NCBI GenBank assembly: GCA_013416795.1
Contig: RQSC01000024.1
Span: forward strand, 113,258 to 177,257
Origin: Prasinococcaceae sp. CCMP 1430
Taxonomy: Eukaryota > Plantae > Prasinodermophyta
DNA length: 64,000 nucleotides
Reading direction: 5' to 3'
The translations under genes were made by a program, and so were the position numbers. Below the pieces are notes generated by a model. That model ran no database searches and had not been told where the DNA came from. It worked only from the letters and a program-made list of their open reading frames with translations. Below, in pieces: positions 1 to 64,000 of this stretch. Each line of letters opens with the position of its first letter. Within the stretch, counting starts at the first letter, position 1.

Positions 1-2477
1 CCGCGCGCGGCGCGGTCGCGCGGGGCAGGAGAGGCGGCACGACGTCCTCGACGCAGGGCGCCGGCGGGCGCGTCGACGCCCACGCCGACTACGCGGGGAG
101 CCTGCCGGCAGTCGGGTCTCCGGTGGCCGACCCCAAAGGCGAGCGCGCGAAGGGCCCGAAGATTGGTGGCGCGCCGCCGCGCGGTCCCGACGGTACGTTG
201 CCGCCCTTGGACATGGGCGCACACGGCGGTGGCACCAGGCCCGGCACGCCGCGCTCGCCCGGGCCCACAAGCGGGGCCAGCTCGCAGGGACGCGCGGGAA
301 GCGCGCTGAGCGCGCAGCTGCAGAGCCTGCGCGCCGACAACACGATCCTCGCGCGACACGCAAAGGAGGTGCTCGTCAAGAACATGCGGCTGATGGGCGA
401 ATATGAAGAGGGCAAGGAGGCCGTGATCCTGAGAAAGCTGCGAGCGGCGCACTCACGCGTTCGCCACGGGCGCGACGCCCGCGACCAGGAGCTGCGACGG
501 CTCAAGGAGGACCTTGCCGAACTGCGGCGCGCCGAGCATGAACATGAGCTCAAGTGCACGAGCGATGCGGGCACGTTGGAGATGCTGCGCGAGCGCGAGG
601 CCGTCGCCCGTACAGAGTGCGAGGAGGCACAGCGCGCCACAGCAGTTCTTGACTCGATGATTAAGCGGCTGAGTCGCGAGCAGAATCAGGCCCGCCACAA
701 GCTCAAGGAGCTGCGTGCGGAGGTTGCCAAGGTGGGCAAGTCCTCAAGATTGCTGGACGTGCGTCACGGTCGGGTGCAACACACGCTTGATGCCGCTGAG
801 GGCGAGCGCGCGCGATTCGCGCGCCAGATGAGCGCGGACAGAAGGATGTGTGAGCGGTTGCTCGACGAGCGCCGCGCGATCGTGGCAGGCTTCCACGACG
901 GCAAGAACAAAGCTGCTCGTGACGAGGATGTACGCACGCACGTGCGCAAGGAGCGCATGCGCAACCTCAACTCGAAAGCCAAGGAGGTCAGGGTCGCCAA
1001 GGGCGAAGGAGCGGCGGCACAGGCCGCTGCAGGCATGCGCGCAAGCGCCTTCGCGTCAGTGATCAGCGCCGTCGACGAGCGCCCGACATCGAATAAACTT
1101 GTAGACCGCACGCAGGCGTGCACCAAAACGGGTGCCGACGGGACGGCTGAGCAACTGTCGTCCCCGAAATCGCCGCTGGCGCTGACCACCACAGCGATGC
1201 CGTCGATGAAGGGCGAGGCGTGGCTGGAGCGCACGTACACGGAGCTTGCGCGACTGGCGGGCGGCTCGGACCCCGAGCACATCATCGCGCGCCTGCGGGA
1301 GCTGCAAGCGACAGGTAGGGCCCACGAGACAAGCCACCGCGAAAGCACTGCACGTCGCAAAGCACGCGAGCAAGAGCTGCGCGCGTACGAGCAGGAACTC
1401 GAGGACATCGAGCTGCACGGCTTCAGCGGGGGTCACTCGCATCGCGAGTTCGATGAGAAGGAACTCGCCATCGAGCGCAAGGAGCATGAGCTGCTGCGGC
1501 TGCAGGACAGCCTGCAGCCAGTGGTGCGCTCCTTGACAGGCGTGCACGACGGCGTGATCGTGTTGTTGAGGCGGCTGGCCGCCATGACGCACACAACCGC
1601 AGGTGGCGAAACAGCAGCGGAGCTCGCTGTGTTGCTCGGCGGCAACGGCGCAGGTGGCGGAGGAGGCGTACGCGAACGGCGGCCCAGCGAAGACTCGCTC
1701 TCTGGTGCTGGGGCAGTTGCCGGAGGCGGCGGCGGGGTCTATGCTGGCGCGGGAGCAGGCGCAGGGGCTCATGCAGCGGCTGGCACCGGCGGAGGTGGCG
1801 TTGACGGCGCAGGCAGTGGTGGCGAAGGCGATGCCGCACGCGGCGAAGGCGTCCGGCCGAACGCGCAGACATCGCCTGGCGGCGGCTCGAAGGCGCACAC
1901 AGCCGGTGACGATGCCGACACCTTCGTGCGCGGTCACGACAAGCTGCTCGCGCTTGTGGCCCTCCTCGAAAACAAGATAAGCGCCGTGCAGCTGGCGCTC
2001 TCCAACCCCGCCGGGACCGCGGCCGAGCCGTCGCGCGCTCCGCTGCTCGCGGAGGGGAGCGCGCCGCGGGGGCTCGGCATCACGCGTGTGATCGCGCGTG
2101 GCAGCCTCGCGACCGGCAGCAACACGCCGCCGACTGCCTGCATGTCGCAGGCCACGGCCGATGCGAGCGCTGCGCTCGTTGACGCCGCGGCCGCGGGCGC
2201 AAAGCCAAGCGGTGGCTGGCCGCTCCTGCCAGGCGCCGAGCCCGCTGTGCCAGCAATTATGGACGTCCGCGTACCGCTGGACAAGGAGTCCGAGATGCCG
2301 TCGTCGGACGACGATGGCGTCGAGCGTAGCGCGAACTTGTCGTCCGACCTCAAGGCGGGCGACCAGCAGCATCAGCCGCGCGAGAGCACCCCCGAACTGC
2401 TCACGCGTGCGCAGATCAAGCGCCTCGCTGCTGGCGCCATCGACCGCGAGGCCAAGCTGGAGGCCACGGAGCGCTGA
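1..2477 (+). CDS. Coiled-coil protein, probable outer dynein arm docking complex (ODAD1/ODAD3, CCDC114/151) family; 5' partial
   Basis: The frame is open from the window edge to TGA 2475-2477. Long heptad coiled coil; the C-terminal 'LLTRAQIKRLAAGAI' resembles the ODAD-family tail (by recollection). Confidence 0.5.
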   Translation, partial: ARGAVARGRRGGTTSSTQGAGGRVDAHADYAGSLPAVGSPVADPKGERAKGPKIGGAPPRGPDGTLPPLDMGAHGGGTRPGTPRSPGPTSGASSQGRAGSALSAQLQSLRADNTILARHAKEVLVKNMRLMGEYEEGKEAVILRKLRAAHSRVRHGRDARDQELRRLKEDLAELRRAEHEHELKCTSDAGTLEMLREREAVARTECEEAQRATAVLDSMIKRLSREQNQARHKLKELRAEVAKVGKSSRLLDVRHGRVQHTLDAAEGERARFARQMSADRRMCERLLDERRAIVAGFHDGKNKAARDEDVRTHVRKERMRNLNSKAKEVRVAKGEGAAAQAAAGMRASAFASVISAVDERPTSNKLVDRTQACTKTGADGTAEQLSSPKSPLALTTTAMPSMKGEAWLERTYTELARLAGGSDPEHIIARLRELQATGRAHETSHRESTARRKAREQELRAYEQELEDIELHGFSGGHSHREFDEKELAIERKEHELLRLQDSLQPVVRSLTGVHDGVIVLLRRLAAMTHTTAGGETAAELAVLLGGNGAGGGGGVRERRPSEDSLSGAGAVAGGGGGVYAGAGAGAGAHAAAGTGGGGVDGAGSGGEGDAARGEGVRPNAQTSPGGGSKAHTAGDDADTFVRGHDKLLALVALLENKISAVQLALSNPAGTAAEPSRAPLLAEGSAPRGLGITRVIARGSLATGSNTPPTACMSQATADASAALVDAAAAGAKPSGGWPLLPGAEPAVPAIMDVRVPLDKESEMPSSDDDGVERSANLSSDLKAGDQQHQPRESTPELLTRAQIKRLAAGAIDREAKLEATER

Positions 2478-2759
2478 GGCCGCGTGTAGCCACGACGCGA
2501 AGGCGTCCGAGGCGGCAGCGGCTATCGAGAGAGCGCCCACGCCTAAGCAGCCCCCTCGCCCCCCACCGGCCGCATCCCGAAGAAGGAGGGCCTCCGCTCG
2601 CGCATGCGCTGAGGTGGCGCGCATGCGAGCAGCTGGGAGGCGCGCGCTTTGTGGCGCGCCAGTAAGCACGTGTGCGTTCATAGATACTTACAAGTCAGAG
2701 CCCACGTCACCTACGCCACACAGGACGCGGCGCGCTCCCGCGCGGCCGCCCCTGCGCAG

Positions 2760-3023
2760 GACGACGTGCGCCTGAGCAACATCGTGGCGGCGAAGTCTCT
2801 GGCGGACGCCGTGCGCACCTCGCTCGGCCCGCGCGGCATGGACAAGATGGTCGTCGAGGGCGATGGCAACGTGATCATCACCAACGACGGCGCGACCATC
2901 CTGGAGAAGCTCGACGTGAAGCAGCCCGCGGGCAAGATGCTCGTGCAGCTCTCCAAGTCGCAGGACATCGTCGCCGGCGATGGAACGACCTCGGTCGTCG
3001 TGCTGTGCGGCGCGCTGCTCAAG
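2760..3023 (+). pseudogene. CCT4: Isolated exon of chaperonin CCT4 (TCP-1 delta), N-terminal region; rest of the gene not found in window
   Basis: [30 protein letters not shown]...ITNDGATIL...[17 protein letters not shown], bounded by gcgcag| and |gtgagg; 264 nt, phase 0/0. Confidence 0.75.
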
Positions 3024-3092
3024 GTGAGGGAATCGCCCCCGGCCGCACAGCGGCGCGGCCGCGCGCGCACGCGCTCGTCGCCGGCGCACGCC

Positions 3093-4261
3093 ATGGCGCC
3101 CGGCGCGCCCGCCGTGTCGCCCGGGACCGAAGCTGGGCTCGCCGCCGCGCTCGCGCGCTTTGAGCCTGTCTACGGCATCGCCGTGGCCGCACGCGGAAGT
3201 AGTGGCGGCGAAGGTGGTGACGGAAGCGCCTCGGTCGCATTCGTGCTCAGTGCCGCGTGCATCGCCTCCGCTCCTGCGCTGCGCGCAGTCGCGATGGACA
3301 CACGGGCCGGCGGCGCGACGTACGCAGCCGAGCTACGTGCGGCCGACCTCGAAGCGCTCCCCGCGTTTAGCACCCTGGGTGGCGATATGGGCGCTCTACT
3401 GCTCGGCAGCGCGCACGGAGTGCGCGCGGCCGCTGCACGAGGCGGCGCGAGGCTCGTCGCCAGCGGTGACGGTGAGCGCGCTGCCACCACTGGCGCGCCC
3501 ACCAGCGAGCCCACGGCGCACACGCACGCACGCCGCCCCCACACACATGCATGCACTGACAAGAGAAGCGCACACGCCACACACGTGCGCGCAGAAGGCG
3601 CATCAGCGTCGCTCGTTGTGGGCGCAACGGCGTGCGCGGGCGGCGGCCTCGCGGTGGCCATAGCACTGCCGCTGGTGTGCGTGCGCGACGAGGATGCCGC
3701 GGCGGAGATGCGCGGGGCGCTGCTGCTCGAGGCAGTAGGAGCACTCGCCCATGCCGACGCTGGGTACGGTCGGGGGATACGGACCGAGGAGGAACGCGAA
3801 GAGCGATCCGAGGGGCGACGCAAGGGGCGACACGATGACGGCGTGGACAGGCGCGAAGAGGGAGAGGAAAAGCTCGACCTCGCCGATTGCGACCGGATTG
3901 GCGGTAGCGACAAAGGCAGCGATGTCAAGCCGCTAGCTGGGGTGGGAGCGCCGGCGTCAACGCCTGTGCCGGTGCCCCTGCTGTCGGGCGCGACGCTGCA
4001 TGAGTCAGTTTCGCAGCCATCGTCGCAGTCGCTGCCACGGCAGCCAAGCTCGCAGCCACAGGTGAGCACACGCGAGAGAGCGAATGCGCGCGCGAGCGAA
4101 CGCACACGCGGGCACACACGCGGACGCTGACGCGCGCGCTCGCTCGCTCGCCCTGGCACATGCTCGCCCAGCGCGCCCCCGCGATGTCCGCACAGCTCCT
4201 GCGCGGGCGGCCAAAGCGCCGCAAGCGCAATGAGCCGGCGATGGCATTCAGGGATGAGTGA
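3093..4261 (+). CDS. PAXX/XRCC4-superfamily-like NHEJ factor (plant At5g64010-like); exons 3093-3471, 3595-4061, 4196-4261
   Basis: Splice phases are consistent. 'ARFEPVYG' and 'IALPLVCV...[12 protein letters not shown]' resemble the plant PAXX-like N-terminal domain, and there is a basic C-terminal tail, [17 protein letters not shown]. Confidence 0.55.
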
Positions 4262-4399
4262 GCACAGGCGTGCTCGCGCGCAAGTTGTTGTAGACTATTG
4301 TCATATGTGCATACGCGTTACGCGAGGGGATGCGGGACCTCGCTCGTGCGCGCGTGCGGACGCCCACGCCAACGAGTGAAACGCGTGTGCGCGTGTGCC

Positions 4400-5104
4400 C
4401 TACTGCCCGTAGCCGTCGCGCTCATTCTCCTCATTGGCCAGTTTGGTGGCCGTGCCCCAAAACTTGACTGCGCCAAAGCTCGCGCCTGTGAACAGGACCG
4501 CGCATGCGGGGGTGTACAAAAAGCTCGTCGCCTGCGGCATGCGTGTACGCGCGCGCGCGAGAGTGAGGCAGACCACATGGTCGCGCGCACCCTACCAGTC
4601 AGCCCATGCCCGCACGCATCGGCGAGTAGGAGAGGTACGGTGCGCGGGCAAGGTCGCGTGGCATGAGAACGTACCTCCAGCACGCCGAAGATGGGCTCCT
4701 TGTAGATGTACTCGAAGACTGTGCCCGTGGCAGCGATGAGGAACCAGCATGACACAAGCAGGTACACGCCGTACGGCAGCTGCGGCAGGCCAGCACTGCC
4801 ACCGCCGCCGCCGGCCTCGTCACGCGCCCAGCTGCAGTCGAGCGAACAGCGCGACAGAGCGCCCCGATGTGTCAGTCGCCGACAGGAGGTGAGCAAGGGC
4901 GCGAGAGCACATGCGCAAGCCGCGCGCGCAGGCGGGCCAGCACCATGCCCGCGCAAGCGATCGTTAGTGCGCTCGCGCTTGCGCGTGCGTTCACGTACGG
5001 CGGCAGATCCTCCTCCTGCTCCTGCTCCTGCTGCTGCTGCTCGCCACCCGCCGCCGGCGGTGCCGCACGGCGAGCGTGCGGTGCGCGCGCACGGCGCGCG
5101 CGCG
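4400..5104 (-). CDS. Conserved green-lineage small membrane (probably plastid) protein; 5' end probably runs into the gap; last intron 4674-4532
   Basis: LPQLPYGVYLLVSCWFLIAATGTVFEYIYKEPIFGVLE spliced in phase 0 to ATSFLYTPACAVLFTG...ANEENERDGYGQ*, similar to an uncharacterised plant chloroplast protein family. Confidence 0.6.
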
Positions 5105-6001
5105 NNNNNNNNNNNNNNNNNNNNNNNNNNNNNNNNNNNNNNNNNNNNNNNNNNNNNNNNNNNNNNNNNNNNNNNNNNNNNNNNNNNNNNNNNNNNNNNN
5201 NNNNNNNNNNNNNNNNNNNNNNNNNNNNNNNNNNNNNNNNNNNNNNNNNNNNNNNNNNNNNNNNNNNNNNNNNNNNNNNNNNNNNNNNNNNNNNNNNNNN
5301 NNNNNNNNNNNNNNNNNNNNNNNNNNNNNNNNNNNNNNNNNNNNNNNNNNNNNNNNNNNNNNNNNNNNNNNNNNNNNNNNNNNNNNNNNNNNNNNNNNNN
5401 NNNNNNNNNNNNNNNNNNNNNNNNNNNNNNNNNNNNNNNNNNNNNNNNNNNNNNNNNNNNNNNNNNNNNNNNNNNNNNNNNNNNNNNNNNNNNNNNNNNN
5501 NNNNNNNNNNNNNNNNNNNNNNNNNNNNNNNNNNNNNNNNNNNNNNNNNNNNNNNNNNNNNNNNNNNNNNNNNNNNNNNNNNNNNNNNNNNNNNNNNNNN
5601 NNNNNNNNNNNNNNNNNNNNNNNNNNNNNNNNNNNNNNNNNNNNNNNNNNNNNNNNNNNNNNNNNNNNNNNNNNNNNNNNNNNNNNNNNNNNNNNNNNNN
5701 NNNNNNNNNNNNNNNNNNNNNNNNNNNNNNNNNNNNNNNNNNNNNNNNNNNNNNNNNNNNNNNNNNNNNNNNNNNNNNNNNNNNNNNNNNNNNNNNNNNN
5801 NNNNNNNNNNNNNNNNNNNNNNNNNNNNNNNNNNNNNNNNNNNNNNNNNNNNNNNNNNNNNNNNNNNNNNNNNNNNNNNNNNNNNNNNNNNNNNNNNNNN
5901 NNNNNNNNNNNNNNNNNNNNNNNNNNNNNNNNNNNNNNNNNNNNNNNNNNNNNNNNNNNNNNNNNNNNNNNNNNNNNNNNNNNNNNNNNNNNNNNNNNNN
6001 N

Positions 6002-6666
6002 GCCGACGCCAGGCGCGCGCCGTCCGGGCTCCAGCACACTGAGTCCACAGCATCCTCGTGTCCCTCGAGGACCTGCAGCGCCTCGCCGGTCGACGCGTCC
6101 CACACGCGCACCGTCGCGTCCTCGCCCGCCGACGCCAGGCGCGAGCCGTCCGGGCTCCAGCGCGCAAGGTACACGTCTCCCTTGTGTCCCTCGAGGACCT
6201 GCAGCACCCCGCCGGTCGGCGCGTCCCACACGCGCACCGTCTCGTCCGCGCTTGCCGACGCCAGGCGCGAGCCGTCCGGGCTCCAGCACACCGACCTCAC
6301 CACATCCTCGTGTTCCTCGAGCACGTGCACCGCCTCGCCGGTCGACGCGTCCCACACGCACACCGTTAGGTCGTCGCTTGCCGACGCCAGGCGCGAGCCG
6401 TCCGGGCTCCAGCACACTGAGTCCACAGCATCCTCGTGTCCCTCGAGGACCTGCAGCGCCTCGCCGGTCCACGCGTCCCACACGCGCACCGTTAGGTCGC
6501 CGCCCGCCGACGCCAGGCGCGAGCCGTCCGGGCTCCAGCGCGTCGAAATCACAGACTCCTCCGCGCCCCTCCGATTCTTCAAGCCCTCGCTTATCCGCTC
6601 CCGCGGCGTTGCCAGCGCGCGCCGCCGATCCCAACCCGAACCTCCGACGCACCGGAATCCAATCAA
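6002..6666 (-). CDS. WD40-repeat protein fragment with near-identical 126-bp units; 3' end in gap, no ATG found
   Basis: Repeated LEGHEDAVDSVCWSPDGSRLASAS; unit boundaries at 6002, 6128, 6254, 6380 and 6506. Confidence 0.8.
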
Positions 6667-6778
6667 AACGCCTCACCGGAAACGAAAATAGAAACCCTCA
6701 AAGCGAACCGAACCCCAAACGCCGCGGGGGCGCGCGGCCGCAAAAGCGCGAACGGGCGACGGGCGGCCCAAAAAACCA

Positions 6779-6888
6779 TAAACCCTAAAACCTAAACCCC
6801 AATCATGCGCAGACGGAGGGGAGGGGAGGCTCGTCGGGTGCGCACCGGATCGAAGTTTGGGGTGGACTGCGGTGTTAAGGTAGGGTTT
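6779..6888. promoter_or_regulatory. Telo-box-like cluster (AAACCCTAAAACCTAAACCC; opposite-orientation TAGGGTTT at 6881)
   Basis: Direct sequence match to plant-type telomere repeat variants. Confidence 0.45.
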
Positions 6889-6975
6889 ATGATCGGTGCG
6901 CGTCTGGAGAGCGCGTATGTGTACATGTCGGTTTGGTGCAGGCGGCGCGCGAGCGTCTCGCGCGGCAGCCGTGCG

Positions 6976-7928
6976 TCAGCGCGCGGCGTCGAGGCCCGCG
7001 GTCCACTCGGGACGCCACCAGGAGGGGACGCTCGGCGCGGCGGTGTAGTCGGCCGCCGCGGCCTCGAGCGGTGGCGCACGGCGAGCAGCCGCCCGGCGGC
7101 GTTCGCGCGCCCGCGGCCCCCGCGAGACACCACCAGCTCGTCGCCCGGAGCGGCGCTCGCCGCGCCGCTGCCGCGGAGAGCGACGGGCATCACGCGCTTG
7201 CGCACGACACCCGTGTGGTGCGCGCGTGCGACGGGCTCCTGGCCGAGGTAGCACCCCTTGGAAAAGCTCACCGCGCCCATCGCCTCCAGGTTGCACTCCA
7301 GCGCGCTGAGCTCACCCGGCGGCAGCTCAGAGGGCCCCTCCGCCAGGCCATGTGCGTATCTCCACGCGACGTACGCGGCGTGCTCACCCCCATCTCCCCA
7401 TGCGCTGGGAGCTGCGGCCTCCTCCGGCAGCAGGCCGCGCCGCGCGAGCTGGGGCGCGCGCGGGTCGGGCGCCAGCGCCCCAGCGAGCTCGTCCCACGTG
7501 GGGGCTGCAGCGCCGCCCTCGTTGCGAAAGGCAACGGCCACGCCCAGCTCGCGCGCCTCGACCTCCTCAATGTCCACTCGGGCGCGTAGCCTGTGGCGGC
7601 GCAGCGCGGCCGCGAGGCGCTCGACCGACTCCTCGGCGCACTCAAGCACAACGCCGCCGGCGCCAGCCGCGGCTTCGACGCGCGCGCACCCTGCATGCAG
7701 GAACAGGTCGTGCGCGATCTTTCCCCTGGAGTTCAGCACCGCGGCGTACGCGCACCGCGAGCCGCCTCCGCCACCCTCACCCCCTCCGTCACCCTCGCCC
7801 TCGCCTCCGGCGAGCGCGCCGACGTCCGCCGTCAGCAGCCCCTGCAGGAAGCGCCGCGCGTCGGCGCCGCCAACGGCGAGCAGCGCACGCCGCGGCAGCG
7901 GCAGCGCGCGCGCCGCCGCGGCCGCCAT
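6976..7928 (-). CDS. IBA57: IBA57/YgfZ-family folate-binding Fe-S assembly factor; frame break near 7075
   Basis: GADARRFLQGLLT near the N-terminus, signature VSFSKGCYLGQE, and a C-terminal PSWWRPEW lying in a different frame. Confidence 0.85.
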
Positions 7929-8679
7929 CGCGCGGGGAGCGAGGCAGAGGTAAGACGTGACAGGGAAGAGGGATGACCCTGTGGGAGGGGAGGGGGGGGG
8001 GGGAGGGTTGCTCTCCCCTTCCGCGCCCCTCCTCCGCCCTCTCCGCCCTCCGCTGACTGTGTGGCTCCGCCCCGCGCCCCGCCCCCGCCACACCCGGCAC
8101 AATCCACACTCTTTTTTTGTGTGCGTGTTTGGATTTTTTTTTGCGTTCTCGCGCTCAATCAGGGAACAACATGGGAGGGCGCGCCAACCCCGGACGGTTC
8201 GCGCGCGCCACACACGCTGACACGTATGACTTTCTCGGTGCGTATTTTCCTTCATTTTTAGCAAAAAAAAAGGAAGCCGCCTGCGCGATCGCGGCAGCGC
8301 CCGCCCCGCCGCGGAAAAACGGACGGACAGAAATGCTCCACATTATCCGTCGTATTGCGCTGTTATACACAATCTAAACCGTGACAATACGCTTATTATG
8401 GATATAATATGCATCAAAATGGAGAAACAATGGGTTTGGAAATGTGTATTAACGTAAAATATTTCGGGAGCGCGTCGGGCGAGTGCGTGAGGCGCTGCGG
8501 GTGTGGCGGCTGCTGCTGCGGGGGCGCTCGGGGGCGCCACAGCGCGCGCGTCCGAGTGCGTGCGCCGCCGCCGCGTCCCGGGGAGGGGCGGCGCGCGGGC
8601 GCGCGCGGGAGGCGCAGCGGCTTAGGTCGCAGCGGGGGGGAAGGGGGCAGCGGAGTGGGGCGGGGGAGGGAGGGACGCG

Positions 8680-9763
8680 ATGGCGGCGCCGGGGCCGTCG
8701 GCGCTCTCGGGCTTGCTCACCAAGCTCGCGCAGGCGGCTTTTGGCCTGGGCGTGGCGTCGCAGGTGGCGCAGTCCGCCGTGTACATCGTCGATGGCGGGC
8801 ACCGCGCGGTCGTCTTCGACCGCGCGCGCGGCGTGCTCGACGCGATCTCGGGCGAGGGCATGAACTTCGTCATCCCGTGGTGGCAGGTGCGCGCGCGCGC
8901 TCTCTCTCTTACCGCGCATGCGCGCGTGCAAGCGCGCGAAGGCACGCCCGCACGCGTGCGCTCTGGCGCGCTTGTTCCGCGTGACGCACCGCTGCGCCCG
9001 CTGACACGACGGACTTGTTACGAACGCGCGCACGTGCGAATGCGTGCGCGAACGCGGCGCGCGTGCTCATGCCTGCGGTCGCCTGGCGCGCGGTCGCCCG
9101 CCGGCCCTTCACGTTCGCACGCAGACTCCGCACGTGTTCGACATCCGCACGCGCCCGCGGTCGATCTCGTCGGTGACGGGCACCAAGGATCTGCAAATGG
9201 TCAACATCACGCTGCGCCTGCTCCACAAGCCCAACACGGACTCGCTGCCCGAGCTCTACAAGAAGTACGGCCTTGACTACGACGACCGCGTGCTTCCGTC
9301 GATCGCCAACGAGACGCTCAAGGCGGTGGTCGCGCAGTACAACGCGTCGGAGCTGCTCACGATGCGCGAGCAGGTGTCGCGGCGGCTCAACGCCGAGCTG
9401 ACGGCGCGCGCGGACAACTTCAAGATCAACGTAGAGGACGTGGCCATCACGCACCTGAGCTTCGGCTCTGAGTTCACGCGCGCTATCGAGTTCAAGCAGG
9501 TTGCGCAACAGGACGCCGAGCGCGCCAAGTACGTCGTGGAGAAGGCCGAGCAGGAGAAGACGGCCGCGATCATCCGCGCCGAGGGCGAATCCGAGGCGGC
9601 CAAGCTCATCTCGCAGGCCACCGCCAGCGCGGGGCCCGGTTTCATCGAGCTGCGCCGCATCGAGGCCGCCAAGGAGGTCGCCGCCACGCTCACGCGCAGC
9701 CGCAACATCTCCTACCTGCCGCAATCGGGCAACATGTTGTTCGGCCTCAGCGGTGGCAACTGA
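8680..9763 (+). CDS. PHB1: Prohibitin (PHB1-type); exons 8680-8886 and 9125-9763
   Basis: [54 protein letters not shown]; GT-AG intron in phase 0. Confidence 0.95.
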
Positions 9764-9958
9764 CGCCTCAGCACAGTACAGTGGATCGGCAACACCGGCG
9801 ACTCGTCGCGCCGCACTGTAAACGTGTACACGCACAGCCGCGCGTGCATTCTTTTGCATACCTTGTCTAGTCTACAGTACATATGTTACACAACGCGACG
9901 CACGAGCGAGCGGCGATGGCGCGCGCGCCCATTAAATGCACGGGCGCGGGAACGGCGC

Positions 9959-11254
9959 CTAGAGCTCCTCCCTCAGGCTGCTGCGCACGGCATACTTGGC
10001 CTCGGCGTCCTCCTTGGCTGCGAGCTGGTATCTGAACTCGGGGGGGGGAACACGGTGGAAGACCTCGTAGTAGGCGGTCACGTTCGTCGGGAGATGGTAG
10101 CCAGCTGCGCCTGCGTAGGCAGTCACGTACGGGTGTGGGTTATGCGCGTGCATAGCCTGTGCAAGCTGGGCGGCGTTGGCACCACCAGGCGAGGGTGGCA
10201 GGCGTGGCGCGTGCACGGGGCCGCGCCAGCACGCTGCGTCGTCCTCCTCGACGCCGCCTACGCACAGGTCGGCGCCACACAGTGCCGCGCAGCTCCTCGA
10301 TGGCACAGGCAGCAGCAGTGCAGCACCAAGTTCCCCTGTGCCCTCGCCGCCCAGCGTGCGCCGACGCACGCCCGGCCGCGAGTACTCGAGTGTGAGGGCG
10401 GAGGGGCCATCGTTGTGGGTGTACTCTACGCGGAGCGTGCGCTCCCCTTCGTGCAAGCGAACGTGCGCCCACGCGGTGGCCACGCCGTCGGCTACGCGCG
10501 TGCCGCTGCCAGGTGGCGAGCTGGCGCTGCTGGCGTCGCTGTCTGCCCCCGCCCCCACGCGGACGACCTCAGCACCGTCTATCCAGAGCCTCGCCGCGTC
10601 GCCCAGCTCCCCCCCGCCCGCGTCCGCGGCTACCGACAGGTATATCGTGTAGGTGCGGTCGCGAGGCACGGCCAGCCGCGCGTGCACACGCGCGCCGAAG
10701 CCGCGCGAGTATGTCGCACCGTCAAACCGCGTGTATGCCGGCTGCACGCTCGCGTTAAAAGCGGCAACCTCGCTCCAAGCCATTGTCCCGTCCGCCAGAG
10801 GCCAGTCGACGGCAGTTGCGTACGTCACAAGGTCGGGCGTCAGCTGCGCGAGATCAGGGAGGCGCGACTGGGAGTAGAGCTTAAATGCCTCCAGTCGAAC
10901 TCCGGGCGCATGCTCTTGGTCGAGTAGCCAGGGCACCTCGGCGCTGAGGCCCTCGAGGTGGTCGACAGGGAGGCCCGCGAGGGGCTCTGCTGCGCCGCCC
11001 TCCCCTGCCACGAGCGGGCCGAGGTCGGTTTTAGCACCTGCGAGCTCGGCAGCCGTCGGCCTCCCTTGCGTGCTCTCGTAGCGCGGGTCGACGGCTGGCG
11101 CGACGAGCTCGCGCCTCTCCCTCGCGCGCGCGCGGTAGCCCGCACCCTCCTGCGCGCTTGCGCGCTCGAGAGCGGGGACGAGCGAAAGCGCGAGCGCCAG
11201 CGCCAGGAGGACGGCGTGACGCGCGATCTGGGCGCGCGCTCGCCGGGGCACCAT
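9959..11254 (-). CDS. Secreted PA14-domain protein
   Basis: Signal peptide (HAVLLALALALSLVPALERASA) and PA14-like motifs (FGARVHARLAVPRDRTYTIYL...DAARLWIDG...LHEGERTLRVEY...LTLEYSRPG). Confidence 0.7.
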   Translation of the reverse strand: MVPRRARAQIARHAVLLALALALSLVPALERASAQEGAGYRARARERRELVAPAVDPRYESTQGRPTAAELAGAKTDLGPLVAGEGGAAEPLAGLPVDHLEGLSAEVPWLLDQEHAPGVRLEAFKLYSQSRLPDLAQLTPDLVTYATAVDWPLADGTMAWSEVAAFNASVQPAYTRFDGATYSRGFGARVHARLAVPRDRTYTIYLSVAADAGGGELGDAARLWIDGAEVVRVGAGADSDASSASSPPGSGTRVADGVATAWAHVRLHEGERTLRVEYTHNDGPSALTLEYSRPGVRRRTLGGEGTGELGAALLLPVPSRSCAALCGADLCVGGVEEDDAACWRGPVHAPRLPPSPGGANAAQLAQAMHAHNPHPYVTAYAGAAGYHLPTNVTAYYEVFHRVPPPEFRYQLAAKEDAEAKYAVRSSLREEL

Positions 11255-11548
11255 CGCGGCCCGCGCCCGTCCGCGTCCGGCGCCGCTGCAGTCCGCGCGC
11301 TCGCGAACACCGCTACCGGCCGCGACCGCGGGCGCTGGCGCCGGTGAGGGGCCGGGCGCCCCCCTCGCTAGCCGCCGCGCGCATGCCAACGCCGCGCCCA
11401 GAGCGTGTGGCAGCAGGCGGCCTACGGCGGTTCCCCCAGCAATCGATCGTGACGGGTATTTTACTTGTACAAGGGAGTGAGTTTTGATACGGACTTGTCG
11501 CCAGCTGTCTCGCAGTTGACCTGCTGCTCCGCTCTGCTCCTGCGTGCA

Positions 11549-14227
11549 TCAGCACGCGACCGCACGCCCGACGGGGTCGAAGTCGCCGTGGGGCCGCGCA
11601 TCGTACACGATGCGTTGTACCACCGGATTGGGTGGCGCGAGGGCCGGCGCAGTGACGTAGCCGACGCCGGCACGCGCGGGCGCGCGCGTGTTCGAGCGCG
11701 CTCGCGTGCGCGCCGAGGCGCGAGCGTACACGTGTGCAGGCAGCCGGCGCCCCTCGATCCAAGATATGGTGGGCGCCATGTAGCTCGGCACGCGCGCCTC
11801 GGCGTGCACCGCGCGCATGCGCAGCGGTTGCGCCCTCGTTGACGCGCTGCCCACCGCATCCGCGCCCGATGCGGGGACCGTCGATGGGCGCGCCGTCCGG
11901 TGAACGTGTGCGCGTGAGCGAGAACGAGCGGGCTTCTGCGCGACGCTGTCGGTCGCGCCAGTGTAGTATGACGCCGCGTCTGCCTCGACGGCCTGCGTCC
12001 GCGTGCTGAGTGTCGGCGCTCGAGGGCGCGCAGGCATGGGGGCGGTCGCCTCAGCTGGCACGGTAGCCGGTGAGAGCCCGTGCGGCTCGGCGGTGCCTTG
12101 CGCAACCTTGGCCGCGAGCTCGCTGACCCGCTGTGCGTGGAGCCTGCGCTCAGCGTCGAGCAGATCGGCCGCCTCCCGTGCGTGCGCCCTCGCGTGCGCA
12201 TTCACTCCCACACTGGTCTTGACAGCGTCGGCACGCGCCTCGGCCGCTTCCGCGCGCGCCTCGGCCGCCTCGGCGCGCTCGACCTGCTCGCTGAGCATGC
12301 GCATGGCCTCGACAGCACGACCCATCTTGTCGGCCATACCTGCGACGGTCCCGGCGTGCTCGGCGCGCTCCGCCTCCAGGAGCGCCATCAGCTCCGCTGA
12401 CACGTCGTCGGAGGGGAGCTGCTGCGGTGTCCCGACGGCATCCGCCGCGCCCGCGGCCTCGAGTTGCGCCACGCGCGCCTCGGCGGCTTCCGCGCGATCC
12501 TCGAGCACCGCTACTATCTCGACTGCGCGTTGCATCTTGGACGCCAGGTCCTGCACCTGCTCGAAGTGCTCCTTGCGCTCCTCACCGAAGCGTGCCTGCG
12601 TCTCTTCGGTCTCCTCGAGCTTGTCCTGCAGCATGTTGACCACCCCGACGGCCGATTCGAGCTTTCCCACCAACGCGTTCACAGCCGAAGAGTGCTCGCG
12701 CCGCTCGGCAATCAGGAGTGCCTCGGACGAAGCGAGTGCGGCGGCGGCGGCACCGCTGCTGCCACCCTCGCCGCCGGCCCTAGCCTCTTCGATCACCGCC
12801 AAGCGCGCCTCAGCTGCCTCCGCGCGCGCCACCTGCGCGCGCAGCTGCTCGGTGAGCTGCTCGCACGCCTCGAGGGCGGCGCCCCGCTCGTCGTCGTCAC
12901 TTCCGGCGCCGCCCGCGACGCTCTCCCTGACCTCGCGAAGCTGCGCCGAGGTGCGCTCGCACAGCTCGAGCGCCGCGCCGCGCGCGGCCTCCGACTGCTC
13001 GAGGCGCTCCTGGTGCACCGAGAGCTGCGCGTGGAGGTCCTCGGCAAGTCCTATGGCGCGCTCTCGCTCGCGCTCAGACTGCGCGAGCGTCTCGAGCAGC
13101 TCAGCGGCGTCCTCGCTGCTCAGCCCGCCGTCGAGGCTGACGTCGCGTCCGGTTTGGGCTTCGGCGCCGCCCTCCTGCGCGGCCTCCTCACCATCGCCGT
13201 CTACCTTCTCACTCTCGCCGTCGGCCTCGATGGGCACTGAGGCGCCCTGCCTGCCGTCTATCTGCGCCTGCAGCAGCTGGCAGAGCTCGACGGCCTTCTC
13301 GCGCTCGCCTTCTGCTTGCAGAAGCAGCTTCTCGAGCTGCTGCGTGCGCTGGTCGCGCCGCGCGAGCGCCTCGCTCATCTGCGCGGCGTTGCTGCGCGTG
13401 AGCTCGATTGCGCTGCCCACGGCCGCCTCGAGCTCTCCGATCCGCGCCGTGTGCGCCGCCTCTTTCGCGCTCACCTGTGTGCCCCGAGACTGTCAGCACG
13501 GCGCGCGACCGATCGAGCCGTGCGAGCGATGGACATGATCGTGCGCGTGCGCACCGCCACCACCACTTACCCACGCACGCACGCACGCACGCACGGGCGG
13601 GTGCACGCACGCGCTCGCGCGCACAACAAGCGAGCGAGCGAGAGAAGCGCGCGCGGGCGCGCGCACGAGTGGGGCACGCACCTCGGCGAGGCGTGCCTTG
13701 TACTTCTCGGTCTCGGCCCGAGCTGCCGCCACTGCGGCGCCGTCGCCTCCATCGACGCCGCTGTTGCCGCCGCCGCCGCCGCCGCTATCGCTTCCCCCAT
13801 TACGCTTGGCTTCTGCTAGCGCGGCGTTGGCGTCTTTGAGCTCCTTTTGCAGCGCTGTTTCGCGCTCGTGCGCGGCCTCGACGGCGTCGTGCGCCGCGCG
13901 GATGCGCGCCTCAATGGTGGCATCGGAGGAGCGCTGCGCCTCGTCCAGCGCGCGCACGCGGTCGAGCAGCGCGCCCTGTGCGCCCAGCACGCGTTTGAGC
14001 TCCGCCTCGGCGGCGCCCTGCTCCTCGCGCGCGGCGGCCAGCTGCGCCTCGAGGCGCAGCTCCGTCTCGGTGCGCGCGACGGGCGGCGGCGACGATGCCG
14101 GTGGGGGCGCCCCCACCGGGCTCGGGTTGCCGCCGCCGTCGCTCCCACCGCCATCGCTCCCGCTCGCGGGCGCCGACATGCCGGCGGTCCGCCGCGCCGG
14201 CAGGGCTGTGGCACCCTCGGCACTCAT
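11549..14227 (-). CDS. Long Ala/Glu-rich coiled-coil protein of unknown function; intron 13681-13475
   Basis: Two ORFs with heptad composition join through canonical splice sites. Confidence 0.65.
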
Positions 14228-14629
14228 CCCCGCACCGCCCACCCACGCGCGCCGCCTCCTCCCTTCCTTCCTCCCCTACGCGCACACACTCACACACACA
14301 CGCACGCACGCACACGCGCGCGTGCACGTGCGCGCGCACGCCCCTGTGCGATGCGCGCGCGAATTTCGCGCGTGCCGCGCGCGCGCGCGGGTGCGTTTGG
14401 GGGAACGCAGCCGCATCGATGCAACTCAACTCGCGCACCGCGGGGGATGCGGCGGGCGGCGTGCGTGCGCGTCGTGGGGGCGGGGGTGGGTGGGAGGGTG
14501 GGGGCGTGCGGCGCGCGCGGCCGGGGCGCCACAACAGGTTGACTGTTCACCCCGACCGGTGTTCCGTCTCCCTCTTCGGCCCCCTTCGCACCCTTCGCAC
14601 CCTACCACCTCACCACACCACCTCTAACC

Positions 14630-16264
<1,635 letters not shown>

Positions 16265-16610
16265 GCGTCTCGCCTCTTGCGCCCCGCTCGCATTTCCGCC
16301 TAGCCGCCCGGTGCGCGTGAAACGCCACCACTTCCACGACCACACCACACCACCAAGTAAAAGGCATCCTGCTAGTCAGGTCTTTTCCATCACGACACCA
16401 CCGACTCGTAAGGCATGCGCGCGCGCGCTGTGCTGCGCCCAGCCGCGTGCGCGCGAGAGCGACGTGCCCACACCCAGCCTCGAGCGCTCCCTGCGCGTGC
16501 GCCGAAGGGTTCAAATACACACTTTGAATCTTGGCGCTGCGCTGCAGCGGTACTACGGCGTATGGTACACACAGGCACAGAGGCGAGCATCCGCTGCTCT
16601 AGCCAGCTTC

Positions 16611-17222
16611 TCAGTCCTTGGGTTTCTGATATACAGTCTCCTTCTCGCCAGCAGCCTTTGCCGCCGCGCGCGCGGCGGTGAAGAGGTAGTCGCTCAAGCG
16701 GTTCATGTAGGCGCCGACCTCGCTCTCGATCTTGCAGCTGCGCATGAGCGCCTGCACGCGGCGCTCGGCGCGACGCGCCACGCCGCGCGCCACGTGCAGC
16801 GCAGCACCCGCGCTGCCACCCCCCGGCAGGATGAAGGTCGTAAGCGCGGGCAGGTGTGCGTCGTGCGCGTCGATGAGCGCCTCGAGCCGCTCGGCGCGAC
16901 CCGCGCCGAATGATGCTCGCGCAGCCTTGTACTCGCTGGCTTCACCCAACGGGGTGGCGACCGCTGACCCGACATCGAGGAGGCAGCTCTGCACCGCGGC
17001 GAGCTCCTCGGAGATGGCCAGCAATGCCGCCTCGGACTCGGCGTTGCCGCCCTTGGCCTGCGCCCGTGCCTCCGCGATTACGGCGGCGCGCGCTGAGCCC
17101 ACCGCACAGTTGCACTCGTCCACGTCGCCCAGCGCCTCGAACACGGCGTCATCCTTGGGTGCACGCCGCCCCGTGTACAGCGAGCTCTCGCCCGCGTCGC
17201 CTGTGCGCGTATAGATCTTCAT
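16611..17222 (-). CDS. MMAB: Cob(I)alamin adenosyltransferase (PduO/MMAB family)
   Basis: MKIYTRTGDAGESSL, FILPGG, ARRAERR, YMNRLSDYLF. Confidence 0.95.
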   Translation of the reverse strand: MKIYTRTGDAGESSLYTGRRAPKDDAVFEALGDVDECNCAVGSARAAVIAEARAQAKGGNAESEAALLAISEELAAVQSCLLDVGSAVATPLGEASEYKAARASFGAGRAERLEALIDAHDAHLPALTTFILPGGGSAGAALHVARGVARRAERRVQALMRSCKIESEVGAYMNRLSDYLFTAARAAAKAAGEKETVYQKPKD

Positions 17223-17430
17223 CGCCGCGCTGGCGCGGGCGCCGACGTGCGCTTGCCGCCGTCACCATCGCTATCCGTGTCCTCCACATCCGCATCCGCG
17301 TCGTTGCATCGTGTGGCGCGCGCGCCGCGCGCCCCGGTGACCCGCAGAGCGGCTGCCCGCGCCCGCGCGCGCACACTGCGGCCGATCACCTCCACAGACC
17401 ACTGGAAGCTGCCGGAAGACCCGACGAAAC

Positions 17431-17527
17431 TAGGGTTTACAAAGAAGGATCGTCAAATGTACCATCAGATGGTAGCGTGCGCCACGCTGGGTATTCCTAG
17501 CTGGCTAGCCCCTAAACAAAACCCTAA
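17431..17527. promoter_or_regulatory. Telo-box pair (TAGGGTTT 17431; AAACCCTAA 17519) enclosing palindrome TACCATCAGATGGTA (17460-17474)
   Basis: Seen directly, about 210-300 bp upstream of the MMAB start. Confidence 0.5.
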
Positions 17528-17695
17528 CCTGTCAAACGGCGCCGTCACGAGGGCGCGCGTGTGCTAGGGCTGTCTTAGGCGCTGCTCCGTGTCACGATCA
17601 TTGCAGTTGTCACACATACCTCCGTCGCGCATCCGCCGCCTACCAGCGCCCCCCCGCTGTTGCCGTCTGACCCGCACGATCTCTCGAGGTCCATT

Positions 17696-19324
17696 TCACA
17701 GGGCCATCAAGTAGTACGTCTTGTTCGCGTTGAAGCCGTCGGGGCAGAAGGTTCTCTTGTGATCAGTAAAGGCCATGTTCCACATGAGCACGACCTGGCA
17801 GGCAGAGAAGGCCTCGCGCGGCATGCGGTCCACGTGCGGGAAACCAGGATGCATGTACTTGGCCCACCTGTCCGCCGTGTTGTACGCCAAAATGTCGACG
17901 CCCGGGGGGCTGGGCGCCCACGGCTCCGCCAGCAGCGGATGGGCGCAGTCCAAAATGCGGTCGTCGGGCATCCTGTACTTGGAGGTGCCAAAGGTGAACG
18001 GCTTGTCGGGCCCGTCATGGAAGATCTTGTACGTTGCGCAATAATGCATGAGCGTGGGGAGCTCGGCGCTAGGGTCGGTCGAGTGCACAGGCGTGTGGCA
18101 GCGGCACGGGTGCTGCGCGCCCAGCGGCGCGCTCTCATCGAGGTACGCGTCGTCGATCCACTGCCAACCCTCGATGCTTCCCTTGTGCGAGCCGCCAGCC
18201 CTTGCGTTCCTCGGCACGCCAAGCGGATCGCTAATTGCTAGGTTCTCTACGCGGTCATGCTCAAGTCCAAGGTGCGCCGCGGCCATGCTGTACGCCCACA
18301 TGTCCGCCATAATCGAGGGCTCCCTCGCATGCACGAGCGGCGTGAGCGTGGACCACAACGGCGCGAGCTTTCCCATGTCCCCCGCTGCCATCATGTAGGG
18401 CGCGCCGACGCTGTAGTGCCGAACCATGTACTCATTCTCCTCCGCCTCTCGCCTCACGGCCGCTTGGCACCCCTCGCTCGAGTCCTTTCCCCAGAGTTCT
18501 TCGCATATGCTCACGTACTTGGCGAAACCTCCGATGCCGTATCCCTGCCCGACGGGCTTGCCCGGCACGGCGACGGTGCGGTCTTCACTCCAGTGCTTCA
18601 GGGTGGCGGGGCGCTCGAGTGCCTCAATCTGCGTGAGCGGCTTCATGAACATCTGGTCGGGATCGAGCACCACCAGGATGACGTCGTCTTGGATGGGTGG
18701 ATCGGCGTTCTGCAGCCAGTGCGTGAGGCCGTCCGGCCGATTCTGCTGCGGGTACGAGTCGCGCAGCTTTGGTGCGAAGACGGTGGTGAGCCCATCGCGC
18801 GGCTGGTTGATGATGAGCACGCGCTGCTTGGCGGCCTCGTCTGGGCAGTCAGACACGATGCGCGTAAAGTGTCCGCGCTGGCCCACCAAGCGCGCGCTCC
18901 CGATGAGCGCCACGCTCTGCCAATGCTGGAAAGGTCGACAGTCCGTAGAGAACACAAAGTGCAACTTGGCCGCGATGACCGCGCCGTCCTCCTCGGAGGT
19001 GGTGGCCCCCGGCAAACCTAGCAGGGACGTGTCGAAGAGGCGCTCCGCCATGCCCGCGACGACGCGCGTATCCTCCGCCAGCACCTCCTGCAGGTCGCGT
19101 ACGCTGCTGATGGACTGAACGCTGCGTGCCGAGCCCCCCGACGCGACGTTCACGAGCGCCATCAGGGCGGCGGCCAGCAAGGCCGCGCAGAGCACGATGC
19201 CGCCGACGACCGCGCAGCCTCGCACGAGGCCGCGCATGCACTGCCGCGTGCCCTCGCGCTGCTGCTGACGCGCGGCTGCCCGTCGTCCCGCGAGCGTGTT
19301 CGTGAGCGGCAGCGAGGCCGCCAT
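17696..19324 (-). CDS. Type II membrane glycosyltransferase, HPAT / Ser O-galactosyltransferase (SGT1) family
   Basis: N-terminal TM helix; LHFVFSTDC...WQS...FTRIVSDC, YPQQNRPDG, DPDQMF, MADMWAYSMAAAHLGL. Confidence 0.8.
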   Translation of the reverse strand: MAASLPLTNTLAGRRAAARQQQREGTRQCMRGLVRGCAVVGGIVLCAALLAAALMALVNVASGGSARSVQSISSVRDLQEVLAEDTRVVAGMAERLFDTSLLGLPGATTSEEDGAVIAAKLHFVFSTDCRPFQHWQSVALIGSARLVGQRGHFTRIVSDCPDEAAKQRVLIINQPRDGLTTVFAPKLRDSYPQQNRPDGLTHWLQNADPPIQDDVILVVLDPDQMFMKPLTQIEALERPATLKHWSEDRTVAVPGKPVGQGYGIGGFAKYVSICEELWGKDSSEGCQAAVRREAEENEYMVRHYSVGAPYMMAAGDMGKLAPLWSTLTPLVHAREPSIMADMWAYSMAAAHLGLEHDRVENLAISDPLGVPRNARAGGSHKGSIEGWQWIDDAYLDESAPLGAQHPCRCHTPVHSTDPSAELPTLMHYCATYKIFHDGPDKPFTFGTSKYRMPDDRILDCAHPLLAEPWAPSPPGVDILAYNTADRWAKYMHPGFPHVDRMPREAFSACQVVLMWNMAFTDHKRTFCPDGFNANKTYYLMAL

Positions 19325-19963
19325 CGCGCCCAACAGCCCCGTCGCGCCCGCGCGCCCCACCCGCGCCCCGACCAGCTCCGCTCCTCGTCCGCCTTGTTGG
19401 CGGCNGGTGACGCATGGTCTGCTGGTGGATGCACTGTGGGCCAGCGGCAGGCGTGCTGACGCAGTGGCGCCCCCTGCCAGCGCCCTCGCGTCAACACCCG
19501 CCGCCTGCCTTCGCGAGCAGCCCAACAAGGCAACAACAACAACACGCAGGCAAAGCCAATTCGCGCATCGTCGTTGTCGATGCTGCTGTTGTTGTTGTTG
19601 TTGTTGCTGGAAAGGGCGCCTCTCGTGCCGAAAAATTGGATCTTGAGCGGGGCTTGCAGCGGGGCCGCCCGTCCGGCCGTCCCGCATCGACGCGGCGGTA
19701 AATGGAGTCAAATGCTGGCTTCGGCGGTCTACTGCGCCCGAACGCTTTGAGCTGCCTTATCCATTGGCGGCGGCGAGAGCGCGCTGCGCTGCCGCGGCGC
19801 CACACTACACTGTCTGCGCGGGCGGCGGTGGGTGTGTGTGGGCGAGGTCGTGCGCGCACGGGGGGGGGGGAAGGAAGCGCCAGCTCAGCGCAGCGCGCAG
19901 CGCGAGACCGCCGACCCCTCGGAAAAAGACCCTTCAGAATCGTTGGGACCAGCCGCTGATGTT

Positions 19964-19978
19964 TACCATCTGATGGTA
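19964..19978. promoter_or_regulatory. Palindrome TACCATCTGATGGTA in divergent intergenic region
   Basis: Second of three copies in the window. Confidence 0.5.
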
Positions 19979-20160
19979 CGACAGAGCACCCTCATGGTAT
20001 CACTGCACGGGGAGCACGCCGGGCCCCAGTGACCGTGACGGCAGGCAACAGCGAGGGTGCGACGTGGCCGACGCGTGAAAGAAAAAAATGATGGTGCGTG
20101 TATGGGAATTTGACTTCCCGTGGGTATGTTTGATGTAATTTTTAATGTATGAATTGATGA

Positions 20161-20697
20161 GTGGTCGGGGAGGAGCGGCGGACGGGCGGAGGGCGGAGGG
20201 CGGGTGGCCGGATGGATGGCGTTGGCCGCTGGGGGGGTGGGGTGTGCGCAGTGCCTGGGCGCGCGCCAGCGGGCGAAGGCCGGCGGCGCTGCGTGGTGCG
20301 GGCGAGCAGCAATGGCGGCGGAGGCGCGGGCGAGGCGGGGGGGCGCGAGCGCTTCGAGCTTATCGCTGGCGCAGCGGGCGTGCTCTCATCCGCCGTCGTC
20401 TGCTGGAGCGAGTACACACTGCGCGTGACGGGCTGTGGCCTTCCCCCTGGGCCCGGCGGCTCGCTGGGCGCGCTCGAGGGCGTGAGCTACCTATGCGTGG
20501 GCTCCATCTTCCTGTGGTCGCTCGTCAAGAAGGCGCGCACGGGCGAGGGGCTTCCGAACGGTCCCGGCGGGTTGCTCGGCGCGGCAGGCGAGACTAGCTT
20601 CCTAGTGGTGCTGGGCGGCTTCACCCTGCTCGGACTGCAGACGCAGGAGTACGGCTACATCCCGGGATTCTTCCCTGATGCGAACTGCTTCGGCTAG
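20161..20697 (+). CDS. Conserved algal/plant plastid membrane protein; start codon unresolved
   Basis: WSEYTLRVTGCGLPPGPGGSLGALEGVSYL...GLPNGPGGLLGAAGETSF; three hydrophobic segments. Confidence 0.7.
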   Translation: MVGEERRTGGGRRAGGRMDGVGRWGGGVCAVPGRAPAGEGRRRCVVRASSNGGGGAGEAGGRERFELIAGAAGVLSSAVVCWSEYTLRVTGCGLPPGPGGSLGALEGVSYLCVGSIFLWSLVKKARTGEGLPNGPGGLLGAAGETSFLVVLGGFTLLGLQTQEYGYIPGFFPDANCFG

Positions 20698-20857
20698 ATA
20701 TGGAGAGAAGAGAGGGGGTCAGGACGCGCGAGCACTGCCACACCGAGCACTTGCATATCTGTGAGCGAGCGAAGTGCGGCAGCGGCGTTGAATGACAACG
20801 ACGATTTTTGTTACAGTACATGAGAGTGCCCAGGCACGTGCGCTTGCTCCCTCGCCG

Positions 20858-22318
20858 TCATGCCTCGGCGGCCGAAGCGAGCGCCGCCCGCGCAGCGGCT
20901 AGCGCCCCGGCCGCGGTCTGCTCGGTGAGACGCGCGGCCTTGCCCTGCCAGCGCCCCTTCTTGCCGCCCCCGCGGGCATCAACGAGCGGGGCTGCAGCCG
21001 CCGCGGCGGCAGCGACCGCAGCCTCGGGGCCGGCTATGAGAACCAAGCCTTCCTTGCTATCGGGTGAGTTGGACGCGGTCAGCACGACAGTCGCCTCTTC
21101 GCACGCCTTCGTGGCTCCACTCGCAACCGCGCCAAGGAACTGGGCGGATGCCATCGCGGCACTCGACGAGTGCAATGCGCACAGCCTGAGCGAGTCGGCA
21201 GCCGCCTCGGCGCCGAGTTTGCTGCCAAGTGCCTCGGCGAGCTCCACCTGCAACGTCTTGACGTCCTTTGTAAGCTCTCGCTTCTGCAGCAGCGCGACCT
21301 CCGCCCGCTCCGGCAGGTCCTCCGGCGCGCATGAAAAGCTCTTGCACAGCGATGCCTCGCGTGTCAGCCGCGCCGCCGCTTGACGGAGCGCGCGGCCTCC
21401 AGCCACGAAGCGCAGCCGCACCGCACCGCGATTTCGCTCGAGGCCAACGCAGAGGGCGCACTGGAGCTCGGCCAGAGAGCTGACGTGCGTGCCGCCGCAC
21501 GGGCCAAAGTCGACGCCGTCGACTTCAACTAAACGCAGCACGGGGCGGGCGATGAAGTCCAACGTCGACATGTCAAAGGCGGCTCTGGAGCCGCCCTCGT
21601 CGCTGACGCGCATCGCCGCGGGATACTCGGAGGGCGGTGTTGCCGCCGTGATTGCGAAGGATCGCACCTCTCGCGCCTCGCGGATGGCCGCATTGACGCC
21701 CTCTTCGATGGCGGCAGCAGCCGCGGCGTCGAGGCCAAAGTCGTCTGTGTTGGACACGGCAGTATCAGCAGGCTTGAAGTCAACCGCCACAGTCTCCCTG
21801 CCGAGCTCCCACGACACCGTCTCCAGGCCGAGCCGCCGCTCGATCAGCCCCGAAAACGCATGCTGCGCCGTGTGCTGTTGCATGAGATCGAAGCGCCGCC
21901 CCCAGTCGAGGCGCACGCGCACTGCCGCGCCGACAGGCAGCGCCTCGTCAACATAATGAATCGTCGCGCCGTCTTCGGCACGGGTCTGCACGTCGCACAC
22001 GCGGGCGGCCACTGTGGGCGCCCCCGGGTCCGAGGTGACCACGTCGCCGTGGTCGGCAGGTTGCCCGCCCCCCTCGGGGTACAAGCAGCTTCGCGAAAGC
22101 GTCACAGCGAACCTGGCCACTGGCGCGCCCGTCACGTTGCTCCCGCTGCCACCGTCAGCTCCACCCTTGCCCTTCTTCCCCTTCTTCTTGCCCGCCTTCC
22201 TGCTGCCGCCGCTGCCCGCCCCGGCGAGCGGCTCGCAGCCCAGGACCTCAGCGTCGCATTCTCGGAGGTACGAGTCGAGCTGGCACGGCAGGAGCGCGGC
22301 CTCGGCGGCAGCGCCCAT
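20858..22318 (-). CDS. Free-standing alanyl-tRNA editing protein (AlaX) with DHHA1-like C-terminus
   Basis: LYPEGGGQPADHG, MQQHTAQH (HxxxH), PCGGTHV (CxxxH), GGGKKGRWQGK. Confidence 0.9.
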   Translation of the reverse strand: MGAAAEAALLPCQLDSYLRECDAEVLGCEPLAGAGSGGSRKAGKKKGKKGKGGADGGSGSNVTGAPVARFAVTLSRSCLYPEGGGQPADHGDVVTSDPGAPTVAARVCDVQTRAEDGATIHYVDEALPVGAAVRVRLDWGRRFDLMQQHTAQHAFSGLIERRLGLETVSWELGRETVAVDFKPADTAVSNTDDFGLDAAAAAAIEEGVNAAIREAREVRSFAITAATPPSEYPAAMRVSDEGGSRAAFDMSTLDFIARPVLRLVEVDGVDFGPCGGTHVSSLAELQCALCVGLERNRGAVRLRFVAGGRALRQAAARLTREASLCKSFSCAPEDLPERAEVALLQKRELTKDVKTLQVELAEALGSKLGAEAAADSLRLCALHSSSAAMASAQFLGAVASGATKACEEATVVLTASNSPDSKEGLVLIAGPEAAVAAAAAAAAPLVDARGGGKKGRWQGKAARLTEQTAAGALAAARAALASAAEA

Positions 22319-22692
22319 CCGGCCGGCCACGGCGCGCGTGCTTGTGCTTAGGCCGGAGGGGGGCGGCCTGCTCGCTCCGATCCGCAGCACGCGGGCGGGC
22401 GCGGGGGCGCTGGCGGCGACAGAGCGCACCTGCACGCTGTGGCACAGCCTGTGGGGCGGCAGCACTCAGCGCACCAGCGGCGCGACACTTTCTTTCGGCT
22501 GCAGGGCGTTTTCGCGCCCCGGCGAACATCCCATCGGAGCACGCGCGGGCCCCCGGGGGCGTAGGCGCCACACAGCGCCGCCTCGTTGCGCACGAGCGCG
22601 AGCTCGCGCGCGCGCTCGCGCGCGCTCGCGCGCGAGCGCATCTCTTGGTGTGTTCTGCCTCGCATCGCTTGGGTTTGTCGCTGCCGGGGTCG

Positions 22693-25600
22693 ATGGACGA
22701 GCCGCCCGGTGTCGCGGCCGGGGTGGCGCGGCCGCTCGTCGCGCTGTGCGGCGAGCCAGCTGCGCAGGCGGCGCTTGCGGGTGCGCTGCGGGCGCGGGCA
22801 GGCGCGAGCAGCCTGCGCCTGCCTGAGGTGGAGCTACCGCCGGCGATCGCGGCGAGGGCAAAATCGTCGACGAGGGAGCAGGCGCCCGCACCCGCGACCT
22901 CAGCTGCGCACCCGCTAGACGGCGGCGTGAGCGGCGCGGCAGATAGCGCAACGCAGCAGCAGCAGCAGCAGCAGCAGCAGGTAGAGCGACAGCACTCGCA
23001 CGGCAAGAAGGGCTGTCCCGACGGCATCCTCCCTGCGGGATGGCTGGACAAGCACAACGCCCGCAGGCCGGCGGCTGTCTGCGTGCTCCTCTCCACAGCG
23101 TCAGCGCTTGCCGGTGGGCCGGCGGGCTACCAGGCAGCGCAGGCGGCCATCGATTCGGTCAAGGCATCCAAGCGCGATGGCGTGCGGATGGCCCTGTGTG
23201 CCGTGCGAGACGAGGGGGCCGCAGAGGGCGCGCAGCTCGATCCCAGCGCGGCCGAGATGCTCACAAATCTGCGCCGCCGCGCGGACGTCGACGTGCGGCT
23301 GTGCTTTTCTCTGTCGCTCACCGATGGTGGCGAGTCTGCCGCCTCGGCCGCGGACGTGCTCGCTGGCGCGGCACGCACGCACTACGAGGAGGCTGCGCGG
23401 CGCACGCGCGGCGCGCTTGCGCGCCAGGCGAGCACTTCCGACCGCGCCGTGCGTTACGCGATCAAGACCGCTCACTATGCCGAGTACGCGGGCGACCTCG
23501 CGAGTGCGACCAAGTACTGGGCAGCGGCGTACTCCGCCCTTGAGGGGCAGCGCAGCCGCGGTGGTGCTGGGAGTGCGGGGGGTAGCGGCGGCTCGGGATC
23601 GTCCCAGAAAGCGCAGGTGGTTAATGCGGGCCCAGGAGGAGCTATTCGGCCCTGGTCGAGATGGCGCGAGGAGCGCGAGGTGGCTGCATACATAAACGAG
23701 AGGCTGTGCGCGCTCCGGCTACGGCTAGGGGGCTCCTCGCATGAAGGGCAACCCACAAGCGGCGCGGCTGCGGGCGCAGGCACCAATGGCGCGAGTGGTG
23801 GCGTAGGCGTCGAAGAGGCAGTAGCGCAGTTCCGCAGGCATGTCCACACGTTCAGGGAACATCCTGCGGTTGGGGAGGCCGAGGTGCCGCTCGCGTTGCG
23901 CAGCGAGCAGTGGGGATGGCTGAGCGCACAATTCAAGGCCTTCGGCGAGACCCTGCAGGAGCTCAGCCCCGATGGGAACGATGCGCTAGCGCCAGGGGCA
24001 GACCGCGCGCTCTGCCCTGCCACTTTCTTTGCGTCCGCTGCTCGTTACGCTGTGCGGCGACGGAAAGCAGTCGACGAGCTGCGCGCTGAAGGTGGCGCTC
24101 GTTGCGGCGCGATCGCGTCTGCGGCCGCGAGTGGCAACCTGAGCCCGCCTCGCTTCGAGGGGCAGCCCCCCCGACTCGTGGGCCGTGGTGTGACGCTTGC
24201 CGAGCAGGTTCCCACAGATGTGGAGCTTGTTGCACATGTTGGCACTGAGGAGCTGGCGACGGACCGCTGCATGCCGGCGATGGAGCTCATCGCTCGCGCG
24301 AGAGAGCAGCACAGACGCCTCAATAGCGCGCGCGGCGAGTGCGTGCTGGCGGCCATGGCAGCGCAGGAGGCGGCGAGGGCTACTGGCAGCAATCCATCCG
24401 ACGTCGACGCGTCCTTTGAAGCTTTGATTGCTGCGCATCGCTCGGGCACTGGATCGAGGGCGGGCGTGGGCGCGAGCAAACCAGCTGGAGTCTGGCCATC
24501 GCTGCTCGCGGACGCCCTGGGCCACTGCAGGAAGAATTCGGGTGGTCCCGCAGCTGCTGCTCGCGAGTGCCTCGAGCTGGCCGCCATGCCCGCAAGTGCT
24601 GCCATGTGTGCCGCCGCACGGGAGGCTGCAATGCAGCGCGCTGCCGAGGCGCTGGCTGGCGCGACTGTCGCCGACCCGATTGTGCTCGACACAGCAGCCA
24701 TGCCGGAGCTTGACGGCGTCATCACTTGCTTCGGCGGTTTTGCACCCATGTCACCACCTCCTGCACCGACGGCGTTCAAAATTGGGCTTGCTCTGCGGGC
24801 GGCGGCGACGCTCCCTGCGCCCCTTTCACCCGCAAGCATCTCCGCCATGCTGAGTGACGGCCGCGAGGTGGCCTTGCCGACGATGGTGCCTCTGCGACCG
24901 GGCGAGTGGGCAGTGCTCGAGGCTGCTGTGCCTCTAGCTCCACCCGGCGCGGACACGAAGTTGTTCGCCAGGGAGGCACTGCGAGTTGACGCTGTACTGC
25001 TGCGCTTCGGTGCTGGGTCGGGTGTGCTGTGCACGCGCGTGCAGCTCCATGGGCTCGCAAGCGGGGCTCGTGTGTCCGCGGGCTCGGCGCCCGGCGGTGC
25101 CGGAACTGCTGTTGCCGCAGGGGTGTCGCTCGCTGCGCAGAGGACGCGTCCGCCTGAATTCTCCTTCGGTCTGCCGGCGGCCAGCGCCTCGTCCGAGCTC
25201 GCTGCTGGTAGTGGTGTTGGCATGGCCACGGGCGTTGGGGAGCATGCCCTGTCGGTCACTCCTTCGGGCATCGGGCTCGTCGGCGGAAGGTGTTCCGTGC
25301 GCATCGCTGTGAGTGGCGCAGAAGCGCCGCCCGGCGCCACTGTGCGGCTGTCCGTCGCAATGGACCACGGAGGCGCTGGCGCCGCAGGCGAAGTGGATGC
25401 CCCTGCTCCACGCTTGGAGGTACGCGGTGTCGACAGCTGGCGAGTGGTCACGGCAAACGAGACGCTGACGCTTGCCTCGGGCGAGGCTCTGGTTGTGCTG
25501 GCGCCCTCGCATGCTGGCTTGGCGACGCTGAGCGCTACTCTGCTCTCGCCAGGCGGCGATGACCTGGCCTACGCCGAGGCGGTCGTGCCATGCGTGGAGG

Positions 25601-26328
25601 CACTCGCGGCCAGTGTGGCGCTCGTGGGCATGCCCGACAGCGTTGCGCTAGGAGCCAAGTCGCCCCCGTCTTCGGTGGCAATAGGACAGACAGCCAATCT
25701 CCTAGCGACACTCACAGTTCCGCACTCCGAGGCTTTGCTTGTGCGCTCGCTGGCGGTTGAGGCCGCGAGCGGCTGGGAGATGCTCGGGCACTCGGCGGCG
25801 CAAGCCAATGGGGGCGACGTTCTTCGGCCCGACGAGGAGCGAACCGAGCTGCTACAGGTGCGCGCCGTCAGCGCGCTATCGTCCACAAGCGTTGGCACTC
25901 TGGTCGTGCGTTGGGAGAGGGTCGGTGCCGATGCGGGCGAAGCTGCGGGCGGTTGTGCAAGTGGGGTCTCGAGGCTGAGCCTGCCCGCAGTTGCGGCGGC
26001 CCAGGCGCCGCTCGCGCTCGCGCTGCGCTCGCCGCCGTGGGCGCGCGCGGGCGAGCCCTTCGAGGTGCACGTGTGCGTCTCAAACGCCACTCCGCAGATG
26101 CGCGAGTGCGAGGTGGTGGTGACAGACGCGGCGGGCGTGCTCTTCAGCGGCGAGCGCAAGGGCACGCTCGCGGTGCTACCGCGCTCGCACAAGACCACCA
26201 CGTACACGCTGGTGGCGACCGCCACGGGCGAGGTGGAGCTGCCAGTCGTCGCAATATCATGCAAGGCGCTCAACGCGGAGGCGAGGCACAGTCGCAGGCT
26301 CCACGTCTTGCCCGCCGAGCTGGTCTGA
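22693..26328 (+). CDS. TRAPPC11: TRAPP complex subunit 11 (foie gras/gryzun-like)
   Basis: PLVALCG start, GILPAGWLDKH...PAAVCV, VRYAIKTAHYAEY, VAQFRRHVHTF, WLSAQFKAFGE, and a C-terminal beta domain (VLFSGERKGTLAVLP). Confidence 0.85.
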   Translation: MDEPPGVAAGVARPLVALCGEPAAQAALAGALRARAGASSLRLPEVELPPAIAARAKSSTREQAPAPATSAAHPLDGGVSGAADSATQQQQQQQQQVERQHSHGKKGCPDGILPAGWLDKHNARRPAAVCVLLSTASALAGGPAGYQAAQAAIDSVKASKRDGVRMALCAVRDEGAAEGAQLDPSAAEMLTNLRRRADVDVRLCFSLSLTDGGESAASAADVLAGAARTHYEEAARRTRGALARQASTSDRAVRYAIKTAHYAEYAGDLASATKYWAAAYSALEGQRSRGGAGSAGGSGGSGSSQKAQVVNAGPGGAIRPWSRWREEREVAAYINERLCALRLRLGGSSHEGQPTSGAAAGAGTNGASGGVGVEEAVAQFRRHVHTFREHPAVGEAEVPLALRSEQWGWLSAQFKAFGETLQELSPDGNDALAPGADRALCPATFFASAARYAVRRRKAVDELRAEGGARCGAIASAAASGNLSPPRFEGQPPRLVGRGVTLAEQVPTDVELVAHVGTEELATDRCMPAMELIARAREQHRRLNSARGECVLAAMAAQEAARATGSNPSDVDASFEALIAAHRSGTGSRAGVGASKPAGVWPSLLADALGHCRKNSGGPAAAARECLELAAMPASAAMCAAAREAAMQRAAEALAGATVADPIVLDTAAMPELDGVITCFGGFAPMSPPPAPTAFKIGLALRAAATLPAPLSPASISAMLSDGREVALPTMVPLRPGEWAVLEAAVPLAPPGADTKLFAREALRVDAVLLRFGAGSGVLCTRVQLHGLASGARVSAGSAPGGAGTAVAAGVSLAAQRTRPPEFSFGLPAASASSELAAGSGVGMATGVGEHALSVTPSGIGLVGGRCSVRIAVSGAEAPPGATVRLSVAMDHGGAGAAGEVDAPAPRLEVRGVDSWRVVTANETLTLASGEALVVLAPSHAGLATLSATLLSPGGDDLAYAEAVVPCVEALAASVALVGMPDSVALGAKSPPSSVAIGQTANLLATLTVPHSEALLVRSLAVEAASGWEMLGHSAAQANGGDVLRPDEERTELLQVRAVSALSSTSVGTLVVRWERVGADAGEAAGGCASGVSRLSLPAVAAAQAPLALALRSPPWARAGEPFEVHVCVSNATPQMRECEVVVTDAAGVLFSGERKGTLAVLPRSHKTTTYTLVATATGEVELPVVAISCKALNAEARHSRRLHVLPAELV

Positions 26329-26596
26329 GCGCGCGGCGCTGCCCACCAACCCCCTTGCGCCCCGGGCGGCGCCTCATGAAACCTTACGTTCCGTCCAGCA
26401 GATGCTGCCACATGAGCGCGCGCGCGCTCGCGAAACGGCGCTGCCCGCACAAGCGTGGGGATTCGCCCGAGGTCAAAACGCATGCGAGTGTCGCGCGCGG
26501 CAACTACCAGCGCGCGCCGCGTAGCTGCCGCCACTCGGTGCGCAGCCGGGAGTTGGGGTTTGTGGGGGGGAAGGGCCAGCCTCGGGAGCCGCAGCG

Positions 26597-28393
26597 ATGC
26601 GACGCCTCGCACGAGAAGGCCTGTGCGGGCTGCGTGCGGGTGCACGCGGAATTGCCGCCGCCGCCGCCGCCGCCCCCGCCGCTGGCGCGCAGGCGGCAGC
26701 CATCAGCGCCCCTGCCTCAGCTCCTCCGCAGCTGAGGATGAGTGTGGGCGTGGCGCCCTCCACGGCGATGCTCTCCAGCGCGGCGAGAAGGGAGCGCAGC
26801 GGCGACGGGTGTGGCGACAGTGGCGACCTCTTCTTGGTAGATGGTAGTTCTAACGGAGGCAACAGTGGCATTAGCAGCGCCGGCACAAGCACCGCCGCTG
26901 CCAGCAGCAGCGGTCAGGCGTCTTTTGGACTCGGTCGCATGGAGGCCTGGCCGAGTGGCTCGTCGAGAGCACCGCTTGCAGAGGCGCACGTGCCCCCGGC
27001 AAGCTGGTACACATCGGGCCAGGCGCACGCCGCCGAGTTGCGAGCTGTGTTCGCGGCGAGCTGGCAGCTGGCATGCCGCGCGTCGGCGCTTCGCAATCCG
27101 GGAACGTACGCGGCGGGGACCGCCGCGGACGGCACACGCTTCGTTGTCACGCGAACGGAGGACGGCGTGTTGCACGCATTCCACAACGCCTGCCGTCACA
27201 GGGGCGCGCCTGTGGCGCCGGAGGGCACCTGCGGCGTCGCTGAGCGCCTCGTTTGCCCATACCACGGTTGGGAGTACGACCTCGATGGCAGGCTCGCACG
27301 CGCGACGCGCCTCAGTGGCATTCGCGGGTTCTCAGCGAGCGATTACGGGCTGGTGCGTGTACCTAGTGCTGTGTACGGTGGTTTCGTCTTTGTGCACACC
27401 GGAGGAGCCCTGATAGGCAGCAGCTCCCAGGCAGTCGAAGGAAAAGAGGGGCAGAGCGCTGACGCTCAGGCTTGCGGCAGAGGCGCCACAGCGCCTGAAT
27501 TACCGCCGCCAACCGAGTGGTTTGGAAGCGCCGCTTCTGCGCTCATTTCCTCCGAGCGTGCAGCGACCGTGCCCTCGTACTGGACTGTGCTCGGACGAGA
27601 AGAGGCTGCCGACGCAGCACAAGATTTGATAGGGGGAGAGGATCACACTGATGGTCAAGGACGCGGTACCAGCGAGCGCGCCGTACGAAGGGTATGCCGC
27701 AGCCTGGGCGGCGATCTCGTGCACGTGGGAGCCAGCAGGGAGCAGCTGAATTGCAATTGGAAGGTCTTCGTCGAAAACTATCTCGATTCGGGCTACCACT
27801 TGAGGCACGCGCATCCCTCGCTTGCCGATGCGCTCGACCTGGGCACATATGTGTGCGCTATAAGCGCATGCGGGCGCAGCAGCGTGCAGAGAGTGCGCGC
27901 TGTCGCCGCCGTTGACCCGCGCGTGAGCTTGCACATGGGCACCGTCGCCGGCGGGGCCCGTGAGGACCGGAGCGACGGTGCTGGCAGTGACACCGGCGAT
28001 GCCGAAGGCGTGGTCGAAACTCGGGGGGCGACGCCGAAAGACAATGAAGTGACCTACGCGTTTTTTTACCCCAATTTGCTGGTCAGGTGGCACCTGAGCG
28101 GTGTGATGGAGGTCAACCTCGTCAGCCCCTTGACCCCCGAGAGCTGCTGTGTTCTCATTGACTGGTACGCCGAACCATCGCTGGCGAGCGACGCCGATGC
28201 GGTGAGCGGACTCATCGAAGCGTCGCATCGCGTTCAGGAGGAAAACGCAGCGCTCTGCGCGGGCGTGCAGCGCGGCTTGCGTTCGCCGGCGTGGCCACTC
28301 GGCCGCTACGCGCCGGCCGTCGAGGCTCCCGCCCACGCGTTCCATCTCGCGCTGCACGCGCAGCTGCGAGCCGCCGGGGCCGTCGACGCATGA
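26597..28393 (+). CDS. Rieske non-heme iron oxygenase, choline monooxygenase-like
   Basis: Rieske motifs FHNACRHRG and CPYHGWEYDLDG; catalytic NWKVFVENYLDSGYH...H; QEENAALCAGVQRGL. Confidence 0.85.
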   Translation: MRRLAREGLCGLRAGARGIAAAAAAAPAAGAQAAAISAPASAPPQLRMSVGVAPSTAMLSSAARRERSGDGCGDSGDLFLVDGSSNGGNSGISSAGTSTAAASSSGQASFGLGRMEAWPSGSSRAPLAEAHVPPASWYTSGQAHAAELRAVFAASWQLACRASALRNPGTYAAGTAADGTRFVVTRTEDGVLHAFHNACRHRGAPVAPEGTCGVAERLVCPYHGWEYDLDGRLARATRLSGIRGFSASDYGLVRVPSAVYGGFVFVHTGGALIGSSSQAVEGKEGQSADAQACGRGATAPELPPPTEWFGSAASALISSERAATVPSYWTVLGREEAADAAQDLIGGEDHTDGQGRGTSERAVRRVCRSLGGDLVHVGASREQLNCNWKVFVENYLDSGYHLRHAHPSLADALDLGTYVCAISACGRSSVQRVRAVAAVDPRVSLHMGTVAGGAREDRSDGAGSDTGDAEGVVETRGATPKDNEVTYAFFYPNLLVRWHLSGVMEVNLVSPLTPESCCVLIDWYAEPSLASDADAVSGLIEASHRVQEENAALCAGVQRGLRSPAWPLGRYAPAVEAPAHAFHLALHAQLRAAGAVDA

Positions 28394-28435
28394 TGAATGC
28401 GAGTAACACGTACACTATGATACAAGCGAATTTTA

Positions 28436-30053
28436 TCAAAGCACGTTGCTGACTTTGCCGACGCCGTGGCTGTCAGCGCGATCATCGTCGCAGCAAACGT
28501 CGCCGCCGGCGCACCGCAACCGCGCATTCCGCTCTCTGCGCTCTGTTAGCGCCACTCGTGCGCCATACGGGAGCGCGAGTGCCGCGATTGCGCCCATGAG
28601 CGCGTTCGGGTGTCCAAAGCCTCGTGCGAGGCCCCAGTCGAGCAACGGATAGATCGACAGCGCGCACAGGCTACTGACGAGCAGCGCGAGCCCCGCCAGC
28701 GTGCCGTAGTACTCAAATCCCACGCGCGAGTTCAGGTGCGCAAAGAATGTCGCATATATTGATAGGCGACCTGTGCAATAAATGATGAAGCCAAGGACCT
28801 GCGGCGAGGGCACACACGCGCGAGAGGTGCGTCCATGGCAGCTGTTAGCGTTGCGAAGGCGCGGGCATCGAGCCACGCCGCATGCACGCGCGCGCTTATG
28901 AATGCGCCGCCACGCGCACCTGCACGACGGTGCGGTCACTGCTCAGGCACAGGAAGGACGCAGCAACCAGGGACGTGTTGGCCAGAAGCACGGGCCCGAA
29001 GCCCAGTCGGTCGCACATCCACCCACTGATACCGGCGGTCGGGCAGACGAGAAAGTAGCAAAGAGAGTACCAGCGCGTGAGCCTCTGACCACGACTCATG
29101 TTGCCACCACCATCTATGCTGTCGTCCGACTCGTCGTCACTCTCAGCATCGAAGACGGCCTCGAGTTGCGGCCCGACGCTCACGACGTAATACTGAATGG
29201 CGACAACGACAGCGCTAAACCACAGCGTCAGATAGATGTACTCGCGCGAGCAGAGCTGTGCACGGAAAGGCAGACCCTCGAGCGGCGGCGGCGGCAGTGG
29301 AGGCGGCAGCGACGGCGATCGAGAGGATGGCGGCGTGGTTGCCTTTGGCGCTGGCGCGGCGCCGCCTGCAGGGCCGTCGAGCTCCTTTTCCGTGAGAACC
29401 TCGGCAAAGTCGATCCCTGCCGGCAGTAGCACTGCGGCCACGAGCGCTACTGCCGCAGCCACAGATGCATACGCGCCCAACAGCGCCCTGCGGTAGTGCG
29501 CAGATTCGCGACCGTCTGCGATTGCACCCAGGAGCAGCAATACGCCGCCGCTCGCCTGAAACGCCACGGACAATAGCCCGGTCACGAGCGAGCGGTTGTA
29601 GGGGAACAATTTCGCTACTGGCTGTACCGCCAGCTGGAGCGAGGAGCCCATGCCGACCAGGCCGAAGCCAACTGCGACTGCGACGGCATCGGAGGGTCCA
29701 GCGAGTGCGAGCGCGAGTGCCCCCACTGCCGCCGCCGCCGCGCTCGCCGCAGCCGCCACACGCGTGCCCGTCGCGTCGCGCAGGACGCCGCCGAGGAAGC
29801 GCCCGCCCTGCACCGTCCACGCGCCCACGGTGAACGCCACGCCCAGCGCGAGGTCTTGTGCGCCGCACACGCCGCTGCCCTGCGCCGTCGCCTCGGCGTC
29901 GCAGCGGTCGGCGAGCACGCCCTCCCGCACCAGCATGAGGCGAAGACTCGGCCAGCCGTAGACGACGCCGGAGACGAGCGTCACCGCCGCCAGCGCGTAC
30001 ACCAGCGCCCCGACGCGGCCGGCGCGCACCACCGCGCGAGAGGAGGGCGGCAT
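28436..30053 (-). CDS. MFS transporter, SLC43/LAT3-like; intron 28919-28799
   Basis: TLVSGVVYGWPSL and multiple TM helices; FFAHLNSRVGFEYYGTLAG. Confidence 0.75.
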
Positions 30054-30083
30054 CGTCGACCGCAGCCGCGCCGGCTCCCTCCG

Positions 30084-30388
30084 TCAGAGGCGCGCCTGAG
30101 GTCGGGACGGCGCCCCGTCCTCGAGCGCCCGCTCCGCCGCCGCGTCCGCGAGCGCGTGCAGCCTGTCGCGCAACCACGGCCCGGTCTCGGCGAGCTTGGC
30201 GGGCGGTCCGAGGAAGGCGCAGAGCACCAGGCGCACTTGGGGCCCGCGCGCCGCGCGCGCGAGCTCCTCGCCGCTGAGGGGCGCGCCGCTGGCGGGTTCG
30301 AACAGGATGGCCTCGAGCGAGGTGCCGCGCGGCGGCTGCGCCTGGACGAGGCACGGGAGCCACGCGCCCGTGGCGGCGGCGCGCAGCG
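30084..30388 (-). CDS. 3' fragment of an unidentified gene emerging from the gap
   Basis: Coding-like stretch AWLPCLVQAQPPRGTSLEAILFEP; reading frame ambiguous. Confidence 0.3.
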
Positions 30389-30653
30389 NNNNNNNNNNNN
30401 NNNNNNNNNNNNNNNNNNNNNNNNNNNNNNNNNNNNNNNNNNNNNNNNNNNNNNNNNNNNNNNNNNNNNNNNNNNNNNNNNNNNNNNNNNNNNNNNNNNN
30501 NNNNNNNNNNNNNNNNNNNNNNNNNNNNNNNNNNNNNNNNNNNCGCCCGCCCGCCCGCGCTCCCTCCCGGGCCGCTCGCGCGAGCGGGGCGCCGGCCGCG
30601 CGCCCCTTGGGGCGGGTGGGGTGGGGTTAGTGGGGGGCGCGCCTCTCCGCGCA

Positions 30654-30683
30654 TTAGGGTTTAGGTTTTAGGGTTAGGGTTTA
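30654..30683 (+). repeat. Interstitial telomere-like repeat TTAGGGTTTAGGTTTTAGGGTTAGGGTTTA
   Basis: Four degenerate TT(T)AGG(G) units. Confidence 0.75.
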
Positions 30684-31191
30684 CGCGGTGTGTGTGTGTG
30701 GCAAGCGCGTGCCCGCGATGGCTGAGAAACGATCCGGTTTCGTCGCGCGCTCGCCAACAACCAATCCATCCATCCATCCATCCATCCATCCATCGAAGTT
30801 TTCATCCGCAGAACCCACCCAAGCGAGCGAAGTGCGGAAGTGGTGAAATCGGAGCTCGCCTCGCCTCCCTGCGAATGCCTGTTGGCGCGGGCGTGCGGGC
30901 GCGCGCGTGCGGGGCGGTGCGGCGGGTACCGAGGGCAGGGGGGGGGGAGGAGGGGGGCGGGCGGGAGGGGAGCGTCGAGGAGGAGGAGGCGGCGATCGCG
31001 ACGATCGCCGCCCTCCCTCGCACCCTCCCCCGCCTGCCCCTCCCTCGCGTCGCTGCCCGGCCCCCTACACCCCCCCGCCGCGCCGCGCTCTCGCCGCGCC
31101 NNNNNNNNNNNNNNNNNNNNNNNNGTCTTTCACGCAATGGCCGGGCGTGGCGTGTGCGCGGCGGGGAACGATCGCGCGAGGGGCGGCGGCC

Positions 31192-32001
31192 ATGTTCCGC
31201 GCGTGCTCGAGCGCCAGCGCCGCCGAGCCTGCGCCCGAGTCGCCGGTGGGCGAGTCCGAGCTCGCGTGGGCGGAGCTCGCCGAGGCGTTCGCGTGCGCGT
31301 CGGTCGAGAGCGGGGTCGCGCGCACGGGCGCAGGCTGCACGGTCGCCGAGATCGCCTTCGGTCCGTGGCCGCATCGCGCGGAATCGCCCGACGTCGACGA
31401 CGAGAGCCAGGCGGTGGACGCGGGCGGCTACGGAGACGCCTCGACCACCACGGAGGACTTCACGAGGCGGAAGAGAGCGCTGAAGGCGTTCGCGGCCACC
31501 ACTGGCCGGCGGCCCCCGAGTGCCTTCGACCTCGGCGCGCTCGCGTATGAGCACCCGTCTGCCGCCGAGGTCGACACGGTCAGCGAGAGCCTCAAAGGCG
31601 GGAAGGCGCACAGAAAAGGGCGGGGCAAGCGCGCGTCAGAGGAGGGCGAGGGGCCTCACAGCAGGCTCGTGGAGGCGGCCGTCGCCGCGTGGCAGAACCA
31701 CGAGCGCCTCGCCGACATGCGGGCGCGCGAGGCTGGCGAGGAGGCGCCCGCCTTGCACTTGCGCACACATGAGCCCGTCGCCATTCCGCGCGGCGCGGAG
31801 GTCGTGCCACTGCTGAAGAGGGTCGGCAAGTGTCCGCTCGACTCGTTCGAGGTTGAGGACATGCAGCTTGTGGACGAAGTCTTCGGCGAGAACGGCGGCA
31901 TCGTGATTGGCTCCGAAGGCCACGGCGTCTCGGGCGCAGTGCTGGCGACCGAGGCGGGTGGATCCTTCCGCACGATGGTGCTGGTCGAGAACGTGCGCTA
32001 G
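31192..32001 (+). CDS. Hypothetical protein (269 aa)
   Basis: ATG-to-TAG ORF with protein-like composition and GC-rich third positions; no family recognised. Confidence 0.55.
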   Translation: MFRACSSASAAEPAPESPVGESELAWAELAEAFACASVESGVARTGAGCTVAEIAFGPWPHRAESPDVDDESQAVDAGGYGDASTTTEDFTRRKRALKAFAATTGRRPPSAFDLGALAYEHPSAAEVDTVSESLKGGKAHRKGRGKRASEEGEGPHSRLVEAAVAAWQNHERLADMRAREAGEEAPALHLRTHEPVAIPRGAEVVPLLKRVGKCPLDSFEVEDMQLVDEVFGENGGIVIGSEGHGVSGAVLATEAGGSFRTMVLVENVR

Positions 32002-32404
32002 AGCGTGTCTGGGAAGAAGACCGGACTGTGTACCATACAAACCAAGAAACTCCCGACGAGCGGCACGCCTTGCCCCCCACGAGCAGGTGTCGCGCCGCTC
32101 ACAGCACTTCGAAAAGTGTGTGCTAGAAGTCTGCTTCCACTAGGGACGCGAACGCTCAGTAGCTAGCCACTCTACTATATGCAATTGTCAGTTTTCACAG
32201 CTCTGGAGAGTACCAGGTACTCGCGCACCCCTCAAACTCGCGCTGCCTCCCAATCCCACGAGTGCGAGCGCGGCGCGAGGGCGGGGGTAACGACGCTGTC
32301 GTGTAGGATACGATGTATCCGTTACGCCTCTTGCCGAGTGCGCGCGATGCTGTTACTGGGACAAAAATGGAGCGCGCGGCATAGAGGGGACGCGACGCAG
32401 GGGC

Positions 32405-33397
32405 CTAGCTCACGACGTTGATGGGTTCGCCGGCCAGGAAGGCCTCGACATTCTCCGCCACGAGATCCACCAGCCTCTGCCGCGTCTCGGCGCGCTGCCA
32501 TCCGATGTGCGGCGTCATGACCAGCTTGCCCTCGTCCACCAGCCTGAACAACGGCGAGTCGTGCGCGGGCGGCTCTCGCTCCTGCACATCGATCCCCGCG
32601 CCTGCGATGACGCCGTCGTCGAGCGCCTTGCAGAGCGCGGCCTCGTCGATGATAGCGCCACGCGCAGTGTTCACGAGGTAGGCGCTGCGCTTCATGCGTG
32701 CGAGCTGCTCTGCGCCGATGCTGCCGCGCGTCTGCGCGTTGAGCGGACAGTGCACTGACACGAAGTCTGACCGCGCGAGCAAGCCGTCGAGCGTGTCGAT
32801 CTCGCACCCCTCGATTGGCTCCCTCGAACGCGAGGAGACGATCACTTTCATGTCGAAGGCGCTGGCCATCTTTGCCACGCACGAGCCGATGGCACCACGA
32901 CCTCCGATGAGGCCGAGCGTCTTGCCCGCGAGCTCGAAGTGCGGCAGCGCGCCCAACTTCTCCCAGCCAGCCTTGTCGCCCCGCTCCAGCTTCTGCTGCT
33001 GTTGCGTCAAGGAGCAGCTCAAGCTCAGCACAAAGGTCATGACCATCGTGGCCACCGCGTCGGAGGAGTAGGCAGGGCAGCTGCACACGGTGATGCCGCG
33101 CTGCCTGGCGGCCTCAATGTCGATGTTGTTGTAGCCAGTGCCGGCCTCGACGATCAGTTTCACAGACTCTGGCAAGGCCTCAATGACGTCCGCACCGCAC
33201 TCCATCTCCTTGGTGACGACGATGGTGGCGGCGCAGTCGGATGCCTTCCACGCGGTCTCCGCAGCGCCGGAAGTGCCCTTGTACCACGCGACACCGCCTC
33301 CGACTGCTGCCCTCAGGCGGCCCAGGTCGATCGTTCCATCAAAATCCAGCTTCCCCGCGTTGAGCACGCACGCGCACTCTCGCTGGCGCTTCGCCAT
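32405..33397 (-). CDS. D-isomer-specific 2-hydroxyacid dehydrogenase (glycerate dehydrogenase/HprA-like)
   Basis: AGTGYNNID, GLIGGRGAIG, HCPLN, LVNTARG, DVQERE, MTPHIGW. Confidence 0.92.
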   Translation of the reverse strand: MAKRQRECACVLNAGKLDFDGTIDLGRLRAAVGGGVAWYKGTSGAAETAWKASDCAATIVVTKEMECGADVIEALPESVKLIVEAGTGYNNIDIEAARQRGITVCSCPAYSSDAVATMVMTFVLSLSCSLTQQQQKLERGDKAGWEKLGALPHFELAGKTLGLIGGRGAIGSCVAKMASAFDMKVIVSSRSREPIEGCEIDTLDGLLARSDFVSVHCPLNAQTRGSIGAEQLARMKRSAYLVNTARGAIIDEAALCKALDDGVIAGAGIDVQEREPPAHDSPLFRLVDEGKLVMTPHIGWQRAETRQRLVDLVAENVEAFLAGEPINVVS

Positions 33398-33873
33398 CGC
33401 CGCGGCGGGGACCCGGCCGACGAAGAGCCAGGGGGCGCCGCGCCGCCGCCACCGACACGCGCGCTTGAGTGCCGCCCGCGCTCCCCCGGCAACCCGCACG
33501 CGCCAACGCGCGCGGCGCGCGCGCTGTGGCCCTCCCCCCGCCCTCGCACGCACCCACCCACCCACCCACCCACCCGCACGCGCACTCGCGCACGCTCCGC
33601 TACACCCCCGGCGCACGGCCGCGCAGACTTTTTCCCGACGCGCGCTTTCGCGCGCGCGCTCACCCTCAGCGTATTACAATCAGACATCAAAACAGGCGGC
33701 GTGCGCGCTTTCGTCCGGCGCAGAACCGCGCGCCCCGCCCCGCGCGCGCGCGCGCGCGCGCCCTCCAAAAAACAAAAAATGCCATCAAAATGCACGCGAA
33801 ACCGAAAAGAGACGTTGGGGGCTGGGCGCTGGCCCGGGTTGGTTCGGTTCCCCCACGGCAACTTGTTCCCACC

Positions 33874-33888
33874 TACCATCGGATGGTA
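33874..33888. promoter_or_regulatory. Palindrome TACCATCGGATGGTA in divergent intergenic region
   Basis: Third copy of the motif. Confidence 0.5.
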
Positions 33889-34238
33889 CGATTTGACCCA
33901 CTGTCGCTCCAAAAAAAACACTCTGGTCGAATCTCGCACACTCCGTGCGTGCCATCTGACGGTCCATGGTATCATTCGCCGTGCGACTGCGTGGTTGTTC
34001 GCTCACAAATGCGTTTTGATGGCGCGGGGCGCGCGCGCGTGTTTGGGGGTGAACCCAAACACACGGCGTGCGATGCAGGCGAAATGCATGCTCGATCAGA
34101 TGTCAGCCGAGCACGAGTGGCATGGAATGTAAACCCTGATTGCGGGGCGGGCCGTTCCCCGCGCGCGCGTCGCCGGGCCGCGCGCGGTGGCGGGAAACGG
34201 CCACTTGGATAAGAAGGCATCGTGAACGTCATGGGCCC

Positions 34239-34268
34239 TTAGGGTTTTGTTATTAGGATTTAGGGTTA
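34239..34268 (+). repeat. Degenerate telomere-like cluster upstream of the USP gene
   Basis: TTAGGGTTTT...TTAGGATTTAGGGTTA. Confidence 0.55.
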
Positions 34269-34458
34269 TACCTGAACCCTACCTTCCGCCCGCCGCGCGG
34301 GCGCCACGTCAGCGTCAGTCAGCGGCGCGCGCTGCAGTGCGTGCTGCTTGGGGCACGCGCGCGTGCGCGGCGGGCGGGGGTCGGGCGAAAGACGGACGGG
34401 CCGCGGGCCACACCGCGCCGCAACGGAGGCCTCGCAGAGGCCAGGGCCAGGTACTCGT

Positions 34459-35903
34459 ATGGCGATGCGCTCGCTCACGGCGGCGATGGCCACGGCACGC
34501 TGCGTGTCCAACGCGACGTGCGCCGCCGCTGCGGCTGCTGTCAAGAGCCGCGCGTCCTGCAGCTCCTCGCCCGCAGTCTACAGGGCGGCCTGCACCGGCA
34601 TGAGCCCCGCTCGCGCGGCGAGGCGGGAGACTGCGCAGCGTCTGCCCCGCGTGCGTCAGCGCCAGCGCCGGGGAATGGTCACGCGCGCCGCGGCGAGCGG
34701 CGACGGAAGCGACGCCGACGGCGATGGGGCCGAGGATGACAGCGCGCTCAAGATGCGCCCGTCGGAGCGCTTCGCCACCTCCGATCAGACTTGGTGGAGC
34801 ATTGTCAGTCCAGCCGCGGCGGCGGCCGGTGCAACAGTGTCGGAGGTGCCCGAGGATAGCGCGATGCGCCATATTATGGTCGCCGTTGACGACACAGATG
34901 CATCAAGGGGCGCCGTGGAGTGGGCGGTGGCCAACCTCTCCAGGAAAGACGACATTTTCCTCCTGTGCCACGTTGTGCCCTTCGAGCAGACCGCCGCGTA
35001 CGCGTCGCAGGCGGGCGTTGGGAGCATCGACTTCGCAGGGCCAGGTCTGATGCGAGCGTCGGCGCTGCGTCCAGCCAGCGTTTAGTACTGTTGAGACTGA
35101 CACCCACAAACTGACAAAAGAAATTGTCGCCTCTGCCGGCAATGTGACGTTTTTGTCCCAGTCGTGCCTGCCGGTGCCCACCGTGAGTCTCGCTCGGACG
35201 CGCCTACCCTGGCGCGTGCGCGCGTCGTGTCTTCGTACGCGCAGCTGCGCAGCACACGCGCGCGAAATGCACGTGCTGGCGCGACGCGCAAACAAACAAT
35301 TGCAACTGTGTTTACGCACCCCTCGCACGGAACTGTGTCTCCACTTCAGCTCTGACCCGGCAGCTCTTCGCCCTTTCGCCACGTACTCGCTCGATCTTTC
35401 GAGGGCTGCCCTCAGACCCTTCGATGGTGATTACCCCAGTGCAACGCGAGGCACTAGTGAAGAAAGCGCTCGAGGCGAGCGAGCGCTCCATCATCGACCT
35501 CGCACAGCCGCTCTGCGACAAGGGCATCGCTGCAGAGGCGTGCGTCATCGTAGAAAAGGTAGTGCAATACGCGCAGCGTACTGCCCGCTGACAAGCGCCG
35601 ACACTTGCAGGCTCCCTATCCGGCGGTCGCCTGGCAAACTTCGTAGCCACCGAGATTGGCGTGTGCGCCCCTTTGCACTTTGCGTGCACGCTGACGACTG
35701 AGCGCGCGTCGCGTGCGATCTAGTCTTACGAGGACACAGCGCACTGCCTTGCCACCGTCGCCGACGACTATAACGCTGAGTGCATGGTCATCGGCAGCAC
35801 GGGCAAGTCATGGCTGGAGCGCCTCTTCCTGGGGAGCGTCTCGCACTACCTCATCCAGCACTACACCCACCCAGTGATCGTTGTTCCAGCGGGCTCGTCA
35901 TGA
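34459..35903 (+). CDS. Universal stress protein (UspA domain) with probable transit peptide; several introns, internal boundaries uncertain
   Basis: HIMVAVDDTDASRGAVEWA...LCHV; final exon MVIGSTGKSWLERLFLGSVSHYLIQH..PVIVV*. Confidence 0.85.
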
Positions 35904-36121
35904 GCTCAGCGACCATTGCCACATGCAACTCGCCGCCGGACCGGGCGGGAGCGGCGCTGCGGCACCGCCGCTCTTCACGCCAGGGGGAAAAGAGGCACCC
36001 CGTGCCTATCAGCCTTCGGTCGTAGTCGACCTCGCTACCCTCGGGGAGCGATGCCATCAGATAGACCACACGCGCACAGGCCGCCGTGCACCACTGGCAG
36101 CGCCAGGAGTGTCTTAGCGAG

Positions 36122-36229
36122 TGTGTACAGTGTATACTTGTCCTCAGATCGTGTCAGACGCCGAGCGTCTGACACGATCTGAGGACAAGTATACACTGTA
36201 CACAGAACGTCGTTTTTTTTTTTTTTTTT
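36122..36229 (+). other. Perfect 40-bp inverted repeat (36122-36161 / 36165-36204, 3-nt loop) followed by T17
   Basis: Arms checked base by base as exact reverse complements. Confidence 0.9.
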
Positions 36230-36403
36230 CGCGTCGAGCCCCGCTGCGTCGCTGCGTGCGCTGCAGGCCGCGCAAGGGCAGCCCGCAAACGGGCGCGCTC
36301 CACAGACGCGCGGTCGCGCAGGGGCGAGCCCGCCCCCGCAGCCCCGCTGGGGCTGCACAGCGTGCCGTCCGCGTCGCGGCGGGCGCTCACGGTGCGAGGG
36401 GCG

Positions 36404-39400
36404 ATGAGACAGGAGGGCGGCGGCGGCGGCGACGACGCAGCGGTCTGGGTGTTTGCGTACGGCAGCCTGGTGAACGCCGACTCGGCGGCGGCGCAGCTGG
36501 GGGCGGGCGGCGCGGCGGCGCAGGCGGCGCGTCTGCGCACCGAGGCGGGCTACGCCCGAGCGTGGAGCTTCCGCTCGCCCACCGGCTTCACCGCTCTGGG
36601 CGTCGCGGCGGCGGTCGATGCAGGCGCCGCGCGGCCTATCAACGGCGCTCTGCTGCGCGTCTCGGCCGCTGATCTGCCCGCGCTCGCAGCGAGAGAGAGC
36701 GGTTACGCGCGCGTGGAGCTCGATGCGGCCCTCTTCGAGCGGCCCGGTGCCGATGCCGACTCTGACGATGGCGCGCCGCCGCGACCCTGGCCGCGCGAGC
36801 GCGTCCATATGTGGGTGCCGGACGAGCATGGCTGCCCCTCGGAGGACTGTCCCATCCTCCAGTCCTACGTTGATGTATGCCTCCAGGGGTTCCTCGCGCT
36901 CGGCGGCGAGGTCTTCGCGCGCGAGTTCGTCGAGAGTACTGGCGGATGGTGCGAGTGGTTCCTCAACGACTGCGTGCAGAGCCGTCGCCCCTGGCTGCAC
37001 CGCGGCAAGGCATACGCGGAGCTGGACCGCGTGCTCGCGCAGAGCGCCGGGGTGAGTGCGAGCCGCCACCCCGAGGAGTTCGCCGCGTTGCAGCTGCGGA
37101 GACACGTCTCCTCCAAGCCCGCGCCGCGCAGCGATGGCGGCACTGAGGGAGCGGCGGCGGCGCACGCTCATGCTGGGGCAGCGGTGCAGGCGCGTGGGCT
37201 ATGGGGCGTGCCTGCTAGGAACTCGCTCTTCACCGGTCGCGAGGGCCTCCTTGAGGCAATGCGGAGCAGGTTGTGCCTCTCCAAGGGCGACTCGGCGCTG
37301 CCGTCAGTCATGAAGGCGCTGGCGGTTGTTGGCATGGGTGGCGTTGGCAAATCGCAGACTGTGGCCGAGTACGTGACTCGCTCCGCTGCCTGTCGCGCAC
37401 AGCGCGATATTGCGTCACACGCGTCCGCTCCCTGCGGTAGCACACCGGTCGCGCCTTGTCGCATGACCTCCGAACGACGCTGACGCGCGCTCTCGGCCCC
37501 ACAGGTTCTGCCACCGGTGTTATCCCTCAAACTTCGACCTCGTGCTCTACATCCGTGCCGAGACTCAGCAATCCATGGTATCAGACCTGCACCGCTTTGC
37601 GCGTGACGCCGGCCTCGGCGGCGATGGCTCGAGCGCGGACGAGATGCTGGAGGCGCTCAAGGCATTTCTGTTCCGCTGTCGCCTACGCTGGATGCTCGTC
37701 TTCGATAATGCGCAGGACCGCTCCTTTGAAGCGCACGTGCCGCGCGGCGGTGTGGCGGGCGGCGCCATCGTGTACACGTCGCAGGTCGATCTGGAGCAGG
37801 GGCGCGGCGGGCGTGCGGCGGAAGTCCTGCGCGTCGACTGTTTCAGCGCAGGGGAGGCAGTCGCCTTTCTGGAGCGGGCGTCGGGAGCGGCGTCGGAAGC
37901 GGCTGCATCTGAACGACTCGTCGAAAGGCTGGGCGCGCTCCCGCTCGCCCTTGGTGTTGCAGCGGCGTACATGCAAGTGAGCGATTGCTCTGTCGAGCAG
38001 TACCTGAAGAAGCTCAATGCAGGGGCGACGCGCGATATCGGCGGTGCCAACGGCGTGGTCGAGGACTCGCTCTTGCTGTCGCTCGAGCGCATTGTCGCAT
38101 CCGAGCGCCACGGTGCCGCCGCCAGGGACGCGCTGCATGCACTTGCCTTCGCCTCTCCCGACGACATTACCAAGGTGTTGCTGGACAATCTTCTAGCTGC
38201 GCTGGACGCCGCTTCCGAAGAGTGCGCTGACGGCGACACGCCGGTGCGCGCGGCCATCAGCGCGCACTTGCCGATGTGTGCCGCTGTCGCGGCCGGGGCG
38301 TTTGCAACGACGTGGCTCGCATGGCCACACAAGGACGCGCGCGGGCGGCGGCGGCGGCTTGTGGCGGCCGCAGGCGCTGCGGTGGCTTCGGGGGCGGGGA
38401 TTGCGGGCTGGTTCTGCTGGACGTCAGCACGTCTGCCGTCGGCGCAGCTGCCGTCGGTAGCGAGCTCGGACGACCTTGCGGCTTCCTCGAGCGGCGGTGA
38501 TCGCGTTGACTCTGTCTGGGCGACCCTGAAGCGATTCAGCCTCCTATCTGTCAAGGCGCAGCGCGGTAGCTCTGCCTCTGGCTCGCTGCACCGCCTCCTT
38601 GGCGACACACTGCGGGCGAGATTGGGCGCGAGTGGTTCCAGGCGTAGCCTGCGCGCCATGGTCACAGCCCTCACTCGCGCGTGGAACTTCCACGAGGACG
38701 ATCAGAGCACTTTCTCTGCGGCAGCTGGCCTGTCTGATCATATAGTCACTGCCTCCTCGTTCGCGCTGCGCGGCAACGCGCTCGCTACCGCCGAGCTGCA
38801 GGAACTCGCGGTGCTCCTTGCGGAGGTTGCGGCAGCGATGCAACTGCTTTCCCGATTTGGAGAGGCGGAGCAAGCTCTGCTGCAGGCGCTGAACGCGCAC
38901 GCCAAGCTGATGCGAGGGGGTGACGTGCCCGCAAGTGTTCTGGAGGTCGCCCGCGACGAGGTGCTGCAGGGCCTCGCTGGCGACGGCGCACACCGCGACG
39001 CGCGCACAGACCTTGCCCTCGGCAAGATCGTCCTGCAGATGTCCCGAGTGCTGCGCTACAAGTCAGCCCTCGAGTCTTCCGCACGATGCGCTGCCTTTGC
39101 GCTCGGCCTGTTCCAGCAAGAGGACGGGACCTTTGTGTGCGGCGATGGTGCGTTGCTTGCGTCGCTCCACTTCGAGTCGGGCGTCATTGCAACCAAGCAA
39201 CGAAAGCTGGAGCGGGCGAAGGAGCTGCTTGAGGTCAGCCTTAGATACTCGACTGGCGCGCACCAGCGCGCCAAGTGCAACCACCAGTTGGGGGTGGTTG
39301 CACTCTGCCAGCGCCCCAGACCGGACACAGCAACGGCAGAGCGGCTACTCAAGCGCTCGCTGCAACTCGAGGAAGGCCGTGGCGTGGAGGCCAGCCGCAC

Positions 39401-40331
39401 GGCGCGCGGCGCCACGCTGCAGCAGCTCGGCCGGGTGTACACGCGCGCGGGTGACTTTGGAAAGGCTCGCTCGGCGCTGGAGCTGGCGCTGGAGCTTGCC
39501 AGTGGTGCGACCGATTCGCAGAAGGCAGCCTCGCACACGCTCAACGTCGCTTCGGTGCGAGAGGCATTGGCAGCGTTGGCGGCAGATCAGCACAACTGGC
39601 CAGAGGCAAGGCTTCAACTGCGCCACGCGCTGGAGGTTCAAATTTCTGTGTGGGGACCAGTGCACATACATGTTGCGCGCACGCTCGGACGATTCGCCGA
39701 CGTCGAACGCGCAGCCGGCTCGCCGGGTATGGCATACGCGGCGCTGCTTGAGCAGCGTGCGCTGGCCCTCAAGCTCTGCCCGGCGCTCGAGCGGCAAGGC
39801 CAGCTGAGCGATGCGGAGGGCTTGTCGGAGGCATCCTTGGCTGGTGCCCGCGAGCTGCAGCGAGCGTGCGCGCAGCTGCGAAGCTGCGCACGGGCCCGCG
39901 GCGACAAGGCGTCGGCGTCGGCGTTCGGTGAGGAGGAGAAGCGCGCGCGGCGCCTGCTGGCGTTGCCACATCGGCGCGCAGAATCAGTAGCTGGCGGGCC
40001 GTGCGTGCGCGCGCGCGACCCGCAGCTGGTCGAGGCAGTTTGCGCGGCGCGTGCGGCGGCGAGGGCCGCCGCACGCGCCGCCACGAAGGCTGCGAGCGCA
40101 GTGCCGTCGCTTGAGGTGGAAGCTATCGTCGAAGCGCTCGAGGCGGCCCTCGCGGATGCGGCCCAGCATGGCGACAGCAACGAGACCCAGCGCGCCGCCC
40201 TGCTCAGCACTGGCGGAGCGCTCGCGCGTGCGCTGCGTGGCGCGAAGGGCGATACCGACGCATTGCTGGCCGCTTGCGACGGCGCGCGCGGCCGGCTCCG
40301 GGACGTCGGGGTGGCCGTGACGGACCGCTGA
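36404..40331 (+). CDS. NLR-like STAND protein: GGCT-like domain - NB-ARC - TPR - C-terminal helical domain; exons 36404-37368 and 37505-40331
   Basis: VFAYGSL (GGCT); P-loop GMGGVGKS; Walker B MLVFDNA; GALPLAL; SLHRL; TPR-like repeats. The intron GA|GTACGT...CTGAC...CACAG|G restores the frame (TVAEFCHR). Confidence 0.85.
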
Positions 40332-40838
40332 TCATGTAATACTGCATGTGCGCTCACACTCGTGCGTGGCGATGCCAGGAGCGCTGATACTCGCCGCCTC
40401 GTTTTACAGCGTGAGCACTGCGAAATGCGTGTCGAAGAGGAACTCAATGGCCCCAATGCGTCTGACCGTCGCATTATTCGTACACTGTGCGTATGCGATG
40501 CGCCGGAAAAATTACCCATCAAATACAAAGAGGCGCTGCGGTACGGCCGCGCGCGGCGCAGCGCGTAGAGCGCGCGGCGACCAGTGGGGCGGCGCGCCAC
40601 TCCCCCGCCGAGCGGGGCCCCCGCACCTCGAGCCGCACGCCCCCAACGGCGTGAGCACCGGGGCTGCGCGGCGAGGGGCAGGCGCGCCGCGCGCCGCGCA
40701 AAAAAAAAGCACAGGCGCAATCGCCGCTGCCGGTGCGCGGCACTCAGCGCATCACAGGCAGGCGGGAGGCGGGCGCGCCGCCGCACGCAGCGTGCTCGTC
40801 GGCGGCACACGGCGCGGCATCGGTGCCAAATAACGAGC

Positions 40839-43800
40839 ATGGGCGGGGACGGCGGCGGCGGCGGTGCACTCGCGGGGGGAGGCGCCGCAAATGGGCACGG
40901 CAGCGCGAATTTGGACAGCCCCAAACCCGGGCTCTCCTTTCGCTCGCTTGGATCATGGGATGGCGCCCTTGACAGGGCGCTCATCGCCAGGAGGGAACAG
41001 GGTCACGGGCAACGTGCCATCTCGAGGGGAAGCATGCTCATGCGCCCGAACAGTGGCAGTCATGATCTGGTGCGGTCGAACGCAGGTGGTGTGGCATGGT
41101 GGCGGTTCTGGCGCGGCTCCTCGGCGTCTGGCGAGCACGCAGGGCGCCGCCGATCTGGGCGCCGGCCCCGCTCGTGGATGGCGCTGAATGCGAAGTCCAA
41201 GCGCCTTGCCAGAGATCTGCGCGAGCCGCTCGTATACATGTTCTTCCTCGCATGCTTTGTGGTGATGATCCAACTCCTTCCCACGATCAGGTCATACGGC
41301 TCGCGCGAGCAAATTGAGGAAGAGGTTGGCGCGCTGCTCGAGATTGGCAATGGCCCGCCCGCGACTTCCAACGGCTTCGGCCCCAGCGGGCTGGGTACGA
41401 ATAGCCAGCCCGGAATGTGTCCCGCCGTGGTCTACAACTTTTGGGAGAACGAGATCCTCGATCCGGCTTTGGCTGTGAGCGCCACTAACAGGGCGTTCCA
41501 GTGGCTCGTGCAGGTGGGTCGGCTCTTCCATCGCCCAACGCAGTGCGAAGACTGCAGTTTCAAGGATGTGTCGCTCTACCGCCGATACGCGGGCATGGGC
41601 TCTTGGGTGGAGCTCGCGACGGCCGAGGGGCAGCCGTCTAACGTGGACATGCTGAGCTTCGGCGTAAATTTCTTCGACGCTTTGGACTATGATTTCACCG
41701 AAGGAGGACAGGAGAATGGCAACTTTAGGGCTGGTACGCGCGTCAACCGCACGCTTCTGGGCGAGCAGACCATGGAACCAGACCACTGGTACGGCGGTAC
41801 GAGCTACGGGTTTGCGCTCGGCCTCTCGACGAAGCTTCAGCATCTCATGGCCGGCCGCTGCAATGAGACCGGTGGCGTTGGCGCGGAGGGCAGCGACTGG
41901 CTCGCTTGCGAAATCGCCCGGTTCCAGAGCACGGCCTGGCTGTCTGCCAATGACATGTGCTCCCCATTCCAAGCCCTCAACCTCTTGAAGGGGGTCCAGC
42001 TGATGACTCAGAATGAGGACTGCGTAGGACCCACGTCCGCCGACACGACGTCCAGGTGCCCCATCGATATCAACATGCGCGTCCATGTGCTCGTCAAATC
42101 GACACCGCTCTCGGCCGCGGGCCTCGAGGCAATCGGACAGCAGGACGGGCTATGGGTGCTCATCACGTACGACGCCAACGACGACTCGGTGTCATATACG
42201 TTCGTGCCTGTCGATCTGTACCCCGGTGCTCAGGGCGACGGTGAGTTGTGCGCAAAGCGCGAGAGCAGCAGCATGTGGCTTTCGTCGCACTCGCGCGATT
42301 GCACGAATGCGCCCTCCGTCGCTTCTCGGCACGCCTGCGCTGTCACTGACATACGGCTATCGGCAATGATCAATTCGCTGTATGCCCTCCCCCCACCATC
42401 CTCGATTGTCGTCTGAACACGAACACGATGGTGCCAGCATTGCTCGCATTCCAAATATTATTTGTCATCTTCACTGTCTGGTTTCTGTGGAAGCCTATTG
42501 GTGGCAGGCTGTACCTGTACACCATCCGCCTGCGCTCGAGGGGCAGAAGCAAGGGCGGTATCCTCGGCTGGCTCAAGGCGATGTGGGATGCCCTGCTGCT
42601 CGCTTTCTCGCGCATGTGGTTCTGGCTCGACCTGTCGACTTTCGTTCTGATGGTGCTCACGATCATATTGTACGGCGTCTTTGTCCACCGTCACGGCGAG
42701 ATCCAAGACGACCTCCAACGGACGTCAGACGTGCTGCTCGCGGACACAGAAGGTGAATGGGAGCATAACACCTTACGCGTGTCCTGCTGTGGTAATTTTA
42801 CGGGGGACTCAGACAGGACGGCTACAGAGATCAAGAAGTCCTTCGTGTACTCCCCGGTCTGCTGCGCCAGTCCGCTGGGAACGTGCTGGAGCGTTTGCAG
42901 TGATGAAGACGTGGTCGCGCTCACCGAATGGCATGTGCAGGGAAACCTCACGCCGATGTGGCTGGCCGAGGACGTCTACGCCGCGGCCTTCGAACCAGCA
43001 GTGCTTGAAGGGTGGCTCGGTCCATCGTGGTTCTTTCCCAACGAGAGCGCGACTGTGGCCGACACCGGGGGGAGCGCCACTTCGGACGATGCGAATGCCT
43101 CCAGCAGCGGCAGCGATGCTGTAGGGACCTCTTTGGAGCGCAGCTGCCTAAGGCCAGTGGATGGCAACAACACCAACCCGAACGAGACCTGGTGCGGCAC
43201 AGACAATGGCTTCGGCTGCTGGTGCACGCCCGACTGCCTTGAAGCAGGCGATTGTTGCGACGATGTCAATCTCGTCTGCACGCAGTCGGCAAATCCGATC
43301 GATTGGGTGGCGTATGAGTTTGCCGTTGCCCTGCGATACCAGATGCGCCCGCCGCGGTACAGCATGAACCCGCGCGAATCCGCCGTGGCGAGCGGACTCG
43401 TCGAGGCAGCCGGGACCCAGCTAGTCCCAGGACAGCTTGACGCCCTGGCATGGTATGAAGCAAAGTCCTTGGAGTATGACACCTTGGCCGGGGCCATAGA
43501 GAACGCCTCGGACAAAGAGTACGACTTCGTCATCTGCTTGGCGCTCGTGAGCATCCTCTTGTTCGCACGGACCCTGAAGTACGCGTCGATCGACAGCCGC
43601 ATGTCGCTGCTTTTGCTTACCTTCGCCTACGCCGCTGGCTCCATCTTCTTCTTTCTGGTGACGTTCTGCTTGCTCTTCTTCGGATTCGTCTTTGCCGCGC
43701 AAATTTACAACGGGCGGTTACTGATCGAAGGGTACACGACTTTTTTTTTGGCCTTCACTAACTGCTTCAATCTGCTCTTCGACGCGTTTGACTCCAGCCT

Positions 43801-44866
43801 TTTCCCTCCCGCGAGCAGTTGGGTTTTCTGGATTTGGTGCGCTGCTACTCGCGCGTGCGCAAATCGCCGTGGTGTTCGTGCTAGGTCCTGATCGCGACGG
43901 CGCTGTGGCTAGAACTGACCCTCGTTCGCCGGCTGGGCCCCCGCTCTTCGTTGCAGGTACTTCTCATTCATGATTTTCCTGACATTAGTGGAGCTTAACT
44001 TAATAGTTGCGATTCTCGTGGGCGCTTTCGACGCGGCCAGGGAGCACGCCGCATCGAAACATGTACCGGAGAGGACAATCGGCGCGACTGTCACCGAGTA
44101 TCGACTCTTGCGCCGGGCCACGCGCCTGCAGGCAGACGGGGTGCGTTCGCGCTCACTAGTGTGCCGTTGCGCACAGTAGCTGCTGCCTATCTATTGCGCA
44201 TGACGAGTGGGCAAGCCCAGCCAGATTTGCTCCTGCCACATGCGGCCCACACAATGCGCTCTCTCGGTCGCTGACACCAGATCTCTGAGCCAGAGCGTGA
44301 ACACGGGTGCGGTGTACAGCTTCTACTCAGGCCGCGACGAGGACGAGGTTGAGCGCGCGGCTGTGACGATTCAACGGCGTCTGCGGGGATACCGAGTCCG
44401 ACGCCAGATGCTGGAGGACACTGGCGCATGCTTTACTCGCAACCTCGACATTGCACAAGCTGCTCGTCGCGCCTCTGAACTCAAAGAAGCGGAGATGGCC
44501 CGTGCCGCAGCTGAAGCGCGCGCTAACGATGAGCGAAGCAGCGTCCTGGCCCTGGCGTTGCGCCGCCTGCAGACGTCGGTCGAGCGAATCGAGCAGGAGG
44601 TGAGGGACACGCGCGCTGAGATGCGGCGCACCTTCGCGTCTGGAGGGGGCATGGCGTCGCAGCCGCCTGGCATCGACGAGATCAACGGCCCGTCTGCACC
44701 CTCGGCGACCGCACGCCACCGGGGGCGAGGGCTCGATGCCGCCGGCGCCAACGCGCCAACGCACCAGCACTTCATGGCAGACGGCGCGCCTTCACCCGCG
44801 CCGCAGCACCTGTCGCTCGCGGGCATCCCAAACAGCAAGCGAGCGGGCGCGTGCTCTATCATGTAA
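40839..44866 (+). CDS. Polycystin-2/TRPP-like cation channel with somatomedin-B insert and IQ motif; introns 42241-42437, 43837-43956 and approx. 44141-44280
   Basis: Six-TM layout with a large S1-S2 loop, S4 LFARTLKY, pore segment FTNCFNLLFDAFD, S6 LNLIVAILVGAF, and IQ motif IQRRLRGYRVR. Confidence 0.75.
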
Positions 44867-45063
44867 TTCATATTCAGATATATTTTAACCATGGGAGAGT
44901 CATTTGAATGTCGCAAAAGGGGATCGCAACGCTGCGCGTGCGGGCGCGCGCGTGCGCTCGCTCGCGTATCGACTCTCATATCACGAGCCTGACTCTCCCG
45001 TTAGTATATCAGACCTCGCATGCCTTGTAGATCCTGTACTGCTGGGTGCCTCTCCGTCAACGC

Positions 45064-45132
45064 CCTCCGCGGTCTCCCGCTCGTCCACGCCGTGGACGGT
45101 GGCGATGGCCGCGTCGCTCATCCGCTGGCCCA
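45064..45132. repeat. 69-bp direct repeat, copy A (copy B at 48418-48486)
   Basis: 65/69 identity by manual alignment. Confidence 0.9.
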
Positions 45133-45453
45133 CGCGGTAGACGGCTCCGTCCGAGAGCCCGACGAAGTGCTCACATGTACCCACGGGCGACATTTGCACC
45201 GATATCGACATCAAATCGCATGCGCCGAATGCCCCGAATGCAGTTTGATGTATTCGCGGTCGCGACCGATGTGACAGCGGCGCCTTTTTTGGCGCGCGCC
45301 CGCGGCCGTGGCGGGGCGCCACTGTGCGCGCGCTGGCAGCCCCCCCCCCCACACCCCCCACCCGACAACGACAGCCTCTCCCGAGTCAGCCGCCGCACCG
45401 GACGCGCGCGCGCGCACACACGCACGCGTGCTTACGCATTCGTGCAGTCGACG

Positions 45454-47757
45454 ATGGCCGACGGCGCCGCCGCGGGCGGCAGCAGCGGCGGCGCCGCCGG
45501 CGGCGCCCCTCGGCCTTCGGTATCTGCATCGACGAAGAGCGCGCGCCATGCGCTGCTTCTGGCCGTTCAGGCGGTGAGCGTCAACGACGCCGAGCTGCGC
45601 AAGGCGCAAGAGGATCGCGACGCGATACGGAAGGGGGTTATTATGGGTTGGAAAGCCTTTTTGTGGCTGCGAGAGCGTTCTCGCTATCGTCGCAGGTATC
45701 TGGGGCCGCGGGAGCAAGACGGCCGCCAGTGCCGCCGAGCCGGTGACGCAGGCAAAAGCAGCGGCTATCGCATCGGCGGCTCTTTGGACGGCTCAGGCAG
45801 CACCGACGGCCCTCGCGCCACGTCGGCGGAGCGTGCGCGCCGGGCGCTGCTCCTGGTGGCGCAGGTGATGGGCGTCAGCGCTGCCGCCGTGCGCGAGGCG
45901 CGAGCGGAGTGCGAGCTCGCCGCGATGGACGCATGGCGCTTGCCTGCGACCTCGCGCGCAGCCTTAGCTGGCGACATCGACCGCCTCCGGCTGTTGCTTG
46001 AGGCGGGCGCCGACACGGAACAAGCAGACGGCAACGGCTGGACTCCGTTGATCTGGGCAGTGGGCTCTGGCGAAGGTACGGGTTGCCTCCGACTGCTGCT
46101 CGAGGCGGGCGCCGACACGGACAAGACCACGCGTGTACATGGGACTGCGCTCATGGTCGCGGCCGACGGAGGCAACGCAGACTGCGTCAAGACGTTGCTC
46201 GACGCTGGCGCCGAGGCGGACAAGGCCAGGTCCGACGGGTCGTCTGCGCTGATGATCGCGGCCGACAAAGGCAACGCAGACTGCGTCAAGACTTTGCTCG
46301 ACGCAGGCGCCGATGCGGACAAGATCACGCGTGATGGCTGGACTACGCTGATGTTCGCGGCCAAAAGAGGCTTCAATGACTGCGTCAAGACGCTGCTCGA
46401 CGCAGGCGCCGACGCGAACAAGTCCATCGGCCGCGTCGTCGGATGGACTGCGCTGATGCGCGCGGCCCAAGAGGGCCACACTGACTGCGTCAAGACGCTG
46501 CTCGACGCAGGCGCCAACGCGGACAAGACCAGATACGATGGATGGACTGCACTGATGGCAGCGGCCGAAGGTGGCCGCACTGACTGCGTCAAGACGCTGC
46601 TCGCCGCTGGCGCCGACGTGGACAAGGCCAGCGACGACGGGTCGTCTGCGCTGGTGGTTGCGGCCAAAAGAGGCTGCACTGACTGCGTCAAGACGCTGCT
46701 CGACGCAGGCGCCGACGCGGGCAAGACCAGGACCGATGGCAGGACTGCGCTGATGATCGCGGCCGACAAGGGCTTCACTGACTGCGTCAAGACGCTGCTC
46801 GACGCAGGCGTCGACACGGATAAGACCAGGTACGATGGATGGACTGCGCTGATGCTCGCGGCCCAAAATGGCAGCGCAGACTGCGTCAAGACGCTGCTCG
46901 ACGCAGGCGCCGATGCGGGCCATGCTAGCGGCCACGACGGATGGACTGCGCTGATGCTCGCGGCCGACAAAGGCTTCACTGACTGCGTCAAGACGTTGCT
47001 CGGGGCGGGCGCCGACGCGGATAAGGCCTGCGACCACGACGGATGGACTGCGCTGATGCTCGCGGCCCACATTGGCAGCGCAGACTGCGTCAAGACGCTG
47101 CTCGACGCAGGCGCCGACACGGAACAGGCCGAGGTGGACGGATGGACTGCGCTGATGTTCGCGGCCCAAAATGGCAGCGCAGACTGCGTCAAGACGCTGC
47201 TCGCTGCTGGCGCCGACGCGAACAAGGCCAGCGACCTCCACGGATGGACTGCGCTGATGCTCGCGGCCGACAAAGGCTTCACTGACTGCGTCAAGACGTT
47301 GCTCGGGGCGGGCGCCGACGCGGAAAAGGTCAGGGATGACGACGGATGGACTGCGCTGATGCTCGCGGCCGAATTTGGCTTCACTGACTGCGTCAAGGCG
47401 TTGCTCGACGCAGGCGCCGATGTGGACAAGGCTGAGGAGGACGGATGGGGGACTGCGCTGATGTTCGCGGCCCAAAATGGCAGCGCAGACTGCGTCAAGG
47501 CGTTGCTCGACGCAGGCGCCGACGCCGACAACACCAGGCCCGATGGATGGACTGCGCTGATGATCGCGGCCCAAAAAGGCAACGCAGACAGCGTCCGAGC
47601 GTTGCTCAGGGCGGGCGTCGACGTCACCATTGCTACGGATGCCGGCCTGACGGCACTCAAGATCGCCGAGACGCCGAGACGCCCCAACGCCGAGGTCGTC
47701 GCCCTGCTGCGCGCCGCGCAGCCGCCGCTGCCGTACGATGATTCCAATGACGAGTGA
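45454..47757 (+). CDS. Ankyrin-repeat protein with about 17-18 repeats
   Basis: Repeated DGWTALMxAAxxGxxDCVKTLLDAGAD. Confidence 0.92.
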   Translation: MADGAAAGGSSGGAAGGAPRPSVSASTKSARHALLLAVQAVSVNDAELRKAQEDRDAIRKGVIMGWKAFLWLRERSRYRRRYLGPREQDGRQCRRAGDAGKSSGYRIGGSLDGSGSTDGPRATSAERARRALLLVAQVMGVSAAAVREARAECELAAMDAWRLPATSRAALAGDIDRLRLLLEAGADTEQADGNGWTPLIWAVGSGEGTGCLRLLLEAGADTDKTTRVHGTALMVAADGGNADCVKTLLDAGAEADKARSDGSSALMIAADKGNADCVKTLLDAGADADKITRDGWTTLMFAAKRGFNDCVKTLLDAGADANKSIGRVVGWTALMRAAQEGHTDCVKTLLDAGANADKTRYDGWTALMAAAEGGRTDCVKTLLAAGADVDKASDDGSSALVVAAKRGCTDCVKTLLDAGADAGKTRTDGRTALMIAADKGFTDCVKTLLDAGVDTDKTRYDGWTALMLAAQNGSADCVKTLLDAGADAGHASGHDGWTALMLAADKGFTDCVKTLLGAGADADKACDHDGWTALMLAAHIGSADCVKTLLDAGADTEQAEVDGWTALMFAAQNGSADCVKTLLAAGADANKASDLHGWTALMLAADKGFTDCVKTLLGAGADAEKVRDDDGWTALMLAAEFGFTDCVKALLDAGADVDKAEEDGWGTALMFAAQNGSADCVKALLDAGADADNTRPDGWTALMIAAQKGNADSVRALLRAGVDVTIATDAGLTALKIAETPRRPNAEVVALLRAAQPPLPYDDSNDE

Positions 47758-48087
47758 GCGGGAAGAGGAGTGCCGCTCGGAGTACGACTCGGACGACTCG
47801 AAAACCATCCCGACAACGACTTTCCGGAGGAGCAGGACAGCGACTGGGACGACGACATCTTCGGCGGCATGGGCATGCGCATGGAGGCTGCCACGCATGG
47901 CAGGTCCGGGCGAGGCGACGGCGATTATGAGGCGGCCGACATGTGTGCGCTCTTCACCACAGACAGCAGGGGCCCTGCACACCGCGACGCCCTGGCTCGC
48001 CCGCCCGCCCGCGCGCCCACCCACCCACCCGCAGCCTGGCTCGCTCGCCCACCATCCACACTCCCCTCCAGCTCGCTAGAGGGCGTA

Positions 48088-49400
48088 GTAGTGTAGGGTG
48101 CGATTACAGTACGAGAAGACGCAAGCGCAAGGTTGCGTAGCGCGCATGTGTAAGATCTAGGTGCATGTGTGAGAGCGAGCTATCCGCCCGCAGCGCTGCC
48201 GCGAGAGCGGCGCCTGGGGCGATCGTGTGTGTGCACGCCGCACGCGCGGAGCACGCATGCCGACGATGAACTGTGCAGGCCGTCGGCAAGGACCCGAAGG
48301 ACCTTGTCCGTCGGCCAGCGGCTTGGGTTCGTCGCCGTGACCCTGTGGGTGAAGAGGTGCTCGATGGCACGTAGAGCTCGATGAACGACTCGAACAATAG
48401 CGCTTGCTCGGCGATGACCTCCGCGGTCTCGCGCTGGTCCACGCCGTGGACGGAGGCGATGGCTGCGTCGCTCATCCGCTGGCCCATGGCAATGGAGCGA
48501 AGAGGGTGCGATTACAGTGAAGGACCCTTTGCAGCAGAAGGAAGACGCAAGCGCAAGGTTGCGTAGCGCGCTGGACCAAGCATGGTGGACCGCAAGCATG
48601 ATCCTTCGCGTCCTCGCCGAAGGCCTGCCTAGCGCCTCGGCGACATGCTTGCTTGGCGCTCTTACACACGACCGTCCCAGCCGCCCCCCAGAGGGCAGCG
48701 TTGCGGGTGGGCTAAGAGGTTTTCCGAACGGCTTAAATTCCGGCGGCGCCTTCCTAATCTTCCCCGCAACTGCCACCTTGGCGCTTGCATCTTCGTGCAA
48801 GGTGAGATAGACCCTAGACCCTATGCTCGGTTTGCAGGCGGGCGCGTCACTTCGGGCGCACGCGTCCTTGTAGTGTAGGGTGCGATTACAGTACGAGAGG
48901 ACGCAAGCGCAAGGTTGCGTAGCGCGCGTGTGTAAGATCTAGGTGCATGTGTGAGAGCGAGCTATCCACCCGTAGCGCGGCTGCGAGAGCTGCGCCTTGG
49001 GCGGTCGTGTGTGTGCACGCCGCACGCGCGGAGCACGCATGCCGACGATGAACTGTGCAGGCCGTCGGCAAGGACCCGAAGGACCTTGTCCGTCGGCCAG
49101 CGGCTTGGGTCTGTGGTCGTGACCCGGTTGAGGAAGAGGTGATCGATGTCGCCTATGGAGGAGCTGTGCGCACGGCCCAGGGTGTCGAACGCCAGCGTGT
49201 GGAACTGGATCCTGTGGTGCGAGCAGATCTGCGCGTAGCGCTGGCGGTGAACCTTGTAGAGGTGCTGCAGGCCCGCCGCCGTGGACGGGTTCGCGCCTGC
49301 CCTGTTGATCTGGGCTGCCGGATCCGTGAAGGCGACGTCGAGGCAGTGTCTGTCGCCTGTGTTGGTGTCCTTGAGATCACTTGACTTCACGCGATGCACC
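48088..49400 (-). mobile_element. Cluster of 5'-truncated 3' ends of an RLE-type non-LTR retrotransposon (copies 48088-48366, approx. 48502-48571, 48870-49400; diverged inverted copy approx. 48598-48795)
   Basis: ORF 49399-48962 reads LDVAFTDP...YK..RQRY..IC...F..LAFDTLG...VLRVLADGL, resembling the PD-(D/E)xK endonuclease C-terminus of RLE elements. Two copies end in ...GTACTGTAATCGCACCCTACACTAC; the short copy shares ACTGTAATCGCACCCT. Confidence 0.7.
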
Positions 49401-52400
49401 GCACGCTTGCGCCTGTAGGCGGGCGCATCGGAAGCCGGAAGGCGCTGAACTGTGGCGCGGCCGCGAGGTACACGGCATTCTCCTCAAAGTCGAAAGCGTT
49501 CTCTCGCGCGTAAAGATAGTAGGCGTCGGTGCAGCCCTGGGGGTCGCCGACGGCGCACATGAAAGGAACACGCTCGAGGCTGCAGCGGCCATCCCCCGTA
49601 GCCAGCTCATAGTCGCAGCGCAGAGTCGCGTTGCACAGCTCTTCCCTCAGTCCAGGTGCGGGCACAGTCGTTGCGTACCTCGGTTTCGAAGCGGCAACGC
49701 AGAACGCGCTCGACGCGCTGGCTACCTCGCGCTGCAGCAAGGGCGCAGACAAGGGCAGAGGGGCAAAACCGGCTACGCCGGGATCACGACGCGCAAAGAA
49801 GTATGCCGCGTCCAGCAGGGAGCCGGTGCCGTCAAGACCCAGGCTAAGGTGAGCGAGATCAGCGTTGAAGTCTACCCAGACGTTGGTCCGAAGTGCCACA
49901 CCGCTCATCGAGGATCGCCCCAGCTGGAAATCCCTCAAGCTGCTATGATGGGCCACCACGAGTGGGCGCTGGCCCGCGGCGGGCACACGCGTTGCGCCGG
50001 AATAGAGCTCGACAAACGCTGACCCGTCGCATGTCTGCTCAGCGCCGATGATGTTTTGACTCGGAGCGCCGCGCCGCTCTCGCGGGCAAAGGCGCGCGGT
50101 GCGGTTTCCCAGGACGCGTAGCGACGGCAGTCCAAACTGTTGCAGCTTGGCGTTGTTCTCGATGAGCATGCCGCCTCCCTCTCGTGCGGCCACGACGCGC
50201 AGTCGCGGGGCCAGCAGGCGGCGTAGCGAGGGATTGCCGAAACAAATCAGATCCTCGCCGATGCTGACCAGCGTCGGCAAGCTGAGCATTGGCAGCGAGT
50301 GGAGCAGATATGCCTCGAAGTCCTCCTCAACACGTGTGAGAGCGGACAAGTCGACAACGTGCAAACTCCAGCAGTCGTACAACTCAACGTCCTCGCCCAC
50401 CGCCGACAGGCTGCCGAGGGCGAGTGACATCAGTGCAGCACAGGCATGAACCTTCGCATCCTCCTCGACTGCGACTAGTTTCGGCAGCTCAAGCGACGGC
50501 AGCGAGGCCAGAAAGAAAAGCTCTAGGTCCTCGTGGACGCGCTCCAGCCGCGGAGCAGCGACGCGCTGCAGCGCAGAACTCGACGCGATCGCGAGGTCTC
50601 CGGCGAAGACGTGCCGCAGTGACGGCATGTTGATGGCGACATTTTGATCATTGCCGGCGATGAAGATCTCCGGTGCGCGAGAGAGGGCGAGCAAGTCCAC
50701 AGTCAGCAACCCTCGATTGTACGCGATGATGACAGTGCCCACAGAGCTCTTGCCCTTGCCCAGCTGCGAAAGGACGAGGCTCATCCCACCCAGGTTGAAG
50801 GCGATGCGCACGCCAATGGGCGCCTTTTGGAACGCTGGTAGCTCGACAAAAAAGTCGGCGCCAATGCCACCATTGTACGCCAAGTCCAGCTCACCCTTCT
50901 CGACTGCACGCAGCTGCGGCGCTCTCAGGACACGAAGCCGCGCGTTGCCCTCGACTAAGAGGGATTGCTCGATGCTGCGGAGACCGCTCAAATCGATCCT
51001 CTCGGCGTTGCTATGGATGATGCTGAGGCATCCATCGATGCGGCTCAGCGTTGCACCCGCCACCACGCACTTTATCACACCGACGCCCACGCCACGTGTA
51101 TCGCCAGGCGAAAGCGTGACACTCCCCGCGGCGGTTGCCGCCCCGCCGAGCATGAGGCTGAGGTCAAGGCAACCATGTGCGTCAATCCAAGCTTCGTACT
51201 GACCCGCACGAGGGGCCTCAGGCGCGCACGCCCCAACGCCTGCGCAAAAAGCGCGCAGCCAGGAATCGCTGCCGCCCTCGTCGGCGTCGGCGTCTGGCCC
51301 ATCCACGCCATCGCCGGAATCAATGACAGAATCTGCGTTGTTGCCCGCGCTGCCGCCAGAACACAGAGCGAGACGCAGCAGAGCTTGTGCCTGCGTCGCG
51401 CCGAGGTCTCCGCCGAGGCCGCACTGCGCGCAGAACCAGCTGTCTTGCGGGCAGTCACCCGGATGCACGTCGGGCGACGTAGGGCAAATATCAGCATCGT
51501 TGCCGGCGTTGAGGTTGAAGCGGGCGGGTTCAGGCGTACCCGCATTGAGCACGATCGAAACCAGCTCAGGATTGTCCACTACCGCGAATACCGGGGCGGC
51601 GCGCGTCCGGCGGAAGGCCAGCTCGCGCAAGGCTGGAAACGCAAGCGATTGCAGCGCGGCGTTTTCGAGAATGAGCGTGGCGCCAACTCCGAGGCGGCGC
51701 AAGGCAGGCAGCGTCAGTGTTGGCAGCTTATCGTTGAAGGCGAACACAAAGATACCGTCGAGGACGTCGTCCCGGCCACGTGGCTCCAAACCGGCCCCGA
51801 GGATGGACACGACGCGAGCGAGGTCAACGGACATCAGCACGCGATTGTTGTAGACCGATACGCTCCCCTGGACCTCTTGTAGCGCCGGTAGCTCGATTGC
51901 CTCGAGCGAAGCGCAGCTAGCTACAAGCAGGTCGCCGCCCAGAAGTCGCAGCGCTGGCAGGCGCAGCGTGCTAAGAGTGCGCGAGGCCACGACCTCCAAA
52001 TCCTCTCCGATCGTACACAGCACGGGGGCGTCAAATGCCAAAAGCCTGTCCTCGTTCTCAATCTGGACGTCCTCGCCGACCGACTGGAGTCTGGGCAGAT
52101 GCACAGAGCGCAAGCGTGGGTTGAAGCGTAGCTCAAGATCCTCGGTGACGCTCATCAGTCTCGGGAGTGAAAGCGCCGGGAGCGAGAGGCACTGCACAAC
52201 CTCGCAGTCTTCTCCGACGCGTTCCAGCCGTGGCAGCTCAAGAGTGGTCAGCTCAGGTAGACCATCGATGACCAGATCTTCGCCGACAAGCCGCAGCAAT
52301 GGCGCGTCGATGATCGCGACTCTGCGGCAGTTGCGCACCAGGAAGTCATAGCGGGTCTCCCGCAGCTGCGGAAGGACAAGCGCCGACAGTTGTTTGAGGA

Positions 52401-52935
52401 GGTTGAGGTCCAAATGCAGTCCGATTGTCCTCAGCGCAGTGAGCTCTATCGTCTCTAGCGCTCCGCACGAGTCCACAGCCAGTGTTCGCGAAACGGCCAG
52501 CAGGCGTGGAAACGCGACATCAGCCAGCCACGGCAAAAGTCGTAGCAGCAAATTCTCGTCGACCGAGCGCAACTCAGGCACGGCGATGCGCTCCAGGCCA
52601 GGCAAGTTTGCAAACGCCATATCGCCTGCGACGGTCTCAAGATGAGGCGCCTGGACGCCGACGAGCGCTGCCGAAGCGTCCAGCACGAAAAATGCACCAC
52701 CGACGTGCCGAAGCGAAGGGAACGCCAGCTCGACGCGCGCAGCATCTGTCTCCAAAATCGGCCTCGTGTCACTGTCAACGAAGACTCGGACGGTCCCAGC
52801 CTTGCCCGATGTGACAGACACATTGCTCACGGTTGTCGCAGTCGGCACCTCGATCAGCGTCGTCGCGGTAGAGACCGCCGACCCGACGAGCGCGAGCGCC
52901 ACCGTGGCAAGCGCAGTCGCGAGGCGCAGGCGCAT
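49387..52935 (-). CDS. Large secreted receptor-L-domain-like repeat protein (1182 aa, intronless)
   Basis: Signal peptide MRLRLATALATVALALVGSAVS; many ~22-aa LxxLxLPxLxxVxEDLxI units. Confidence 0.8.
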   Translation of the reverse strand: MRLRLATALATVALALVGSAVSTATTLIEVPTATTVSNVSVTSGKAGTVRVFVDSDTRPILETDAARVELAFPSLRHVGGAFFVLDASAALVGVQAPHLETVAGDMAFANLPGLERIAVPELRSVDENLLLRLLPWLADVAFPRLLAVSRTLAVDSCGALETIELTALRTIGLHLDLNLLKQLSALVLPQLRETRYDFLVRNCRRVAIIDAPLLRLVGEDLVIDGLPELTTLELPRLERVGEDCEVVQCLSLPALSLPRLMSVTEDLELRFNPRLRSVHLPRLQSVGEDVQIENEDRLLAFDAPVLCTIGEDLEVVASRTLSTLRLPALRLLGGDLLVASCASLEAIELPALQEVQGSVSVYNNRVLMSVDLARVVSILGAGLEPRGRDDVLDGIFVFAFNDKLPTLTLPALRRLGVGATLILENAALQSLAFPALRELAFRRTRAAPVFAVVDNPELVSIVLNAGTPEPARFNLNAGNDADICPTSPDVHPGDCPQDSWFCAQCGLGGDLGATQAQALLRLALCSGGSAGNNADSVIDSGDGVDGPDADADEGGSDSWLRAFCAGVGACAPEAPRAGQYEAWIDAHGCLDLSLMLGGAATAAGSVTLSPGDTRGVGVGVIKCVVAGATLSRIDGCLSIIHSNAERIDLSGLRSIEQSLLVEGNARLRVLRAPQLRAVEKGELDLAYNGGIGADFFVELPAFQKAPIGVRIAFNLGGMSLVLSQLGKGKSSVGTVIIAYNRGLLTVDLLALSRAPEIFIAGNDQNVAINMPSLRHVFAGDLAIASSSALQRVAAPRLERVHEDLELFFLASLPSLELPKLVAVEEDAKVHACAALMSLALGSLSAVGEDVELYDCWSLHVVDLSALTRVEEDFEAYLLHSLPMLSLPTLVSIGEDLICFGNPSLRRLLAPRLRVVAAREGGGMLIENNAKLQQFGLPSLRVLGNRTARLCPRERRGAPSQNIIGAEQTCDGSAFVELYSGATRVPAAGQRPLVVAHHSSLRDFQLGRSSMSGVALRTNVWVDFNADLAHLSLGLDGTGSLLDAAYFFARRDPGVAGFAPLPLSAPLLQREVASASSAFCVAASKPRYATTVPAPGLREELCNATLRCDYELATGDGRCSLERVPFMCAVGDPQGCTDAYYLYARENAFDFEENAVYLAAAPQFSAFRLPMRPPTGASVRCIA

Positions 52936-54180
52936 TTTTGAGTGTTGCTGACCTGACTGTATGACTGCCAGCTTGACCATATGACTCCCAACAGACTTGG
53001 CTCGCTCCGAGAGAGAGCACCAGGACGCGCAGGCACACGAGTTCGGAGAGCCTGTGCGTGCGGGCGCCGAGGTCGGCCTCGTCGATACAGCGCCAGGCAG
53101 GATCGCTGAAACCCTCGCCGAGCTACTCGCAAACACGGCCAAACAGAGCAACCCGGCCACCCCGCGCGGGCCCAGAGAACGCCCCGCCGCGGCCTGGCGT
53201 GCAGCGACAGCGCTGGCGCTGGTAACACGCTCTCCTGCCCGCCTGTCCGCGCGCGTCGCGCGCGGCGCGCAGGCCCGCGTACGCGCGACACCTACAAGGC
53301 CTCGTGCGCGCCGCGGCGCTCATGCAAGCGCGCGCGCGCCAGTGCGCCGCGCGGCGGTGCACCGCTCGCGCGCGCTCGCGATCCGTCGCCCGTTTTCTTT
53401 TCGCGCGCGGTGTGGCGCAGCCAGCGAGCGCGCCCCGGCACGCGTTGCATTCGTCGCATATCAAATCGAGAGAATCTCCGACCCTTCCATTGCATACGTC
53501 AAATCGAACGCTGAATTGCCGACGTGGCGACAACGAGACTACGCACATCAAACGTAATTGAATCGAACCCGGCGACTTCTGTCCTCTTGTTTTGATGGCT
53601 GGAATCGGGGGGGCGGCCACCGGCAGGGCAGCGTCGCAGCGTGCGCCCTGCAAGCCCGACGAATGTGGCGCGGGCGCGGCTGCGCTGGCGCTGCGCGGGC
53701 GGCGCATCGCGGACGTCGCAGCGCGGGGACACTGAGCGCGCACGCCAGCCACATCGCGCGCGTCGGCCAAGCTCCAACCCGCAGAGCATCCCGTTCGTCC
53801 AGGTCTCGGCCTGCAAGCGCACCCGCAGAGCGGCCGCCGCCTGCGTGAGGCGTCCTGCCGCGTCGGTGGCGCGTCGGTGTCGCATCGGCGTGCGCGCCAC
53901 GCAGCGAGGCGTGCGCGCCACTAAGCGCGCCACTAAGCGCGCCACTCAGCGGGGCGTTAAGCGCACGGGCGTGAACCTCCCTTGTCAACGCGATCGCGAT
54001 CGTGGCAGTGCACGGAGAGGGGCCTGTGGCGACCGCGCGTGCCGACTGCAGCGCGGCGCGGCGCCGCGCGTCCAGACGCTGCGCCACTCACTGCACCCAG
54101 CTAGACGCAGACAACCAGCTCTTCCTCCAAGGACCGTACGCCTCCCCCCTCCATACACACACGCTCGTCCGTATCCCACC

Positions 54181-55286
54181 ATGGGCGGGGGCGATGCATC
54201 GACAGTGCCGGGCATCGCGTTCGCCACACACCTGGGCGAGTTCGAGGTGCGCGAGTGCACCTTTCACCCCTTCCCTGCGTCCAAAACCCGCCTTCGCGCT
54301 GCGTGGGGCGCCCGCGCGGCGAGCTGACGGCGCGCTCCTGTGCCCGGCCGACGCCCCCCCCCCGGGCCGCGGCACGTCGCGCGTCTGCGGTGCAGCTGGA
54401 CCGCGTGATCTCGTCAGCGCCTGCCGAGAAGAGGCTCTACTGCCTCGGACACGTTGGGGGGGAGCGCGCGGTGCTCAAGCTTGAGCGCGGGGGGCTCCCA
54501 GCCGGCGCGGACGAGCTGCGGTCCACGCTTCTGTGCTCGGCGTCAACTCTGTCTCGCACGTTCGAAAACGACGTGTACTCGAAGTATGCTGCCAGCCCGG
54601 CGGCCGAGAGCGGCGCGCTGACCGTCGACCTGATCTGTCCCGCGAGCGACAAGCACGTCAGCAAGTACACGCATCACCCGATGGTGATGGTCGAGGAGAC
54701 GCCCGAAGGGTACGCGAGTGTCACCCAGCCCTTCATCAATTCCATCCCATCCAGCCGCATCAAGTGGGTGTACAACATCCTCGACAAGAGCGCCGAGGCT
54801 GAGCGCATGGTCTTCGAGGACCCTGACGAGTCCACGGGCTTCGTGCTGCAGCCGGACCTCAAGTGGGACGGCTCCGCGGGCGCGCTCTACTGCCTGGCCA
54901 TCGCGCACCGCAAGGACGTACGCTCGCTGCGCGACCTGCGCGCCGAGCACCTGCCCATGCTGCGCAACCTGCTCAACGGCGGCACGCGCGCAATCGAGGC
55001 AAAGTACAGTGTGCCTCGTCACAAGCTGCGTGTGTTCGTGCACTACCAGCCGAGCTACTACCACTTTCACGTGCACTACGTGCACGTCGAGGCGACCGCG
55101 GGCGGGCAGGCGGTCGGCAAGGCGCACCTGCTCGCGGACGTCATCGGCAACATTGAGCTCGTGCCGAACTACTATGAGCGCGCCACGCTGTCGTATACGC
55201 TCTCCGAGGGCGATCCGCTCTACGAGGCGTGGATGAAAGCGGCCGAGGACGGGGTACAGGAGGCAAAGAGGCTGCGCGCCGAGTGA
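54181..55286 (+). CDS. DCPS: Scavenger mRNA decapping enzyme (m7GpppX diphosphatase); exons 54181-54246 and 54396-55286
   Basis: FENDVY, WVYNIL, PDLKWD, SLRDL, HYQPSYYHFHVH (HIT motif). Confidence 0.93.
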
Positions 55287-55531
55287 ACTGTCGCCTGCCG
55301 GCTCCTGACATAAGTCACCACCCTTTGCAGCTGCTGCCTGGAGAGCTCCTTAATAGGCGCCCTTCCTGCCTGTGCGGCCTCGCCCGTGCGCCTCTTGGGC
55401 TGTCAAGCTGCGGCAGGACCTATGCGGACAGTGGGTGCATGCGATGACAACAAATGCAATGTACCTGCTCATGCCTGCTTCCGCGTCGCGTGCAGCGCGC
55501 CGTCGCTCCCCTCGATGCGAGGCAGCGCTCC

Positions 55532-57701
55532 TCACTCATCGATTGGCAGCATTTCCTGGAACGAGGGCTTGTTCGAAGAGAGGAAGATGTACGCTGCGGT
55601 GTGGTAGAAAATTGAGAGCTTGGTTTGCACGAGGGAGGACCGACCCAGGCTCGTGTCACGGAAGCCGAACCGCACGAGCACGTCCTCGCCCGTCGCCAGG
55701 TCGGCGGGGCCCTCAGTCTCGAATGCGAGCCCTTCGAACTCGTTGATGCAGAGCGCCTCGTGGCAGTGCCGCACGAGCGAGACGGCGGGCAGCCACTTGA
55801 ACGCGAGCGGCACATTGTCCGCCTTGATGTATAGGCCACCAAACACAATGTTGATAAGCATCACTGCCGGGGCGAGGGCATTCCCCACCTCCGGAGAGGG
55901 CGCTATGGCCCCTACCGCCAGGCCGAGTGCCGAGGCCGTCACGCTCTCTAGTGTTGACACCACCGCGAATTTGACGAATCGGAGCGGACGCCCGTGCAGG
56001 CCGCTGCACGGGTAAACCACCGAGCTGAAGATGAACGGAAACAGGGCCGACATGGGCACCTCAGCCAGCAACTTAGCGACAAAGTACGGCCCCACCTCGT
56101 ACGAACGCGCGACTCGCTCCCGGCTGACGACTGCCCGCTCGCGTGTGAAAGCCGTGACTGTCTTGGTGATGCTCGCCATCGCTGTGTTAATCGCGCACAC
56201 CTGCAGTAGGCCCATGCGGTCTTGAATCCGGCTCTGCGCGTTGCCCATGCGCCAGTAGATCATGCCAAAGACGATTGCCGAATTGAGTAGCGTGGCCACA
56301 CGCACGCGGATGGTTGCCTTGTCACGCGTCACTTGCCGCAGGCTGCGCGCGAAAAGGCAGCGAAACTGCGTCCATGGGCCAGCGCGTGCCATCCGCGCAC
56401 CAAACGCGCGCGAGGCCTCGCGCGCGGCCGCACCCTTCTTGGCGGCACCCAGCGGCGACGCTGCCTGCGCCGCCGCATTCACGAGCGCACGTACGCGCGC
56501 CTGCGATGCGCGCTCCACGTCGGCGTCTGACACGTCGATGGATATGGCGTCCACAACCCATTCGGCGGGGTTGAGCGGCGCTCCCAGAAAGGAGCTGTCG
56601 CCGACGTCGGCATCGAGGTGCCGCCTGAGCGTCTTCACTGCTGCTTCGGCAGGCCCGCTATAGGCGACACCCAGCGCGCTGACGAGTGTCAGGTCGTCGA
56701 GCTGCGCGAAGATGGATGCCCTCGGCTGATGGATAGTCACAAGTACCGTGACGCCGCTGCTCGCGAGCTCCTTGAGAACGCCCATGACTTTGTCCGCCTG
56801 GAACGCGTCCAGGCCCGTCGTGGGTTCGTCCGCAAAAATGACGGAAGGGTCGGATAGCAGCTCGCACGCTATGGCGACGCGCTTGCGCTCGCCTCCAGAC
56901 ACGCCTCCGCTCTTGAGGCCATCACCCATCGGCGAGTCGAGGCACGCGCGCAGTCCCATGCGCGAGACCACGTTGTCAACGCGCCCCTGCCGCTCGGTCT
57001 CGCTCATAGCGCGCGGCAGTCTCAGGCGCGCGGCCATCGCAAGCGTCTCCCGTACGGAGAGCTGGGAGTAAAAGACATCTTTCTGCTGCACGTACGCAAT
57101 GCGGGGGCGGTGCTCGCGCACGTCGACTCCGTTGGCGAGCACGCGCCCGCGGAGCACCACGCGCTTCGACGCGGGGACCTGGCCGGCTATGGCGTTCATC
57201 AGAGTGCTCTTGCCGGCTGTGTTTCGGTCGTGGAGCAGCAGCGTCGAGGGGGAGTCAGCCGCGTCCATGCAGGGTGGGCGGCGGAGCTGCCAGCCGCGCG
57301 CGGGCGGCGTGTCACGGATGTGCGCGCCCATCCGTGCGCATGGGTGCGACGCACACGCGCGCGCAGGGACACGCACCGCCGGACGGCCCCATGATCGCGT
57401 GCAGGCGGCCGGGCGCGGCCACGCCGCGCGCCCCACCGAGCACCGTGCGCGTCTCTTCTGGCTCCCCCTTGCGCTTGATGGTGATCACTGCACTGATCCC
57501 CTCCCACTCGAGGGTGACCGGCACGTGTGCGGAGAGCGTCTCCGCGCCATCCCCACCACCACTGCTGCCGCGCGCCCTGCCTGCCACTGCCCTTGCAACG
57601 CCCACGACCGCGGCCGCCGCGCATCCCGCCGCCTGCACGGGCGGCGGCGCGGCAAGCGCCGCCGCGCTCACCGCGAGCTTCAGCAGCGCGCCCGCGCCCA
57701 T
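55532..57701 (-). CDS. ABCG (White-type) half transporter; intron 57376-57217
   Basis: Spliced Walker A GPSGAGKST, signature VSGGERKR, Walker B ADEPTTGLD, C-terminal ABC2 membrane domain. Confidence 0.93.
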
Positions 57702-57841
57702 CGCCGCCTCGCCCTCTACGGTGCCCCTCACTCGCCCGCGCTGCGCCCCCGGCGGCGCCGCGCAGACCGCGCGAGGGGTGGCATGCTGCGCGAGCGCACG
57801 CGGCGGCGGCACTGCGGAGAACTCCAGAGAGAGCGGTTTCA

Positions 57842-57863
57842 CTTTAGGGTTTAGATAGGGTTT
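57842..57863 (+). repeat. Telomere-like pair TTTAGGGTTTAGATAGGGTTTA upstream of the ABCG gene
   Basis: Seen directly. Confidence 0.55.
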
Positions 57864-58209
57864 ATGAAAAGGTGTTGCGGCATCGGAGAATGTCTTTCTG
57901 TGTGGCGCGTCAAGACTCAAGACAGAGTCAAACGCTGCGGAGCGGAGGGCATCGCAGAAGGTCCGTCCTGCCCGAACCTCGCTTTTTCATATATCTTATG
58001 GCGCGGCATCATCGCCGCAGCTGCCTCTCGCAGGTCTCACTCTAGAGTGGCACTACAAACTACACTTGCAGCGCTCACCGGCGGCTAGCTAGATATTTGA
58101 CCGACTGCTGATGTCGTTTAAGACCCGCCCTCCCACATTGCTGTCGCTGTGATCGCGCGCCCGCGATGGGGGCTGCCTTGCCCATCGGACCTCGGATTTG
58201 AGATCCAGC

Positions 58210-59527
58210 TCACATTGCTTCAGGGAGGGTCTGCAGCGCGGCCTTGTAGGACCGCGGCCTGCCGAGCGGGTCATTGCCAGCCGTCTCGCGGCTAGCTCGA
58301 AGCATCGCCAAGAACTCGTCGTAGTCGATCGAGCCGCTGTTATCCGTGTCAGCTTCCTTGAGCATAGTCTGCAGCTCCTCAGCAGAGGCGGCCTCTCCCG
58401 CCTTCTCCAGCGCCTTTTGAATCTCATCTGGAGTAATGTGCCCGTCCCCATTGCTGTCGAACTCCATAAATGCCGCCTTGATGCCGGCCTCATGCTCGAG
58501 TTTGCGCACGGCGACCGTGGATGCAAGCCATTCCTCGTAGTCGATGCTCCCCGAATTGTCGATATCCATGGCTTGCAGCGCCTCAACCAGCCCGTCGCCC
58601 TGCGCGCCCAACATCGATTTCTTCGCGCGGAGTCCAAGCTGGAGCTCCTCGAAGCTGATCTGGCCGTCGCCGTTCGCATCAAGCTCCTGAAAGGTCTTCC
58701 GCAGCGCATCCTACATACGTGACCGCAGTCACCGCACCCGCCGCGAACGCATGGCAACTTCGGGCGTCAGTCTCGCGTGCTTGCTCTTTGATGCATGCAG
58801 CAGTCGCGCAAAACGCACGGCGGCCATGTTCTGCACTATGCGCGGCGCACCGCGATGTTCGCACCTGCTCTTCGGCCGACATGCCCTTTCCGATGGCAAG
58901 GAGGGCTACCTTCTTCAGCTTGTTCATCTTGCTGAACTGCGTGATCTTGCCCACGACCTCGTCGGTGAGCTCGGTGTCCCTAGCCTTCTCACCAGTGATC
59001 CACTTGTGCGCCAGCATGTCGGCGGCGGAGGGCCTCTTGGCCGGATCGCGCGTGCACATCTTGATGATCGCATCCTTGGCCTCCTTGGAGATGTGCGACC
59101 ACGGGCGGCCCTGGAACTTCTTCTTTCGGAAGCCCGCGTCCGTGCCGCGGTGGATGGCCTGGAAGATGTCGCGATCCGAACGCCCGTTGAAGGGCGGCTC
59201 CCCGCAGAGTAGAATGTACGTAATGACGCCGACGCTCCACACGTCTGACTTGGGCTCACCCTTGCCAACCAGTACCTCCGGCGCGACGTAGTACGCAGTG
59301 CCGCACACGTCGGGGAAGGTCTCACCAGGCTGGAAGAATTGAGAGAGTCCGAAGTCAGTGAGCTTGAGCTCGGCGTCCTCGGCCTCTGAGAGAAAGAGAA
59401 AATTCTCTGGCTTCAGATCGCGATGTGCAACGCCGCGTGCGTGCATGCGTTCAATGGCACCCAGCATCGCGCGCGAGAGCATCGCTGCATCCGCCTGGAA
59501 GAGGTCACCACGGACACACGGGACAGA

Positions 59528-59574
<47 letters not shown>

Positions 59575-60384
59575 CGTCAGTGTTGCTCGCGCCTCGGTGG
59601 CGCCTCGGCAAGGAGATGTGATGGCCCCGATCGCGTCTACACATCACAAAATAATGGCATTGCGCGTCTCGCACACGCCACACTGATAGGCGACACGCTG
59701 CCGCACGTGCCTCGGTATAGTGGTGACGTGCGATGATTCTGTCGAAGAGCTCTCCGCCTTTGCAAACCTCCATCACCAGCGCAAACTCGACGTTGTCCTC
59801 GTAATCCCCCTTGAGCTCAACGATCCCCTTCTCACCCTTGAGGTGCTTCTGCACCTTGACCTCCTCGCGAACCTATCACACGACAAATCGTTCGAGCGCA
59901 TCAATGGCGGTGGCCGCGCGATGTCCGCGATGGAGCAAAATGGCAGAATCAGTACGGGCAGCGCGTAAAGGTTATCTTGTCGACGCCCGTTGCTGTCATT
60001 GACAGCACGCATGTATCGACGCGGCTTTGCACATGTGCGCCACGCGCGCGCGCACGCGAGCGCGTGTGGAGGACGCGAGGACAGAGGCTGGCTAAGGGGT
60101 GGCAGGGACACAGGCACCGCCCGCCTTGCGCGCACCTGTTCGACGTCATGCGCGTTCCGCAGCTTGCGCTTGTCGACCTTCTTGATGGCCACGTCCTCGC
60201 CGGTGGCCCTGCTTTTGGCCGCGTACGTCACGCCGAAGGCGCCCTCCCCGAGCTTGCTGCCCTGCACGTAGTCATCCTTCACCGAGGGTCCACCGCCGCC
60301 CGCCGCGGCGCCGCCCTTCTTCCCGCTGCTAGCCGCGCGCGCGGCGCCCCCACCACCCGAGTCCGCGGAGAAGCACGTGCCCAT
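58210..60384 (-). CDS. Calcium-dependent protein kinase (CDPK), multi-exon
   Basis: MGTC N-terminus (myristoylation-like), LGEGAFG, HRDLKPENF, a TDFGLS activation loop, junction MNKLKKVAL, and four EF hands. Confidence 0.95.
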
Positions 60385-61033
60385 GGCGTCGGCGGGCGCT
60401 TTGGCGTTTGACTCGCGGGCACCACCGGCGTCCGCGTCGTTGCCGCGCACCGCCGCGTGCGCCGTGTGCCGTGGGCGCACCCGCGCGACAACAGCAGCGG
60501 CGGCGATGCGCCCCTGCGCCAAAAAAATCCGACCGACAACGATTCGCGCTCGGATTTGCGCCCGCGGATAGGATCGCATACAAACAAAGGATCGACACGC
60601 GAAAATGATTCAAAATGAGAATGCCGGTGGAAGAAGGGTCCGAAATTCAAACTCAATCTGGATATCAATAGTCACACTCTACGACTGTATCAATGTCAAT
60701 GCGACGGCGGGGAGGGCGTGCACGTGCAGACGCTGCGTGGCGCGGCCGCGCAAGCCGTGGGCTGCGGTCTGACGCGGGTGTTGAGGGTCTCGGAGCTCCG
60801 CTTGCCGTCGGACCACGCACCCGCGCGCCGTCACGGGTCCGAATGGGCGCGAGGAGGGCGGAGCGAGCCCGCGAGCGGGCGCGGCGGAGGCGCGCTCGCC
60901 GAAGACCACGGCATGGTGTGTGGGTCGGCGATGTGACGCGCATGTCGCATGGTCGAGCGACATCGGCTCGACGAACACAACAAATGCGCCCCGTCAAATA
61001 ATTACGAGCTCGCGGCTCGCGGCTCGTGCATGG

Positions 61034-63069
61034 CTATGCGCCTCCTCGCGCCTCGCGCTGTTTCTTGAGGTTCTTCTTGAATTTCTTGCGCAGCATGCGC
61101 TTGCGGCTGAACGCGCCCTCGATGGGTAGGCCCTGATCGATGAGCTGCCTGAGCGCACCCGTGATGAGGTCGTCAGCCTCGCCATGCAGGCTGACCACCT
61201 TGCCATCGGCTCCCGCGCGGCCCGTGCGCCCGGCGCGGTGCAAGAAGTCTTCGGCAGTGCTTGCCATCTCCGCTTGCACCACCATGCCCACGCGCCCAAA
61301 GTCCACCCCGCGTGCCACTGAGCTGGTGCAAACCAGCACTGGCAGCTCGCCTTCGACCGTCGTGAGCGGCTCCTCAGCGCTCGCTCCGTCCAGCTCCTCA
61401 TCAGTGCGGCTCGTGCGCGCGAGGTATGCATCGAGGAGTTGCGCGCGGCGAGCGGCGGGGACGTCTTTGTGGTACGCGGCGGCGGCCACGCCGCGCGCGT
61501 TCAGGGCCGCAGCGGCGCCCTCTGCCGAGCGCACCGTCTTGCAAAACACCAGAACGTGCTCGCCCGATTCCACGCCCTGCGTCACGTACTTCATAAGCTC
61601 AGCCATGCGCGTGTCATCACTGACGCGCACCCACTCGAAATCCACGCCTGGGAGTTGCCTATGCGCGTACTGCCCCGTGAGCCACACCGTGTTTGGAAAA
61701 GCCTTCATGAGAATGCCCCCGGGCGCCTTGTCGGACATCGCTGGCATGGTGGCGGCCGCGAACACGTGCTGCCGCGAGATGGCACCGCGCACCAGATGAT
61801 GACGCCACTGGCGGCGCGAGAGCGATTCGAGGTCGCGCGCGCGAAGTTGAACACTGCCTCCGCTCCGGCCCTCGCTCGCACCCCCGCCCTCGCCCATGTC
61901 CTCGCTGCCGCGCAGCGCGATTTCCGCGAGGAATTCCTCGCGCGCAACATCCTCGCTGTCGCCACCCGCACGCGCCGTCACTGCAGCCACTTCCTCCGCA
62001 CCCTCAACCTCGCCGCCGTCGCCCGACGCGCCAGCCGCGGCCATCTCGCGCTCGTATCGAATGCGCCCCTCAGCCTCGACAGCCTCGCGGAGCGCGGGCT
62101 CGAAGGACTGTGCCCACAACACGCGCTGCGAGGCCTCACGAAGCGAAACGAAGAGGGCAGTGACATCGCGCAGGTAGCCACCAGAGAGCAGCGCGTCCGC
62201 CTCGTCGGCCACCACGCACTGCATCGAGTGCAGCGCGGAGTCCAGCGAGCGGTAGTCGGCGCAATCGCGCAGGTACGCGCGTGCAGCACCTGGGGTGCCC
62301 ACCACAAACTACGGGGGCACCGCGGTTGGGTGAGCGCATTGGCGAGCATGCGATGGCGCGCGCGTGTGCGCGCGCGTGCGAGCACATGCGCGAGCGTGTC
62401 AGCGCAAGGCGCGCGCCCTCGCGCTCAAGCTCCCTCACCGCACGCTGCGTAACGCCTCATGCCACAGCTGCGCCGACGCACCTCTGGCAGCTCCTCCGGC
62501 GCTGCGAACGTGCCGCGCGCACACAGGTCGTGCGCGCGCGCGAGCGGCTCGCCATCCTCCCCACGCACATTCCCCACCACCGCGCATGCCTGAGCGGAGA
62601 GCGCGGCGTTGGGCACGAGCACGAGCGTCCGGAGCTGGCCCACGCTGGCACCATTCGCGTCCGCGTCGACGTCCGCGGCGGCGGCGCGGGCGGCCAGTAT
62701 CGCATCCAGCGCAGGTGCGACGTACGCCAAGGTCTTGCCCGAACCAGTCTCCGCCACGAGCACTGCGTCGCCGCCAGAGCGAACGGGCTCGATCGCCAGC
62801 GCCTGTGTGACCGACGGCCGCTCGAAGCCCGCGCCGCGCAGCGCCGTGGCGAGCGCCGCGCTGCGCACGCCTGCGGCGGACCAGTCGCGCTCGCTCAGAA
62901 ACGCGCCGCCCGAGACCGCGGGGTCGAGCGCGCTCGCATTGGCGACCACGCGCGCGACGCGCTCACCGTGCGTGCGGAGCTTGGGCGGTGCTGCCTGCCG
63001 CCGCAGGGCCCACATGCGTGGTGGCGCTCCGCCGCCGCGCGCGGGCGCGAACCGCTCCCCGCCACCGCC
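61034..63069 (-). CDS. DEAD-box RNA helicase, RH22-like (probably plastid); start at 63015 or inside the gap; one intron near 62300-62480
   Basis: AETGSGKT, ADEADALL, AATM, ARGVDF, HRAGRTGRAG. Confidence 0.88.
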
Positions 63070-63481
63070 GNNNNNNNNNNNNNNNNNNNNNNNNNNNNNN
63101 NNNNNNNNNNNNNNNNNNNNNNNNNNNNNNNNNNNNNNNNNNNNNNNNNNNNNNNNNNNNNNNNNNNNNNNNNNNNNNNNNNNNNNNNNNNNNNNNNNNN
63201 NNNNNNNNNNNNNNNNNNNNNNNNNNNNNNNNNNNNNNNNNNNNNNNNNNNNNNNNNNNNNNNNNNNNNNNNNNNNNNNNNNNNNNNNNNNNNNNNNNGG
63301 AGGCGGAGGCGGAGGCGGAGACAAGTCCGGTGGCGCGAGGTGGTGGTGCGGGCGGGCGCAGGGGCGACGGGGGGGGGAGGCAGGCCTGGCCGGCGAGCGC
63401 CACACGTCGCGCGGGGCGGCCCCTCCTCGCCTCCCCGGCTGCGGCGCGCGCGCGCGCCGCGCGCACGCGTGGGGGGCTGAC

Positions 63482-64000
63482 ATGTCGCGCCGCCGCGTAC
63501 ACTTTGCGGACGACCTCGAGGGCGAGGAGGAGGAGGACGACGCGTACGCGCTGCTCGACGACGGCGACGACGGCGACGAGGGCGGCAGCGCCGAGGCAGG
63601 CGCGGGCGATGCGGACGACCAGGACGACGGTGCGCGAATGCGCGTGCGGGAACGGCGCGCGTAGAGCGCGCAGCAGCGCTCCTCGACCGTCCGTCACAAC
63701 CCACCCACCTCCCGCCGCAGCCATGGGCGCGCGCGCGCCATCTCACCACAACGCCCCCCTGGACTGCAGCGCTGACATGCGCACCGTCGGACTCTCGGCG
63801 ACCGCTGTCTGTTCGCGATGACCGCGCCTCAAGATGATTACGAGTACGTCGAGGCCGACGATGGCGAGCTTGGCGGAGTGGGTAGCCACGGCGCGCAGCA
63901 GGAGAGCGACGACGACGACGACGACGATGACGACGATGACGATGATGAAGAGGAGGAGGAGGAGGAGGAGGAGGAGGAGGAGGAGGAGGAGGAGGAAGAC
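63482..64000 (+). CDS. 5' part of an acidic protein with RVHF motif; introns present, runs off the window
   Basis: MSRRRVHFADDLEGEEEEDD, followed by splice-like sites and (GAC)n/(GAG)n acidic tracts. Confidence 0.5.

Follow-up and report, generated by a model that had tools for sequence, protein, structure and literature searches.

An expressed NB-ARC-TPR protein of the NLR type with a GGCT-fold N-terminal domain in the alga Prasinococcaceae sp. CCMP 1430

Results

A GGCT-headed NLR-type protein

We analysed a window of 64,000 nucleotides from Prasinococcaceae sp. CCMP 1430 (contig RQSC01000024.1, positions 113,258 to 177,257) and found that it encodes an expressed protein of the NLR type with a head of which the searchable literature gave no description. 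We are almost certain of the architecture and of its expression: a single two-exon gene specifies a STAND/NLR-type protein that combines a GGCT-fold domain, an NB-ARC module, a hydrophobic hairpin, a TPR array and a C-terminal helical tail (Table 1). The best explanation of this protein, to which we give a probability of about 0.6, is a STAND/NLR switch with a GGCT-fold enzyme as its output, for which glutathione would be the likeliest substrate and which might lead to cell arrest or death.

Table 1. Features of the gene and its product (positions are those of the window).
Feature	Position	Strand	Description	Basis
Exon 1	36404..37368	+	residues 1-321 and a further two bases, from codon 322; carries the GGCT-fold domain, the linker and Walker A	ORF, sequence, splice in RNA-derived contigs
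Intron	37369..37504	+	136 nt, GT..AG; donor GT 37369-70, acceptor AG 37503-04	RNA-derived contigs X1 and X2; missing in ortholog contig L001
Exon 2	37505..40331	+	residues 322-1263 and stop; remaining NB-ARC, hairpin insert, TPR array, C-terminal helices	
GGCT-fold enzyme domain	36443..37111	+	residues 14-236: beta-barrel core (about 14-140) and conserved helical extension (PILQSYVD, GW, LND, SRRPW)	
YGSL motif	36458..36469	+	residues 19-22 (Y19-G20-S21-L22); substrate-binding loop signature of GGCT/AIG2 enzymes	alignment
Glu98 in RESGY	36695..36697	+	candidate catalytic general acid/base	invariant in 59 sequences
Linker	37112..37204	+	conserved RHPEEF motif	alignments A1, A3
NB-ARC/AP-ATPase module	37205..38819	+	interrupted by intron and hairpin insert	motif alignment, NF040586, ortholog model
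Walker A GMGGVGKS	37331-37354	+		motif alignment
Walker B MLVFDN	37692-37709	+		motif alignment
Sensor-1 position VYTSQ	37770-37784	+	Gln in place of the family's Arg	motif alignment
GLPL motif GALPLAL	37932-37952	+		motif alignment
Hydrophobic helical hairpin	38268..38420	+	residues 577-627, inside winged-helix domain; candidate membrane anchor	hydropathy, model
Hairpin parts	38268-38324; 38325-38357; 38358-38420	+	helix 1; basic loop PHKDARGRRRR; helix 2	
MHD-like SLHRLL	38583-38600	+		motif alignment
TPR array	38877..39989	+	approximate bounds; Pfam TPR_12/TPR_10/TPR_2 matches at 39330-39773	
Extreme C-terminal motif ACDxxRxxLRDxGxxVxD	40272..40328	+	conserved; A2 consensus ends ACDxLRxxLRxxGxxVxD	

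One gene spans the N-terminal domain and the NB-ARC module

The gene occupies 36404-40331 of the forward strand, with an ATG at 36404, a stop codon at 40329-40331 and a CDS of 3792 nt that encodes 1263 aa and contains a single terminal stop. The motifs VWVFAYGSL, LAARESGY, PILQSYVDVCLQG and FLND..SRRPW were all present in plus-strand ORFs where a preliminary description had placed them. Because exon 1 is 965 nt long, base 37505 completes the split codon and the frame is kept from there to the stop, whereas retention of the intron results in a translation stop at 37481-37483. The NCBIfam profile NF040586 continues across the joint, its positions 1-42 matching the end of exon 1 and positions 45-279 the start of exon 2.

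The preliminary description had proposed a single gene with one phase-consistent intron and had named RNA across 37368/37505 as a check. Contigs of two runs from the same organism (X1 and X2, labelled 'RNA?' since their RNA origin was guessed) omit exactly 37369-37504. The X1 contig, 992 nt long and free of mismatches, consists of 36760-37368 followed by 37505-37887 and therefore joins the second half of the N-domain to the NB-ARC module. The stretch 36404-36760 is covered by no RNA contig, and the full span of 36404-40331 is found on no single one. The contig carrying the ortholog (L001, 76% identical) is colinear and lacks exactly the 136 intron nucleotides, and a metatranscriptome contig (X3, 37158-37407) reads into the intron unspliced. 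The proposed splice is thus the one carried by the RNA-derived contigs, and the single-gene model holds. Transcript depth of the gene in culture transcriptomes was steady and moderate. A neighbouring gene is ABCG7-like and has green-lineage affinity.

The head adopts the GGCT fold and retains catalytic-type residues

The AF2 model of the head domain (pLDDT 90.8, pTM 0.87) matched human GGCT both in Foldseek (E 2.5e-8, TM 0.68 by target) and in VIA (Z 14.2, with 159 of the 169 human GGCT residues aligned), and all of the top 22 VIA matches had the GGCT fold. VIA Z scores were 14.2 for GGCT (C7orf24), 10.7 for ChaC1/ChaC2, 9.2 for AIG2/AIG2-like and 8.6 for GGACT. In the ESM Atlas, residues 8-236 reached a TM of 0.77 to bacterial GGCT clusters. 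The N-terminal GGCT fold that had been proposed from the letters is therefore borne out by the structural comparison, with its catalytic-type residues intact.

To describe these residues we used 59 aligned head relatives, which are 30-45% identical to the domain of the 1263-aa protein (75% for the ortholog). G20 is nearly invariant (90% or more) in the 59 sequences and invariant in 10 fused-clade domains, and the YGSL columns align with VYGSI of the AIG2-like protein 2jqv. The profile column of Glu98 was aligned to Glu82 of GGACT, in LDDFED; that GGACT-type Glu is catalytic, as Oakley et al. reportedly described in 2010. It is quite likely that the N-domain acts as a catalytically active output module.

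Curated family models recognised the head at a distance. On the 1263-aa protein, Pfam GGACT (PF06094) scored 18.5 bits, under its gathering score of 22.8, and Pfam ChaC (PF04752) gave no match. The nearest named family is NF049903 (FTN_0599 ChaC type), to which the head is a distant subfamily relative (26.2 bits, E 5.1e-6, profile positions 67-213 of 266, cut-off of 480 not reached). Because the GGACT and NF049903 scores are far under the family cut-offs, substrate specificity is not transferable from either. Stand-alone relatives of the head match NF049903 at 1e-17 to 1e-26. We conclude that the head belongs to the bacterial 'Francisella-ChaC-like' GGCT subfamily; the earlier placement among bacterial stand-alone enzymes agrees with the NF049903 and ESM Atlas matches and with the prokaryotic relatives.

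An NB-ARC module with an inserted hairpin precedes a TPR array

The Walker A, Walker B, GLPL and MHD-type motifs are all present and in order. The model of the 76%-identical ortholog (pLDDT 83.6) has an NBD-HD1-WHD fold, with fold matches to 6mfv, Apaf-1, CED-4, ZAR1, NRC2 and Avs3. NF040586 scored 119 bits on the 1263-aa protein (range 119-155) against a cut-off of 300, so the protein is not an equivalog. With Pfam NB-ARC (PF00931, cut-off 23.5), relatives P0009 and P0041 scored 32.2 and 25.6 bits, whereas the two exon pieces gave no match, since intron and insert break up the domain. The sensor-1 position reads TSQ in the 1263-aa protein and its ortholog, and TSR or TTR in the other 31 of 33 aligned sequences. 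From sequence, Gln at this position may alter ATP hydrolysis, and it counts against the best explanation.

In 58 of 71 long members, hydropathy analysis identified at least one hydrophobic segment of the hairpin type C-terminal to the P-loop, and the hairpin is conserved by property and not by sequence. The ortholog model places two helices here with low confidence, and the basic loop fits awkwardly with a simple two-pass model in which both flanks are cytosolic. A conserved membrane-type hairpin within a winged-helix domain is unusual among NB-ARC proteins.

In the TPR array, TPR_12 scored 34.5 bits and passed its gathering score of 30.1, and the corresponding region of the ortholog model forms helical repeats with fold matches to the TPRs of LGN, KLC and OGT. 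The order of NB-ARC and then TPR after the head, as the preliminary description had it, is consistent with the motif order, the ortholog-model fold and the TPR_12 score.

Every domain is under purifying selection

Compared with the ortholog, dN/dS was 0.16 for the whole gene, 0.11 for the TPRs and 0.08 for the helical extension of the head, values that come from one ortholog pair with a dS of about 1, near saturation. Purifying selection on every domain argues that the whole protein is functional; being present throughout, it also leaves an immunity role unproven. Sensors of pathogen receptors are expected to diversify, and no diversifying selection was seen on the TPRs in this one pair with dS near saturation. 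The conserved TPRs and the one-to-one ortholog pair fit a sensor with a housekeeping role no less well than an immune receptor.

The fusion is common in marine algae

The family came to light when the head was searched exhaustively with phmmer and the ortholog was used as the query of a region-restricted search. The ortholog is a one-to-one counterpart in a related species (76% identity to the 1263-aa protein), and a relative 28% identical (P0002) has the same fusion on a low-GC eukaryotic contig. The fusion layout was found in 64 of the 150 best 50%-identity cluster representatives, diatom "hypothetical proteins" among them. There were 26 full-length fusion proteins, one a Thalassiosira entry, and precomputed Pfam annotation recorded GGACT or ChaC in none of these 26. 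Fused head domains formed one well-supported clade (SH-aLRT 99) in an unrooted tree without taxon labels.

Prokaryotic relatives were short stand-alone enzymes in 68 of 68 cases, kin to the Francisella periplasmic ChaC. A pattern-based scan of these 68 loci with a 10-sequence alignment, which distant fusions could escape, found no bacterial fusion of GGCT and NB-ARC. The architecture search that had been suggested thus recovered the fusion in eukaryotes only. Since the fusion is seen only in eukaryotes and stand-alone relatives occur in marine bacteria, the data are compatible with horizontal transfer; from an unrooted tree without taxon labels, neither donor nor direction can be named.

In the searchable literature, outside which most subscription journals lie, we found no description of a GGCT-headed NLR. 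On targeted reading, the NLR censuses PMC7145615, PMC4986451 and PMC4759884 and the Ectocarpus paper PMC3341825 describe no GGCT-NB-ARC fusion. Because the head is under the Pfam threshold and unannotated in all 26 full-length relatives found, current NLR censuses would score such proteins as 'NB-ARC-TPR with no N-terminal domain'. The novelty claimed for the architecture therefore stands in that no description was found, but the protein is not a one-off: it belongs to a large marine-algal family. We conclude that the fusion is common in marine algae, yet unannotated and uncharacterised.

Discussion

A proposed mechanism

By analogy with NB-ARC-TPR proteins, the TPR array would keep the ATPase ADP-bound and off until a ligand binds, and nucleotide exchange and oligomerisation would then set the N-terminal enzyme free or bring its copies together. 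This enzyme would cleave a gamma-glutamyl amide through cyclisation to 5-oxoproline, possibly at a membrane where the hairpin anchors the protein. Glutathione would be the most likely substrate, and its loss could collapse the thiol redox buffer, leading to cell arrest or death. No requirement for oligomerisation is known in the activity of GGCT-type enzymes, which makes the step that couples the NB-ARC module to the enzyme a conjecture. Single parts of this mechanism are less secure: the odds that glutathione is the substrate are somewhat below even, and a role in immunity or cell death rather than homeostasis, suggested by analogy, has close to an even chance.

Alternative functions

The protein could instead be a homeostatic STAND regulator that tunes the turnover of glutathione or other gamma-glutamyl compounds (redox, cysteine/sulphur economy, stress acclimation) when its TPRs sense an endogenous metabolite. 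We regard this as possible but rather unlikely. Purifying selection over the whole gene, TPRs included, the one-to-one ortholog in a related species and the steady, moderate transcript depth in culture transcriptomes are all in keeping with it, as is the nutritional role of the characterised relative, Francisella ChaC (PMC7340319). However, the family has many divergent marine-algal members, as one would expect from expanded receptor families, and in the nearest NB-ARC-TPR relatives the place of the head is taken by effectors of death or immunity.

An active head might also work on a substrate other than glutathione: on gamma-glutamyl-epsilon-lysine isopeptides in the manner of GGACT, on gamma-glutamyl amino acids in the manner of GGCT, or on a protein tag or small molecule that is gamma-glutamylated. 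In fold the head is closest to GGCT and not to ChaC (Z 14.2 versus 10.7), Pfam ChaC gives no match and GGACT alone a weak one, and residue-level sequence alignments were obtained only to AIG2-like and GGACT chains. We nevertheless find this doubtful, because the nearest named sequence family is of the FTN_0599 ChaC type and glutathione is the most abundant gamma-glutamyl compound of the cytosol.

If the head were not an enzyme but served to bind a ligand, as an adaptor or as a decoy, the protein's output would lie elsewhere, for example in membrane perturbation by the hairpin. The retention of the hydrophobic hairpin in most members and the weak scores against curated GGCT models are consistent with this. 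In contrast, YGS(L/I) and the Glu are conserved over 59 divergent sequences, with Glu98 invariant, and the helical extension is strongly constrained (dN/dS 0.08), a pattern that at the sequence level is typical of a maintained active site and renders a non-enzymatic head improbable. Finally, the notion that a stand-alone GGCT gene and an adjacent NB-ARC-TPR gene were wrongly fused is already refuted: prokaryote-style public gene calls do reduce the locus to a 359-444 aa piece (the P0003 cluster) and no RNA contig covers 36404-36760, but exon 1 contains the Walker A loop and exon 2 the remainder of the ATPase, an RNA-derived contig extends in spliced form over 36760-37887, NF040586 runs unbroken over the joint, and the fusion is uninterrupted in the ortholog and in dozens of relatives.

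Significance

Known NLR/STAND heads include pore-forming, TIR-NADase, nuclease, protease, patatin and PNP domains. If a switch with a GGCT-fold enzyme output is the correct reading, the head would add the destruction of the thiol buffer to receptor outputs. The fate of phytoplankton cells under virus or stress challenge is tightly tied to glutathione redox state, and to our knowledge the upstream triggers are not known. The GGCT-NB-ARC-TPR family, present in transformable diatoms, is a concrete, testable candidate trigger. More tentatively, and with low odds in its entirety, we propose a large, as yet unannotated, eukaryote-specific NLR-like class in marine algae (green lineage, diatoms) that would be tethered to a membrane by the hairpin, would when activated kill or arrest cells through glutathione destruction and would have taken its head from marine-bacterial periplasmic ChaC-type enzymes. 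Such a class would bring a new NLR output chemistry and would tie receptor activation directly, at the molecular level, to redox-controlled cell fate in phytoplankton.

Comparison with known systems

Fungi and actinobacteria have similar NB-ARC-TPR NLR-like proteins, one of them the 'FxSxx-COOH system TPR protein' of NF040586, which aligned to the 1263-aa protein over profile positions 1-279. These proteins share the order of NB-ARC and then TPR_10/TPR_12 behind a variable N-terminal module, and so do the NB-ARC-TPR proteins of the brown alga Ectocarpus (PMC3341825). At the N-terminal position the nearest ESM Atlas NB-ARC-TPR clusters (Ascomycota, Actinomycetota) have HET, patatin and TIR. NB-ARC-TPR proteins have HET, patatin, TIR, PNP_UDP or HeLo there, whereas the 1263-aa protein has a GGCT-fold enzyme and, in addition, the hydrophobic hairpin in its winged-helix domain.

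Apaf-1, CED-4, plant CNLs (ZAR1, NRC2, Sr35) and the archaeal STAND-TPR protein 6mfv share the NBD-HD1-WHD fold and the Walker A/B, GLPL and MHD-like motifs. Apaf-1, CED-4 and plant CNLs differ in having a WD40 or LRR sensor, where the 1263-aa protein has TPRs as in 6mfv, and a CARD or CC head, where it has an enzymatic one; its sensor-1 Arg is also replaced by Gln.

Among enzymes, Francisella ChaC (FTN_0599; NF049903) shares the GGCT subfamily and part of the C-terminal helical extension (profile 67-213). Genetic evidence supports its role in glutathione catabolism, and it supports growth on glutathione (PMC7340319). It is a membrane-anchored periplasmic stand-alone protein, unlike the fused head described here, and with a score of 26 bits against a cut-off of 480 its function is not transferable. 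Human GGCT (C7orf24), ChaC1/ChaC2, GGACT and plant AIG2/AIG2-like proteins have the same fold, YGS motif and catalytic-type Glu, but the head is 11-23% identical to them, carries about 90 extra helical residues and is fused to a STAND ATPase. RipAY of Ralstonia solanacearum, a type III effector cited in PMC7340319, sets a precedent in host-pathogen conflict: it is a ChaC-like enzyme of the GGCT fold that degrades glutathione once host thioredoxin has activated it. RipAY is a pathogen effector switched on by the binding of thioredoxin, whereas the 1263-aa protein is of the receptor type and carries its own fused ATPase.

GGCT fold and catalytic signature of the head domain

The window protein, a 1263-aa product of 36404-40331, was described preliminarily as an NLR-like receptor with a gamma-glutamylcyclotransferase (GGCT)-fold domain at its N-terminus. 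The only Pfam match of this head (residues 14-236) was to GGACT, below threshold (18.5 vs 22.8 bits), and the NCBIfam model of Francisella FTN_0599 ChaC, NF049903, matched weakly (E 5e-6). With residues 1-250 as query, an exhaustive phmmer search of 1.84 billion cluster representatives gave 1004 relatives at E<1e-3, of which 282 reached E<1e-10. When the head was aligned with 59 relatives, R52, G81, E98, Y101, P150, D157, W182 and D189 were invariant, and F17 and G20 were among the nearly invariant residues. We used this alignment for an AlphaFold2 model (pLDDT 90.8, pTM 0.87), and the top Foldseek match of the model was human GGCT (E 2.5e-8, TM 0.68 by target), ahead of ChaC from yeast and human, YkqA, AIG2-like proteins and GGACT. 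A comparison with Swiss-Prot models agreed. VIA-align placed 159 of the 169 residues of human GGCT on the head (Z 14.2), and all 22 of its top matches had the GGCT fold. The 230-residue head including its conserved C-terminal helical extension was also compared with Pseudomonadota 'gamma-glutamylcyclotransferase' clusters, giving a TM of 0.77 and an rmsd of 2.6 Å. In profile-to-PDB alignments, the YGS motif of the family fell on VYGSI of the AIG2-like protein 2jqv, and its invariant Glu fell on Glu82 of GGACT (LDDFED), reportedly found to be the catalytic residue by Oakley and colleagues in 2010. From the fold matches and the motif and Glu alignment, we conclude that the head has the GGCT fold, as first described, with an intact catalytic signature.

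The head and the NB-ARC ATPase are encoded by one spliced gene

Two long + strand ORFs lie in different frames between 36404 and 40331, and splicing yields a 3792-nt CDS with one, terminal, stop. The preliminary description had joined the GGCT-like domain to the NB-ARC module by one intron, and three independent lines confirmed the junction 37368>37505. First, NF040586, an NCBIfam model of an NB-ARC-TPR protein, aligns across the junction: its positions 1-42 match the 52 residues that end exon 1, and its positions 45-279 match the 235 residues that open exon 2. Second, two runs of the same organism contain the exact joint (GT..AG) in contigs labelled 'RNA?', a label that marks a guessed kind of data. 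A single 992-nt RNA-labelled contig consists of 36760-37368 and 37505-37887, with zero mismatches. Third, an ortholog of 1307 aa (76% identity, 100% coverage) is encoded on a Logan contig (L001, 4794 nt) that is colinear with the window gene, minus exactly the intron. Because exon 1 encodes the Walker A loop and exon 2 the remaining ATPase, the GGCT and NB-ARC parts cannot be two separate genes.

Contig coverage ends at ~36165 upstream of the gene and restarts at ~40758 downstream, and these gaps indicate that the gene is its own transcription unit. Among the same-organism 'RNA?' contigs, none covered 36404-36760. RNA of the window is also present in marine metatranscriptomes. One contig (37158-37407), from marine run X3, is unspliced and extends 39 nt into the intron, reflecting either unspliced pre-mRNA or DNA carry-over. 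Intron retention would lead to a translation stop at 37481-37483, downstream of the Walker A loop.

All regions of the protein are maintained. Against the ortholog, dN/dS was 0.16 overall, with 0.06 in NBD-HD1, 0.08 in the helical extension of the head and 0.11 in the TPRs, and with higher values in the GGCT core (0.29) and the hairpin insert (0.32). Nothing in this one pair (dS ~1) pointed to a fast-evolving sensor.

Features of the gene and of the remaining window
Feature	Position	Strand	Detail
Helical extension of head			PILQSYVD...GW..LND..SRRPW
Intron	GT at 37369, AG ending 37504	+	136 nt, joins both ORFs
Sensor-1 VYTSQ with Gln	37770-37784	+	33-sequence alignment
Hydrophobic two-helix hairpin	38268-38420		residues 577-595, PHKDARGRRRR loop, 607-627
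C-terminal motif ACDxxRxxLRDxGxxVxD	40272-40328		family-wide, preceded by helical region
903-aa ORF	45046-47754	+	nearly all ankyrin repeats (Ank_2 E 6e-171, 10 stretches)
598-aa ORF	26597-28390	+	Rieske [2Fe-2S] and ring-hydroxylating oxygenase alpha-subunit catalytic domain
ABCG7-like half-transporter	55535-57436	-	one ORF
N runs (gaps or masked)	5105-6001, 30389-30543, 31101-31124, 63071-63298

Elsewhere in the window, the N runs account for an apparent GC dip at 4-6 kb and for six-frame ORFs at that place. The named best hits of the ABCG7-like ORF were only Viridiplantae (land plants, Closterium, Chlamydomonas and trebouxiophytes), at 44-51% identity. These hits put the genome in the green lineage and, with the marine metatranscriptome RNA, identify the host as a GC-rich green-lineage alga from the sea.

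NB-ARC module, hairpin insert and TPRs

An alignment of 33 family members, reaching from just upstream of the P-loop to the C-terminus, contained the canonical motifs in order: Walker A GLGGVGKT, Walker B LLVFDN, RNBS-B/sensor-1 TSR/TTR, GLPLAL and the MHD-type SMHRLL. At sensor-1, the window protein and its ortholog have Gln where the 31 other sequences all have Arg, a lineage-specific change that may affect ATP hydrolysis. Pfam NB-ARC scored above threshold in two relatives (P0009 and P0041), and TPR_12 did so in the window protein. A model of ortholog residues 300-1307 (pLDDT 83.6, pTM 0.72) matched 6mfv (archaeal STAND-TPR), Apaf-1, CED-4, ZAR1, NRC2, Sr35 and Avs3. An NB-ARC module and a TPR region thus follow the head, as had been read from the DNA.

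An insert of ~110 residues lies between two winged-helix elements of the NB-ARC. It contains two hydrophobic helices of ~19-21 residues each, with a short loop rich in Arg and Lys between them. Of 71 long family members, 58 have one or more hydrophobic segments of this kind downstream of the P-loop, and the hairpin is conserved in its character but not in its sequence. It looks like a membrane hairpin and is a candidate anchor.

The fusion is conserved across its family and seen only in eukaryotes

The fusion is conserved across the family. Among the best 150 cluster representatives of the head (50% identity), 64 carried a GxGGxGK[ST] loop, at a median of 285 residues downstream of the YGS motif; 36 of the 64 were 800 aa or longer. 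A region-restricted search gave 26 full-length relatives of 803-1626 aa. Their precomputed Pfam annotation included TPR and, in many, NB-ARC; GGACT or ChaC appeared in none of the 26. They include 'hypothetical protein ACHAXR_011824 [Thalassiosira sp. AJA248-18]', and many relatives are diatoms. The relatives P0002 and P0009 lie on eukaryotic contigs, P0002 on one with a GC of 0.36 and an adjoining bZIP gene, and P0009 on one with a GC of 0.68 and Tim17, EDR2_C and SOUL genes nearby.

In a head-domain tree (n=142), all 71 NLR-linked heads fell inside one clade (SH-aLRT 99), and the 43 heads outside it belonged to stand-alone or unclassified proteins lacking a P-loop. Among the search hits, the stand-alone relatives that were sampled matched NF049903 at 1e-17 to 1e-26; some had Sec or TAT signals, and one adjoins HipA/HTH genes. 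A prokaryotic scan with one genome per species yielded 68 loci, mostly from marine Alpha- and Gammaproteobacteria, all of them short ORFs (133-469 aa) and none with a P-loop. From the single NLR-linked clade and the short prokaryotic ORFs without P-loops, we conclude that the GGCT-NB-ARC fusion, seen solely in eukaryotes, is probably of single origin. That the head belongs to a subfamily otherwise made up of bacterial stand-alone enzymes, a resemblance noted at the outset, was borne out by the NF049903 matches, the Pseudomonadota clusters and the 68 loci, and horizontal transfer of the head is plausible.

The stand-alone relatives in bacteria cluster in genera that are marine and often live with algae or invertebrates (Roseibium, Stappia, Pseudovibrio, Breoghania, Saccharospirillum and Agarivorans), which would suit gene exchange with algae. 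Other fusions of the GGCT subfamily were also observed (P0004, P0148 and P0150). P0004 (725 aa) has a class I SAM methyltransferase domain after GGCT, and some of these fusions have unannotated regions of ~250 aa ahead of the GGCT domain.

Proposed function and relation to known NB-ARC proteins

Following established NB-ARC/STAND behaviour, the TPRs would sense a ligand, the ATPase would then switch and oligomerise, and the N-terminal GGCT-fold module would be the output. HET, patatin or TIR heads occupy the same position in the nearest NB-ARC-TPR clusters. The expected chemistry would be cleavage of a gamma-glutamyl amide to give 5-oxoproline. Glutathione is the leading candidate substrate, because by sequence the head's closest named relative is the ChaC of Francisella, an enzyme that supports the catabolism of glutathione (PMC7340319). 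Scores to named families are too low to transfer specificity, and GGCT itself is the best fold match. The main rival to an immune role is a homeostatic one.

In the literature searched, we found no paper linking a GGCT, AIG2 or ChaC domain to an NLR/STAND protein, in agreement with the preliminary description, which named no GGCT effector among those known in such proteins. In the literature found, diatom NB-ARC-TPR proteins appear merely as NB-ARC-TPR. NB-ARC-TPR proteins are a well-known class, and we therefore conclude that the category itself is not new, and that what is new is the GGCT head, the hairpin being unusual.
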